Assembly (NCBI GenBank): GCA_030390025.1
Contig: CM059444.1
Coordinates: forward strand, 32,240,001 to 32,304,000
Direction of reading: 5' to 3'
Length of the DNA stretch: 64,000 nt
Source of the DNA: Squalus acanthias
Lineage: Eukaryota
Positions 1 to 64,000 of this stretch are shown one piece after another. The notes under the pieces are model-generated. The model was not told where the DNA came from. It searched no databases and saw only the letters and a list, made by a program, of their open reading frames with translations. The stretch's first letter is position 1, and every line of letters starts with the position of its first letter. A program made the position numbers and the translations under genes.

Positions 1-326
1 ATTCTCCAGTGTAACTATTACCACGCAGTAATGACACAGAGTGGTCTTTCACTTAGTGCCAGTGTAAAATGAGCCCCAAAACTGAACAAAATCATTAAAA
101 TGAAATTAGCATTATATATTATAGGATATATAACCGATAACTCTTGAGTGACTGTGAAGCAGTATTCTAATCGAGGCTCAAAGTTTGCTGCCCTGGTTTT
201 TATCATTATCTGAATATTTGAACTTCTTGATTAGGTCACTGTCTTGGAATCACTTCCAGTTATTCATTATTCTCAATTTAAAACACACCTCTGCACCTTT
301 TACTCTGCCGTGCTCCTATAAACAAT

Positions 327-1102
327 GACCCGGATTTTGCGGCGGTAATGACGGCGAAACTGTCAGCATTCACCGTCATTACTCCTCTGAAACTGACGGC
401 AAGTTCTGGAGATAGCGGATGCACACATAAATGCGGAAATCCAGAAGTTGCTGTCAGTGATGCTACGCTTCTCCATAGGGTGCACTGTTGAACTCCCCGG
501 AGCCGGCAATCTTTGAGAAATCACTGAACTAATGAGAACTTAAGCTTTTACCCTGTAATATCTCTCTTAAACAACCCCGAAAAAGTTAAGTCTTGTTGAA
601 TGAGGTGTGTAACTAGGTGTTTAATGGCGTACTGATTCATAATTACTGCTGAACAACCGTCTGACCCTGAAAAAATAATTTTATATGTGTGGAATGTCAA
701 ATTTTAAAAATACCATGGTTTTTAATATATAATTTTTAATTTTTTTTATTTTTAAAAAGTTTGTTTTATGATATTTCAGCTTCTACCTTAATCCCATGAG
801 TATGTGCCAATTTTTATTTCGCTCTCTAAAACGATTAAAATGATTAAAAAGTGAAGGAAAATCAGTGCATTTTACTTCCTGGTTTGCTGTCTGAGAATTC
901 TTCAATATGATTGGCTGCTTAGCCAGCTTGATGACATCACTGTTGCTGGACGCTGGAGATCCCCTAGACTTGACGCCACCGTGAAATTAACATCGGGAGA
1001 GCTGAAATTCACGCCACAGAGATCTCTAGATCTTTGTGGGCAGCTTTCTTCGAGGTCAGTGGTGAGTGCCGTCACTTTGCCGCTGACCGCAAATTCCGGG
1101 CC
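327..1102. mobile_element. MITE (non-autonomous DNA transposon, Harbinger/PHIS-like)
   Basis: Imperfect TIRs GACCCGGATTTTGCGG / CCGCAAATTCCGGGCC, flanks aat/att, GC-rich ends around an AT-rich core. Confidence 0.75.
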
Positions 1103-1311
1103 ATTAGCTTCAGCATTAGGCTTTGCCTCATGCCACTACTTTATAAAGCTCATGAGGGGGTCAGTTAGATGTTTATTTTAAGTCTATAATATGGTTTAGT
1201 TGATTGAAATAGCAGCTGTACTTTGATGGCATGGGAGTGACAGTTATAAAAGGTAGATCAAGCAAATCATGTGAAAAATATATATAGCATATATAAATAG
1301 AGCATGTTAAC

Positions 1312-3097
1312 TGTAACTGCAGATGCTGAGAATCTGAAACAAAAACGGAAAATGTTGGAAACACATAGCAGGTCAGTCAGTATCTGTGGAGAGAACAGAC
1401 ATGTTTACATTTTGGGTGTACGCCCTTCTTCAGAAATGAAAAATAGGAGGTGGACAGTTACATGGGAACATAGGAACAGGACTGGGCCATTTAGTCCCTC
1501 AAGTCTGTTCCGCCATTCAGTGAGATCATGGCTGATCTGTGACTTAACTCCACATACCTGCCTTTGCCTTAATATCTTTGGTTAACAGAAATGTATTAAT
1601 CTCAGACTTAAAATTAATAATTGACCTAGTGCTAACTGCCATTTGCCGAAGAGAGTTCCAAACTTCTACCACCCTCTGCGTGTAGAAGTGATTCCTAACT
1701 TCACTCCTGAAAGGCCTGGCTCTAATTTTTAGACTATGTCCCCTAGTCCTAGATTCCCCAATCAGCAGAAATAGTTTCACTCTACCTACCCTATCAGTTC
1801 CCCTTAATATCTTGAAAACTTCGATCAAATCACCCCTCAATCTTCTAAATTCCAGAGAATACAACCCCAGTGTGTAATCTCTCCTCGTAATTTAACCCTT
1901 GGAGTCCAGGTATCATTCTAGTAAATCTACGCTGCACTCCCTCCAAGGCCAGTATATCAGGTGTGGTCTAACTAGGCTTTGTTTAGCTGTTGCATGACTT
2001 CTAACCCCTTGTATTCTAGTCCTCTAGGTATAAAGTTATATTAATATAATCAGAAAAAGAGAGAAAGGAAAAAATATGTATATACTTACACACAGACAAA
2101 CACAGAGAGGAATCATGAATGAAATAATGTAACAATCATCTTGATTCAGTAATACACAGAAGCATTAAGACATTAAAGAAACAAAGGATGTGTAAATAGC
2201 TAAAGAAGCTACAACATGATCCCATCAACAAGCACATCTTCCCCTCCTAACCCCTCCCCTCTCTGCTTTCTAGCGGGACCATTCCCTCCACAACACCCTG
2301 GTTCACACTTCCACCACCCCTGCTTCTAGCTACCCTTCTCATGGCACTTTCCCTTGCAAGTGCAGGAGATGCAACACCTGCCCATTTGCTTCCTCCCACA
2401 TATTATCCAGTGTCCTAAACACTCTTTCCATGTGAGAAAGCAACTTCTGTGTACTTGCTCTAACCTAGCATATATTCGCTGCTCACGATTGGTCTCCTCT
2501 GCATTAAGGAAATTAAACAAAGATTAGGTGACCGCTTTACCAAACACCTCTGTTCTGTCTGCAAGTGAGATCATGAGCTTCCTACAGCCCGCCACATTAA
2601 CTCCCCCTCCCCTTCCCATTCCCACTCTGACCTCTCTCATTGATCTTGTACACAGTTCCGAAGAAGCTCACAACAAGCTTCAAGAACAATATTGCTTCTT
2701 TCTCCTAAGCACCCTGCGACCCTCTGGTCTGAACATTGACTGCAGTAACTTCAGAGTTTAGCTTTATCCTTATTTGCAAACCTATTTTAATTTGATACCT
2801 GAGCCCAGGTTTTCAATCTCTCACATTTCCAAGACCACCCATTTCCTTAGCTGTTTACCTTTGTTTATTTAATGTCTTAATGTTGCTGTCTCTTACTTGA
2901 CTGTGATGACCATTCAATCATTCCTCTCTGTGTTTGTTATATATATATCCATCCTTTTTTCTGATTGTATTAATCTGCCTATCTCCCTCTTATTTTTCAG
3001 TTCTGAAGAATGATCTGCACCTGAAAAGTAAACGTATCCATTCTCTCCACAGATGCTGACTGTCTTGCAGTGTGTTTCCAACGTTTTCTGTTTTTGT
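1312..3097 (+). mobile_element. Decayed Penelope-like retroelement (GIY-YIG remnant) with inverted terminal repeat copies
   Basis: 2240-2760 gives interrupted PLSAF.RDHSL, PCKCRRCNTCP, IRCS and RLGDRF..HL motifs typical of PLE endonucleases; 1312-1435 is a diverged reverse complement of the terminal repeat at 3001-3097. Confidence 0.7.
1460..2030 (-). mobile_element. CR1 LINE 3' fragment
   Basis: ORF 1544..1864(-) YSLEFRRLRGDLIEVFKIL...RTRGHSLK...FYTQRVVEVWNSL is the CR1 ORF2 C-terminus; CR1-type 3' tail near 1465. Confidence 0.9.
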
Positions 3098-4218
3098 TAT
3101 AAATAATGCATGTTGGATTCAAGTATTTTTTTGTACATTATTATCTGCAGTATGTAGGTCATAGAATCCTTAGCACAATTTCTGTGTTGCCAATCATAAC
3201 TCTTATTTTACCTGCACTGTTGGACCATATGGCCAATTCACATGAGAATAAATGGTGTTGCTGTGTTTTGATCTTAGCAGTGGATTTTCATGAAATGTGT
3301 TTAAATGCCCTTTCAATGGAGCACTAAACACATAATTATACTTACTATTTTATATTTATAAATAAAAGATTTAAAATGTAACCTAAATGAAAAAAGTCAA
3401 GGTAAAAGTATATCTTCAAAGATCAACAAGCAATTACTGTACAAAACCCTCATCAAAACTGATCATTATGTTTTGTGTTGGATTCTGTGTGACCTTTTCT
3501 GATACATATTCAGCCAGCTGTCTTACTTTTCCTGTTTATGTAATGATAATTAAATTCCTGCATGTAGGCATATTTCACCTTAAAGAAATCTGTTTCAAAT
3601 GACATCTGTTGTGTTACTAACATACAGATATATGGTGCAGTAGAAGGGTTTCATGCTGCCAATTAGTCATATTTAATAAAATAAAAAGTTACATCATTTC
3701 AAAAATATTTTACATTGAGTTTTGTTTGCTACTCTTCATAGATTATCAAAGCTTTCCGTGTTGATTTCCAGCCTCCTTTACAAAGTGCTGTCTGAGTGTA
3801 ATCGACAGTTCGTACTCATTGATAGTCATACAGTAATTTTTTTTTAAATCCTGTATTTTGCATAATTATTGAATTCGGTTTTGGTCAATTCAATGACTGT
3901 TCCACAACAGTAGAAATGATGTTGAGCAATTAGTAGCTTACAAACTGGAACGTCTTATGTTTTACGTATTGTGTATGCAAAGCTGTTACAATTTAATCTG
4001 TATGATATAAAATTTCTTGGTGATTTTAACCACAAGAGAAGTGTTTTGCTAGATGTTCTGTTGTCTTTTCTTTTTTGTTTTTTCTTTCTTTGCTTGAACC
4101 CTAGTACTTTGAATGACACTACCTGCTGCTAGGTTAGGGCTCCTATCTGCTTTCCTAAGCCTTGTTGCTAGTCTTTATGTTGTTCTGGTTTGTTCCTTCT
4201 TACCCTGCTAACTTCTAG

Positions 4219-4230
4219 CTGGACTAAAGG
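4219..4230 (+). CDS. CADPS: CADPS 12-nt cassette microexon (S)GLK(D), phase 1-1
   Basis: ccctgctaacttctag|CTGGACTAAAGG|gtaagt; perfect donor, upstream UGC, phase matches the next exon; gives SQFSGLKDADRAQ as in CAPS1 isoforms I recall. Confidence 0.85.
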
Positions 4231-7111
4231 GTAAGTGCTTCCCTGTAGCTGGCACAGGTCAGATAATCAGCACTGATTATCTGACAAATGCAATGTGTTT
4301 TTTTCTTCTCAAATCTATCATGTTTAGAATTCTGTAGTTTAATACTCATATTTCCTGAATTTAGGTTTGACATGAAAGCTTCCATACTGCAAATCCAGAT
4401 GCATGCGGTATTTGCATAATTGCCCTCTCTCTGGCTTTTATATTGTAGTCAAAGGCTCCTCTTAGTAAGACTTAGATATTTCTTAACATTTTCTAACCTC
4501 CATGCAATGTAAACATGAATTAACATCACAAAAGATGTCAGTAATATATTTATTCAATTATCTCTACAGCTAATTGACAGCGTAATGCTTGAAAACAGAT
4601 TGCCTTACACAATGATATCATAATGCCTGTTTCTTCACAGCAATGATTAGCACCACTGTGGTAATTATAGTCTACTGCCAGGATAAGCACAACAAATAAA
4701 CTCCACATTTATATACCAGCTCTTGTTTTCTGTATTCTTTCCATACTTATCAAACAACATGTGTTGTATCACATGAATGTTAGTATGTAAAGTGTTTACA
4801 ATGCGTGTGGAAACAGAGGTATTATGACGTTGCTACAAAATTAGCCTTCGATAAGCATTGTACTGCATTGAAAGTATTTAAACTGTTAATAATCCCAATG
4901 TTCTTGAATTAGCAGTTGCCATTCAAAAATATAAGAGTCTAATTCCTATTAGATCATTAATTTTATCCAAGAAAAAGCTTGAAATATGATTTCCCATTTA
5001 GAACTTACATTGAAAATGGATTGGGGCATCCAAAAAGATTGGTGTTCAAAAGGGCATTATTTTGTTAAAATCCATTTCAGTGGATTCCATTTACTTTACT
5101 GATGTCTATTACGCCTGTTTTAGTAAAGATATCACACTAAGCCTCGAGAGATTTTAGTTTTGGAAGTTACTGCATGGAGTTTAGTTAATGCAGGTTTTAC
5201 TCATAGGAGACAATAGCAAAGGTTGTGGGAGTTGGCAAATATGTATTTGGAGTATTCCGAATGCAAAACCGAGGAGTAGGTGATGCCATCCCTCCTTATC
5301 ATGAAAAATACTCCTGTTTACTCATAGACTTACCGTTGGATAACAGGCAGAAAATTCCAGCACTTAAGACAGATCTTATTTGTTTCTGTTTGATGCCTGA
5401 CAAATATTCTGTATTTTGTTTTATTTTGCTGTAGTGCATTTTTGGTGGAAATACATGGTATTTGTGAAACTCTGAAAGGTGCATCAGACTCCCATATAAT
5501 GAAAAGTGCAAAACAGTATCCCTGTATTTCCATCAAACTTTGTTGCTATCCTATTAGATTGGTTTGGTAGTTTTGTATGCTTTAAATGCTACATATTTTA
5601 TCATCAATACACTGCTGTAATATTTTTAGTATTTTCAAATTGCAATTGCTACATTTGAGGAATGCAGTACCACAATCTAGTGAATTTAATCAATTCACTT
5701 AGTGTGCATGTTTTTTTCTTAACTGCAGTACACTATAAGCCACTTACTTTAAAGATACCAATCAGATGCATGAATGACTAATTTAGAATTTTACAAATTC
5801 ATATAATTCAATTTTTTCGTGATATTTGTGAATTAAGGAAGGATCTAAAATAAGTTTTTACTCAAAATATAAATCAGTATTAAAATAAACAGTCAGTGCC
5901 CTCTTTGTGACTAACTTTGAAAACTGCTGGCTATTTGATCTGCGTCACATTTTTAAAATATTTTCCATCATTTACTTAAAGCAAACTGCTTGTAGTTCCT
6001 TAAAGGATCCAACTAAAAAGATATAATTAGCATTTTCTGGGCCACTAGGAAATGATGGTGTCCTGCAGTATGCCCGTCATGTTCTTGTTATGTGCCTTTA
6101 TCAGAATGCTGGGATGTGACAAGGAGAATGTCATCCAGGCCAACAACATAGATATTGTATTTTTAAAAAACATCAGAAATATGCCATAGTAGTTTTGTTT
6201 AATTTTTTTGATTTGTTTGATGAATTTATAAATCTCTGACTATGATGCTGAAAGTAAAAAGGTATGTATCTTTGATATTTACATTTTAAAATTGCTGAAA
6301 ATAATGTAGATCAGTTTCTCATTAGAGCGTCAGTCCCCACAGAACATTCTCGCAGCTAGTATCTGAAAATGGATAGCTGCCATCAATCATTGTCATTTCT
6401 TCTTTTCCCTTCTCCAGCTGAGGTTGACTAGTGTCATTGTTTGTTATTGTCCAAAACAGATCTTCATTCTTTTAATGTCAAAGAGATATGACATGTGCGC
6501 ATTTACCAGAGGACTGTGATAGAAAGTCACCTTTTTCATGTCTGACATCTCATTGTGAACTTTCTGCAGGAAATGTTAATAAATTTGTGTGACATAAAAT
6601 TAATTGTCTCTGTGCTGTTAACAAGTTAAAAAGCACTGCAATTAAGATTTCACTGCACATTATTATCTTACATTATGAAGATGAATCTTTATTCAAATGA
6701 TTTATAATTTAAAGCCTTCAAATATTGTCACATCCTCTGTGACAGCTAGTAGGTTCCAGGTTGATTTTTTTTTCTCAAAAAACACAATTTAGTATTAAAA
6801 TTTTGTTTCATAAATTTGCCATCCTTTAATTCAAAGATCATTTTTGTTTTTAGGGACAGATAATTTCTGTGTGACTCGTTAAACAGACGAGTGGAAAGAA
6901 TACTGGCCCACATTGGAGCAGCACAGTTTAACTTATTGCAGATTAAAAGATGCTAATTAATTTAAAGAAATCCCTTAAAGTGCACTGATTATGAAATCTG
7001 ACATTATGTAGCATATGCTGTGTGCCTTACATGGTGAATTCTAGTCTAGCTTGGTGTTAACTGGCAATTGATGGTGTTTTACAAACATATCATCGTTTGT
7101 AATCTTGATAA

Positions 7112-7147
7112 ATATATATATATTTATTTTTATATATATATATATAT
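7112..7147. repeat. Interrupted (TA)n microsatellite
   Basis: Direct reading. Confidence 0.8.
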
Positions 7148-10100
7148 GTACAATTATAAAAACAGATTAAGTTTATACATAGTAACAATTCACAGTGCCC
7201 TAAAAAAATGAATAGTTCAACATTCTAGCACAGCCACCATACAGATACTGTTAAGTTTGAGGGTTATTCCAGTATTATTAAATGAATGGAATGTAAATAA
7301 TTATAATTAATATATTTATTGCAGTTAGTCACATTCTGGATTTATCTCTTAGAACTAGTGATTTGTTAATCTGTAAAATGTATCAAACGGTTAATATTAA
7401 TGATTTTTTAAATTTAAAATGCTAAGCATCATTATAGATGTTGGTGCTGTGATTACTGACTGAATGCTAAAAATTATTTGCTGCTGATTTCCTGTAGATG
7501 AATGCGAAACATAAGCTTTTGCCTCTTCATATAATTGTCTTATCATCTGGAGTCAGACTCACTCTTCGGGACTGCAGTAATATTTCTGCATCAAAATAAA
7601 GAACACTTGAATATGATTAATTTATTCAGGGGCTTCGATGAATTAACAGATGATTTACTGTTTCGTACATTTTTCTAATCCTGCTCATTATAATGCTAGC
7701 AATAGATTATTTACCAAAAATAATCTTCACATCTTATAGATATATATTCAGATTTGGAAAGCTGTAAAAGGGAACACCGCATTCAAAGGATTAATCTTTC
7801 CTGGGGTATACAAATAGCATCCATGACCCAGAGAAGCCATTTTTTATACTGTATCACTGGATTAAAATACCAGCAAGCCTGCTGTAGAATTCTCTCTGAA
7901 TCCAATCGCATAGCAAACTTTACTCACGTGATTGTGTCTGACTCAGTGATGCATATGAAACTGTACCACTCTTGCCTCTACTTTGGTGCAGAAAGGCTGT
8001 ACTTCGTGTGCATGAAAAATCCTGAATTCAAAAATGGAAGGAGTTTTTTTTTAAGAGTCTAATTCTCTTGCAATACTAGCTGTGGCTTTATGGGGACTAT
8101 TAATGTGTCTGGATCTTTAACAGTAATGTTGTGGCATAAGCCCGCAGCATTACTGTCCACGTTGAGCTGTAAAAGTACGCCAACAGAGATTTTTTTCAGA
8201 AAAAGCAGCAGTCCATGTTTATGTGTTCACTCAACAGTTAGGTATTTAAACTGCTGGATTGCCTTTATGTCATGGTGCCTCTGTCTCCAAACTTTAGTAT
8301 CTTTAACTGTCTCTAAATATTCTTAAAATTTACCATATTCTTCCAGTTTTGGATTTAAAATGCCTACATCAGTTCAACTTTTGTCATGTCATCACCAATT
8401 GATAAAGAAAATAAAGTGTTAAAGTTAAATGCCTATTTTAGTCAAAAAAATCTGAATGAGAAAGAATTAAGTCACATTATATAAATGATGGACTCCAGAA
8501 CACTGAAAATTAATTGCATTTAAACGATTGCATGTTACTGACGAGTGTTAACTTTTTTTTCTTGATGGGGTATTTGAACCTTTATGGAATAACACTTAAA
8601 AACTTTTTTTTTTGCGGTTTTCAAATAAAATTTACTAAATAGAATACAAGCACAAATGAGAAGAATATGAATCCAATGTCTGCAGTAATACTTCTTATAT
8701 TATTACATTTTGTTCTTTTAAATTTGCAAGTTTAACACATTTCAAACCACCATTGTTTTATTTATTTTACCTAAGTAATGAAACATTGCTTCATTACGAA
8801 TTGATTTTCCCTAAACAGAATGCCAGTCTTGACCATTAATAACACTTGTCAAAACTCACTCGTCTTAAGTTTAGCACTAAAGCGTTACTACTTTGGGAAA
8901 TGCAAGTGGATAATCCTGTGACCTGTATGTAAACTAAAAGCTAGGGATGCACAAGACAGTGGTAAGAAGGAGAGAGATTTTTTAAAAAGCATCTTTATTT
9001 GCATAGCATTTGGAGAAAAGCCCATGTAATGGGAAACTGACTGTATGTAATAGACAGTGAAATCTGTCCTTCATTTGACTTGACGCATACAAGAAAATAC
9101 CAGTGACTAGGGTGCATCTGACCACACCCAGAATGGCTTCTGTTTTTGTTTCTTTGGCTGATTATAGTATTTTAGCTCCGCATGTTGAGATTAATTAGTT
9201 AGTCCCTAGGTGGTTGTGCCTACAGGCTTCAGTTTGAAAAGAAAGCATGAATGCTCCTACTTCATTAATTCATAGCAAATAGCAGAATGTAACCTTGCTG
9301 TGCCAGTCCTTTCTGTCTTTTTTGTTTAGCAGTACAGATATAGTGTCAGACTGTTTTCCATCATGAATCCATTTTAATCTGCAATGAAGCATTCTGAATA
9401 ATTTCATTGCATATATTAACCATCTATGATTTGACAGTCATAGCCTAACTCATTTGAGTTGTAAAGATTACAATAATCTTCTGTTTTATTGATGCAATTA
9501 ACTTGATATAAACAATAAATTTTGCATATTAAAAATGTAATCTGTATGTATTTAAAATGATTCCACTCGATATCACTACTTCCTTCTGTTGATTGTATTG
9601 TTATCTTTTGCCTTTTTTGTCCCTCCTTCACACACGTTAGTCCCCATAACCGTACTAATAAATTTGATCGGGTATATGGAATAGACCAGCTCAGATGTTG
9701 TCAGTGCAGCTCCTCAGTCAATCCACCAGGAGGTGCACTTGAGCAAAAAAGATCGACATTCAGGTATCCCAGCCTGGTCTGGAAAATCTTTCCTTCATCC
9801 CCCCGCCCCCACCCCGGGCTGCTCAATATCAAAGTTATTGATATGTCCATGTCTTGCCAGTTTATTTGGGCACTTTATATATTTCTAAATAATTAATTTT
9901 GAAAGTGCAAATAAAAAACAAAAATATGATACCCAATCTACACACTCACCAACCTTGTCTGAAATCTGGTTTCAGTACAGTTTCCCAGGACAGGGCTGGG
10001 CCTTATTATGGTTCTAATCTTAGTTTTACACCAGCATATCACTTTTAAGTCTGATTCTATTATAAAACAATTGTGATCTCATTTTTGTGATATACAGTCT

Positions 10101-10609
10101 GTACTTTTTCAAATAAAATATTCTCGCTTAACTCCTCAGAATTAAAATTTGATATGAAAACTGGTGTGACTAAAATGGACCAGCAATGGAAACAACATCT
10201 GTTTTATTAGTTTTTACAATACCTAGCGGCAAAACAATCCTTAAATAAAATCTGAACCAGAATTGCATTCTGTGGAATGGCAGAATCTATTGTGAAAAAT
10301 AATCATACTGTAAAAATATATTAATTAGTTATCAGTACACATAGTATGGTACTTAGTTGGAAATAGGGGTATGTGCAGTGTGCATTATATTTTACATTTA
10401 GGTTGTACTGGAATTGAATATAATATTCCAGAGGGATAAAATCTATTGCATGAAAAGTTTTTGGAAAGCAAAAAATGAATCAAGCCCAGGGTAGTTAGGG
10501 GGGGGTAAATAATCCTAAAAAGCTTGCCTGCTCAGTTTACCTGCTCAATTGACAGCTTTGAAATCTTTCTCTAAGTGTACTCTTTTCTGTATATGTGCCT
10601 GGCAAACAG

Positions 10610-10746
10610 ATGCAGACAGAGCGCAGAAGCATGGGATGGATGAATTTATCTCTGCCAATCCTTGTATGTTTGATCACGCTACACTCTTTGAAACACTACA
10701 AAGGCTGACTCTGGACCACAGACTTAATGATTCCTATTCATGTTTG
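10610..10746 (+). CDS. CADPS: CADPS coding exon, 137 nt ([12 protein letters not shown]...NDSYSCL), GC donor
   Basis: ggcaaacag|AT GCA GAC...TGT TTG|gcaagt; phase 1 in, phase 0 out, matching next exon GGC TGG. Confidence 0.95.
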
Positions 10747-10989
10747 GCAAGTATATTACTCATTTATAACGCTTTTGAAAACAGTGGGAGAATTATTTGA
10801 GCTGACATATTTGTCATTCTATTTTAAATAGACATAAAAGACCAAAAAGTATACACTGAGGTGGAACAGCTAATATTACATATATTAACATACTGGCAAC
10901 ACAAATGTTACTTCGTAAGTCTTAGGAGATTTCAGTTCTGCTTCATGAAACTGATGCCATTCATTTTTGCTGTAGATTTCTACACTTGA

Positions 10990-11580
10990 GGCCTGGATGT
11001 TCCTTCATTATCCCACCCCAGGTTGGGAGGCATAGTGGTGAAAATAGAGGGGCGAATGGGGGCACTTACCACCGCCTCTCCGCCTGGACCTTAATTACGC
11101 TTCACCACCCCGCCGGGACAGCCATTGGCTGCTCTTCCCTGCCTGCTGCATGCAAAAGCCGTCAGGGAGGCAGGGCCCAGGTTGTCAGCGTATTTACCTC
11201 CCATCCGCCACTCGTACCACAGCTTCCCCAGGACCACCAGGTAAAGCCTGGCAGGTACTCTCCAGGCTAGCGGCGGGAAGGCCTGGAGGTCTCTTGATAG
11301 AGGGAGGTGCCTAGTAATGGCTCCTCTCTCGCTCTGTTTTTCTCTTATTTTCTCACTGGCTGAAAGCCTCAGTCTTGGCCATGGACTTTCGGAGACAATT
11401 TTCTGCAGTCTTCTGCCTATTTAAACTGGCCTCTCGCCTCTCAGTTGCTGCAGTGGCAGTCAGCCATGAATACTTAATGACCCTGACCCAGCAAACTGCG
11501 CCTGGGTCTTGGCAGGGCTGGGGCAGCAGGTGGAAGTCCTGGTTGTCCCTGTAGGGGCAGATTAAAGAAATTCCAACCCA
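10990..11580. mobile_element. Old MITE-like element
   Basis: GC-rich block with degenerate ends GGCCTGGATGTTCC / GAAATTCCAACCC resembling the other MITEs here. Confidence 0.5.
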
Positions 11581-11699
11581 AAATCTTTGCTTACATCATG
11601 CTCATATAGTATAACAAAGTAGCAAAATGTTTGTTAAAAATATAATTGTGTTTAAAAGTTTAATGTGCAAGCTGACATTCTAAATGGTTCACTCTCCTC

Positions 11700-12642
11700 A
11701 GGCACTGCCCCCGCCATTTAAAAAGTGATGTCATCAGCCCCTCTTCAAAAGATCCATCCTTGCACCCTCTGTCCTTGAAAACTACCACCCCATCTTCAAC
11801 CTCCCTTTCCTCTCTGAAGTCCTTAAACATGTTATTGCTTTCCAGGCCTGTCTCCATCTCTCCTGTAACTCCTCCACTCCTCCCACGGCACCTAAACGGC
11901 ACCTAATGAACTAAAAAAAGCTGTGACCATGACCGTGAAGCGTTATTCCTCTTTGACTTATCTGAAGCCTCTGACATGGTCAGCCACGACATCTTCCTCC
12001 AATGCCTCTCCTTTGTTGTCAGCTAAGTGGGACTGCAATTGCTTGGTTCCACTCTTACCTATCCAATCATAGCCACAGCATCTCTACCAAAGGCTTCTCT
12101 TCCCACCACTGCACTTTAATCTCTGGATTCTCCCTATGATCCATCCTTGACCCCCTTCTCTTCCTCAAATACATGCTACCCTTTGGTGACATCATCTGTA
12201 GATACGGGCCTTGATTTTAACTCCTCACTGACTTATATTAGCTCACGGTTCCGCAATGTGTCAAATTTCAAATTATGTTTCTTGTTTTGAAATCCTCCGT
12301 GACTTCACCTCTCTCTATCTCTGTAACCTTCTCCACCACTACAGTGTCCCGCTGAACTCTCCATTCCTCTGACACCGGCCTCTTCTGCATCCTCCCTTCC
12401 TGTCATCCCATCATTGGCAGATGTGCCTTGAGTCCCCTAGGCCCCATGACCTGTGAACCCCTTCCTAAACCTCTCCGAGTTCCACCTCCCTCTCCTCCTT
12501 TAGGACCTATCCTTAAAACCTATTTCTTGTTCCAAGCTTTTGGTCATCCCTCCTAACATGTTTTTTCAACTCGCCATCTGTTTTTTCCTCATGCTTCTGT
12601 AAAGAATTTTGGAACGATTTTCTACATTAATGGACTATATAA
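11700..12642 (+). mobile_element. L2 LINE 3' fragment, decayed
   Basis: LFDLSEASDMVSH (cf. LLDLSAAFDTVDH RT motif) near 11950; C/T-rich body; L2-type 3' end. Confidence 0.75.
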
Positions 12643-12654
12643 AAAGGTGTTAAC

Positions 12655-13050
12655 CTTGGTAGCACTCTTGGTTACGGGTTCAAGAGCCATTCCCAAGACG
12701 TGTGCACATAATCTAGCCTGATACAGAGGGAGTGCTGGGGTGTTAGAGGTGCCATCCTACAGATGAGATGTTAAACCAAGGCCCTGTCTACCCTCTCAGG
12801 TGGGCATAAAACATCCCATGACCAGAGCAAGGGAGTTTTCCCAATGTCCTGCCCAATATTTATCCCTCAACCACCACCACCACTAAAACAGACTATTTGG
12901 TCATTTATCTCATTGCTGTCTGTGGGAACTAGCTGTGTGCATATTGGCTGCTACTTTTGCGTACAGTATGACAGTATTTCATTGGCTGTGAAGTGCTTTG
13001 GAACGTCCTGAGGGCATGAAAGCCACTGTATAATGCAAGTTCTTTCTTAA
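12655..13050 (+). mobile_element. tRNA-derived SINE with L2-type tail (SacSINE1/Deu-SINE-like)
   Basis: Colinear with the reverse complement of the copy at 50184-50653; ends atgcaagttctttctt. Confidence 0.75.
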
Positions 13051-13053
13051 ATG

Positions 13054-13122
13054 AAAGAAAGACTTGCATTTATATAGCGCCTTTCATGACCACCGGACGT
13101 CTCAAAGCGCTTTACAGCCAAT
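13054..13122 (-). mobile_element. Short 3' tail of the same SINE/L2 family, tail-to-tail with the preceding copy
   Basis: gaaagacttgcatttatatagcgcctttcatgaccaccggacgtctcaaagcgctttacagccaat is nearly identical to ~50192-50257. Confidence 0.8.
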
Positions 13123-13269
13123 TTACAGACAAATACAACTTGTTGTTGTTGTTGTTGTTGTGTGTATTCATCATTTATACTTCTAGTGGACTGATTTTGT
13201 CACTCAGATTACTAAAAATACTATAGCCTTTACTTATAGTGAATAAAATCAGTATATTTATCAATTCAC

Positions 13270-14350
13270 TGGACCTGGGTTTGAATCTAGCCCAGACTAT
13301 TGGAATTAAAGAGGGTAATTTTCAATTGCCAGATGCCTGTTTTTCACCTGAAAATCAAGGGGGCACTTTGGCCACCTCATGGATGCAAATTTTCAGGGGG
13401 CTTGTAGATGGGCGAGCAGCACACCTGTCTGTTTCCAGCGGGATGGTGCTTAAATATGCAAGTTGGGACCCTATTTTTAATTTCAGGTACAAATGGGCAG
13501 AGCATGAACTATGCACATTGTGCCCATTTGTACCAGGCGGTGAGCGGCCTAACCAATGATCCATATCGGGACCACCAGTAGCCACTCCACAAAAGGCCCA
13601 GAGTGGGTGGGATTTTTTGCGGGCTAGGAAGAGCACTCCCGCTCCTCCTGGCTCCACAAAATTGCCGGCCCGTGTACACCCTCCTCGGGATCGTCTTTCC
13701 CTTCCCTCCCAGGCCCGATCTGCTGGCCTGCTCAGCTTAGGAGCCAGCTGCCTTCCTGCTCTCCCTCAAACGACGAGCTGCAGCGAAGCGCTCGTTTGTT
13801 GCCCACATCTCGGCGGATACATTCAAATGAGGCCCAAGCCTGAAAATAGTTTGGGTCTCCTGACGCTGAATACAGGCTGTACCGACTTGATGCCCACTTC
13901 AGGCGGAAGTCGAAAATCCCCCCCCCCCCCCATACACAAAAGCTCCGATTTTAACTCCAGGTGGATTCCCCGCTCAGGCCCGAGTTAAAATTACAGTTGG
14001 GTCTCAATGATGTCATTAGGCTGCAACATGCATATGTGAAGAAGGACCCTGTTGGCTCCGGGCGCGTGTCCTTGCTGCCTGCTCAGGAGAGCGGGTTAAA
14101 ATTGCAGATGTTGCGATCATGGCGGCTTTCGGACAAGTAAGAGCCGGGGAGATTTTAACTGCCCACCCGCCAGGTTTCTGCTGAGTGAGTCGGGTTAAAA
14201 TCGCCCCCAAAGTCTCTTCTCTGCCAGCTGTAATCTCCTGGAATTTGGGCAGTCTCAATCCAGTTTCTAGTGGGTACAGGTCCACAGAACAAAACTGCTC
14301 ACAATTTGTTACAAGTTTGCACCTACTTGTCAATCTCAAAGTAGAAGAGT
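13270..14350 (+). mobile_element. LF-SINE-like element split by two tandem MITEs (13311-~13930 and ~13942-14207)
   Basis: ggacctgggtttgaatctagcccagact continues after the insert as aagtctcttctctgccagctgtaa...cagtctcaatccagtttctagtggg...gtccacagaacaaaac, matching my recollection of the LF-SINE consensus; the insert has its own TIR pairs and aaa on both flanks. Confidence 0.7.
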
Positions 14351-14748
14351 AAAAGGAGCTTTATTTTACAAATGGCTTTGCCATAACAGAGCTTACAATG
14401 CTTGATGCTCAAAATGATAAATTGTTCCATTCCTAGCAGCAAATCCCTCACATTGATGAACCCAAAATTGCCCCCCAAAAGGTGTTGCGTTTTGCTTGCA
14501 GCAGACCATTCCAGATGCTGAGATTTAATTTTACTATAAACTTTCATAAAAGCTTCTGTTCAATAGGTGTTTCTGTTTTCTAATGTAGGTTTCTGAATGA
14601 TATTTTAAATGGTATATTAATTATCATTACAACTACTTATTGATTCACATGTCTACTGTAATATAAATAGTGTTCCAGAGAGTCATTTAATAACATCAAA
14701 TCTGTTTACAAAACCTTTTCTGAGAGATTTTGATTTTCTATTCCACAG

Positions 14749-14936
14749 GGCTGGTTTAGCCCTGGCCAGGTGTTCGTACTGGATGAATACTGTGCACGTT
14801 ATGGAACCAGAGGCTGTCACAGACATCTCTGCTACCTCAATGATTTGCTTGAAAGGGCAGAAAATGGAGCAATGATTGACCCAACCCTGCTTCACTACAG
14901 CTTTGCCTTCTGCGCTTCACATGTTCATGGCAACAG
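14749..14936 (+). CDS. CADPS: CADPS coding exon, 188 nt ([19 protein letters not shown]...ASHVHGN)
   Basis: ttccacag|GGC TGG TTT...GGC AAC AG|gtagag; phase 0-2. Confidence 0.97.
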
Positions 14937-15896
14937 GTAGAGTTCAGTAACAATGTAACGTAAGACACCATAGTCATTCTGATGAACAAAACAGCAGGCT
15001 TTGTATTAGCCTTATGCAGGAGAGATAAACATTTACATTCCAATATTTGTCAGCGATAGACAAGAAGAAAATTAATTCCTGAGAACACAAGAGGCTCTTT
15101 TCCATTCAGTGGTTGTACCCATGTTTTGCATTCCACACTGACACATAACATGGTACAAGTACAGAAATACCCTTCTCAATGTCTTTGTTTTATTTCCAAA
15201 CAAGATGTTTATCAGACATGCGACCTGTATGTATTATCCATGTTGTTTAAAGTATTACATGGAGGTGACACTACCCAAATCAAACAGTAGAAGATTCATT
15301 TAAAGTATGGAATGTTCATATGGTGGGAACAAATCGCATATCGCCAATAGACCACATTATAGGCAAGTACGCAGACATCTCTGATGCTGTGTTGAAGTGT
15401 ACAAGCATATGTTAGTAGTGTAGGCTGCACAGTACAATAGAAAATGTTCTTTTTATAGAAAGATTGTGTTACAAGAATTTGAAGTTGATGATCTCTCACA
15501 TGCTGTAATTTAGAAGAATCAGCACACACTCCCAACATGATAGATAAACGATGTTTCAGTGGAATATTCTAAAATACTGTCTGTATGGAGCCATGCCACT
15601 TTTTATTTAAGCATAATTAAGTTCCATTTGGATTTACTCAACACTTCATGTAAACTAATGCTTAGAGATATGCTGGCTGATTCTGCAGAAGATATATATT
15701 TCATTTTAGTCGGATTTTTTTTTACAGGTGTAACTCTTGTATTAGAAGTGCTTTTGGTGGCTTCTGTTTTCCACTCATTTATTCATTATTCCTTTTTCAT
15801 GTTTTCTTTAGTTTGTTGTACTTTGATTTTTCTTTATTTCTTTCACGCTTCCTTGGTTCTGTTTCTGGCTCTCTACAAACCAACCATCTTTTAAAG

Positions 15897-16067
15897 TGTG
15901 AAAGTGCCAGAATTACTTGTGTCACAGCCAAGTGTAGATGGTGAGGGGGACAAATCACTCAATCCCTCAGCAAATGAGCCAGAGAGTGACCTAAAAAAGG
16001 ACAGAAAGGAGTCTAGAAAAGGTTCTAAAAAGGAATCCAAGTTGCAACCAAAACCGGAGCCAAAAAG
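15897..16067 (+). CDS. CADPS: CADPS 171-nt cassette exon, charged low-complexity insert (SVKVPELL...KKDRKESRKGSKKESKLQPKPEPKR)
   Basis: Very long pyrimidine tract, ttttaaag|T GTG...AAA AG|gtaagt; open frame, phase 2-2; resembles the Lys-rich insert I recall at this position in mammalian CAPS1 isoforms. Confidence 0.85.
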
Positions 16068-18012
16068 GTAAGTGCCATTTTGTGCACAGTTAAAGGTGGT
16101 GTTAAGTGAATAGGAAAAGCTGCACTAGTTTACATAGTAACGATGGTAGCAAATATGAGCAGAAGAAGTGGCAGCAGGTACCTTTATATGCGTATGTTTT
16201 CTTTCCTGTCCGTATTGATTTTTTCCTTTATTTCCATTCTTTAATTTCCTCCTCCCCTTGCACTACACTATATATCAAGAAGATGACCAAGAGATCTTTT
16301 CCAAGACCTCTGCTATTCTTGCTCTGTAGCTGGCCTTAAGGAGGTGTGTGATTAGTCCCTAATTCACTTGACCTCCAATTCTTTGATTCTCCTTGTGGGT
16401 AGATGCCTCATTTTTGCGCTGTGCTTAGCTCTGACAGTTGACATCTCAGAGTTGCTATATAAAGAATTACAAAGGCAAAGCATATCCCAACATAGCAAAT
16501 TGGTACACCAATTCCCTGAGTCTCTAAACCACCCAAGCAGGTATGTTGATGCATTCCTTATTCACTTTTACATATGTCTAACATCACTTAGTGTTTGATA
16601 TGTTGTGTTATATAAAAAGTGCTCTTGAAGAATACCTACATAGGATAAAGAAAACCTCCTGTAACTGAAGTCTGTACTGTTGAAGTAACACATCCAAGGC
16701 TAGCTAGAAGGGTCAACAAGCCAGCTTCACGTGTCACTGTTTTACAAGTGATCCTTTGCATAAATGCATCATAAAAAGTTAGAACAATTATGAGATGTCA
16801 TGGTCGCAAAAACATGGACTTAAAACAGAAACACTGATGTTAATGTGGAAGAAAAATGTGTAGGTACTAGAAATGGATCAAAGTCATATCTGAATATTAG
16901 TCTTTAACCAGTAACCTATGTCTTATTTAATCATCGTGCTGGTTTACCTGAGTATCCATGGTCATGAGTACCTGTGCATATAGAGATTCACAAAAGTAAA
17001 TGACAGGTAACATTTGGTAGTCATACTTAAAACTTAAAATCATAAGAAATAGTAATTTTAAAATTGAGATCATTAGAACACATCTAAGAAAGCAAAAAGT
17101 TGTTATTCAAGCATCTGATGGCTTCAGTTGAAATAGAAATGTAGCCATTTATATTAAAATAAACAGGGTCAAATGTAGGTCTAACTGCATGTAGATTTTA
17201 ATATGTGCTAGGGATAAACATTATCTTTTCATGTGGTGGAGTTGCAGTAAGTTGTCTGTTTGTATTGTGTTATTATTGGGTCAGACAGTGAGACAACAGT
17301 AGCTTGCAGTCAGTCAGAGAGTAGAGAGCGAATGTGATTCAGATGTTACAGGACAGCCTGAAGGTCAAGACTGACAGAATGACAAGCTGTCACCAAGAAG
17401 AGACTAACTAGCTGGTGTCCTAGGTTCCAGTACACTGAAATGGTCTTGCTATCTGATCAATGTCAATGTAGAAAGTAACAAAGGTTTCTGTACAAAAAAT
17501 GTATGTTATTATTTATAAACCTTATATGACATATTAAAATTATTTGACCTATGCGATGCAAAGGATTTACATGCATACTTTTTTGGGGGAGAGCGTTTAG
17601 AAAATTGAAAAAAAATGGGTACATTTAAAATCAGGAAACCCAGTAACTATTATGAATGGAACAGACAAACAATGAAATTAATATTGTTCTAAAAAGTAAT
17701 ATTTCATAACTCCATTTAAATCACCTATACAGAAACATTTTTGTAGCAAATTCCAATGTAAGACAGTTGCAAATCTGTGTAAAAAGTATTTCCCCATTCC
17801 TTTTATATGAATAAATATTGACAGTAGCTCAAATGATGTATAGTATTTTGTTTTGCTATTGCACTACTTTCGTTTTTAAAATTCAGATTTAATTCTTATC
17901 ATTAAACCAGATTTTTATATAATCAAACCAACTCTGCACCCTCAAACACGTTAAATTTCTCTTTCTAATTTGCCCATCATTTTGTAAGAAAGATCCACTA
18001 AGCCACGAAAGA

Positions 18013-18019
18013 TATAAAA
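18013..18019 (+). promoter_or_regulatory. TATA-like box of candidate internal promoter
   Basis: TATAAAA followed by a CpG/GC patch, ~220 nt upstream of the ATG at 18234. Confidence 0.3.
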
Positions 18020-18233
18020 AGTAGCGTAGCGGGGGCTTGATTATTTGTAAATTTTGACAAAAAACATTGGAAATTTTATTATTTGTGACATGGCCCAAGA
18101 TAGGAGACTGTGAGGAGAGTGAAGCTGACAGAACTGGTGCTAACCACTGTGACAAAGACTTGAAAAGCAACCAACATGACATCTTTCCTATCACGCTGCC
18201 GAAAATGTCATCTTTGTGAACGACAGTGAGAAA

Positions 18234-18256
18234 ATGGTTTGCCGAAGTTTTGAAAG
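18234..18256 (+). CDS. CADPS: Coding part of candidate alternative first exon (MVCRSFE-R) of a short CADPS isoform
   Basis: gagaaaATGG strong Kozak; ATG GTT TGC CGA AGT TTT GAA AG|gtagag is phase 2 and joins exon 22613 in frame; in-frame TGA upstream at 18177. Confidence 0.65.
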
Positions 18257-20314
18257 GTAGAGTCGAAAGACGCTCATCATGTCAGATGTAATATAGTCCG
18301 CAGCTGTTTGAGAAAGGAAATCCTAGTGGCCATGACGGGTTTCAGTTGGCAGGCCCTCCGAGACATCGAAACCACTCCAAAAATGGCTACAATTGACCTG
18401 TGGATTGTACTACTCTTGTGGTCAAATACTCGGCTCCCATCACTAGTTCTGCCACATAATAGCTGGCTGTTCACATCTGCTTTGGGAAAAAAAGCTTGGA
18501 TTTCTACAATTATTATAAACAATTAGAATTTAAAAAAGGAATCTAGTTTAAGATTTTGATGGGTTTATGTTTTACTTTCCTTTATTAACTCACAGAGTCC
18601 CTTTTAAATGTACTGTGGAGATAGTAGCTTGACTGTTTTAAGAAAGAAAATCCAGTCCAGTCTTTCCATTTTCTGAACAATACCATAAATGTCATTTTGT
18701 GTTAAATGTTCATCACAGCTTTTATCTCAGGTACCCAAATGTTCTGTAACTGAATGTGCTGGGAGGGATTTCCATTGCACTGTAAGATTAAAGCAAATGT
18801 ACACTAGGTACAGTTAATATTTCCAGTGTGCAAATATTGATTCTTTTTTGTAGGTGATAGTCCATTTTCATTAATATCTTAGTAACGCTTTAATAATTAG
18901 CACATTATTAGCAGGTGAGAATTCCAAATCTCAAACCAAAGGTTTAGTTGAATGATTTAAAGATCTCATCTTTTTCTATTTGAATAAAAAAGAAATGTAT
19001 CACATGGCACTTTTAACAGTAGAAGGGATGCGTATTCAGAGTTGTAAAGCCTTTAATCCAACATGTATATTTTTTGGTTTGTTTCGACAAACATCATTGA
19101 AAGGTCTTGAAAGTATAAGACATATTTATAATGTTATATTCACACTGAGATTTTTTTTACTGTATTTTGAAAGGAAGGGCGTAGCTTGTTACAATAAGCT
19201 TCACCAAAATAAGCGTAAAAAGAATTTGCTTTCCGAGCTCTCGAGTAGGATTTCATGTGGGATGATTTGCCGTATTAACAGCTTTCTATCTTATTGGTCA
19301 CTGCAGCACTGCAGTATAGATTGTAATTTCTGAGCCTAAGGTCACAATTGATGCTTGCAAATAAAGAGAAATAAAGCTGACCAATTAACCCCTGACAGGA
19401 GGTTTATTAGAGGTTCTGTAATCCCTTATCATGCTTTTGTGTTGCCAAACAGGCTGGTGCTGGGGATTTGCACAGCTTAAAGTGTACACTGAAGGAGGCC
19501 TATGGAAAAGGACTGTTTATTCTATTCACAGTCTACTCACACTACAGAAAGGGAGACTGAGCTAGTGTAGACTGGATAGTAAAATACAAATCCCTCTACT
19601 TTGCTTTTGACTGAAGAACCTGGTAATGTTGTTTGTCTGGGCTGTTGCTTCCTTTCGTGAAAGGATTAGGTCGGCCTCTTTCCCTCTTATTATGGATTAT
19701 TGGCTGGTGTAAATATTCAGGAACTATCCATATTGTTTAGCCTGAAGTTGTGAAATAATAAGGAAATGCTTATTTGTGCAGGACTGAATTTGTTCTCTTT
19801 TATAAAACACACTTCATCCAAAACTTAAGCCATATGGGAAATAGCCTGGGAAAAGCAACCTTCTCGTAGTTTTAATGATATGTTCCCTGCTTACTAAGTG
19901 GAAGAGGTCAAAAAGTGGCACTGAGTATTTAACGCAAAGATATTTGAATTGTGCAGTGAAGATTTTTTTTTAAAACTGCAGTTTGTCATCTTTAAAATCC
20001 ATGAACAAATGTAAGGCAAAAATGCAGATTTTCATTTTTTACATTTTTAGCTCTTTTTAATTCAATGAAGATGACATACACCCTTTAGATAGTTTAGATG
20101 CTAAATTTTATATTCACAGTTTACAGCAGCACAAAGTATGCTTAAAGCACTTCTGTCAGTGCTATCATAATAGTATGACAATGTTCCAGTAGTGTGACTG
20201 CAGGTTAGCCTCTGTAGCAAGGATGATTTCTTACGGTGTAAAACTGGGAAGGGATGGCACCGTCAATAGAAAAGAAAGTTATTTTATGTGAGCATGCTTT
20301 TCTTATCAGAAAAT

Positions 20315-22107
20315 GGGCCGAACTTACAGGCCTGCCGCCCAGCGGAACCAGGGCACTAGCGGCCTGAAAGTGGAGCGTAGTAGCTTACCGCCGCGGTGAC
20401 CATTGCCGTTTTGCTGGGGTCCTTTGAGTAGGTGGCGCAAAGAAAACACAAAGAGCTGATTGAAGTATTTAAATCAGGGTCTTACGATGTCAATAGGATT
20501 CTGATGCCAGTTCTGGACTGCACTGGGCAGGACGTGCGCCCTTGTAGCTCCGGCCCGTATCAGCTGGAGGCTGGGCCAATGAGGAGACGAAAGGTAGGTT
20601 TGGCTATATCTTTGTGGGGCCAGGAGGAGCAGGAGTGCTCCTACAGACTTCACAAAACCAGGCTGGGCCGCTGCTGTTCTCCCTTCCCCCCACCCCCTCC
20701 TTCCCCAATATCAGGCTAGTATATTACCCCCAATCCCATGATCCCTAACAAAATTAGGGCTCATGGGATTGGGGTAATATACTAGCATGGATTGAGGATT
20801 GGTTAACGGACAGAAAACCGAGAGTAGGAATAAGCGGGTCATTTTTGGGTTGGCAGGCTGTAACTAGTCGAGTACCGCAAGGATCAGTGCTTGGGCCTCA
20901 GCTATTCACAATCTACAGCAATGATTTGGATGAGGGGACCAAATATAATATATCCAAGTTTGCTGATGATACAAAGCTGGGTGGGAATGTAAGTTGTGAG
21001 GAGGATGCAACGAGGCTTCAAGGGGATATAGACAGGCTAAGTGAGTGGGCAAGAACATGGCAAATGGAATATAATGTGGAGAAATGTGAAGTTATCCACT
21101 TTGGTAGGAAAAATAGAAAAGCAGAGTATTTTTTAAATGGTGAGAGATTGGGAAATGTTGGTGTTCAGAGGGACCTGGGTGTCCTTGTACACGAATCACT
21201 GAAAGTTAACATGCAGGTGCAGCAAGCAATTGGGAAAGCAAATGGGATGTTGGCCTTTATTACAAGAGGATTTGAGTATCAGAGTAAAGACGTCTTACTG
21301 CAATTATATAGGGCCCTGGTGAGACCACACCTGGAGTATGTGTACAGTTTTGGTCTCCTTACCTAAGGAAGGATATACTTGCCATAGAGAGAGTGCAACA
21401 AAGGTTCACCAGACTGATTCCTGGGATGGGGGGATTATCCTATGAGGAGAGATTGAGTAGACTAGGCCTATATTATCTAGAGTTCAGAAGAATGAGAGGT
21501 GATTTCATTGAAACATACAAAATTCTTACAGGGCTTGACAGGGTAGGTGCAGGGAGGATGTTTCCCCTGGCTGGGGAGTCTAGAACCAGGGGTCACAGTC
21601 TCAGAATAAGGGGTCGGCCATTTAGGACTGATTTGAGGAGAAATTTCTTCACTCAGAGGGTGGTGAATCTTTGGAATTCTCTGCCCCAGAGGGCTGTGGA
21701 GGCTCAGTCGTTGAGTATATTCAAGACAGAGATCGATAGAGTTTTTGATATTAAGGGAATCAAGGGATATGGGGATAGTGCAGGAAAGTGGAGTTGAGGT
21801 AGAAGATCAGCCATGATCTTATTGAATGGCGGAGCAGGTTCGAGGGGCTGAATGGCCTACTCCTGCTCCTATTTCTTATGTTCTTTTGTTCCTCCTACTT
21901 ACCGTCTTGCAGCCAGGAGGCCAGCTGGGCCGAAGCTGGCAGGCTGCCCCAGGGCGCTCGATTATCTGGCCGCTGCCCACCGGCCCAGCGCTAATGAGGC
22001 CCGGATCTCAAAATGGACCAGGCCTCATGTTGGGACGACTGGTGCTGGCCGGCGGGCATGTCCACCTGCTAGCCGCCCGAAGTCCGCTCAGTGGGAAACT
22101 CCACCCC
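20315..22107. mobile_element. MITE interrupted by a CR1 insertion
   Basis: GC-rich halves 20315-20714 and ~21893-22107, degenerate TIRs, aat on both flanks. Confidence 0.65.
20749..21890 (+). mobile_element. 5'-truncated CR1 LINE (RT domain to 3' UTR), relatively young, frameshifted
   Basis: ORFs 20845..21366 (VPQGSVLGP, KFADDTKL) and 21393..21797 (RTRGHSL, FFTQRVVNLWNSLP); tail gaatggcctactcctgctcctatttcttatgttct. Confidence 0.95.
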
Positions 22108-22612
22108 AATGTCTTTTTAATAGCCAGGGTAACATTAAATCAATGTCTAGCCCCTTCTGGGGCTTTGTTTGCACAAGGTAATATCCCCCAATGGACCCAT
22201 GCACCAAACCTTAGTAGAACCATAAGAAAATAAAAATGGCTGGGACTTTTTTTGTCTTTTAATCAATAAGGTGTTGAACAGTATTTCTGCCTCATAACAT
22301 GAACAGTGTTTAGCAACTTCACAAAAACATATTCGATGGCAAAAATAAAACCGAGTATTATTTAATTATAATTTGCTAATCTGTTGTCAAATAACTCAGG
22401 TAACTGGTTAAAAGCAGATCTTCCAAATGAAATTCAGCTTTCCTGCATTGCTGGAGAACTTCAGTATAAAAGCACAAAAGTATACATCATTTATACCACA
22501 GCCCTAAGATGTGGACATATTTTTAAGTACTGAACTGAATGCTGCAAAGGTAGGAGTGAGTGAATAGAATTATGAAAAAAACGCTGCTAAATGTTATTTT
22601 CTTTGTTTCCAG

Positions 22613-22714
22613 GCCCGATGGAATAGGAACTGTAACAGTGGAAGAAAAAGAACGTTTCGAGGAGATCAAGGAGAGACTGCGCTTACTACTTGAGAATCAG
22701 ATTACTCACTTTAG
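22613..22714 (+). CDS. CADPS: CADPS coding exon, 102 nt ([34 protein letters not shown])
   Basis: tttccag|G CCC GAT...TTT AG|gtgaat; phase 2-2. Confidence 0.97.
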
Positions 22715-23101
22715 GTGAATACAAACAGATAGAAATGTGAAGCTAGTTGATACACTTTCTACTTATTGCAAGTAAAAGGGCTGTTTGATTTTAGGGATGA
22801 GTACAGAAACAGACAACTTAATATCTCTCAGAACACGCCATTCTGATAAGAATACCAAGGGCTCAGCAATGCAAAGACTTACAGCAGCAGCTTTACTGGT
22901 CAGAGCAGACTGGGATATCTTCCTCCACATTACTTCTTTTGACCATTGGCTTATGCACTACGCTGTGCTTTCTCCCCTTAATTGACAGCTATGTGCCTCT
23001 GGGAGTCTCCCGTTCTTTCTCCAGCCACCTGACTGTGCAGCCCTTATCGACAACCAGTGATTTATTTTATGTGGAATAGCTGACAGTTTTTAAGACATAG
23101 T

Positions 23102-23947
23102 GGGCTAGAAATGTATTCATGCCGGCCTGCCAGCGCAAGCTGGGCACAAGGATTGAGCCTTGCACCTGAACGGGTAGGCCCGAGGTGCACCCGATATTGG
23201 GCCCCATTTAAATGACACCAGTAAACTGCGGACAACTGCTGGGCATCCCAGGCAGCTCGCCGGCAAAGAGGCTTGGAATTTCGGGCCGCTGTGTTGCCGG
23301 TAGCAGCCCTCAGGTCAGTGCTTAAGTCAGTGCTTAAAGGGGAAGGTGATCAGGAGAGGGTGCCAATCGGGAGGGGGAGCGACCAGGAGAGAAGGATCGA
23401 TCAGGAGAGGGGTGACCATGAAAGGTAAGGACGATTGGGGTTGGTGCTTCGGGGTGGGGGGGGTGGTGTCGAGGCGGAAATTGGAAGTGAGTCGAGGCAT
23501 CATCGTGAGTAGGTGAAAGTGGTGGCCGGCAGCGGCCCACAATTTTAATACGGAGTCGGGTGGAGCACTCCTGCCCCTCCCGGCTTCACACTCAGGTATG
23601 TATTTTTTACAAACTTACCTTTTTGGTGGCTGCCTGTAGCAGTCACTTTAAGGACAACTGGTTAAACCACATGCAGACCTGGCTTTCCCAAACACAGCCA
23701 GAGTGCTGCGTTCAGGGCAACTCAATTTTACACTGGGGACCTCAAACAAGCATAAGGCCCCTTATTTGCATATTCAAAAGACCTAACGCTTGTTTCAAGC
23801 GTGGACCCTGGCCGCCTATATTTTTGCCTACAACAATATGGCGCACTTCCAGCTCATAATGAACATGCACTTCCTACCCACCATATTAGAGGCTTTTGGG
23901 CCTATTTAGTGCCCAAAAAACAGCGTGCGCCATCGAATTTCTAGGCC
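23102..23947. mobile_element. MITE with AGT target-site duplication
   Basis: agt|GGGCTAGAAAT...ATTTCTAGGCC|agt. Confidence 0.8.
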
Positions 23948-24020
23948 AGTGGCCATACTTATTATTTTTATACAGCCCAGTGTACCCTGTACAGCTTAGT
24001 ACTAAACTGTTCTGAGACAT

Positions 24021-24197
24021 GGTATAGTTACTCCTGTTCCTCAAGGAGAAGTTAAAGTTGTCATTCGGAAATGTCTGGAGAAAGCTGCTCTAGTGAACTA
24101 CACACGACTTTCTGAGTACGCCAAAATCGAAGGTAAGTAGCAGAGAGTTTTCTTATGAATGCAGTTCACTAGATGAAACACTTGGAGACAGATTATT
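24021..24197 (+). pseudogene. Partial duplicate (pseudo-exon) of CADPS exon 24799-24922 plus its donor and 65 nt of intron
   Basis: Colinear with 24811-24987 at offset 790; 6 mismatches in 177 nt by manual count; native acceptor and first 12 coding nt absent. Confidence 0.92.
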
Positions 24198-24434
24198 CAG
24201 CTACCTATCTTCTTTAATTCACTTTGTTTACATAAGCACCACATGGATGTGTAAGTATTGGAAGGTATTGAAATGCGTAATAAGTTACCGTTCTGTTAAT
24301 CTACAGTAATAAGAAGGCTGAGGTTATCCTGTGAACTGCGCTTCTTGTGGTCAACAAAGTCAACCCGGATACATACTGACCATTTTAAAAACATTCTGTT
24401 GAAGAATAATTAATAAAATCTATCTTGCTGACAG

Positions 24435-24498
24435 GTACTGCTTTCCTTTTGGACGACCCGAGGGTGCATTAAAGGCTACACTGTCTCTCCTGGAGAGG
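24435..24498 (+). CDS. CADPS: CADPS coding exon, 64 nt ([21 protein letters not shown])
   Basis: ctgacag|G TAC TGC...GAG AGG|gtgagt; phase 2-0. Confidence 0.97.
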
Positions 24499-24798
24499 GT
24501 GAGTAGTTAATATTTCACTGTGTGACGTTCACATATCAGGAGTAACTTATGGTTAATGTGCCGTGCATGTTTAAAGTATTATTATCCAATATATCTAAAA
24601 CTTCCTCCTAAATACCGCAGTTAGAAATTGCCAGGCCCTAATCTTTAGTGGAGACATTAATTGCTGTCCAGTCCAACTTTTTCTGGTGTCAGGAAAAGTC
24701 CCACGGGACAAGTCATAAAGAGTGAGGGGTAGCCATTATTTCCATTTCCCTAACTCAGGACATATATATAATGCACTGCCATTTCTGTAATTGCAAAG

Positions 24799-24922
24799 GT
24801 GCTGATGAAGGATATAGTAACTCCTGTTCCTCAAGAAGAAGTTAAAGTTGTCATTCGGAAATGTCTGGAGAAAGCTGCTCTAGTGAACTACACACGACTT
24901 TCTGAGTACGCCAAAATCGAAG
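24799..24922 (+). CDS. CADPS: CADPS coding exon, 124 nt ([41 protein letters not shown])
   Basis: ttgcaaag|GTG CTG...GAA G|gtaagt; phase 0-1. Confidence 0.97.
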
Positions 24923-27900
24923 GTAAGTAGCAGAGAGTTTACTTAGGAATGCAGTTCACTAGATGAAACACTTGGAGGCAGATTATTAAGAAAACTCCAT
25001 ATGTAAACGAGTGTTGATTCAGAAATGTTGTATTTTTTTAAGAATATATAGTCCTAAAAATAAAATCTGTATATTTTATAAGCAAATTAAAGACTTCTTA
25101 GTGACTTACAGTTACTAAATATTTAGTTGGAATTGTTTGCTTATTTTCAAAACAAGATTCAGGCTATGGTATTTGTACTGTTGGTGAGTTTAGTTTAGCT
25201 GTAAGGAAGTAAATATACATTAGCGCTAAAGATTTATGAGCTGTGCATTGCAGATCTGACAGGTGAAGCAATGGACTGTATTGTTAATAGTGTCAGGTAA
25301 TCATAGCAACCTATATCTGAAACAGGTTTTTTTTAGTTGAAATATCTGGGAGTCAATGATAAATTTTAGAGTGCAGTGTTTCAATATACGCAAACTCGAA
25401 CCACAATAGCTCTAGACTTATAAATTACCAGCAGTAATGTGATTTGCCACAATCCAATAGTTTAGATTTGGAAATCTCTAAAGAAAGTGACCCTCATTAC
25501 CAGATACACTATGCAACAAAAACAGAAATCTCGAGAACAGTTTAAACAACATTTTACTATCACCTGCAGTTATGAAAAGGTAAGCTTTTTCTGTATCATC
25601 ACTGGAATTTGAAACATTTCTGAAGGACTGTAAATTATATTGTGCTGCAAAGTGAGATAAGACAGAATGGTAACATTGGATCTACTGTTACTTATATTCA
25701 TGTCCAAGAAGGTCAGAAATATGTAAGATCATGTAATGGTGTTGCACTGTATTGGAGCATTAATGCACAGTGCCACAGAATGAAGGGACACAGCTTTGAT
25801 TTCCCACACTTGCTCAGTTTCTGATTTCAGCCATGTTGCTGTCAGGTGGCACTGAGAAGAGACAGGCACATCCTCACAAAGGGAGTGAAAATAGGACAGG
25901 GAGGCATCCACAGGCCACAATCACACACCATGCTAGGAGCCACATCAGGCAACCTGTGACAGGATCACCCAGTCTCTCATCCAGTGTCGTTTCAGGGCCT
26001 GGATAGAGTAAAAGAAATGGGAAGGGAAGAGAAGTAAACACAAAGGGAGTGAATTTCTGTGGGCTCTCCCGCTTGTCCACCATACTTTGGTGCAAGAGCT
26101 TCAGAAACCCCAGAATAACACCATTTACATCGTTTTTCCAGGATTTCTGCAGCTCTTCCACTGGAGCTATGCCAAACGAGCTGGAAAACCTCGTGGAAAT
26201 TAACCCCATAACATTTAAAATAGAAAGTCCCCCTCAAAAGACAGATACCTAAAAGAGAGAATCATCTAAAAAATGGAAGGATTGCTTCCTGCTTTCTAAT
26301 TCAAATCTGTCTAATAAGGAATATCTGTACGATGATAGTTTAGCAGAGTGTCTGTTGAAGTCAAGTTCATATTTGATTTGTTTATGTTTATTGTATTCAC
26401 AGATTTTTAACCTTCTATTCAACAGGATTTTGTGAATTCTTATACTGTTGATGTGAAGATGGGGAGAGTGCAATTTTTTTACTTTCAAAGCAAGATATGA
26501 AAGTGGCATTTGATCTTTCTGACTATGGACCTTATATACTGATGTGTTTTCATTTTGGTTGACAAATGTTTTTAATGATTGACACGCATCAAATTGCTTT
26601 TAATGGTCGACCAGTCTGTCCTCACCCCCTTGCTTACACCATTACAGGTCTACAGTTTGCATGGGTGAATCACTAGTTTCTTGTGTCCTGATATGAGTAA
26701 GACATTTCTGTTAGTTGAATAGACCTGACACATAGATAAGAATATAAACCATGGCATCTTTTAGTGTTAAGACTTTTAGAATGATTCATCAAATGACAAT
26801 CAACCACAATTGTATCTTTATGGAAACTTCTAGTTTTTGAAGAGTAAAAGTGTGTGAACAGCTGCTGAAAGGTGTTAGTCTCGTATGTTTTGTAATGTAA
26901 CAGTATTCTTTTATCTGGTTGTTATCACAATGCTAACTGTGTACTAAAGGTACAGGTTTCATTTAGTGAGAATAGTTAGGCAACAAATAGAGAAAATGTT
27001 TGAGTTAAGAATTGAGCACTAAAGGCATTTTGCAGCAACACTTTGAAAAATAGGTGGAGAATTTGAAGTTTGTTATTTTGATGAATTGAGGTTTAAAATT
27101 ATATTTCTTATAGTTTTGTCAGTAACATAAAGTTGTGGAATGATGTAAATAAACTAACATTTTTTTATTGTTTGAAAATGTTAGATTCTTACTTAGCTGG
27201 TGAGCTCTGCAGTTGACTGTAAGTTTAGACAGAGCTGAGTGCATTTCTAGTAAGCTTGAGCACATGATGGGTATGTGTAAGTAAAAATGCATTCAATTCC
27301 AGTGTAGATCCCATAGTGTTTGATTATTTCCCTTTTGTGCCTCAATTCTTTCTGGTTCCGTTAATGTACCCTCTTTTGCACTGTGACTTTTAGGTCTGGG
27401 AATACTATGAAGCAACCAAATACTTTTTTTCCAGCTCTTTGTTCAGAGAAGTAATTCATTCCGCACTACCTGTTCTTTTCCGCTTCTCTCCTTTCTTGTT
27501 TTATATTGACTTAGTCACTTTTTTATATTCCTAAAAAAGTGGCTGTAGAAGTGCCTAGTGACCAGCATGCAGGGATTGTGGTCTCAGCAACCCAGCATTC
27601 ACCAACTGCATGTACCAGGCTTCCTTACATGGGCATAGTCCATTCTGTGCTTTATTGAAAATAGCTCAAATACACTGACTGAAATTTTAAAATAGACCAG
27701 TACGTTCCCTTCCCAGTTGTTTCATTATTGATATGCAAGGATTTTATTCAAAGCTGAATTGGCTATAGTTGATATCCTTTTGAAAATATGGTTTACCATG
27801 TAGTCAATCAAAATCAAAAAGTAGTTTAATAGTACAGTGGTAGTGACCTAACTCTGGAAGTTTCAATCGGTTGGGAAAGTGCTTAAGACTGTGCCTATGA

Positions 27901-28250
27901 AGAAATACCTGAGAGTGGTGTAGATACTAAAAGCATCTGCATTTAGTATCTTGGAGCCTAAATCAACAAAATTCTGTTTTCCTTTATTCATTATGTTTTA
28001 TCATTAACAGATTACAAAATCTGAAGAGATTTGTCAGAATCATGGTCACAGCTTCTTTTGTGACTCATGAGCATGCTGAATGGTTAAACCTGAATTATCT
28101 ACAAATTCAAATATCTTTTTCTGCTGTCCTATGAATATCCCAAACAACACCAAAGCTTTTTTTCTTTCTGACCTAATATAATTTTCCTCTGACCTATGAT
28201 CTCTTTACTTCTGACCTAAGCTTCTTGCATGCCCAAATCCTCTTTTATAG

Positions 28251-28319
28251 GGAAAAAGAGAGAAATGTATGACCATCCTGTCTTCTGCTTGGCCTCTCAA
28301 GTGATGGATTTAACCATTC
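28251..28319 (+). CDS. CADPS: CADPS 69-nt cassette exon (GKKREMYDHPVFCLASQVMDLTI)
   Basis: cttttatag|GG AAA AAG...ATT C|gtgagt; phase 1-1; matches a CAPS1 isoform insert I recall (GKKREMYEHPVFCLASQVMDLTIQ). Confidence 0.9.
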
Positions 28320-29172
28320 GTGAGTACTTACCACATCCTTTCCGCACTGTCTCTCGCTCTTTCTGTTGACATGATTTTAAAGCCAGTCAAAGCCAGCCCC
28401 TGACCAATCCCACTCTTGCACTTTTCGTCCCTCAGCCCCCTTGTCTGTTGCTTCTGTTTGTGATCACGAATGTTTGAATTCCAGCCAGTTGTTTTCGACC
28501 TACGCCAGGTTTTTACACATGGCCCATTGTTTGTGATGAACTCAAAATATCTGTAAATTTTTAAGTTACTGTTATTGTCTGTGACTTGAATGCATTTTTA
28601 CTTTGCTTCTGTGTATTCCTGAGTTGTAAGCACTTGTCACTGGTACACTATACAAAGCCAGGACTCGCATATGTAGCCAGTGTCACGCAGCTGGCCGTGA
28701 GAAATGGGCTGTTTATTCACTGTGGATAAAGGCATTCTGTTAGATCTGTGTGGATATTTTAACTTTAGTCTGTCTTGTCTGTGACTAATTAAACAAATGT
28801 AATCATATACATACATGTTCTTTTTACATACCTTAACCTTTTCTCAATTTCAAGCTGCTGATGGATCATCCGATTTTTTACATTTTAGGATTCAGTGACT
28901 CGCTTCTATCTTGAGCCCATTGCTTGCCTTCATCTCAGAATGTTAATTGCTGACTGTCCATCTGTGTGGTGCACCACTGTTGCCCTTTGCGCGGAAGGCT
29001 TTTATAGTAACATCCATTCTTGTTGAGGGTAGTTGGAGGCATCGGGCAAACTCTTTGCAAGTCATTGGTGCCACACATCTAGGGTGTAGCTTTTGGTTCA
29101 CTTGCTCATTAATCCTGCATATTTGTCTTGTTTTTCTCTCTTTCCCTCCTTGTTGCTCTCTCTTTCATATAG

Positions 29173-29190
29173 AGAATCAAAAGGATCCAG
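29173..29190 (+). CDS. CADPS: CADPS 18-nt microexon (E)NQKDP
   Basis: Long pyrimidine tract with UGC, catatag|AG AAT CAA AAG GAT CCA G|gtgaac; phase 1-1; human has ENQKDA here. Confidence 0.9.
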
Positions 29191-32100
29191 GTGAACTATT
29201 GTATTCTACATCTTAATGTAGTAGGACAATATCATTAGATTATTTCTAACATTTGAAAGTAATTTTGAGCAGCCTAGCTCCTTCTGAGGTGCTCTTCAGC
29301 AGGCTCAATTAATATTTAATGAGTCTCTGGGGTAGAAACACTTAAGGAGTTAATTTGTGCTGTCTATAGATAGTATGGACTAGTATTAGCAGACAACTAC
29401 TTTATAGCTTTAGAAATAAACTTTCAGGAATTTCAATTAGTTTGCAAGTTACATCATCTTCAGGGTTTTCTTATGTAGGGTAAAATTGATGTATGCACAT
29501 CAAATTATGTTTCAACAATCAAAATAGCTGTGGCAACTATAGCTATCTTTAATGTAGAATGTGACATTTTTCTAATAGTATTAAACATTCAGTAATTTTT
29601 GCTCCTAAATATTCCAGTGGCCACGTGTTAAAACAAGCAATTTTATTACTGAGAGCAGCTCAAATATAAATTGCATATACAATTATATTTAACACATACA
29701 AATAATAAATATGATATTACTTACAATGAAGAGTACTACGTATTTACTGTTTGCTTGTGAGTCACTTTAACTATCTTTAGTTCCATGATCACTGTGAACT
29801 AACTATACACTGAAACATAGCTCTGGAGAGAGTGCAACTTGCAGTTTTATTTTAATTTATTTTCCACCACTTAATGAATTTATGTGCACAAATCACAGCA
29901 TAGTTTTCTGTAAAATGTAATGTTTGACCTGTACAAAAAGAGCAGTTATAATAAAGTTTTGTTTTAGTTATGTTTTATTTTACTGACATTAGTTTTTAAA
30001 GATCTTTGCCTCTTCTCTGAATCATGGTACGATGTGTATGTATCATCTGAGCCAAGGAAATCTTTCTTCCTATTGTGGATATAGTAGATTAAAATGCCAA
30101 ATGTACCTTTTAAAGCAAAACAATCTGTATAGAGCCTACATCAGTGCATTACAGATTCATAGTAGAACCATTCAGTAATAGTGTACTTAATAGTTAGACA
30201 AGAAATTTCTGGTAATATTAGGTCTCACTTTAGGATAAGAATTAAGAAATTCCTTACATGAGGGCACTCAATCAAAAGCATTTCAAATGCAATGTAATAT
30301 TAAAGCTACAATGGCTAAGTAGTTATAGAGCACCATGCTTGTCTTTTCTTCTGGGGCTAGTGCAGTTTCTATCATTTGTGGGCATTAATCAGGCCAATCA
30401 TTACCGTGCGTACTTGTGGAACTTCAGTTGTTTGTCCCTGATGTTGTTTGACCTACTCTTGAGAGATAAGCCCCAAAACTCCATGTACCCAGTGGCCCAA
30501 TCTCAGCTTAAGCCAGCTGGAAGTGCAGTGGAAGGGGTGGAAAATCAGTCAGGACCCAGATATGCTGAGTCCCAGTCAAGGCTGCTATTTTTCATTGGGG
30601 CCTGTTTGGTGCTGACCCTCAGATTTGGACCTAGCATATAGGTCGGCTCAGTGGCATAAGTAGGTCTCACCTGGGGATCCAGTCTTGGATCCCAGCAGAA
30701 GTAATCTTCTCAGCCCCCTTCTAAACGGGACCGATTAGGGCAGTCAAATGGCCAGTGACATTGGCAGGCTAAGAGCAGCTGGCCAGTGCCACTTTTCCCA
30801 GCCCCCACCCCCTCCTTTTGCAGGTGTCCAAGACATGCCCGTATTAATGCGGGCACAGTGAAGTGACTTCCCCCTGACCCCAGATACTTCAGTGGGGTCA
30901 GGGGCAGAGGTCACCAGCCCCTGCTTTGACACACTTCTGGCGGCAGAGTAGGTCTGTGTACTTTCAGAGCCATTATGTCAGAAACAGCACAAGTATGGCT
31001 GAGATTACACAACGTAAATAGTGCAAAATGTGAAGTGATAGAGGAAAGGATAGATGAAGATTCCTTTGACTTAAAATTCCTTTAAAATATGTTTTTATAT
31101 GATATACTGTAATTGTTAACTTGGCGTCACTATACCACAGGGATAAACATCTAATTTTGGTTACTGTGGTAAAAGATATAAGTAGAACTCTGTCAGGTCC
31201 AAGGAGCAAAAATCCCAGCTGTTGTTATAAGTCCATAAACATCTCTGTAGAGGTCAGAAATCAGGGAGATATCCTGGAACATTGATACCTGGATACATTA
31301 ACAGTTCAAATCAACAACAGCAACAACCTGCATTTATATAGTGCCTTTAATGTAGTAAACTGTCCCAAGGTGCCGCACAGGAGCGTAATTGTAAAACTGT
31401 AGACAAAATACTTTTGTGCTAGTGTCAAAAATCCAGTAACTACCTCCATACCTGGTTCATTCAATAACTGGGGTCATTCCCATTGTGATATTTCATACTA
31501 TAAATACCCACGTTATATTGCATTGAGAATGGTTAACATATGGGTTTTCAATTAAATCAACTTAGTGACAGAGACTTAAAGTGAGCATGATCTTCTGGTC
31601 TGGAACTTCTATAGTGTACACATAGGCAGTGGTATTTATTTTAGATTTTCAATGTTATCTAACATGCCCTTTAATTTATATATCAGAATTTACTCTTGCA
31701 ATCTCAATGGAGCTATAGTTAGTCCTTAACTTACCTACCCCAAACTTCGATACAGATCAGTAGAAATAAGATGAATATATAATTTGAGGTTTTGAAAATG
31801 CAGTCCCTATTATAAGAAACCATTTGTAAACATTATTGGTGTTCTCCTGTTTCCTCAGAGGCTCAGATGTTATGTTACAATGATAGAGAATAAGGCGAGG
31901 GGTTTAAGCTTGGTCTTATTTCACAGTGCATGTGAACAATTAAATTTATCTCTAAAATATGTTAAATCAGGTATTTTGATGAATACATACTTTAAAACAT
32001 TGAAGTAGTTGTTGTATAGGACACTTTATAAGCAGCTTTTGTACTGAGATTATTTTACTTCTTGCAGTTACTTAATTGTAAAATTATTCACACTATATAC

Positions 32101-32274
32101 CTAGAGAAGCAATCTTGTCTCTTGGAGAAAACTCCTAAAGTTTAGAATCTTAACACTGAAAATAATTTTAAAATACAATGTAATGTAATTTTATGGAGAG
32201 TGTTTATATATCTTGGTATCTCAGATACAGTCCCCACTACTTGTAATGTCCACACTTTTCACTGACAGCCGTCT

Positions 32275-32460
32275 TTAGCCATTGGTGGCCGTGCCTTCAC
32301 TTGTCTCGGCCCTAAGCTCTGGTATTCCCTTCCTAAACCTTTCTGTTTCCCCACCTCTCTTTCCTTCTTTAAGACACTCCTTAAAACCTACCTCTTTGAC
32401 CAAGCTTTGGGTCACTTGTCCCAATATCTCCTTCTTTGGCTCGGTATCAATTTTTGTTAT
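32275..32460 (+). mobile_element. L2 LINE 3' end fragment
   Basis: Similar to 43388-43560 (cattggtggccgtgccttca...ccttaaaacctacctctttgaccaagctttg). Confidence 0.75.
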
Positions 32461-34399
32461 AATACAAGGGCAATGAATCGTCTTCCAATAATCTACCGTT
32501 TAAAATAACCAGACAACACTAGGTTTCGTGTTAAATAAAGCCTTCAGGTCTTGCGTCACATATTTAATATGTTGAGGTCCTATGTAATGAAATTAGTAAT
32601 AACCTTTGTCTTGCATCATGTAACACCGAAAAAATATTCAGATATTGATCACCGATATGGGTCTGACATTCCCCAGTTTGTAGAAATGAGACATAAAGCA
32701 TGTTGTCTGAACCTTTAACGGATTCACTAATGAAATTGTCAAGGTGTCACATTGCTGACTGGGGAGTGTAAGAAATGCAAATTCATAAATGGCAATGAAA
32801 AAGCAAAAGCCAAAAATGACTTATTCGCAGTAAAGATCTTTTCATGCTTTGGAAGCAACTGTTGAGCCACTTGAGCACTAGAAATTTTGAAAAGTCAGAG
32901 AATGTGCGTGTGGAATGCAGAATAGTGATGGAAAATGGTTCAATGATAGCAGCACAAAGCTAATTTCAGCAAGGAGCTCTGCCAATTACACATAGAAAGA
33001 AGACAGAATTTATATGGCACTTTTCACAACCTCAGATATTCTATGATTTTCACAATAAGTTAGATTTTTCGTGTGCGCGCCTTTAGCAAGGTATCTATTT
33101 CATCCACAATCAGCAAGTTCGAAAAATCTTGTGCATGTTGCCTGTGATTTTCCAATGACAACAGGTGAGGTGCCTAGACACAGGTGAGGACTAAGAACCT
33201 TGCTAATATGTTACATGACTGTGTTTATAAACACTGATTATGTAAAAGCGCATAATAGTGCAAGCAATGCCAATGAAGTACCCAAGTGGGTGTGTACTTA
33301 TGTATTCATAATGCTCCATCTATTCCCCACAGATCAAGCAGAACCCAGTCAACCACCAGAGGCAGCCATATACACACCTGAACACCAACAATCACCACCT
33401 CCATTTGAAGCAGACACCAGCATAGATGCACATAGTGATACAGATGTTGATACAGTTGAGAAGGAAGATGAGGTGTTCAGCATTAGTGAGGAAGGAGTAG
33501 CAGTGGTAGTGATAGCCTCAACTTTGGATACAAAGGAAATCGGTGCGCTCCTCACAACTGGCATCAGAAACGATAATAGAGGTAGCTCAGAGGAGACTTT
33601 TAGTAGTGGAGAAGAGAGCCCGATAAATCCACACTATCTTTGATGATAAAGGGGTGTAATGCATCTTAATTTTCAGAGACAGATTTTGGGGTGAAGTATA
33701 TTCCTGCTAGGTTTCTGCTCTTGTTTTCCATCCGCTAAAATTTCCAGTCCAGGTGGGGAGCCATTTCTTCCACCCACCCCTTCAGCTGCACACACATACA
33801 AATAAGACATAAATAATGGGATGTTGTAAGACATCATAATTCCTGTCAGTTCCGCCCCCATTTCAATCGTGTAACTTGAACCAGATAAAAAAGATCTAGG
33901 GGTGACTTTCCATGGCAGTTATTCCGCTTGTTTGCTGTAATTTTGGCATTTACACCATTTTTCCAGGATTTCCAGGGCTTTTCTTCCAAAGAACAATGGA
34001 TTAGTGGGAGAACCCCTATAGAACTTCACCCCTATAGTGGCTTGCCTGGTGGAATTGTCCCATTTAAAGCTACCTGCAGCCTGACGTTTGCCCACACCTC
34101 GGATTTACCTGCATATGTTAGGATTTTTTTTGCTTTGGGGAGATAGTTGGATAGGCTTTGAACTTACTCTGGTCACCTGCAATATTTTACCCCATGGGCA
34201 AGGGATAATATAGAGCAGTATGGGCTTCCCAATGGGATTCTTCCTGTATGCAATCTTGATCAAAGATGAGGAGAACAGAAGGAGCAAAGCTGAGTGAGGC
34301 AGCATCATAGAGGGATGAAGCTAACCTGCTATTGTGTCCCACAATAAGTCTATAGGTCTCGGAGATCTAAGTAAAGAATGAGTGAGGAGGTTTGCCTTT

Positions 34400-34800
34400 G
34401 CAGACTGATTCATTAAGCCCTGGATGACCTGTTCCAGTTTCTGCACACTGACCTGCAGCTCAGATCAGCCACCTGAACAGCATTGCGAGTAGCTGTCAAA
34501 GTCAGTACAACTCGTCAACTTTTACGCCACTGGCTCCTTCCAAGCTGCAAGCAGAGACCTCAGCACCGTGAGGCCTGTATTCACCAGGACACTGCTACCA
34601 TATTCTGCACAGCTGAAGAATTCATCCATTTTGGGATGACTTCTAGGAGGCAGCAGCATGAGAGGGCCATGTAGTTGTATGATGTTACTGGTTTTCGCAA
34701 TGTTCAGACGGTAATGGAAGCTCTACGGGCTTCTATTATGAACACATTTGAGTTTTCTGAACAGCAAGGCATCCCAGTCTCTCAATGTTCAAATTATTTG
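34400..34800 (+). mobile_element. Decayed Harbinger (HARBI1-like) transposase fragment
   Basis: Frameshifted ALRVAVKVSTT / NFYATGSFQAASRDL / QQHERAM*LYDVTGFRNVQ; homologous to the fragment at 43657. Confidence 0.7.
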
Positions 34801-36849
34801 TGACCAGCTGCAAAGAATTCTCCATGTCAATGCAAAATTTGCAGGGAATTGTCACAATGCTTTTATTTTTGCACCTTTGATTCCCTGCCTCTCCCAGGTT
34901 TTATGAGACAGTTTTTTTTCCTGGAACAAGACTCACAGCATTAAATGATGGTAAGCATCTGAAGTATATCTCGCAGGTGGCAGCAGACAGCTAGTATACT
35001 AGAGAGTAGAAGTGCTGGAGGGAGACAGTCACAGGAGAAGATGGAACTAATAAGGGGCTGCATGCAAGTATGGCTTGTGAGGGAACTCTAAATACAGGCT
35101 GCAGGTGGAAGAGGTAGAAAGCCATTGAAACACAGCGTGCTATGCATGCTGATTTATCATTCAATTTAAGAAGTGAGGGTGATTGGTTTGGGGGTTCCTT
35201 TGGTGGCTAAGAGAAGGAAGCAGTGGCAGTTCTCTTACATTAGGTCATTGAACTTCTTTTGGCACAGAGTCGACCCCCTGTGAAATCCAGCACTTGCCAC
35301 GAGTGGGTAGAAGTCCCGCCCCTCTGGCACAAACGCAATGTGGATGGCCCGCAGACTTTTGCAGCCAAGGACTTTTAGCCTTCTGTTGCCCTCCAAGATT
35401 ATGACTGTAGACAGGGAGACAAAATACATTTTCAGCTAATTGAGCTATGACCAGACCAGCCATGTGTTATGTTGCTTGAGCTTGTTGGCCCTTGGGTTTG
35501 AGGGCATAAAGTGGGTTGTAACGAGGGAGCAGTGGGGTGGTAGCCCAAGAGGAATCTGGTGAAGTCGAGGATGTCAAAAGTAGAAACAAGCAAACTATTG
35601 ATTAGGCTGCTGGAAGGGTGTGTGCAGAGGAGATGGTGGAACTCCTTTAGGAGGGAGTCTGAGAGAGGCAGTCAAAGCTGGGGGGCTCGACTGGCCAAAG
35701 GAAAGGACCGTAGTCCACCTGGCAAGTTAGAGATTAACAAATGTTTTTGATTGAGAGGAGGCTTTGGGGTCAAAATTCCAAAGTGCAGTCATGTCCAGCT
35801 TCAAGTGATTTGTAGAGTAGTTCCACGCAACCATGGCAGGGATTCTGACCCTCTTAAATGCACATTGTTCTATGCTAACACCAATCAGGGGGCATTGTGA
35901 GGAGATACCCTCCACCAGTGGAACCCATAGAGGTGCACAGGTGCAGCCAGTTGTCATTCATGTCAGCATTGTTCTGTGCCATGACATAATGAAAGGTGCT
36001 ACCTCATAAAGGACCAAGTCCATAGTGATTATGGCATCAAATAACCCTGAGACTGGTGTGGCGGTTAGTTGCAAATGCAGGGGGTGGGGTGGGGGGGGGG
36101 GGGGGGGGCGCGGCAGAGGGGTCTGTTGTATCTCTTGCAACTCTGCAAAAATCCACTACCAGTCCTACTCCTTGAACTAGGACAATAATTAATAGTAGAT
36201 CTATAACTAGCATGAAGAAGTTCACAACATACAAGGAGCAAATGTGGCAGCAAAACACATAAAACCTGTACACCACGAGCACCTCACTACATAATAAAGT
36301 TAATTCAAAGCAAATAGCAGATCAGCAATTTTACTAATGTCCAAACGAAAATTCTAACATCCAATTGCAGAGCGCACTGGAATAAATAACATTGCCACTC
36401 TACCACCTTTTTTCCCTCCTATCTCCCTTGAAAATGTTGTTTAACAGGAATATTAGATTCCTAGTCCTCTCCAAACTTAAGTCTCATTATAGCTACCATG
36501 TCCTGTTTCTCTATAGTTAGGAATTAACGCTCTAATATTTTGGAACATTGACCCTTATTCTTTTACCTGATATTTTAATTTCTTTTTTTGATATCCCTTG
36601 CCCTTTCTACAACTATTTCTCACTAGCTCATAACTCTTTTTCTTTCCCTTTCTCCGATAGTCTTTTTCTCCGATATTATCTAAACCTTAGGCTTCTACTG
36701 CAATAGCTTTGTTAATCCTGCTCTTCCTCTCTATTCTTAATCATAGACAGGGATGCTGAGAGCATGCATTAGTTAATTGCTGCTTTCTATCTTTATTCCA
36801 CCAATCTACGCATATTTACCTTATCGTAAAGCTCCATAAACAGGAATGT

Positions 36850-37034
36850 CAGCTCATTTTCAGCATCACCGCCTGGGTGATATCCTGGCGGGGTGGATCG
36901 CACGACCATTGTAAAACCTGCCCGATTATCATCTCATTGTTTTTAATAGGATGTATATCGGGTGGGTTCTACAATGAATGAGTGAACCATTCTGCCAGAT
37001 TATTGCCCATGCGGTGAAGTTGAAAACGATCCCC
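36850..37034. mobile_element. Old fold-back (palindromic) MITE
   Basis: Arms such as ttttcagcatcaccgcctggg / cccatgcggtgaagttgaaaa and cattgtaaaacctgcccgat / atcgggtgggttctacaatg are reverse complementary. Confidence 0.7.
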
Positions 37035-37563
37035 ATTGAGCCTAGTTGCACTCATTGAAGAAATGTACCACAAGCACACATCAAAGAAGTAAATGACAAA
37101 CAAAATACCTGATTTAACAATAGATTTGATGGTTATTTTCTAGGGTAGAATTATTTTTAGAATTTTGATTTCCTGTGCCATTTCATTACTAAATTCTGAT
37201 AGTTTCTGTAAAGAAAACCGTATAGCTGAGTATTTGAGTGAACTGCACGATTTAACGTAACTGGATTAAAACGATACCAGCAAAAAGAGAGAATTTGGCA
37301 GTTTGTGGCATATCCTCAGACTGTGATATTAAGACAAGTTTCATGTCTTGAGTTGTGCTTAAAATATCTGCTATACGGTGCATTGTTGAGATCTTTGGAA
37401 ACATCTAGTTACAACTGTCATTAGCAGTTACAAGATTACCTCTTGAAATGTCATAAATATGTATGTGTTTCTTTCACTATATGAGTTTTTCATCACTTGT
37501 ACCATTGCTCATTCAGTCACCTGCTTGCTTACTTTTCCTGTCTCTCTCACTCATGCATGACAG

Positions 37564-37665
37564 CACGACGATCTTGGCCTAAGCCACCGCCCGCACCTCC
37601 ACCCATAAAAGTGCCGCAAAACATTCTTAGTCAGAGAATCAGAGGCATGCCTAAACAAATACCAA
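37564..37665 (+). CDS. CADPS: CADPS 102-nt proline-rich cassette exon (ARRSWPKPPPAPPPIKVPQNILSQRIRGMPKQIP)
   Basis: ctcatgcatgacag|CA CGA...CCA A|gtactg; open frame, phase 1-1, long pyrimidine tract; donor is weak. Confidence 0.75.
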
Positions 37666-38532
37666 GTACTGTTACAGCTTTTTATTTTAGTTGTTTAATT
37701 TTTTTTTGTAGTTTGTTGCTTTTAAAACAATCGTTTTTTTTACTTACCTTGGTTATATTGAGTTTGTTACAGTCTGATAGAATCTAATAAAAGAATTTGC
37801 TGTTTCATTTTTATGATTGGTTGAATTTCAAGTTAGAACCTAGAAAATAATACTCTTGCCTTCTTTGTTGAGCATTTGGTGCACACAACATTCACAAATA
37901 TAAATGTCAGCACAAACTAACAGTGTTGCTGCATAACATATTGCATGATGAGTTTAAGTGCTTTTAGTAAACAGTGTTGTACAGTAATATCTTTTTGGCA
38001 GCCAACAGTGCTCCAGTTAGATCTTTTCTTTGGTGTTCTATTTCTTTGTTTCAAATGCTGCCTTTTTACCTAAGGTTCTTTTGAAACAGTTGTGGGATTT
38101 TTAATGAAGCTCACCATTCAAATCCTCCTAAAAATACCAGTAGATCCAAGAGAAAATGTAAGAATTTACAGGAATGTGAGATTCAACAAAATTTGGATTG
38201 CTTCCCGCACATTAATGTCCTACAGTATATTTACAATTCGTAGATTTATGGGATGTTTTAAAATCAGAACTGAGCATGGGTCCTAACCCATGAACTTAAT
38301 CGGGATAGAATCCTAGCTGGAGCATTGTACATCTTTGGTAAACTGGAATAAATGATATAGTATATTTTATCTAACTTTTTGTAAAATATTTCTGTTAAGT
38401 ATGTATTAGGTTAAGTACTTAAAGGATAAAAGTAGAAAGATTTAGAAATTGGCTTATTAAATGAGGGGGAGTGTAACTTGAGGAAAATGTAGTTTGTATT
38501 ATGTTACTCATTTTTAATACTATTCACCACAG

Positions 38533-38639
38533 AAAATGTAGGACAGATAGTCACTCCCGCCAAAAAACTGGAAGATACAATTCGTCTTGCTGAACTGGTT
38601 ATTGAGGTGCTACAGCAAAACGAAGAGCACCATGCAGAG
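38533..38639 (+). CDS. CADPS: CADPS coding exon, 107 nt ([35 protein letters not shown])
   Basis: caccacag|AA AAT GTA...GCA GAG|gtgagt; phase 1-0. Confidence 0.97.
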
Positions 38640-40426
38640 GTGAGTGTTGCACTTGCTAGATTACAGACTGAATGATATGGTTATGAAGCCATTTTAAGGA
38701 TGTTGGCTCCTAATGAGATAAGATCAGTTTAATAATCCCTTGACGTCTCTCACCCCCAATCATTTTGTATACCTTTATTTACCTGGGGAGTAGATTTCCT
38801 CTAGTTGCTATAGTAGCAACGTGATAAACATAGCAGGAACCCGTCCTCTTGATTGGTATTTCCAGTGAAATCATAAAGCTCTTATTTTAGAATGCTTTTA
38901 CAATCTTGCTCGAAATAACAAACATCTTTCTGCTATATTTATGTCGCTAAAATATAATGACCAGATGAAATCTTACACCTTGGAAGTTCTTCAATAATAA
39001 GATGATTTATATCAAAGTACCTGGGTCTAAACAAGATGTGGGACTAGGTCTGGTCATTGACGGCATCAATTCCATTCCTTCCAACGGATCTTGTACAATT
39101 TGCACATGGATATTACCCAACTTGTTTAATCTCACAAGGGAGGTGAATCACCATGGTACAACTTCTGAGAAAGATAAAGCTCTGTGAAAATCCTCCACGA
39201 CCCCCTCACTACATGGTCTTATCAGCATGGCTAGCTTTAAAGATTTTAAGTGATGGAATAAGGATACAGAAGCTTCACTGAAAAGTACACTATTTAAGTT
39301 CTTTAAAAACTGCATAGTTGAGAAGGCTACAACAGATTTAGAGTCAGCTGCTGTATGTCCATCACTAATGGTGCTGGATTTAACTATTTAAACTGTTTCC
39401 AAGCCACAGTCTCCCTAGCTTCTCCCAATATCCCAGTGCTGCTTTAAAATTTCTCATGAACTTTGACGTTGACCTGTAATATTTTTTTCAAAGTTAAATA
39501 CTGAAATAATTTCTGGGTAGAAAATAATTGGATCCCAATCGCCTTGGTAGCCCAACACTGTTGGTATGTAGGGGTGATTTCAAGATTCCAACACTTACAG
39601 GGATTCCATGTTGAAAAATCAGGGCTACAATGTTGTAGCTCTGTCGCCAGTACACATTCCCTTCAAACTTTTTTCCCCATTGGGAGCACGCAATCACTCC
39701 TTATATCATTAGATAATTTGCCTGTGAATATAATGAAAGCAATGATATTAAACGCTAAGCACGTCAACAATGGGGTAGCATTCAAAACTGAAATATGTTG
39801 TTTGTTTCAGTAAAATCTCCCTCTTTATCAGACTGGTGTACATGATAATGGAATATGCTGCCTTTTACTCACTCTGTGTGTGAGTACATGTGTGAATTCA
39901 TAGCTTCTGTACATATCACTTAAATTGATTTTTAAAGAAGTAAGCAGATTTAATTACACCACATTGAAACTTGTAAAAGGTATATCTGCCCTCAAGGATT
40001 TCTAGTGTGTCTGAAATGTTTCCGTCTGTTAAAGCTTTTATTTCATCTGTGAAATTAATTTGGGCATATTTTTCAAGGAATTACTGAAATAAGTAAATTC
40101 CACAAAATGACCTCTTTCTTCGTTGTCATAGCATCAAACATTTGTTATGTCATTGTTAAGTGTCTTTTGTTTTTAAATACTTCTGAATGTTGCTTCATTT
40201 TCCAGTGTCACTGTCTTTGCTGTTTATTTATACATTTCTGGATTAAATTTAACTTTATATAGAGAGTGTGTTCTTGTTAACCTAAAGAAAAGAGTGTGAA
40301 ACTGGAGTATTGAATCCATAGTGCCTTTATTATATGGTACAACGATAATGCACCAGTCCCAACTAATGCTTGATTTGCATATTCAAATTTCCTCCCTACT
40401 GTTCAATCAATGTTGGATTACTACAG

Positions 40427-40435
40427 GGAAAAGAG
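40427..40435 (+). CDS. CADPS: CADPS 9-nt microexon (GKE)
   Basis: ttactacag|GGA AAA GAG|gtatgt; phase 0-0; gives HHAE-GKE-AFAWW as I recall from CAPS family isoforms. Confidence 0.8.
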
Positions 40436-42345
40436 GTATGTGACTAATCTGAATGAAATGAGTCACCTCCCCATATGTCTCGTGCATGTCCTAAAGATAT
40501 CATCTTTCCTAATGGGATTTTACCTGGGTCGTCCCTGCTCTTACTCTTGTTCCAAGCAGTCTACTACCAACTGCCGACACAGTGCTTGTAAAACTGTTAT
40601 TTGCAATGAGTAACAGAAATGGTTTGCTTGGGCTGGCTAAACAGCCTCTGCATGTACTGTTGGATGCTATATCAAGCACTAGAGTTGCCTCCTACCACCA
40701 TTCTCCACCCCCTGGAAACTTCCCTGAATCTACTATACTTGTCTGTGTAGATTTGTCTTTGAGTTCTAATTGTGTTTTATAATGCAGAATGTAGCACCAG
40801 TTCATGTGGAACTGATTATGCTAAAATATCAGTTCTCAAATATAGAATCATTATGATGTGAGTCAGCACTCAGTTTAAAACAAAGTTTAAAAAAAAATGT
40901 TTTTGCTGTTTCTACCAATATGAATATGGATTATGAGTCATGCATTCCACCATATTGTTGCAAGATTATGTAATTTACTAAAAAAATGATTTGGATAAAG
41001 AGATACGTGAATTATACTCTAATGGATTGTAAGAACTCCTGACACAACTGCCTTGAAATTAGGCAGTTTGATTATTAGCATATGAAAAGGTTCGTGCCTC
41101 CATTAAGGTACTGCGCATAGGAACTTTATGCGAATGCATTAAGCTATGATTCCACTCCCATAGCAAAATAGCCCACTATCATTTGCTGTATCGGATTACT
41201 AATGAAGAATGGCCACTTGGATGAGGTACTGAAGACTGCCAGCAGATGTAGAACCGTATTTCAGTAAAAGTCAATACCATCAGAAGAAAAGGGGAGAAAA
41301 AGATAAGGAAAAACTTACTAAGATTTCTAATAAAAGGGCCATAGTGCTATGGTAATTGTTGCATTAAAACCAAGACAAAATTAAATAAATATTATGTTAA
41401 AATATGCAATTCGTATAATTAAAATAAGCACTGCACCACATGTGGCATCTATACATCTTGAGGTAATTTTCTAATACGCATTTTGCTGGATGGGGCTCCC
41501 CACTAGGAGTATAAGTAGGAACATTACTATAGTGCAGAGTTGCTGTGACATCCCAGGACACCAACTCCGCAGCTGATTTTTCAGACCAAAGTCTGTCCAT
41601 GGTTGTTTTAAATCTGAATCTGGCCAAATAAAGAAACGCCTAAACAGAGCATTTTCAGAACCATACAATGGTGGTTCCTGGACCCACCATAGGGAAGGAG
41701 GTGGCAGTAGGCCTGGTCAGTAATGGTAACAGCGCTGTGGTGTCTCTCATGGAGAGAGAGAGGACCTGGTAGCAGAATCCTCTACCTCCATTCCACCATA
41801 CTGGTTGCAGTTATGGCCGAGGCCCTCAATGGCGCACCTGTACCGATCTTTGGGGCATTTCTGTAGCACCGTCGGGATTGTCCTCTTCGCGCTGTTTGGC
41901 TGCCTGTTGGTGACGTGTATCCCATGACAAGCTGCTGTGCATCTGCATCTAATGACACCAAACCTAGGGAAATGGGTCGGCGTTGGAGTGGAATTGGAGG
42001 CGTGGGTGGAAGTCCCGCTCTGCCGGAACTCCATGCCGAAGAGGAGAATCCAGGGCATCATCTTTAGGTACAAATACACCTCGGGGTTTGTTCTCACCTG
42101 TCACTACCTGAGGACTTATGTTTACAGGGCCTGCGGTTTTACGTCTTTTCTGACCTTCCTACTTTCAATTTTCTGGCCTCCATATTTTGGATCACTCTCA
42201 TAGGTGAGTCCCAACTCCCTATGTCTTCAAGATCATCTATACTAGCCTTGATATATAGATAATTTTTTGGTAATGTGCCCCAGGATAATGAAGAGAACAA
42301 TTTTTGTTTAAAGTTGCTGGAATTATCCTACACCTCCATACAGTC

Positions 42346-43070
42346 TGGGCTGGATTTTGCCAGCCGAGACGAGTTGGGGGTGGGACTGCTGCCTTCCGGG
42401 TTCTAGTCCCGCCCCCAGCGACGTCCGATGCACAGACGCTATTTTCCACTGATTGGCCTTGTTAAGCCCGCCCTGCGGGCTTGCCAGCCAATTAAGGGAA
42501 AGCCGGTGTCAGATGACGTCAGTTGATGACGCTTCAGCTGCCGGTTTTCTTAAAGGGACATGAAGCATTTATTTTTGACAAATGATTTGACAGTGTTTGA
42601 CAGCATTGAGGTGCTGTCAAACACTGACAATCACTGTACAAAGGTGAGCCCTTGCTCCCAGGCTCTCCAATGACTCTCTTCTTAGGATAAAACAGATGGA
42701 AGCTGCAGGTGAGGGTACAGGAGCGATCTGTCACTTCTCCCAATGAGGTGATGCCACACAAACACTTCAAAGCTTGTCACCTACAGAAACATCTAAACAC
42801 ATTAAAAATGACTTTCCCAACATTTCCTTACCTCTGATACTCACCAGTGTCCCATTGCATCCTTCACACTACTTCTGCAGCTGTCTTCTAAACACAAACA
42901 TTACAACAGACCCACAGCACGCCTCACTTACCCTGGCGGGGTTTCCCGACATCGGGAAGCCCGCAGCAGAAGGCTCAAAATGGGAAAAAGCCTCTTACTG
43001 CCTGTTAACTACCTGTTAACAGGCAATTAAGTGGCTGTAAGCCTCTTCCCGCCTCTACAATCAAAATAAC
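42346..43070. mobile_element. Degenerate Harbinger-type non-autonomous element
   Basis: Starts GGGCTGGATTTTGC like the other MITE TIRs; the right end is not clearly resolvable. Confidence 0.45.
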
Positions 43071-43309
43071 TGTATTCCATGTAACTGAATGAATCATACA
43101 GTCTGGTTTTTATTCCAAAATCAGCTTGGCTGCTCCTTTATGTTTTGCAGAAAACTGAACAAAACCTGAAACATCAGTATTCAGTTAAACCTTGATACAA
43201 GATTCTGCCGCATCTGGCTTATGGGCTGTGACTAGATTTAAAGGGACAGCCTCCAGTTCAAAATTAGACAACAAACTACACCAATCCTACCTGGGAATAT
43301 CAGAGGCCA

Positions 43310-43633
43310 CTTGCCCCACAACCCTCCGAGATATCTGCGCTCCTCTAATTCTGGCCTCTTGAGCATCCCCGATTTTAATTGCTCCACCATTGGTGGCCGC
43401 GCCTTCAGCTGCCAAGGCCCTCAGCTCTGGAATTCCCTGCCTAAACCTCTCCGCCTCTCTATTTTTCCTTTAAGATGCTCCTTAAAACCTACCTCTTTGA
43501 CCAAGCTTTTGGTCATCTGCCCTAATATCTCCTTATGTGGCTCGGTGTCAAGTTTTGTTTTATAACGCTCCTGTGAAGCACTTTGGGACATTTTACTATG
43601 TTAAAGGGGCTGTATAAATACAGGTTGTTGTTG
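43310..43633 (+). mobile_element. L2 LINE 3' end
   Basis: PPRYLRSSNSGLL...GGRAFS...LWNSLP (L2 ORF2 C-terminus) and tail tataaatacaggttgttgttg. Confidence 0.88.
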
Positions 43634-43656
43634 TCTTTTGCACTTCTGCTTTACAA

Positions 43657-44390
43657 GTGACCAAGCTATGCCACCTGTTGCAGGCTGATCTACAGACAAT
43701 GTCAAGGAATGGGACAGCTCTTCCTGGGGCTGCCATGGTCAATACAACATTAAACTTCTATGTCACAGGGCTCTTCCAAACCCCCATAGGGGACATATGC
43801 CGGAAATGCCAGTACACAGTTGATTCCTCTATGAAACAAGTGACTGATGCCATTTTTGCTGGGGGAAGCACCTTTATTAATCACCCAGTGGGAAGGAGAC
43901 ACCAACTGGAAAGGCCTATTGACCACCCGACAAGCTTGCTAAGAGTTTCTGGTGTTTTATTTGTGATGTGAGGTCTGCACATATCAACTCCACTGTATAC
44001 ATTAACAGAAAGGTGCTCCACTTTATGAATGTGCAGGCCCTTTTCAAACCATAAAAATATCATCCTGCAGGATATTGCCTGTTATATGGAGAGCTACTGT
44101 GATGCTTTCACTCTGGAGTAGGCAACCGGGCCTGCATTATTTGACAGTCTGAGAGAATTAATAGATAGTTCTTAGGAGACCAGGGCTATTTTTTGTAGCC
44201 TGGCTAATAATCCCAACTAGAAATCCTCACACAGCATAAAATCACAGGTACAATAAGGCCCAGTGCCACTGTCTAAATTACTGTGGAACACACCATCCTC
44301 AAGCAATAGTTTCACTGTTTGGACTGTTCAGACAGGATGCTGCACTAAATCCAGCCAAAGTCACCCAAGATCTGCTTGCGAGCAATCCGC
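43657..44390 (+). mobile_element. Decayed Harbinger (HARBI1-like) DDE transposase
   Basis: LCHLLQADLQ...TALP...LNFYVTGLFQ...GDIC...QVTDAIF, then broken DAFTL, FLGDQGY, WLIIPTRNP, VEHTI.LKQ*FHCLD motifs. Confidence 0.85.
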
Positions 44391-44497
44391 ATGGCATCTC
44401 TGATGTAGGTAAAGCCCACCGCCACCAGACTTTTTAAATGCTTCCCCAGACTGTGAAATCCAGCAGTGATAAAGTCCTGTATCTCAGTGTTGTCGGT

Positions 44498-44630
44498 CAG
44501 CGTTCTGATGAAGGGTCATCGACCTGAATCGTTAACTCTGTTTCTCTGTCCACAGATGCTGCCTGACCTGTTGCCAGTATTTTCTGTTTTGATTTCAGAT
44601 TTCCAACATCCGCAGTATTTTGCTTTTGTT
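44498..44630 (+). mobile_element. Penelope-like terminal repeat fragment with minimal hammerhead-like motif
   Basis: gtt-CTGATGA-agggtcatcgacct-GAATC-GTT-aactctg followed by cacagatgctgcctgacctg; homologous to 3001-3097. Confidence 0.7.
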
Positions 44631-44879
44631 TCTATGGATTAAATTATTTACTTCTCACTTGTGGAAGATTCCCTTGTGTGCTAGGTGTAGTGATAAATAG
44701 TACGTTTACAACCTAGGACTCATAGGAAATCTTCCCCAATGGTGATTTATTTTCAGTATGACTCGCAGCTTAAGTACTTGAAACAGTCACACATCTATAG
44801 TAAATTAATTCTACCCTTTATTTTTATGTCAGCGTTACTTATAATAAAAAATTATGAAATTAAATTCAACAAATCCGGT

Positions 44880-45095
44880 AATTTGTGGGCTAGCACCAGA
44901 AAATAACCACAAAAGCTGCTGTTAAAAACCCAACTGGTTCACTAATGTCCTTCAGGGAAGGTAACCTGCCACCCCTACTGTTCTGATCTACATGTGAATG
45001 CAGTCCAACACTAGATGGTTGACTTTAATGCCTTTAGGGCAACTACGGATGGGCAATAAATACTGCTTTTTCTGTGTTGCCTGCATCCCAAGAAA
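44880..45095 (+). mobile_element. SINE 3' fragment (same family as 54860-55030)
   Basis: Shared ttcactaatgt..ttcagggaagg...ggttgactttaatgcc...agggcaact...gatgg.caataaat. Confidence 0.65.
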
Positions 45096-45443
45096 AAATA
45101 CAAGAATAATTATTATATTTTAAACATCACAGTTTTGGTTTTGAAATTCAGGGCCCCATGCAATGTTGAAACAGTGCACACATGTTGAAATAACATGAGA
45201 TCTGACCTTTTCCTTCTCCCGAGGTACCCATTATATCAGAGTGTCAGGAACTTCAAGGGCTGTAACTCAAAGATTCTATTGTAGCTTTTTGTATCTTTAG
45301 GATTCCTTGGAGCATAAAGCCCTTGTAGATGATACACAGAGCTGCTGTTTGGACATACTGTCATAAAGTGGTGGGATGCAGGTTTGTGACTGCGAATGCC
45401 CACCTGCTGAGTTTCTGGTATTGGCTGTGCTGTCAGAGGAAGG

Positions 45444-45582
45444 CTTGGGTTTTACTAAAACGCTAAATACCAATCTTAGCTAGGTCATTGGCCAACAGCA
45501 CTGAGCAGAGGTGAGGTATCAAACTGACAGGATAGCAAGAGACTTGTTAGAGGTTCTAGTTCAGGTTGTGATTTAGAACCCC
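45444..45582 (+). repeat. 139-nt direct repeat, copy 1 (copy 2 at 47624-47762)
   Basis: Colinear at offset 2180; 6 mismatches by manual count. Confidence 0.9.
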
Positions 45583-45876
45583 AAGCAGAGTTCCCCCACA
45601 GGGAGGGAGAGAAGGAGCTAGGATCGGAGGATAAGTCACCAGATATTATACAGAGCTGGCAAAGGGCTGGGAATAGACCACCTGTCCACCCTCACTACAT
45701 GCACTAGGGGGGGGGGGGCGGGACAAAGGAGAGAGGAGAATATACAAAAGGAAAAATAAATTCATGCTTCTATTCTGTCTGTGTAAACCTGGTTAGCTGC
45801 AGCTTTTTAATTTCCAGAAATCATTCGTAGGTCTAATTCTATTAATGCTTCAAAAACATTTAACTTTTAAAACTTT

Positions 45877-46560
45877 GGGGGAGAAATTCGGTATCGCCCC
45901 GTTTGGGGTGCAATTATCGGCCGGGCGCAAAGTTTAGCGCCTGTCGCTAATTATCACCTCCGTCTGCAAACTTGGCTTCTATCGCCCCTGGAGGTGATTG
46001 GAGCACTAAATCGGCGCTACACACCTCCCTTAAGGCGCTAATGCCGAGGAGCGAGGCGCTACCTCAGAGCGCTGGCGAAGCTCATGTGATGTCAGTCAGC
46101 AATGGAACACAGACACACTGGCGCCGGCCAGTTCTTAAAGGGGAGGGTCGATCTTGCTCTCCAGCCACACCCTGCTCATTGGAGCCTTGAATCTCTCTCT
46201 CTGTCAGAATGAGTGGTGCAAAAATGTCTACCACAGAAAAAGCCAGGAAGAGGCCACCTTTAAATAGCACCCCCCCCCCCAGCCCCTCACCGACTGGGAA
46301 ACATTCCAGTCTCCCTGTCGTTGCTTGCGCCAGGCGGAAAGGAGGGGGGCGCCACTCAATATCCGGTCCGGGGCACCAACAGGGCGTTGCGCGCTCGACT
46401 GACGTCACGATCTGCGGGCTCAGCAGATCGGGGCAGTAAACTTCTGCGCCGCCGCAAAAACTCTAGTCAATTTCGCGAGTGGTGCAAACATCGCCGCGCC
46501 TGGGCGCTAGTTGCTTTGCGCCCCATAATGGGAGGCACAAGCCAACCGAATTTTTCCCCC
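45877..46560. mobile_element. Young CpG-rich MITE, copy 1
   Basis: ttt|GGGGGAGAAATTCGG...CCGAATTTTTCCCCC|ttt; highly similar to 63107-63999. Confidence 0.9.
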
Positions 46561-47171
46561 TTTGACTTTTAAAATGTCATGAGCATCAGAGGCCATGGAA
46601 CAAGTATTTTCGATAAGCTAAAACTTTCTGTTTTTAAAAAGTGCACTGAAGGATGCATGCAGGATACTATAAATTCCCCACTGGAAAGGCGTAAATGGGT
46701 TTATTATCTCAATGTAAAAAATGCTATTCCAGTGCCTTAATTCATTCCTATTAGAAGATACCACCATTTTCTGGGGTAAAGTTTTCTCCCCTCATGCCCA
46801 CTCTGAGCTCGTCTTGTCCAACAAAAAGTTGCAGCTAACCAAATTTGAATATATCAGGACTGGCTCCACCACTACTAACTGTACAAAGAGAAAAACTGGG
46901 TTTGCTAACCATTTCTGTGTATCAGGTATTGTAAAAAAAAATTAGCCTACATCAGGCTTGATCTATGGATTTGACTACCATTTAGGACAAAATAGAGAGG
47001 GATCCAAAATTGGACTTGTGTTTAAAACAAGATCAAGCAAATTTAAAATGTAAAATGCCCTTTTTAAAATGTCATTACGCTACATAATGGAATATCTTGA
47101 CGATTGCTGCTATTAAATGTAGGTGACTGGTTATATTTGGTTATTGCAGTCACAACCAAGACAATTCTATT

Positions 47172-47515
47172 GGCCCAGAATTTACTGGGAAAATAACGGC
47201 GAGTTTAATGCTAATACTAATAATATAATAATCGAACCTTTCGTTCCTTCTTTCTATTTTTCTTTCTGTATATAATTTGATTCTAATTCACCCGATTTCC
47301 TTCTCTGTCACTCTTCTGTTTCTTTCTCTATCCTTAAATCTCATTGGTTAAGTAGATAGACTGTTGGTCCCATTGTCCCAGATGCCCCGCTGACTGTTAG
47401 CAGCTCGCACGTCTAACAGTTTGCAGCACAAAACATTTTCGAGCTGAAGGGTGAGGAAAACAATCTAACCAACGGGGCACGCCACGAGATGCCCCGCTCC
47501 AGCAAATTCTGGGCC
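47172..47515. mobile_element. MITE with ATT target-site duplication
   Basis: att|GGCCCAGAATTTACTGG...CCAGCAAATTCTGGGCC|att. Confidence 0.85.
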
Positions 47516-47623
47516 ATTTCGTTTATTTCAGCTAGCTGGTGGCCCCGTGATGCTCTCCGTCAGTTTGCCAAGCTACAAATTGGGAGACCAAGGTTTGATT
47601 CCCAGCCTTAGCTGTCTTTTCCA

Positions 47624-47762
47624 CTTGGGTTTTACGAAAACGCTAAGTACCAACCTTAGCTAGGTCATTGGCCAACAGCACTGAGCAGAGGTGAGGTATC
47701 AAAGTGACAGGATAGCAAGAGATTTGTTAGAGGTTCTACTTCAGGTTGTGATTTAGAACCCC
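47624..47762 (+). repeat. 139-nt direct repeat, copy 2
   Basis: See 45444-45582. Confidence 0.9.
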
Positions 47763-48680
47763 CTACTCCCTGACCATGGAGCAACATTACCAGAGACCAT
47801 GGAAATGCGCACAGTCACTCACTTGTCATCCCAGCTGGACTCCAGGGTGAGCAACCTCAGAAGACTACAAAAGGAGAGACAATGAGCATAAAATTCATTC
47901 CAACAATTATTTTTTAAACAAACAACCAGAATTTCAAATATAATTTCATATTTATGATTAGCTATGAAAAATGTTACATTAATTAGTGTAATATCAGACC
48001 ATAAAAAAACATACAAAGCAATCTATGTAAAATGAGACTGGCATTATGTTGCCTCAGCATTATTGTATAAAGTTCCATTGCTGGCGCCACTCATGTTGCA
48101 TGTTACTAGCCAGCAACAGATACACGACAGACATGCATGCATTTTAAACACATTCACATCTCAGGAACCCAGGATGTGAATGTAACTCCCAAAAACTCAT
48201 TGGAAGCCTGCCTAAAAGGCTGGAAAGCATGCACAAGTCCTAGCTGCATGAATATTTGGAGTGCGAACTAAAAATAGCCAACCTACCTAAAGAAGCATTG
48301 TCTTGTAGTAAGCTGGTAAATGGCATGACTTCAGTGAGTTATTGTTAAGAGAACAACAAAAATTTGGATTATTTTACCTGTATATGTTGCTCAAACTGCA
48401 AATGATTATAATGTCCTATGTTGTACAAAGTTTGGGAAGACAGACTCTACTTCACTTCTCCATCGAAACGAATTGGATTGAGAAAGAGATTTAGAATACT
48501 TCTGTTATTGAGGCCTCATATCAGGATGCTTGTTTCTTTACAATAACTCCTTTGGTTCCATAATATAAACATCTACCCTATAGAGTTAGACCCAATCCAG
48601 ATTACTACAGAGCTTTATGAAGTGGTTGAGAGATTTTATTTGTATTCATTCTTTTTTTCCTCTGGCTTTGTCCTTCGAAG

Positions 48681-48837
48681 GCCTTTGCTTGGTGGTCAGA
48701 TTTGATGGTTGAACATGCAGAGACCTTCCTGTCACTGTTTGCGGTAGACATGGACACTGCTCTGGAGACACAGGCCCCGGACACCTGGGACAGCTTCCCA
48801 TTATTTCAGCTGCTCAATGATTTCCTGAGGAGTGATT
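48681..48837 (+). CDS. CADPS: CADPS coding exon, 157 nt ([16 protein letters not shown]...LLNDFLRSD)
   Basis: ccttcgaag|GCC TTT GCT TGG TGG...GAT T|gtatgt; phase 0-1. Confidence 0.97.
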
Positions 48838-49028
48838 GTATGTATCACTTTTTAATAAAAAGTTTCATATACTGTTTTTACCATTATTTTCTTGATTAGC
48901 TCTTAACTTTATTAATTCAAGTCTCTATTACAATAAATCTTGATCAGTTTTGTTAAGTCCCAGCAGTCCACATGTAATGGGGTTTGAGAATGTAAGAGAG
49001 GATTAATAGAGTACACAGTGAAGTAATA

Positions 49029-49663
49029 GGCCTAGAAATTAGACCTGTACAGGCATAGAACGGGCACAACAAGGGCCAATTTTGAAGACCAACTTCATGC
49101 GCCCCAACGACAACTGAAAGACGTCCAACCTGATATTGGGTGGGGCCATCTTTCAGGCAGCCACCCAAAACAGGGGTTAGGCCCTTTGCATAAGCTATTG
49201 AGGAGTCGAATGCTTTTTTCAAGACCCTTTTGAGAAATTGGGCTACTCTGAGAAAGCAGTCGCTGCATCTGCTCCACTCAGGTTTTCCTGGCATAGATAA
49301 GGCCTAGCAAGTGGTCACCACCAAAATGGTAATCCCCAAAAAATTGACATTTTGCTGTGGAGCCAGGAGGAACAGGAGTGCTCCAGCCAGCTCCACAGCA
49401 TCCTGACTGCTGTTGGCCGCAATCGGCTCCTCCCACCGCCCCGCCCCCCACTCAGCACTTACCTGAGGTCGCTGCCAGAATTCATTCCCACAGAAAGGCA
49501 AGCTGCCTGTGGAGGTACAACTGGTGCCACAACTCACCCAGATTATTTAGACGATGCTTGAGGTCCAATTTCGGGCTGGCCTTGGGCCTCTCAGTTGAGG
49601 AGCGTGCTGCAACCGCATTGCCGCCTTCACACCCAAAACCGGGTGCTGACAAATTTCTGCCCC
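49029..49663. mobile_element. MITE
   Basis: GGCCTAGAAATT...AATTTCTGCCCC ends; carries the shared internal motif at 49356-49384. Confidence 0.7.
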
Positions 49664-49798
49664 ATGGTGTTTATAATAAGCAGCTGATAATCCTAAACTG
49701 TTTACAACAAATGTCCTGTCTACCATTAGCTTCTTCATAGAGTTATTACCTAATATTGTTATCAAACTGGCCTTAGAGGGGATGCATCACACATTCTG

Positions 49799-50168
49799 TG
49801 ACTGTCTGTGTGGAGTTTGCACATTCTCCCCGTGTCTGCGTGGGTTTCCTCCGGGTGCTCCGGTTTCCTCCCACAGTCCAAAAATGTGTGGGTTAGGTTG
49901 ATTTGGCTATGATAAATTGACCCTTAGTGTTAGGGGGGATTAAATATGTGGGGTTATGGGGATAGGATGGGATAGGATGGGATATGTTAGGGGGAATTAA
50001 ATACATGGGGTTACGGGGGTACGGTGGGATATGTGTGCTGTGGGGATTGAAGCAGGGACAGGGTACTGGATTTGGATGATCAGCCATGATCGTATTGAAT
50101 GGCGGAGCAGGCTCGACGGGCCGAATGGCCTACTCCTGCTCCTAGATTCTATGTTTCTATGTTTCTAT
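49799..50168 (+). mobile_element. HE1-like V-SINE (5' truncated) with CR1/HER1-type tail
   Basis: V-domain gtctgtgtggagtttgcacattctccccgtgtctgcgtgggtttcctccgggtgctccggtttcctcccaca; tail gaatggcctactcctgctcct...(tctatgtt)n shared with CR1. Confidence 0.85.
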
Positions 50169-50183
50169 TCACCAGATGGGTAT

Positions 50184-50653
50184 AAAAGAAAGAAAGAATT
50201 GCATTTATATAGCGCCTTTCACGACCACCGGACGTCTCAAAGCGCTTTACAGCCAATGAAGTACTTTTGAAGTTGAAGTCACTGTTGTAATGTGGGAAAC
50301 GCGGCAGCCAATTTGCGCACAGCAAGCTCCCACAAACAGCAATGTGATAATGACCAGATAATCTGTTTTTGTTATGTTGGTTGAGGGATAAATATTGGCC
50401 AGGACACTGGGGATAACTCCCCTGCTCTTCTTCGAAATAGTGTCATGGGATCTTTTACGTCCACCTGAGAAAGCAGACGGGGCCTCGGTTTAACGTCTCA
50501 TCTGAACGACGGCACCTCCGACAGTGCAGCACTCCCTCAGCACTGTACTGCAGTGTCAGCCTAGCTTTATGTGCTCAAGTCCCTGGAGTGGGACTTGAAC
50601 CCACAACCTTCTGACTCAGAGGCGAATGTGCTACCAACTGGGCCACAGCTGAC
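50184..50653 (-). mobile_element. Full-length tRNA-derived SINE with L2-type tail (SacSINE1/Deu-SINE-like), inserted into a CR1 fragment
   Basis: Reverse strand has A-box-like tggcccagttggtagcac and B-box ggttcaagtccc, and ends gcgctatataaatgcaattctttctttc. Confidence 0.85.
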
Positions 50654-51075
50654 CTGATAAGGGTTAAATAATGAGGACAGGTGGCATAAACTTGGCTTAT
50701 ATTCCCTTGAGTATAGAAGTTTGAGAGGTGATCTGATCAAGGTGCTTAAAATGTTAAAAGGGTTTGAGAGGGTAAATATGGAGAAACTATTTCCTCTGGT
50801 GGGGGAATCAAGAACAAGGGGACATTATCTTAAAATTAGAGCTAAGCCATTTCAGGAGCAAAATCACAAAGGCTGGTAGAAACTCTCCCCCAAAAGGCTG
50901 TGGATCTTGGACATTGTAGCTTTCAAGACTGAGCTAGATAGATTTTTGTCAAGGGATATGGAGCAAAGGCAGGAAAATAGAGTTGAGGCACACATCAGCC
51001 ATGATCAAATTGAATGGCAGAGCAGGCATGAGGGGCTGAATGGCCTATTTCTGTTCCTAATCTTTCTATGTTCCT
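50654..51075 (+). mobile_element. CR1 LINE 3' fragment
   Basis: LGLYSLEYRSLRGDLIKVLK...RTRGHYLK; tail gaatggcctatttctgttcct. Confidence 0.85.
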
Positions 51076-51119
51076 AATAATGCAATTTAATAAACCTGTT
51101 TCTTAATTCTCAATTTTAG

Positions 51120-51261
51120 ATAATCTGTTGAATGGAAAATTCCACAAACACCTTCAAGATGTCTTCGCTCCTCTTGTGGTTAGATATGTCGACTTGATGG
51201 AGTCATCTATTGCACAGTCGATTCACAGGGGCTTTGACCGAGAATCATGGGAACCTGTAAA
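51120..51261 (+). CDS. CADPS: CADPS coding exon, 142 nt ([47 protein letters not shown])
   Basis: aattttag|AT AAT CTG...GTA AA|gtaagg; phase 1-2. Confidence 0.97.
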
Positions 51262-51722
51262 GTAAGGACACCTCATTTGATATATTTTGGGTTTGGATGC
51301 TGATGGATGAAGATTTACACAAGTGGTGACTAAATTGGCTGCAGTCAGTGCCAAGATATCACATTTTATGTGAACAAGCATAGTCTTCAAACTGAACTTC
51401 TTGATGCAAAGTTAAATTAACTATCAGCATTCAACTTAAAGGAAAACTCCAGGTTGTAGAATTAGAAATGTTTTCAGTTTGCTATATTCATTTTTCTGAT
51501 TGTGTTTTGGTTGTTTCCACATTGTCCAGAATGTTTTCTTGGCATAAATAAACTTTCATTAGTGGATTGATTGCCACACCCCTCAGTTTCTCCTGCCATA
51601 CTGTCAGACCGTGGTGTCATAGTGCAGAAACTCCAGTGCCTAGACTGAAAAAGGTGTGCCAAAACAAAGGCAGTCAAAACCTGTATTTGCCATGAATGGG
51701 AGCATAACTGAAAAATTAGACA

Positions 51723-52487
51723 GGCCTGGATTTTCCGTTCCCCATGACGGCATGTGCACAGCGTACGCCTTCGTAAGCCTTGTAAAAGGCCCTGCAAGTT
51801 TCAGGTTTCCACATGCGCTGTGCATGTGCGAAAACCGGGAACTTGCGATCTGTCAAGGTACGCCTTGCCAGATCTACCGCACCGATCCAAAAATCACTTC
51901 CGCTGGCGCAGAGTTGGGCTGTTTGCCCAACTACTGCCCAGCAAATGCCCACAAAATCCTTAACACCTGGTAAAAGCAGGTGTGGGGCCTGCTTTCACCA
52001 GCATAAGGGTTAATATAAATGTTAAATTAAAAATGTAAAAATAAAAAATCATACACAAACAGTTAAAATTAGTTTATGTAAATTTTGGCCCGGATTAAAA
52101 TGTTCAAAATTATTTTTCAAAAAATTAAATTTTTATTGTAAATGCTTCATTAAAGGGACTTTTAATTAAATTTGAAAATGGGAACATTTATTTTTATTCC
52201 AGTTGTGTAAATTATTTAATTGTTTTGGGGATTCTTCATATGCTTATGGGGATTCCGTTGGTAAATGGAATCCTGCTTTCTGATAGGTGGGCCTGGCCCA
52301 CGTGATCCCAGGGACGCTTCCGAACCGCCTGTGTCCCTGGGATCTGTGGGCCTTTACGCAGGCATATGCCTGCAGGCCCAGGACCTGAAGTCTCCGAAGC
52401 CCGGGAGCCAGCAGATAGGTGCGGATTTTTTTTTATCGGGTCGGAGGTCTACTCCAAAGGTACGGCTCCGACCGCAAATTCCAGCCC
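51723..52487. mobile_element. MITE with AT-rich core
   Basis: GGCCTGGATTTTCCG...CCGCAAATTCCAGCCC; TIR resembles the element at 327-1102. Confidence 0.72.
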
Positions 52488-52882
52488 TATGTGTCTCACT
52501 TGTACAGTTGACGTAATCGGGACGCAGATTCATATGGTTGGAAAGTCTGGGTGCAGACATGCCAATAAAATTCATGTTGTTAGTCCTGTGAGATACATTA
52601 TGAAAGTAATTTGATGGAAAAGGAAGAAATGACTGCTACCAGTAGATTTAAATTTTTAAAAATGAGAAGAGGGTGAGTTTTGAAGGTAAAGTACTGAAGT
52701 TCTGATCACAAACTTAAAAGTGAAAAGGTCGAATATAGCCTGGAGTTTTCCTTCAAATGTTTCACACCTAGATTGCCTAACTAAGTTTTAAAACTGCATT
52801 TAGCAAACTTAATTAAGCACAATGTAAAACCATTGAATTATGTAAAGTAGCGACACATTAAGATACTTAAATTAGAAATTAT

Positions 52883-53062
52883 GGGGGTAATTTTCACTTT
52901 GGAGTGGAAAAGTGGTGGTTGCAGATCAGCCGCCCGTTATAACCGCTGCCCAACTTTCCTTTCATTAAAGTCAACAGAAATGAAAATCGGACAGGGCGTA
53001 TAATGGGCGGCCGATCTGCAACCACCAGTTTTCCACTCACACCCAATGTGAAAATTACCCCC
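52883..53062. mobile_element. Fold-back (palindromic) MITE, ~180 nt
   Basis: GGGGGTAATTTTCAC...GTGAAAATTACCCCC with long internal complementary arms. Confidence 0.85.
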
Positions 53063-53469
53063 CATGCTTCTAGTTACGTATTGCACAGTGGAAACTCAGA
53101 TGCAAAGAAGATGCAAAATTAATGTAAAATATATATTTTTGAGGATTTGTTCTGTACTTTATAACATTTAGCAACGTACATTAATACGTCCATGTATCTT
53201 CCTCCCAGTAAAAGTGCAAATGAGAGTAAAGCAAATACAAACTACATTGGCAAATTTCTCTCATTTTTCTCTAATGACTCAGTTAGTAAACAAACTTCCC
53301 AATATGAAACTGAGTCAATATGGCCAGCGTGGTCCTACTTATGTATAGGCACAGTGGCTTAGTGGAAATGGCACAGACTTAGCAACCCAGAGGTTCTAAG
53401 TTCAAATCTTGCAAAGTTGGGAAACTGAATTCAATAAATCCGATCGTTCATGTAGAGGCAGAGGACATG

Positions 53470-54840
53470 GCTATTATAGTATTAAGTGAGTTCTTTGCAG
53501 CTGTCTTCACAAAGGAAGCGGATGATGTGAAGGTTACACTAAAAGAGGAGAGGGAAGTTATGGACAGGATAGCAATAGATAGAGAAGACCTAAAAAGATT
53601 AGCATTACTGAAAGTTGATCAGTCACCTGGTCCAGATGGAATGCTGGTTGCTGATAGAAGCAAAGGTAGAAATAGCAGAGGATTTGGTCACAATCTTTCA
53701 ATCCTCATTGGATTCAGGAGTAGTGCCGGAGAACTGGAGGGTTGCTAATGTTATACCATTATTCAAGAAAGGGAAGAGGGTTAAACAAGGAAACTACAGG
53801 CCAGTCAGCCAAACATTGGTGGTGAGGAAGTTATTGGAAACCATTATCAGGGACAAAATAAACTTTCATTTGGAAAGGCATGGGTTAATCATGGAGAACC
53901 AGCATGGACTTGTTAAAGGCAAATCGTGTCTGACCAGCTTGATTGAATTCTTTGATGAGGCAACAGAGAAGGTAATCAAGGTAGTGCAGTAGATGTTGTA
54001 TATATGGACTTTCAGAAGGCATTCAATAAAGTGCCACACAGGAGGCTTATTAAGAAGATGGAAGCCAATGGAATTAAGGGGGAAGTGGTGGTATGGATAC
54101 GAAATTCGTTCAGTGAGAGGAAGCAGAGGGTGATGGTGGTGAATGGATGTTTTTCAGACTGGGAGGGGTTTGCAGTGGTGATCCCCATGGGTCAGTTTTG
54201 GGTCCATTACTCTTTTCAATTTTTATAAATGACCTAGACTCGGGTGTAGGGCACAACATTATAAAGTTTGCAGATGATACGAAACTTGGCAACGTAGTAG
54301 ATAGTGATGAGGATTGTTATAGGCTTCAGGATGGCATAGACAAGATGGTGAAATGGGCAGAAGCATATGGAGACATGTGAAGTGATGCACTTTGGGAAGA
54401 CTAATATGGAAAGACAGTACATTATAAATGGCATGATTTTGAAGTGTAGATGAGCAGAGAGACCTTGGTGTCCATATACACAAACCCTTAAAGGTGGCAG
54501 GGCAAGTTGATAAGGTGGTTAAATAAGGTGGGTCAATAACCTGAGGTCATAGATTTTAAATCACTGAGGGGAGATGAGGAGAATTTCTTTCACTCAGAGA
54601 GTTGTCGGGATCTGGAACACTACCTGAAAAGGTGGTGGAAGCTGATCCCATAAATAATTTTAAAATGGAGTTGGACAGATACTTGAGGATGAGGAACTTA
54701 CAGGGTTATGGTCAAAAAGCTGGGATGTGGGACTAAGCACAACCGTTCTTTCAAAGAGCCAGCACAGGCACGAAGAGTAGCCATTTGGATAAGATCTCAG
54801 AGGCCTACTTCTGCATTGTAATTTTCTGTGATTCTATGAT
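53470..54840 (+). mobile_element. Decayed CR1 LINE (RT region, internally deleted) apparently inserted in a tRNA-SINE (head ~53347-53440, body 54860-55030)
   Basis: SPGPDG, WRVANVIPLFKKG, NYRPVS, DFQKAFNKVPH, GSVLGP, KFADDTKL motifs with stops and frameshifts. Confidence 0.92.
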
Positions 54841-55039
54841 TTGCAGACAAGCAGCAAAAGTGACTATGAAAGCTGCTGATTTGTTGTAAAAATCAAACGG
54901 ATTCACTAATGTTTTTCAGGGAAGGGAATCTGCCACTCCTACTCACTGTGGCTTACATGTGACTCCAGTTCCACACTTCGTGGTTGACTTTTAATGCCCT
55001 CAGGGCAACTAAGGATGGCCAATAAATTCTGCCAAATAA

Positions 55040-55370
55040 AATTAATGATGCCTAGTCTGCTGAGTTTGCTGATCTTATATTGGGTGCTACAATTGCCCTT
55101 CTTACCCCTAAATTAGGGAGGGGAATGGTCAACCAGAGTTCCTGGATTACTATCCAGTCATTCCTGCTGCAAGCGTATGTGAGTGAAAGTCAAGTAAAGA
55201 TAGGATTGGGAATTGACGATGATTCCTCCGTGAATAATAAGCCTGCCAGCACACATTGTCAAGATTCACACATGAAGAGTAGCCATTTGGATAAGATCTC
55301 AGAGGATGAACAGTATATGTGGAATCGAGCACCAGCTTGAGCCAGCAATTTCAGGAAAATAGGAGAAAAG
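55040..55370 (+). mobile_element. Old interspersed repeat (SINE-like); related fragment at ~41195-41270
   Basis: Shared core atgaaga.t.gcca.ttggat.ag.t.ct. Confidence 0.5.
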
Positions 55371-55399
55371 ACAATTAGAAAAATAAAAAAAACTAACCA

Positions 55400-55690
55400 G
55401 CAGTCGGCCTTCTCGGCAGGTCCTGACTCTCTTCAGTCTGGCGGGAAAGCCATGGCCACTTCCCTGCTCAGGCATGAGTTAAAAATCACAGTTGGGACCC
55501 GATGAAGTCATCAGACCCCGATCGGCATATTTATAGGAGACCCCTACCAACTTAGCCACCCATTAAAAAGGCTAAGTAAAAACCGCGGTCATCGTGATCC
55601 GGGCGGCTTTCCAACGGGTAAGTAACCTGGGGCATCTTAACTGCTTACTCACCCAGTTTCTGCCAGGTGGGTAAGGTTAAAATCACCCCC
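55400..55690. mobile_element. MITE fragment, same family as 13942-14207
   Basis: gagttaaaaatcacagttgggacccgatgaagtcatcag vs gagttaaaattacagttgggtctcaatgatgtcattag; both end ggttaaaatc(a/g)ccccc. Confidence 0.7.
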
Positions 55691-58117
55691 CAGTTGTTTG
55701 CTTGTGCTGTTGATCTGTGTAGGTATGATGGGAGCTATCATTTTCATGGTGTAGTCATGCCACAAAGTCACCCACTCGTAGTCTGATTTCCTCTGAGAAT
55801 ACAGTAATACCCAAAGTACTTGATATTTTTACCCTTGACATAAATTGTTTGCATACATTTTGGGTAAAGCTTTCATTCGTGTTCTTTTGGTAAGCAAACA
55901 GGAAAATGATACAGTATGTTAATTCAAACCTCAGGATAAAGTGCAGACTTTTTTTGTCTTAAATATATATGTAAGTCTAAAGGTTTCAATTAAATGAACA
56001 TTAACTGAGTGTTGGCAATGAAATGCATGTAAACTAACAGTTGGCACAACTATTTGTGGCATCTCTACATATAAGTATAGTTGTAATTTGCTTATAGGGT
56101 ACATTTTCTGATTACATAGCTGAGTATTAGATGTCCTAGCAGTGCTTGTAATGCATCTCACTGTGATGCTGTTAAACTACTTTACAATCTGCTATTACTT
56201 TACAGTTTAAAGACCCAGTATTTTTTCGGCAATACTGTCAAACTTATGTGAAACCCATGCCATTTTTGCCTATTTAAAGGACCATTGGGGCCTGTTCTCC
56301 TCTGCCCTGCTGCCAAATAGTATCTCAAAAATGGTAATAATGCAGAGAAAACCTGGGTACTGATCCCTTTCTCATTTTGCCTCTAAATGGTACGGCAGCC
56401 AAACTTCCTCTGTGGTTTTTCTGATGTCTGTCCCTGACTGTGCCTGAAGAGGGCACAGTGATGTAAATTTCATGCAAATGAATGTCAGGGTATTGCAGCC
56501 AGACTAACAGCAACAGGTATCGTTCACAGGCAAACTGCCCCATTAAAAACCTGATGCTACTGATTCCTGAGCTGCTGTTCGGACACTATTCATCCTAAGA
56601 AACAAGCTGGCCTTTATTTTTGGCTTTTTGAATAAAAAAATAGTGTTGCTGCTTTAGGACCTGCAATGTAAGAGCACTAGAGGCCTAGACTGATCAAGCT
56701 GCTCCTTATGGTTCCCAGTTTAATTCCTTTTCTTTGAACTCAGGGTATAAGTCCAAGGTCTTCAGTGTTTATGCAGTGCTAAACTTCAGACTTTTTAAAT
56801 CTAATACTCAGGTGTATACCATTTACTCCAGTGTAGTGAATCTCTCACCAAAGTGAGGTCCATCATTGTCTGGAGACATGAAGCAGATGAAAGGCTAACT
56901 CTAGTGTAAGAGCAGGCACTTTCTAGCATCACATCAATAATGCTATTAAAATAATACGGATGGAAAACCCACACTGGCTGAATTTCTAGTGGGAAAGGCT
57001 TCCACTAGCAGATACTAGAAGTATGTAATTTATTGACTGTAAATGTGGTAATGTGAAAAGGTTACTGTTACTTGGCTGTTCTGGTTCCAATCCAGTACCC
57101 ATTCCTATTGTGTTTTTGGTTGTTTTATAGTCAATCTGATCAGAATGATATGTACTGTTTGTGTTTTTAAATACCCAGTAAGGTTAAAGGTAAGGGTTAT
57201 TGCTAACATGGCTGGGAATTTTGAATATTTGTATTTCACTCCATTAGTTTTTTATTCTTGTGCTCTTCTGACATGGCAAAGATTCTGATTTGCAGCTATT
57301 TCATTATATTATGCAAATTTAGCATTTTTTAAAGGCATATAAATTCCGAATTATTGTATTTAACTCCCATTTCCATGAACAATGCGTTGTATGTGAATAA
57401 ACCTATTACGATTAGTTACCCGTTACAAATTAATGCACAAAGATCCTCATTATCCATTTTATCATGTTTATTAAATACATCCCTAGCAAAAAATATTAAT
57501 TTGATGACCGTTCTAGAATAAGAGATTTCCTTAGCCTACTTACAACACAATGTTTGAGATTTTTTCTGCATTTCTATATATCTGTACAGTTTTTTTTGGG
57601 GGGGGGACTGCACTTGGGAGTAGACAACGTTTTTTGCTATGCATATAACGTTAAATAAAACATATTTTACTAATGGGGTTGGTGCTTATAATGGCAGGTA
57701 ACTGTGCACACAAATCAAAGAGTACTCCACATTCAGGGAAGTTGTGAATGAACAAAAAGATGGTTTTCATTTAGTGATTATTTAAATGTAATAACATATT
57801 TCATGCCACAAGCTTTTTCTTTTGTTTCTGTCAATAATCTACTTTTTTGCTTCTAAGCTTCTTGATGCGTGGTATTCTCTTCCTTATTTTCTCTAACTTT
57901 GCTTGTTTCTTGCTGTTGCAACACTCAGAAAATCCACAGCAAGCTCACATCTCATATAAGCTTGCTTAAATAACACCGTTTTTTTTTGTAATTAGTTTTT
58001 TATTGCTGTGAATTTTTTGATAGTTTTGCAGATTTATTTAGAGGTGTCACATGCTTCCACATCTGCATCTACATTGTCACTGTTATGGTATTTTCTTTCT
58101 GTCTGTTTCTTCCACAG

Positions 58118-58252
58118 GAGTTTAACAAGTAATCTGCCCAATGTGAATCTACCAAATGTGAATCTCCCCAAAGTACCAAATCTACCAGTTAACCTCCCAC
58201 AAATGCCTAGTTTTTCTGCTTCGTCATGGATCGCTACTATATATGACGCTGA
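58118..58252 (+). CDS. CADPS: CADPS 135-nt cassette exon in MHD1/MUN ([44 protein letters not shown])
   Basis: ttccacag|G AGT TTA...GCT GA|gtgtgt; phase 2-2; matches the alternatively spliced CAPS1 insert. Confidence 0.93.
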
Positions 58253-60819
58253 GTGTGTATTCAATACACGTTAGGTCTGATTTGTCACCTATAGTAACCT
58301 GGCATGAATTTGTCCTTTATTTACTTGTTTTTTTCAATCAAAAATTTGGGTAAGAATAAACCAAACCAGAATGCCATTAACCCTTCAGTGGGGATGTCCT
58401 TTTTAGATTTCTCAGGAAAAATAGCTAATAATGTGCTTGTATGCTTAAATAGTTAACATTGCCCTTTCCTCATTTACAAATAATGTTTTTTTAATTAAAT
58501 TTTGAAACAAGCATTTTTTTCTAAAATGTTGGAAACAATATAAATTTTAGAAGCTTGTAGCTTATAAATATCATATTCAGGGAAACTGGCATCTCTTGGG
58601 GGTGGAAGATTCTCTCAGCAGTGTTTTTCACTTTCATGTATATACTAGGCAATATACAACCCAGCAGGTCTCACACAATACTCAGGATATATTGTATCAG
58701 ACTTTATTAATCACCCACATTTATTTTTAAAAAATGCGGTACTAGCACAGCCCCTGTGTGGTTGCAAGTCACCTCATGGCCATACTTGAGATATAAACAT
58801 CTTATTGCTCAATGTCTCAGATCATCAAAAGTACCTGCAAAAGCTTTAACATTTTATTGGTTATACCACAGGCAGAATTCAGTACCCCTAAATCTCAGTG
58901 AGTTAGACGTGTTATCCAGTGGTTTAACTGTACCAACGAATGGCTGGCAATTGCACTACTGTATAATTAGGAACTAAGCAACTAGATACAAGAACAAAAC
59001 ATTTTAGTTTCAGTGCCCAAAGATGGTTGATCCCTTGTATTTGTGCATTTTTGTAAATGCCCTAATTTGAATTATTTAAAAGGAAACATTTTAACAAAGT
59101 GATGTGTAAAGTTGTTAACTGTATGCACATTTAACAGTTTAAATGTGTTTAAATTGCTCAAAGCATGGTATACAGCACTGCAAAGTGGAATCATTCCAAA
59201 GACAAGGAAAAACACTTTCATGCCAGGTTGACTATATGGAAGACTAGATTAGGAAACATATGAAAATGGAAAGCGTAAATCCTTTTCCATTTTCCTCTGT
59301 TTGCATGCTGTGTGATAGTTTGGAAAGATATGGATCAATCATCACAGGAAAGCTAAGTCAACAACCACAATAAAATCTTGTTAGCGTGCACCCCACCCTC
59401 AGTACAAGGCTCTCGGTTCTAGCACTCTCTCTGCCATTAGGCTACTGAACGTTGACTCACAATTGATTTGTGATACATTTTATACTATGAGACATTCAGT
59501 ATAGCATGCAACTCATTATAACATGCACAATACTTGGCTTCCAAGGACTGTTATATTGAGGATGGAGTGTACTTTTTATAGTGCTTGAGAAAAATTAGGC
59601 TGATGACATATACAGCTCATAATCCTTGGCTGTGTGGTTGTGTTCTTGGTTCTCCGGAAGTAATGGCATTAAACTTCAGTATGCTCGCAGAAAGCGCTTT
59701 GTTGTGACATGGATATGTTATGTCAAAATTAAGTAGACTACAAAATGCTTGATTCTATATCTTTCCAATGGAACTGGACTATTTCCAACCCCTTTCATGC
59801 AATATTTTCAATCCCTTTCATGCAATAGTTAAATTACTTTAACTGAGATTTCTGTAGACAACTGATAAGAGTCCCAAAAACAAATGAGCCCTCTTAGGAA
59901 TATGTTCCTGTCACCACAGAGTTCCCACAAGGTGAGGGTTACCTTGGCATGCTGGGATATAGTCTCATCCCACGGTAGCTTTCTCCACGCTCTGAAGCAT
60001 TCATTACTTCAGTGCAGCTGGCATCCATCACATTGGAAACGCACACTGCCATATGTTGTTTCTGAAGATGATGCCAGCAGTAATGGTAATGCATGGTGTG
60101 TACAACATCTAAAAAAAAGTACAGTGTTGGCATTAGTGGTTTGCGAGGATGCATTTCATGAGACAAGAAAATATGTTTCAAATCTCACAGTGAAGCCAAG
60201 CTGCTAGAACTCTGAATTACATGGGTACGTTTCATCAAAGGGTATTGGTCATAACTAGCCTACATATTCCTGTGCAGTTCAGAATTTTCTGTGGAGAAGC
60301 ATATTTGAATATTTCAAAATTATCTAGTCATAATCCCCCAAAATATGACAGCTATTGGCTGAGTGGCCTGAATTGTTATAGTTCAAGGGAACAGCAAACC
60401 CTCGCTCACCACTAGTTACCACAAAGCCACCTGATCCCAGCAGCTAGTTCTTGTTTTTGAGAGACATGTTTTGAAGTATGCATGAAATCACAACATAAAA
60501 TAACCGCACATACCCTTGTGGTTATAAACCCAGGTTACTTTTTACCATACACTTTTAATAAACATACTTGTTCTCCAGTAATTTCTAAAACTTTTCCTTT
60601 GCAGTCGGATGAATTGTTAAGTGTTACATAACATGAGACTACAAACCAGATAAGGTGTATGATAAAAAAAAATCCAGAGCTCTGACTATGGAGACCTTAT
60701 ACCCAACATCTTTCCTTTGCTTAAGGCTGCTGTGCACCCCAGGCATTGAGCTACAGTCTCCATAATCGGTGACCGTGGCCTAAGACTGACTCTGACGGCT
60801 GTTTTCCCTGTTTTTTCAG

Positions 60820-60975
60820 CAATGGCTCAGGAACCTCAGAAGATCTATTCTGGAAACTGGATGCACTGCAGACCTTCATTAGAGATCTGCATTGGCCAGA
60901 GGAGGAGTTTGCAAAACACCTGGAGCAAAGACTAAAGCTCATGTCCAGCGATATGATTGAGTCATGTGTTAAAAG
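60820..60975 (+). CDS. CADPS: CADPS coding exon, 156 nt ([51 protein letters not shown])
   Basis: ttttttcag|C AAT GGC...AAA AG|gttagg; phase 2-2. Confidence 0.97.
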
Positions 60976-61532
60976 GTTAGGCTTTCTAGAGGGAATGGAA
61001 AGCAAACCCAACAAGTATTTGTCTGAGAGCATAATCCCTATTTAGTGGATTATCTGTAAGATTTAATTATAGTTAATGATTGCCAATTTAGAAAGAAAGG
61101 AACCCTTGCTGTATTACAGCAGCATGCTTGACATAGCATGTCAATCAATTGCTGTCAACAATTCCATATTATGTTCACTTACAAACGTAATCTGATTTGG
61201 ATATTACATGGGAATGCTTACTGGTAACATAGTTAGAGAGGCGGTGTGAAATATGATGCTATAATCTCACAAGCTGCCTCTACTAGTTTCATTACATGTA
61301 GAAGTAAAAAGTAATTGGAATATTTTAGACAGTAATGTACAGGAGAATTGGAAGATATGTTTGGAGGCCATTTGACATCTTTTCTATAAAGGTATGATGA
61401 ATACATAATAAAAATAATAAACATTTTTGAATAAAAAGTACCATTTGCACACTTGTAAGCATGTACCCTGACAGATGGCCCTGACACTATTTTGTGTTTC
61501 AGATTTTAAAACAATCCTTTTTCCTTTGATAG

Positions 61533-61680
61533 GACTAGGATTGCATTTGAAGCCAAGCTGCAGAAGACAAGCAGGTCAACAGATTTCCGTGTCCCGCAGT
61601 CAATATGCACCATGTTTAATGTGATGGTTGATGCCAAGACACAGTCCACAAAGCTTTGCAGCATGGAGGTGGGCCAGGAA
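61533..61680 (+). CDS. CADPS: CADPS coding exon, 148 nt ([49 protein letters not shown])
   Basis: tttgatag|G ACT AGG...CAG GAA|gtaagt; phase 2-0. Confidence 0.97.
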
Positions 61681-62459
61681 GTAAGTTAACACTTTTCCAT
61701 GAAAATACTGGTTCCAGTCAAGGGCTTACAATAGAAATCAGATTCAGTTGCAGCATATTATTACCAAATTATAACTTTTAAAGCAAAATATTTATACAGC
61801 ATATAAAGATGACTTGTAATCTGTATAATTCTTTAAACAATGCAGTACCTTCTAATATAGCTACTTTAACCCTTTGAATACTGAATCTGTACTACAGATT
61901 TCAAAAATAAATGTTTAATTATTAAAGAATATCTGCAAAGATTAATCACTCTACAATTTCATTGTGGAATAGTATAATATAGAATTAGAGAAACATCCAA
62001 AACTATTTAATATTTCTGTATTGACAGGATTAACAGAATAACATGTTTTAGATAGCAATCCCAGTTCTCCTCTCCAGCATGGCTCTCCACTGGAAGTGTA
62101 GGATCGGCCATCATCCCTCTAATGATTTTATTCTTTTAGTGTTGAAATCTTATTCAATAACCAAAGTTTAATCTGGTTACCCCGATTAACAATTTTCTAT
62201 GAGTGTTTATTTAGCTTTCGTTTGTTTGAATAATTCATTCATATAATTTATTTATTGGAAGATTAACCTGTTATCTCACTGTGTTATCCCTGATATACCT
62301 GGGGCTCAGTGAGGATGACACACACTTGAAGCAGAATTCAACAAATACTCAAAGCTGGATTTTTAAATTCAGAGTGCAAGCACTTTGAGGCCCCAAAGGA
62401 TAAAAAGGGTTTCCTTGAGTATATGAAATATTTTAATTTTATCAACATTTTTAATCAAT

Positions 62460-63062
62460 AATCATCGAATCATACAGCACAGAAGGAGGTCATTCAGCCC
62501 ATCATACCTGTGCGACTCTGTGAAAGAGCTGTCCAATTTAGTCCCACAACCCATAACCCTGCAAATTAGTCCTCTTCAAGTACATGTCCTTTTAAAAGTT
62601 CCTATGGAATCTGCTTCCACCACCCTTGCAGGTAGAGCATTCCAGATCTTAACAAACCTCTGCGTGGAAAAAAAAATCTCCTTATTTCCCCTCTAGTTCT
62701 TTTGCCAATTATTTTAAATCTATGACCTCTGGTTACCAACCCACTTGCCAGAGGAAACAGTTTCTTCCTACTTGCTCTATCAAAACCCCTCATAATTTTA
62801 AAGACATCTATTAGGTTTCCCCTTAACTTTCTCTGCTCTAAAGAGAACAATCCCAGCTTCTCCAATCTCTCCAAATAACTGAAGTCGCTCATCCCTGGTA
62901 TCATCCTGGTAAATGTCCCCTGTACCCACTCCAAGGCCTTGACATCCTTCCTAAAGGGTGCCCAGAATTGTACACCATACTCCAGCTGAGGCCTAACCAG
63001 AGTTTTGTAAACGTTTCGCATGACTTCCTTGTTTGTATTCAATGCCCCTATTTACAAAGCCA
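62460..63062 (-). mobile_element. CR1 LINE 3' fragment
   Basis: ORF 62602..63042(-) YKTLVRPQLEYGVQFWAP...LGLFSLEQRKLRGNLI...TRGHRFK. Confidence 0.92.
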
Positions 63063-63106
63063 AATTTACAACAATGCAAGTATATGACAAAACTATCAAA
63101 GATTAG

Positions 63107-63999
63107 GGGGGAGAAATTCAGTATCGCCCCATTTGGGGCGCAATTATCGGCCGGGCGCAAAGATTAGCGCCTGGCGCTAATTATCGCCACCGACTGCAAA
63201 CTTGACTTTTATCGCCCCTGGAGGTGATTGGAGCGCTATATCAGGCGCTTCACACCTGTCTTAAGGCGCAAATGCCGAGGAGCGAGGCGCTACCTCAGAG
63301 CGCTGGCGAAGCTCATGTAATGTCAGTCAGCAATGGAACACACACACAATGGCACGGGCCAGTTCTTAAAGGGGATGGTTAATCTTGCTTTCCATCCACA
63401 TCCTGCTCATTGCAGCCTTGAATCTCGGCCTGGAGAGACCTGCACATCAAATGTGCTGGAAAGAACAATGGAGAGTACCAGGCAAAGAGCTCAGAGTGCA
63501 GCCCCCACAGTCTCTGCTAAATCGATACAAGGAATGGCAAATCAAAATGAACCTGCAAAGTGCTGCTCAGTACCCAAAACTCCTTCACACAACGTTGAAT
63601 CTCTCCAGAAGTCTCTCCCTCTCTCTCTCAGAATGCGTAGTTCAAAAATGGCACCAACAATAAAAGGCACGAAGCGGACACCTTTAAATAGCGCTCCCCC
63701 TTTCCCTTCATGACTGCAGAACGCTCCCCTCAACCTGTCGTTGCTAGCGTCAGGCGGTAAGGCAGGGGGCACCACTCAATATCCGCTCCGGGGCGATACC
63801 GGGGCGTTGTGCACTCGAGTGACGTCATGATCTGCCGGCGCAGGAGATCGTGGCGGTAGTGTTTAGCGCCGCCGCAAAATGTCTAGTTAATTTCGCGAGC
63901 GGCGCAAACTTCGCCGCGCCTGGGCGCTAGATGCTTTGCGCCCCATTAGCGCCCTCTTAAGGCGCTAACGGGAGGCGCAACCAACTGAATTTTTCCCCC
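63107..63999. mobile_element. Young CpG-rich MITE, copy 2 (longer form)
   Basis: GGGGGAGAAATTCAG...CTGAATTTTTCCCCC; colinear with 45877-46560 but ~200 nt longer. Confidence 0.9.
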
Positions 64000-64000
64000 T

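Follow-up and report, generated by a model that had tools for sequence, protein, structure and literature searches.

A candidate internal promoter and first exon in CADPS of Squalus acanthias that may encode a C-terminal-half CAPS1

A patch in the middle of a CADPS intron of Squalus acanthias carries a candidate internal promoter and first exon that would yield a C-terminal-half form of CAPS1, which prepares secretory vesicles for release and is close to essential for the secretion of neuropeptides and hormones. An internal promoter would produce a transcript on which translation begins at an ATG at 18234, and splicing would join 18256 to the CADPS exon at 22613. The candidate would be of a common kind, an internal promoter giving an N-terminally shortened isoform, as yet unproven here. 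We rate the chances as about even that the patch gives rise to such an isoform, acting as a vesicle-bound competitor and not as a PIP2-independent primer.

The window, by which we mean the whole 64-kb stretch of DNA analysed, lies in the CADPS (CAPS1) gene of a cartilaginous fish and not in CAPS2, since the best named matches are cartilaginous-fish CAPS1 proteins. Sawshark CAPS1 differs by 3 residues from the nine exons in the window, and the paralogue CADPS2 was located on another contig. The features on which the argument turns are given below, with splice sites scored by matrices based on general vertebrate frequencies.

14749..14936, + strand: upstream constitutive CADPS exon ending in HVHGN, phase 2; tblastn 100% to shark CAPS1; donor at 14936
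15897..16067, + strand: lysine-rich cassette exon of 171 nt; tblastn 86% to P0083; same junction, in some full-length isoforms
17963..17988, + strand: acceptor-like site (branch-point match, pyrimidine tract, AG) that would begin a frameshifting exon of 268 nt with its end at 18256
17990..18440, no strand: patch free of repeats, CpG raised (o/e 0.68, GC 0.43)
18013..18019, + strand: candidate TATA box TATAAAA; the + strand of the window has 10 of these
18090..18113, + strand: uORF1 of 7 codons, sharing the frame of the main ATG, strong context (G at -3, G at +4)
18176..18229, + strand: uORF2, 17 codons, stopping 4 nt 5' of the main ATG
18205..18219, + strand: uORF3, 4 codons, nested in uORF2
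18227..18256, + strand: rival 30-nt microexon, open in frame; weak AG, acceptor score 0.1, 45% pyrimidines
18234..18256, + strand: coding portion of the proposed first exon, 7 codons (MVCRSFE) plus AG, phase 2
18257..18262, + strand: candidate donor GTAGAG, score 5.8
22613..22714, + strand: shared downstream CADPS exon (RPDGIG exon), strong acceptor, score 12.5

A sequence-only reading had proposed this first exon from its signals. TATAAAA lies where that reading placed it, the ATG at 18234 has a strong Kozak context (A at -3, G at +4), and the short uORFs are present, including the one that ends just before the main ATG, with three upstream ATGs in total. Joining in frame holds as well: the phase at 18256 is the phase 2 that the acceptor at 22613 needs, and the frame is open from the ATG. 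The unspliced frame runs into a stop at 18260. The first seven intron bases at the candidate donor at 18257 are identical to those at the real donor at 14937. No initiator-like motif was found 22-40 nt 3' of the TATA box, and Rfam gave no match over 18215-22700.

The description of the surroundings as repeat-free and CpG-containing was also borne out. CpG o/e across the patch compares with 0.21 and 0.25 in the flanks, no part of it matches itself elsewhere in the window, and among 451-nt windows it ranks in the top 5% by o/e and the top 10% by count. It is not a CpG island, because its GC content is only 0.43. A search of the 3.7-Gb genome with 17990-18330, which skips very common words, returned one match.

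Taken singly, the candidate signals are close to chance. Among the GT sites of the intron, 31 of 452 score at least as high as the candidate donor. A Kozak ATG with an open frame and a phase-2 donor of equal strength occurs 39 times in the 248 kb scanned; adding a TATAWAW 40-300 nt upstream leaves 6 occurrences, among them the candidate itself and a real exon of CADPS2. An intron of this size would be expected to hold about 1.2 Kozak-ATG/donor pairs and about 0.15 with a TATA box, for a combination of TATA, Kozak ATG and donor that was chosen after the fact. On the + strand of the window, the candidate is the only one of 51 ATG-donor ends to combine Kozak context, TATA box and phase-2 donor. 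The number of uORFs was rejected as evidence, their count and spacing being at background: 191 nt of the window hold 3.9 ATGs on average, more than the three upstream ATGs here, and a uORF that stops 0-10 nt short of the ATG was found for 238 of 1313 ATGs.

The short protein would be 535-623 residues long. It would lose C2 and PH, as the sequence-only reading had it, and DID too, and would keep DAMH/MHD1 and the C-terminal vesicle-binding end; that reading's description of the product as the MUN half needs amending, as the MUN rod would also be short of about five of its front helices. In the model of protein P0007, the junction (residue 620) falls in a loop (617-628) between two helices, in a region with local pLDDT of about 67-91 within a model that averages just 49.9. 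The same loop naturally takes a 57-residue cassette.

For the C-terminal half we used P0102, a teleost stand-in that starts at the RPDGIG exon and is predicted to form a helical rod. Pfam MUN, Foldseek and VIA-align agree in placing it in the MUN/CATCHR rod, as judged on a stand-in model with pLDDT 62.5. Munc13 MUN structures fill the first 7 places among its Foldseek matches (best E 2.6e-6). VIA-align pairs model residue 11 with Munc13-1 residue 942 of 5uf7 (405 aligned, rmsd 9.9) at Z 13.7, a value not far from what helical bundles attain through arrangement alone, and 5uf7 itself begins at 942, which bounds the start of the alignment. A profile search of PDB sequences matched solely the CAPS1 DAMH chain. 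A Munc13-1 MUN fragment starting at 933 has been crystallised (PMC5344669, excerpt) and used in SNARE transition assays (PMC6325239, excerpt). These models predict that the cut would fall in a loop and that the product would be a MUN/CATCHR rod starting about where the stable Munc13-1 MUN(933-1531) starts.

Such a product would keep the C-terminal part that serves dense-core vesicle residence, together with the SNARE-binding DAMH/MHD1 part, and would be unable to bind PIP2 via C2-PH or to dimerise via C2. Because of what is kept and what is lost, it would occupy vesicle and SNARE sites without completing priming, and we infer a role as a competitive brake rather than a poisoned dimer. Published domain data (excerpts) point the same way: CAPS(859-1073) and full-length CAPS compete for binding to SNAREs (PMC3849599), the last 135 residues of CAPS are required for vesicle residence (PMC4750925), C2 or PH mutants localise normally and rescue only 20% (PMC5589909), and the active CAPS dimer is mediated by C2 (PMC5076532). 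Of the functions suggested beforehand, the competitor fits these data better. PIP2-independent priming as the main function was rejected because C2 and PH mutants barely rescue, and a dominant negative acting by poisoned dimers was rejected because the dimer needs C2. Two of the uORFs are in adequate or strong context, one of them ending 4 nt before the ATG, and would impede translation of a transcript begun near 18043; the three together might conceivably hold output of the short isoform low.

At least 6 of 28 sampled 31-mers of 17990-18300 are present in 17 of the 24 runs listed (9 organism labels, 10 studies), a count made with no control stretch and with three small-share and four zero-share rows left out; none of the runs is recorded as RNA, and 14 rows were guessed to be RNA. 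An MVCRS-like start was found in none of 591 proteins retrieved, 401 of them covering the junction, in records where a short isoform is easily hidden among the members of a cluster. These proteins came from the best 120 of 6180, 340 and 188 matches and the best 150 of 679 representatives; 28 protein clusters were searched too, with at most 15 members listed for each (15 of 40 and 15 of 48 for two clusters). The small shark and skate clusters, listed in full, hold no isoform with an MVCRS start. The 171-nt cassette exon is the end of 29 of the 401 junction-bearing proteins. Of the 401, 28 start within 14 residues of the junction; most of them resemble gene-caller read-through of intron ends, and such starts were left out of the support.

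A killifish RefSeq model (XP_054594008.1, our P0581; CADPS isoform X3, 550 residues) places a Met directly before the RPDGIG exon; it may be an annotation artefact, because the locus is 5'-truncated in all three models seen. Short croaker and sheep CADPS models begin two exons later than the RPDGIG exon. The patch has no blastn counterpart in the 16-kb intron of CADPS2, where the 60 kb examined gave just LINE-like and short chance matches; that stretch holds several ATG-donor pairs, none of them MVCRS-like and none with Kozak context and TATA box.

A human CADPS isoform may begin with MVCRSLA at the RPDGIG junction, and the short CAPS1 may already be present in human isoform catalogues. In the literature searched, mostly open-access papers, no study of a C-terminal-half CAPS1 or of a promoter inside CADPS came up, nor did either spelling of the MVCRS peptide or the UniProt isoform names; a candidate cDNA accession turned up there just as the name of an array probe. 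As of 2017, according to the excerpt of PMC5589909, no CAPS-1 isoforms resembling the short CAPS-2 ones had been described. From their excerpts, PMC13232204 concerns another CADPS exon and PMC8173385 an alternative terminator.

The claim that there is no convincing acceptor upstream of the candidate fails. The AG before 17989 is preceded by a textbook YNYTRAY branch-point match at 17963, 20-26 nt 5' of it, and by 73% pyrimidines, a combination found at 8 of the intron's 555 AGs, and the site scores above 4 of 12 presumed real acceptors of the gene. It would permit the exon to be a cassette or a hybrid, and is compatible with a transcription start. On the reading that this acceptor (or one at 17887) and the donor at 18256 bound a poison cassette exon, frameshift and NMD would tune the level of CAPS1. 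The TATA box and the ATG would then be there by accident, or else the exon would be a hybrid serving both uses. From the sequence only, the 268-nt cassette 17989-18256 would bring a premature stop 4 codons after the upstream exon (6 with 17887). Such an exon would account for the missing MVCRS peptide in protein records, and the CpG-raised patch begins at its acceptor AG. Yet that acceptor is an AAG with a score of 2.9, equalled by 50 of 561 intron AGs, and a phase-correct Kozak ATG just 5' of the donor is left unexplained; on balance we hold the poison exon to be unlikely. More doubtful still is the joint reading in which one ancient hybrid exon does both, its internal use from acceptor 17989 ending the DID-C2-PH half and silencing full-length CAPS1, its use as first exon launching the MUN/vesicle half, and a uORF leader permitting translation only when initiation factor is scarce. 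The leader would be a short uORF followed by a blocking uORF, with 62 nt to the blocking ATG and 120 nt to the main ATG.

A conserved intronic enhancer, or another non-transcribed regulatory element of CADPS, with ATG, donor and TATA box there by chance, we likewise judge unlikely. Every signal is at or near background, no protein record has an MVCRS start, and E-box motifs lie at 18283 and 18301, 3' of the candidate donor; single copy, raised CpG and words common to other organisms would fit any constrained element. What an enhancer does not predict is the sole + strand combination of Kozak ATG, TATA box and donor falling in the patch in the phase needed, nor a cut at a structural boundary, though any exon joined there shares the latter. 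That the intron sequence is simply unconstrained is very improbable. In its favour are the chance expectation given above for the signal combination and the shared words, which may reflect slow cartilaginous-fish evolution; raised CpG amid a depleted intron and freedom from repeats speak against it. Most improbable of these is an in-frame neural microexon, by which the loop of full-length CAPS1 would gain 10 residues. Its frame is open, its length is a multiple of 3, the loop tolerates a larger cassette, and CADPS2 has an SRRM3-regulated microexon elsewhere in the gene (10.1101/2024.06.13.598849, excerpt); against it stand the weak acceptor without a branch match and an insert found in 0 of 146 junction-covering proteins of at least 1200 residues.

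Opinion differs on whether the MUN half of CAPS1 matters on its own: rescue is partial with an N-terminal-half form of CAPS2 and absent with C-terminally truncated CAPS1. A natural C-terminal-half CAPS1, if real, would put that dispute to a direct test, would be missed by antibodies and knock-outs that target early exons, and would be an extra, gene-internal regulator of secretion. Should the joint reading be true, CADPS would itself encode a brake on the release of dense-core vesicles, induced by stress and resident on the vesicles, in the neurons and endocrine cells of vertebrates.

The nearest relative of the short form is full-length CAPS1 of sharks and rays (P0046, P0083; Pfam PF25341 C2_CAPS, PF00169 PH, PF06292 MUN), the product of the same gene, with everything from the exon at 22613 on in common; the short form would lack about 730 N-terminal residues, comprising DID, C2 (385-484), PH (489-588) and about five front MUN helices. 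The killifish model starts at the same exon junction, with a Met alone in front and no MVCRS-like peptide, and is itself a prediction. Munc13-1 MUN(933-1407,EF,1453-1531) (PDB 4Y21/5UF7/6A30) has the same fold and, by structural alignment, about the same N-terminal boundary, but is an engineered fragment from a paralogous family, 14-16% identical and active in vitro at micromolar levels. In C. elegans, UNC-13S and UNC-13L (PMC5851683, excerpt) are short and long forms of a MUN-family priming gene, distinguished by their N-termini and by where they localise; UNC-13S retains C1, C2B and a complete MUN and remains able to prime, whereas the candidate would lose every plasma-membrane lipid-binding module. 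The short mouse CAPS2d-f (PMC1853102, excerpt) are likewise natural half-size CAPS proteins, of low expression and debated function, with rescue by CAPS2e cited in the excerpts of PMC5589909 and PMC12702071. They keep the N-terminal DID/C2/PH half via alternative last exons, whereas the candidate would be the complementary C-terminal half, made through an alternative first exon.

The window carries, on the plus strand, the mid-part of the CADPS (CAPS1) gene of the 3.7-Gb Squalus acanthias genome. In protein searches the top named matches for its exons are shark and ray CAPS1, the closest of which differs by 3 residues across nine window exons. Exon boundaries were chosen near tblastn alignment ends and are not transcript-derived.

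CADPS exons in the window, located by tblastn (approximate positions)
~10610, plus strand, exon
14749 to 14936, plus strand, HVHGN exon
15897 to 16067, plus strand, lysine-rich cassette exon
22613, plus strand, RPDGIG exon
24435 to 24498, plus strand, exon
24799, plus strand, exon
38533, plus strand, exon
48681, plus strand, exon
51120, plus strand, exon
58118, plus strand, exon
60820, plus strand, exon
61533, plus strand, exon

The 171-nt cassette, which occurs in protein models from shark, skate, snake, pig and bird, enters at the same junction as the candidate exon described below, and its acceptor scores lowest among CADPS acceptors. Bases 24023-24200 match 24813-24990 at 172 of 178 positions; this recent partial copy of a CADPS coding exon keeps its donor, lacks an acceptor, lies upstream of the preceding exon, and is either a pseudo-exon or an assembly artefact. 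A degenerate reverse-transcriptase-like retroposon fragment (20750-21890), presumably CR1/L2-type judging from its peptide, has matches of 68-85% at other places of the window as well as around CADPS2, and at its edge sits an imperfect palindrome (20702-20798), 83% self-complementary over 97 bases.

Within the 7.7-kb intron separating the HVHGN and RPDGIG exons, the sequence-only reading had proposed an internal first exon of a short CAPS1, and the signals it listed are present: TATAAAA at 18013, a uORF at 18176-18229, an ATG at 18234 in strong Kozak context (-3 A, +4 G), and seven codons (MVCRSFE) plus AG before GTAGAG at 18257, in a phase that matches the acceptor at 22613. The patch is also relatively CpG-containing, as described (observed/expected 0.68 vs 0.21 and 0.25 in the flanks, a value reached by 5% of 451-nt windows), and repeat-free, with no self-match within the window and one match in the 3.7-Gb genome. 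Two more uORFs begin at 18090 and at 18205. The upstream exon's real donor (14937-14943) and the candidate donor (18257-18263), both of which would splice to 22613, are alike in the AG and in the seven intron bases that follow it, through chance or an old duplication of an exon end.

Scored with splice matrices based on general vertebrate frequencies, this candidate donor reaches 5.8 (real CADPS donors, 2.5-12.1), and 31 of 452 intron GTs score as high. Across 248 kb, comprising both strands of the window and of 60 kb of CADPS2, 39 Kozak ATGs lead to a phase-2 donor of this strength, a density of about 1.2 for an intron of this size. Requiring a TATA-like word 40-300 nt upstream as well leaves 6, about 0.15 for such an intron, and on the window's plus strand the candidate is the only one. 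Because uORF density is at background (3 ATGs in 191 nt; mean, 3.9) and a uORF ends at most 10 nt ahead of 238 of 1313 ATGs, the uORFs carry no weight as evidence. Given these frequencies and the uneventful uORFs, the anatomy is suggestive, not decisive. That the patch is an enhancer in which ATG, donor and TATA coincide by chance is an unlikely reading, and that it does nothing at all is highly improbable.

The statement that no convincing acceptor lies upstream did not survive. The AG that precedes 17989 combines 73% pyrimidines with a branch-point match at 17963, as do 8 of 555 intron AGs, and outscores 4 of 12 presumed real CADPS acceptors; on matrix score alone, 50 of 561 intron AGs equal it. 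Joined to the 18256 donor it would make an exon of 268 nt that meets a stop after 4 codons; from 17887 the exon would measure 370 nt and meet a stop after 6. Like the enhancer, a poison or hybrid cassette exon from 17989 is an unlikely reading. An exon starting at 18227, behind a weak AG, would be an open 30-nt microexon, the least probable reading of all. We put the chance that the candidate is a first exon yielding short CAPS1 at about even.

Among the 24 runs listed for 17990-18300, 17 (9 organism labels, 10 studies) hold at least 6 of 28 sampled 31-mers, with shares of 0.21-0.79. Such matches indicate that the stretch is common to close relatives; the sharing was measured without a control stretch and speaks to neither selection nor expression. 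Of 591 proteins retrieved, 401 cover the junction, preceded by the canonical exon (271), the lysine-rich cassette (29), a start at most 14 residues away (28) or other sequence (73). An MVCRS-like peptide occurs in none of the 591, large clusters being represented by the members listed (15 of 40 and 15 of 48); this makes for a blunt test, as does the clustering of short isoforms under the longer ones that contain them. Such a start is likewise absent from the small shark and skate clusters, each listed whole. The putative human isoform with such a start at the same junction, named by the sequence-only reading, was not found in the 591 proteins or in the literature searched. A killifish RefSeq model (XP_054594008.1) has Met directly ahead of the RPDGIG exon; those of croaker and sheep begin two exons beyond the junction. 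All three may be truncated gene models. Neither the candidate nor the cassette has a detectable counterpart in the matching 16-kb CADPS2 intron (G000:C11:74249578-74265836).

The predicted short CAPS1 would join 7 new residues to 528-616 shared ones, losing DID, C2 (385-484) and PH (489-588) and retaining the Pfam MUN region (from ~803) and the crystallised DAMH part (827-1048). The second exon past the candidate start (24435-24498) contains the sole invariant block in an alignment of 67 CAPS sequences, and short CAPS1 would thus retain the family's most conserved segment, which falls outside the Pfam MUN model. In a near-full-length shark CAPS1 model, whose N-terminal half is poor, the junction is a 12-residue loop inside a well-predicted helical stretch, and about five helices before it would be missing from the short form. 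The C-terminal half modelled alone (a teleost stand-in) is an all-helical rod whose first structure matches are Munc13 MUN, with model residue 11 aligned to Munc13-1 residue 942. Munc13-1 MUN starts at 828, and a fragment from 933, without five helices, was crystallised first (PMC5344669) and employed in SNARE transition assays (PMC6325239). The loop cut, the MUN-like rod and this Munc13-1 fragment argue that short CAPS1 would probably fold, which applies to any exon joined at this junction and is no proof of the candidate's use. Read from sequence, the candidate has real features and a plausible, seemingly foldable product.

The last 135 CAPS residues are required for dense-core vesicle residence and docking (PMC4750925), CAPS(859-1073) binds SNAREs in competition with full-length CAPS (PMC3849599), C2-PH binds PIP2 and DID acidic membranes (PMC12702071), and C2 or PH point mutants get to synapses yet rescue just 20% of release (PMC5589909). 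Since DID, C2 and PH are all missing while the vesicle and SNARE parts are kept, short CAPS1 would load onto vesicles, occupy SNARE and vesicle sites, fail at priming and so compete with full-length CAPS1. Dimer poisoning was rejected: the active dimer forms through C2 (PMC5076532). A PIP2-independent primer is less likely than this competitor but keeps some probability, as Munc13-1 MUN(933) is active in vitro.

No description of a C-terminal-half CAPS1 form was found in the open literature searched. As an internal-promoter isoform it is putative: the phase agrees, and an acceptor-like site lies upstream. Short CAPS1 is a good candidate of a known kind: it would work like UNC-13S, an N-terminally shortened priming-factor isoform (PMC5851683), and would mirror the short CAPS2d-f forms (PMC1853102).
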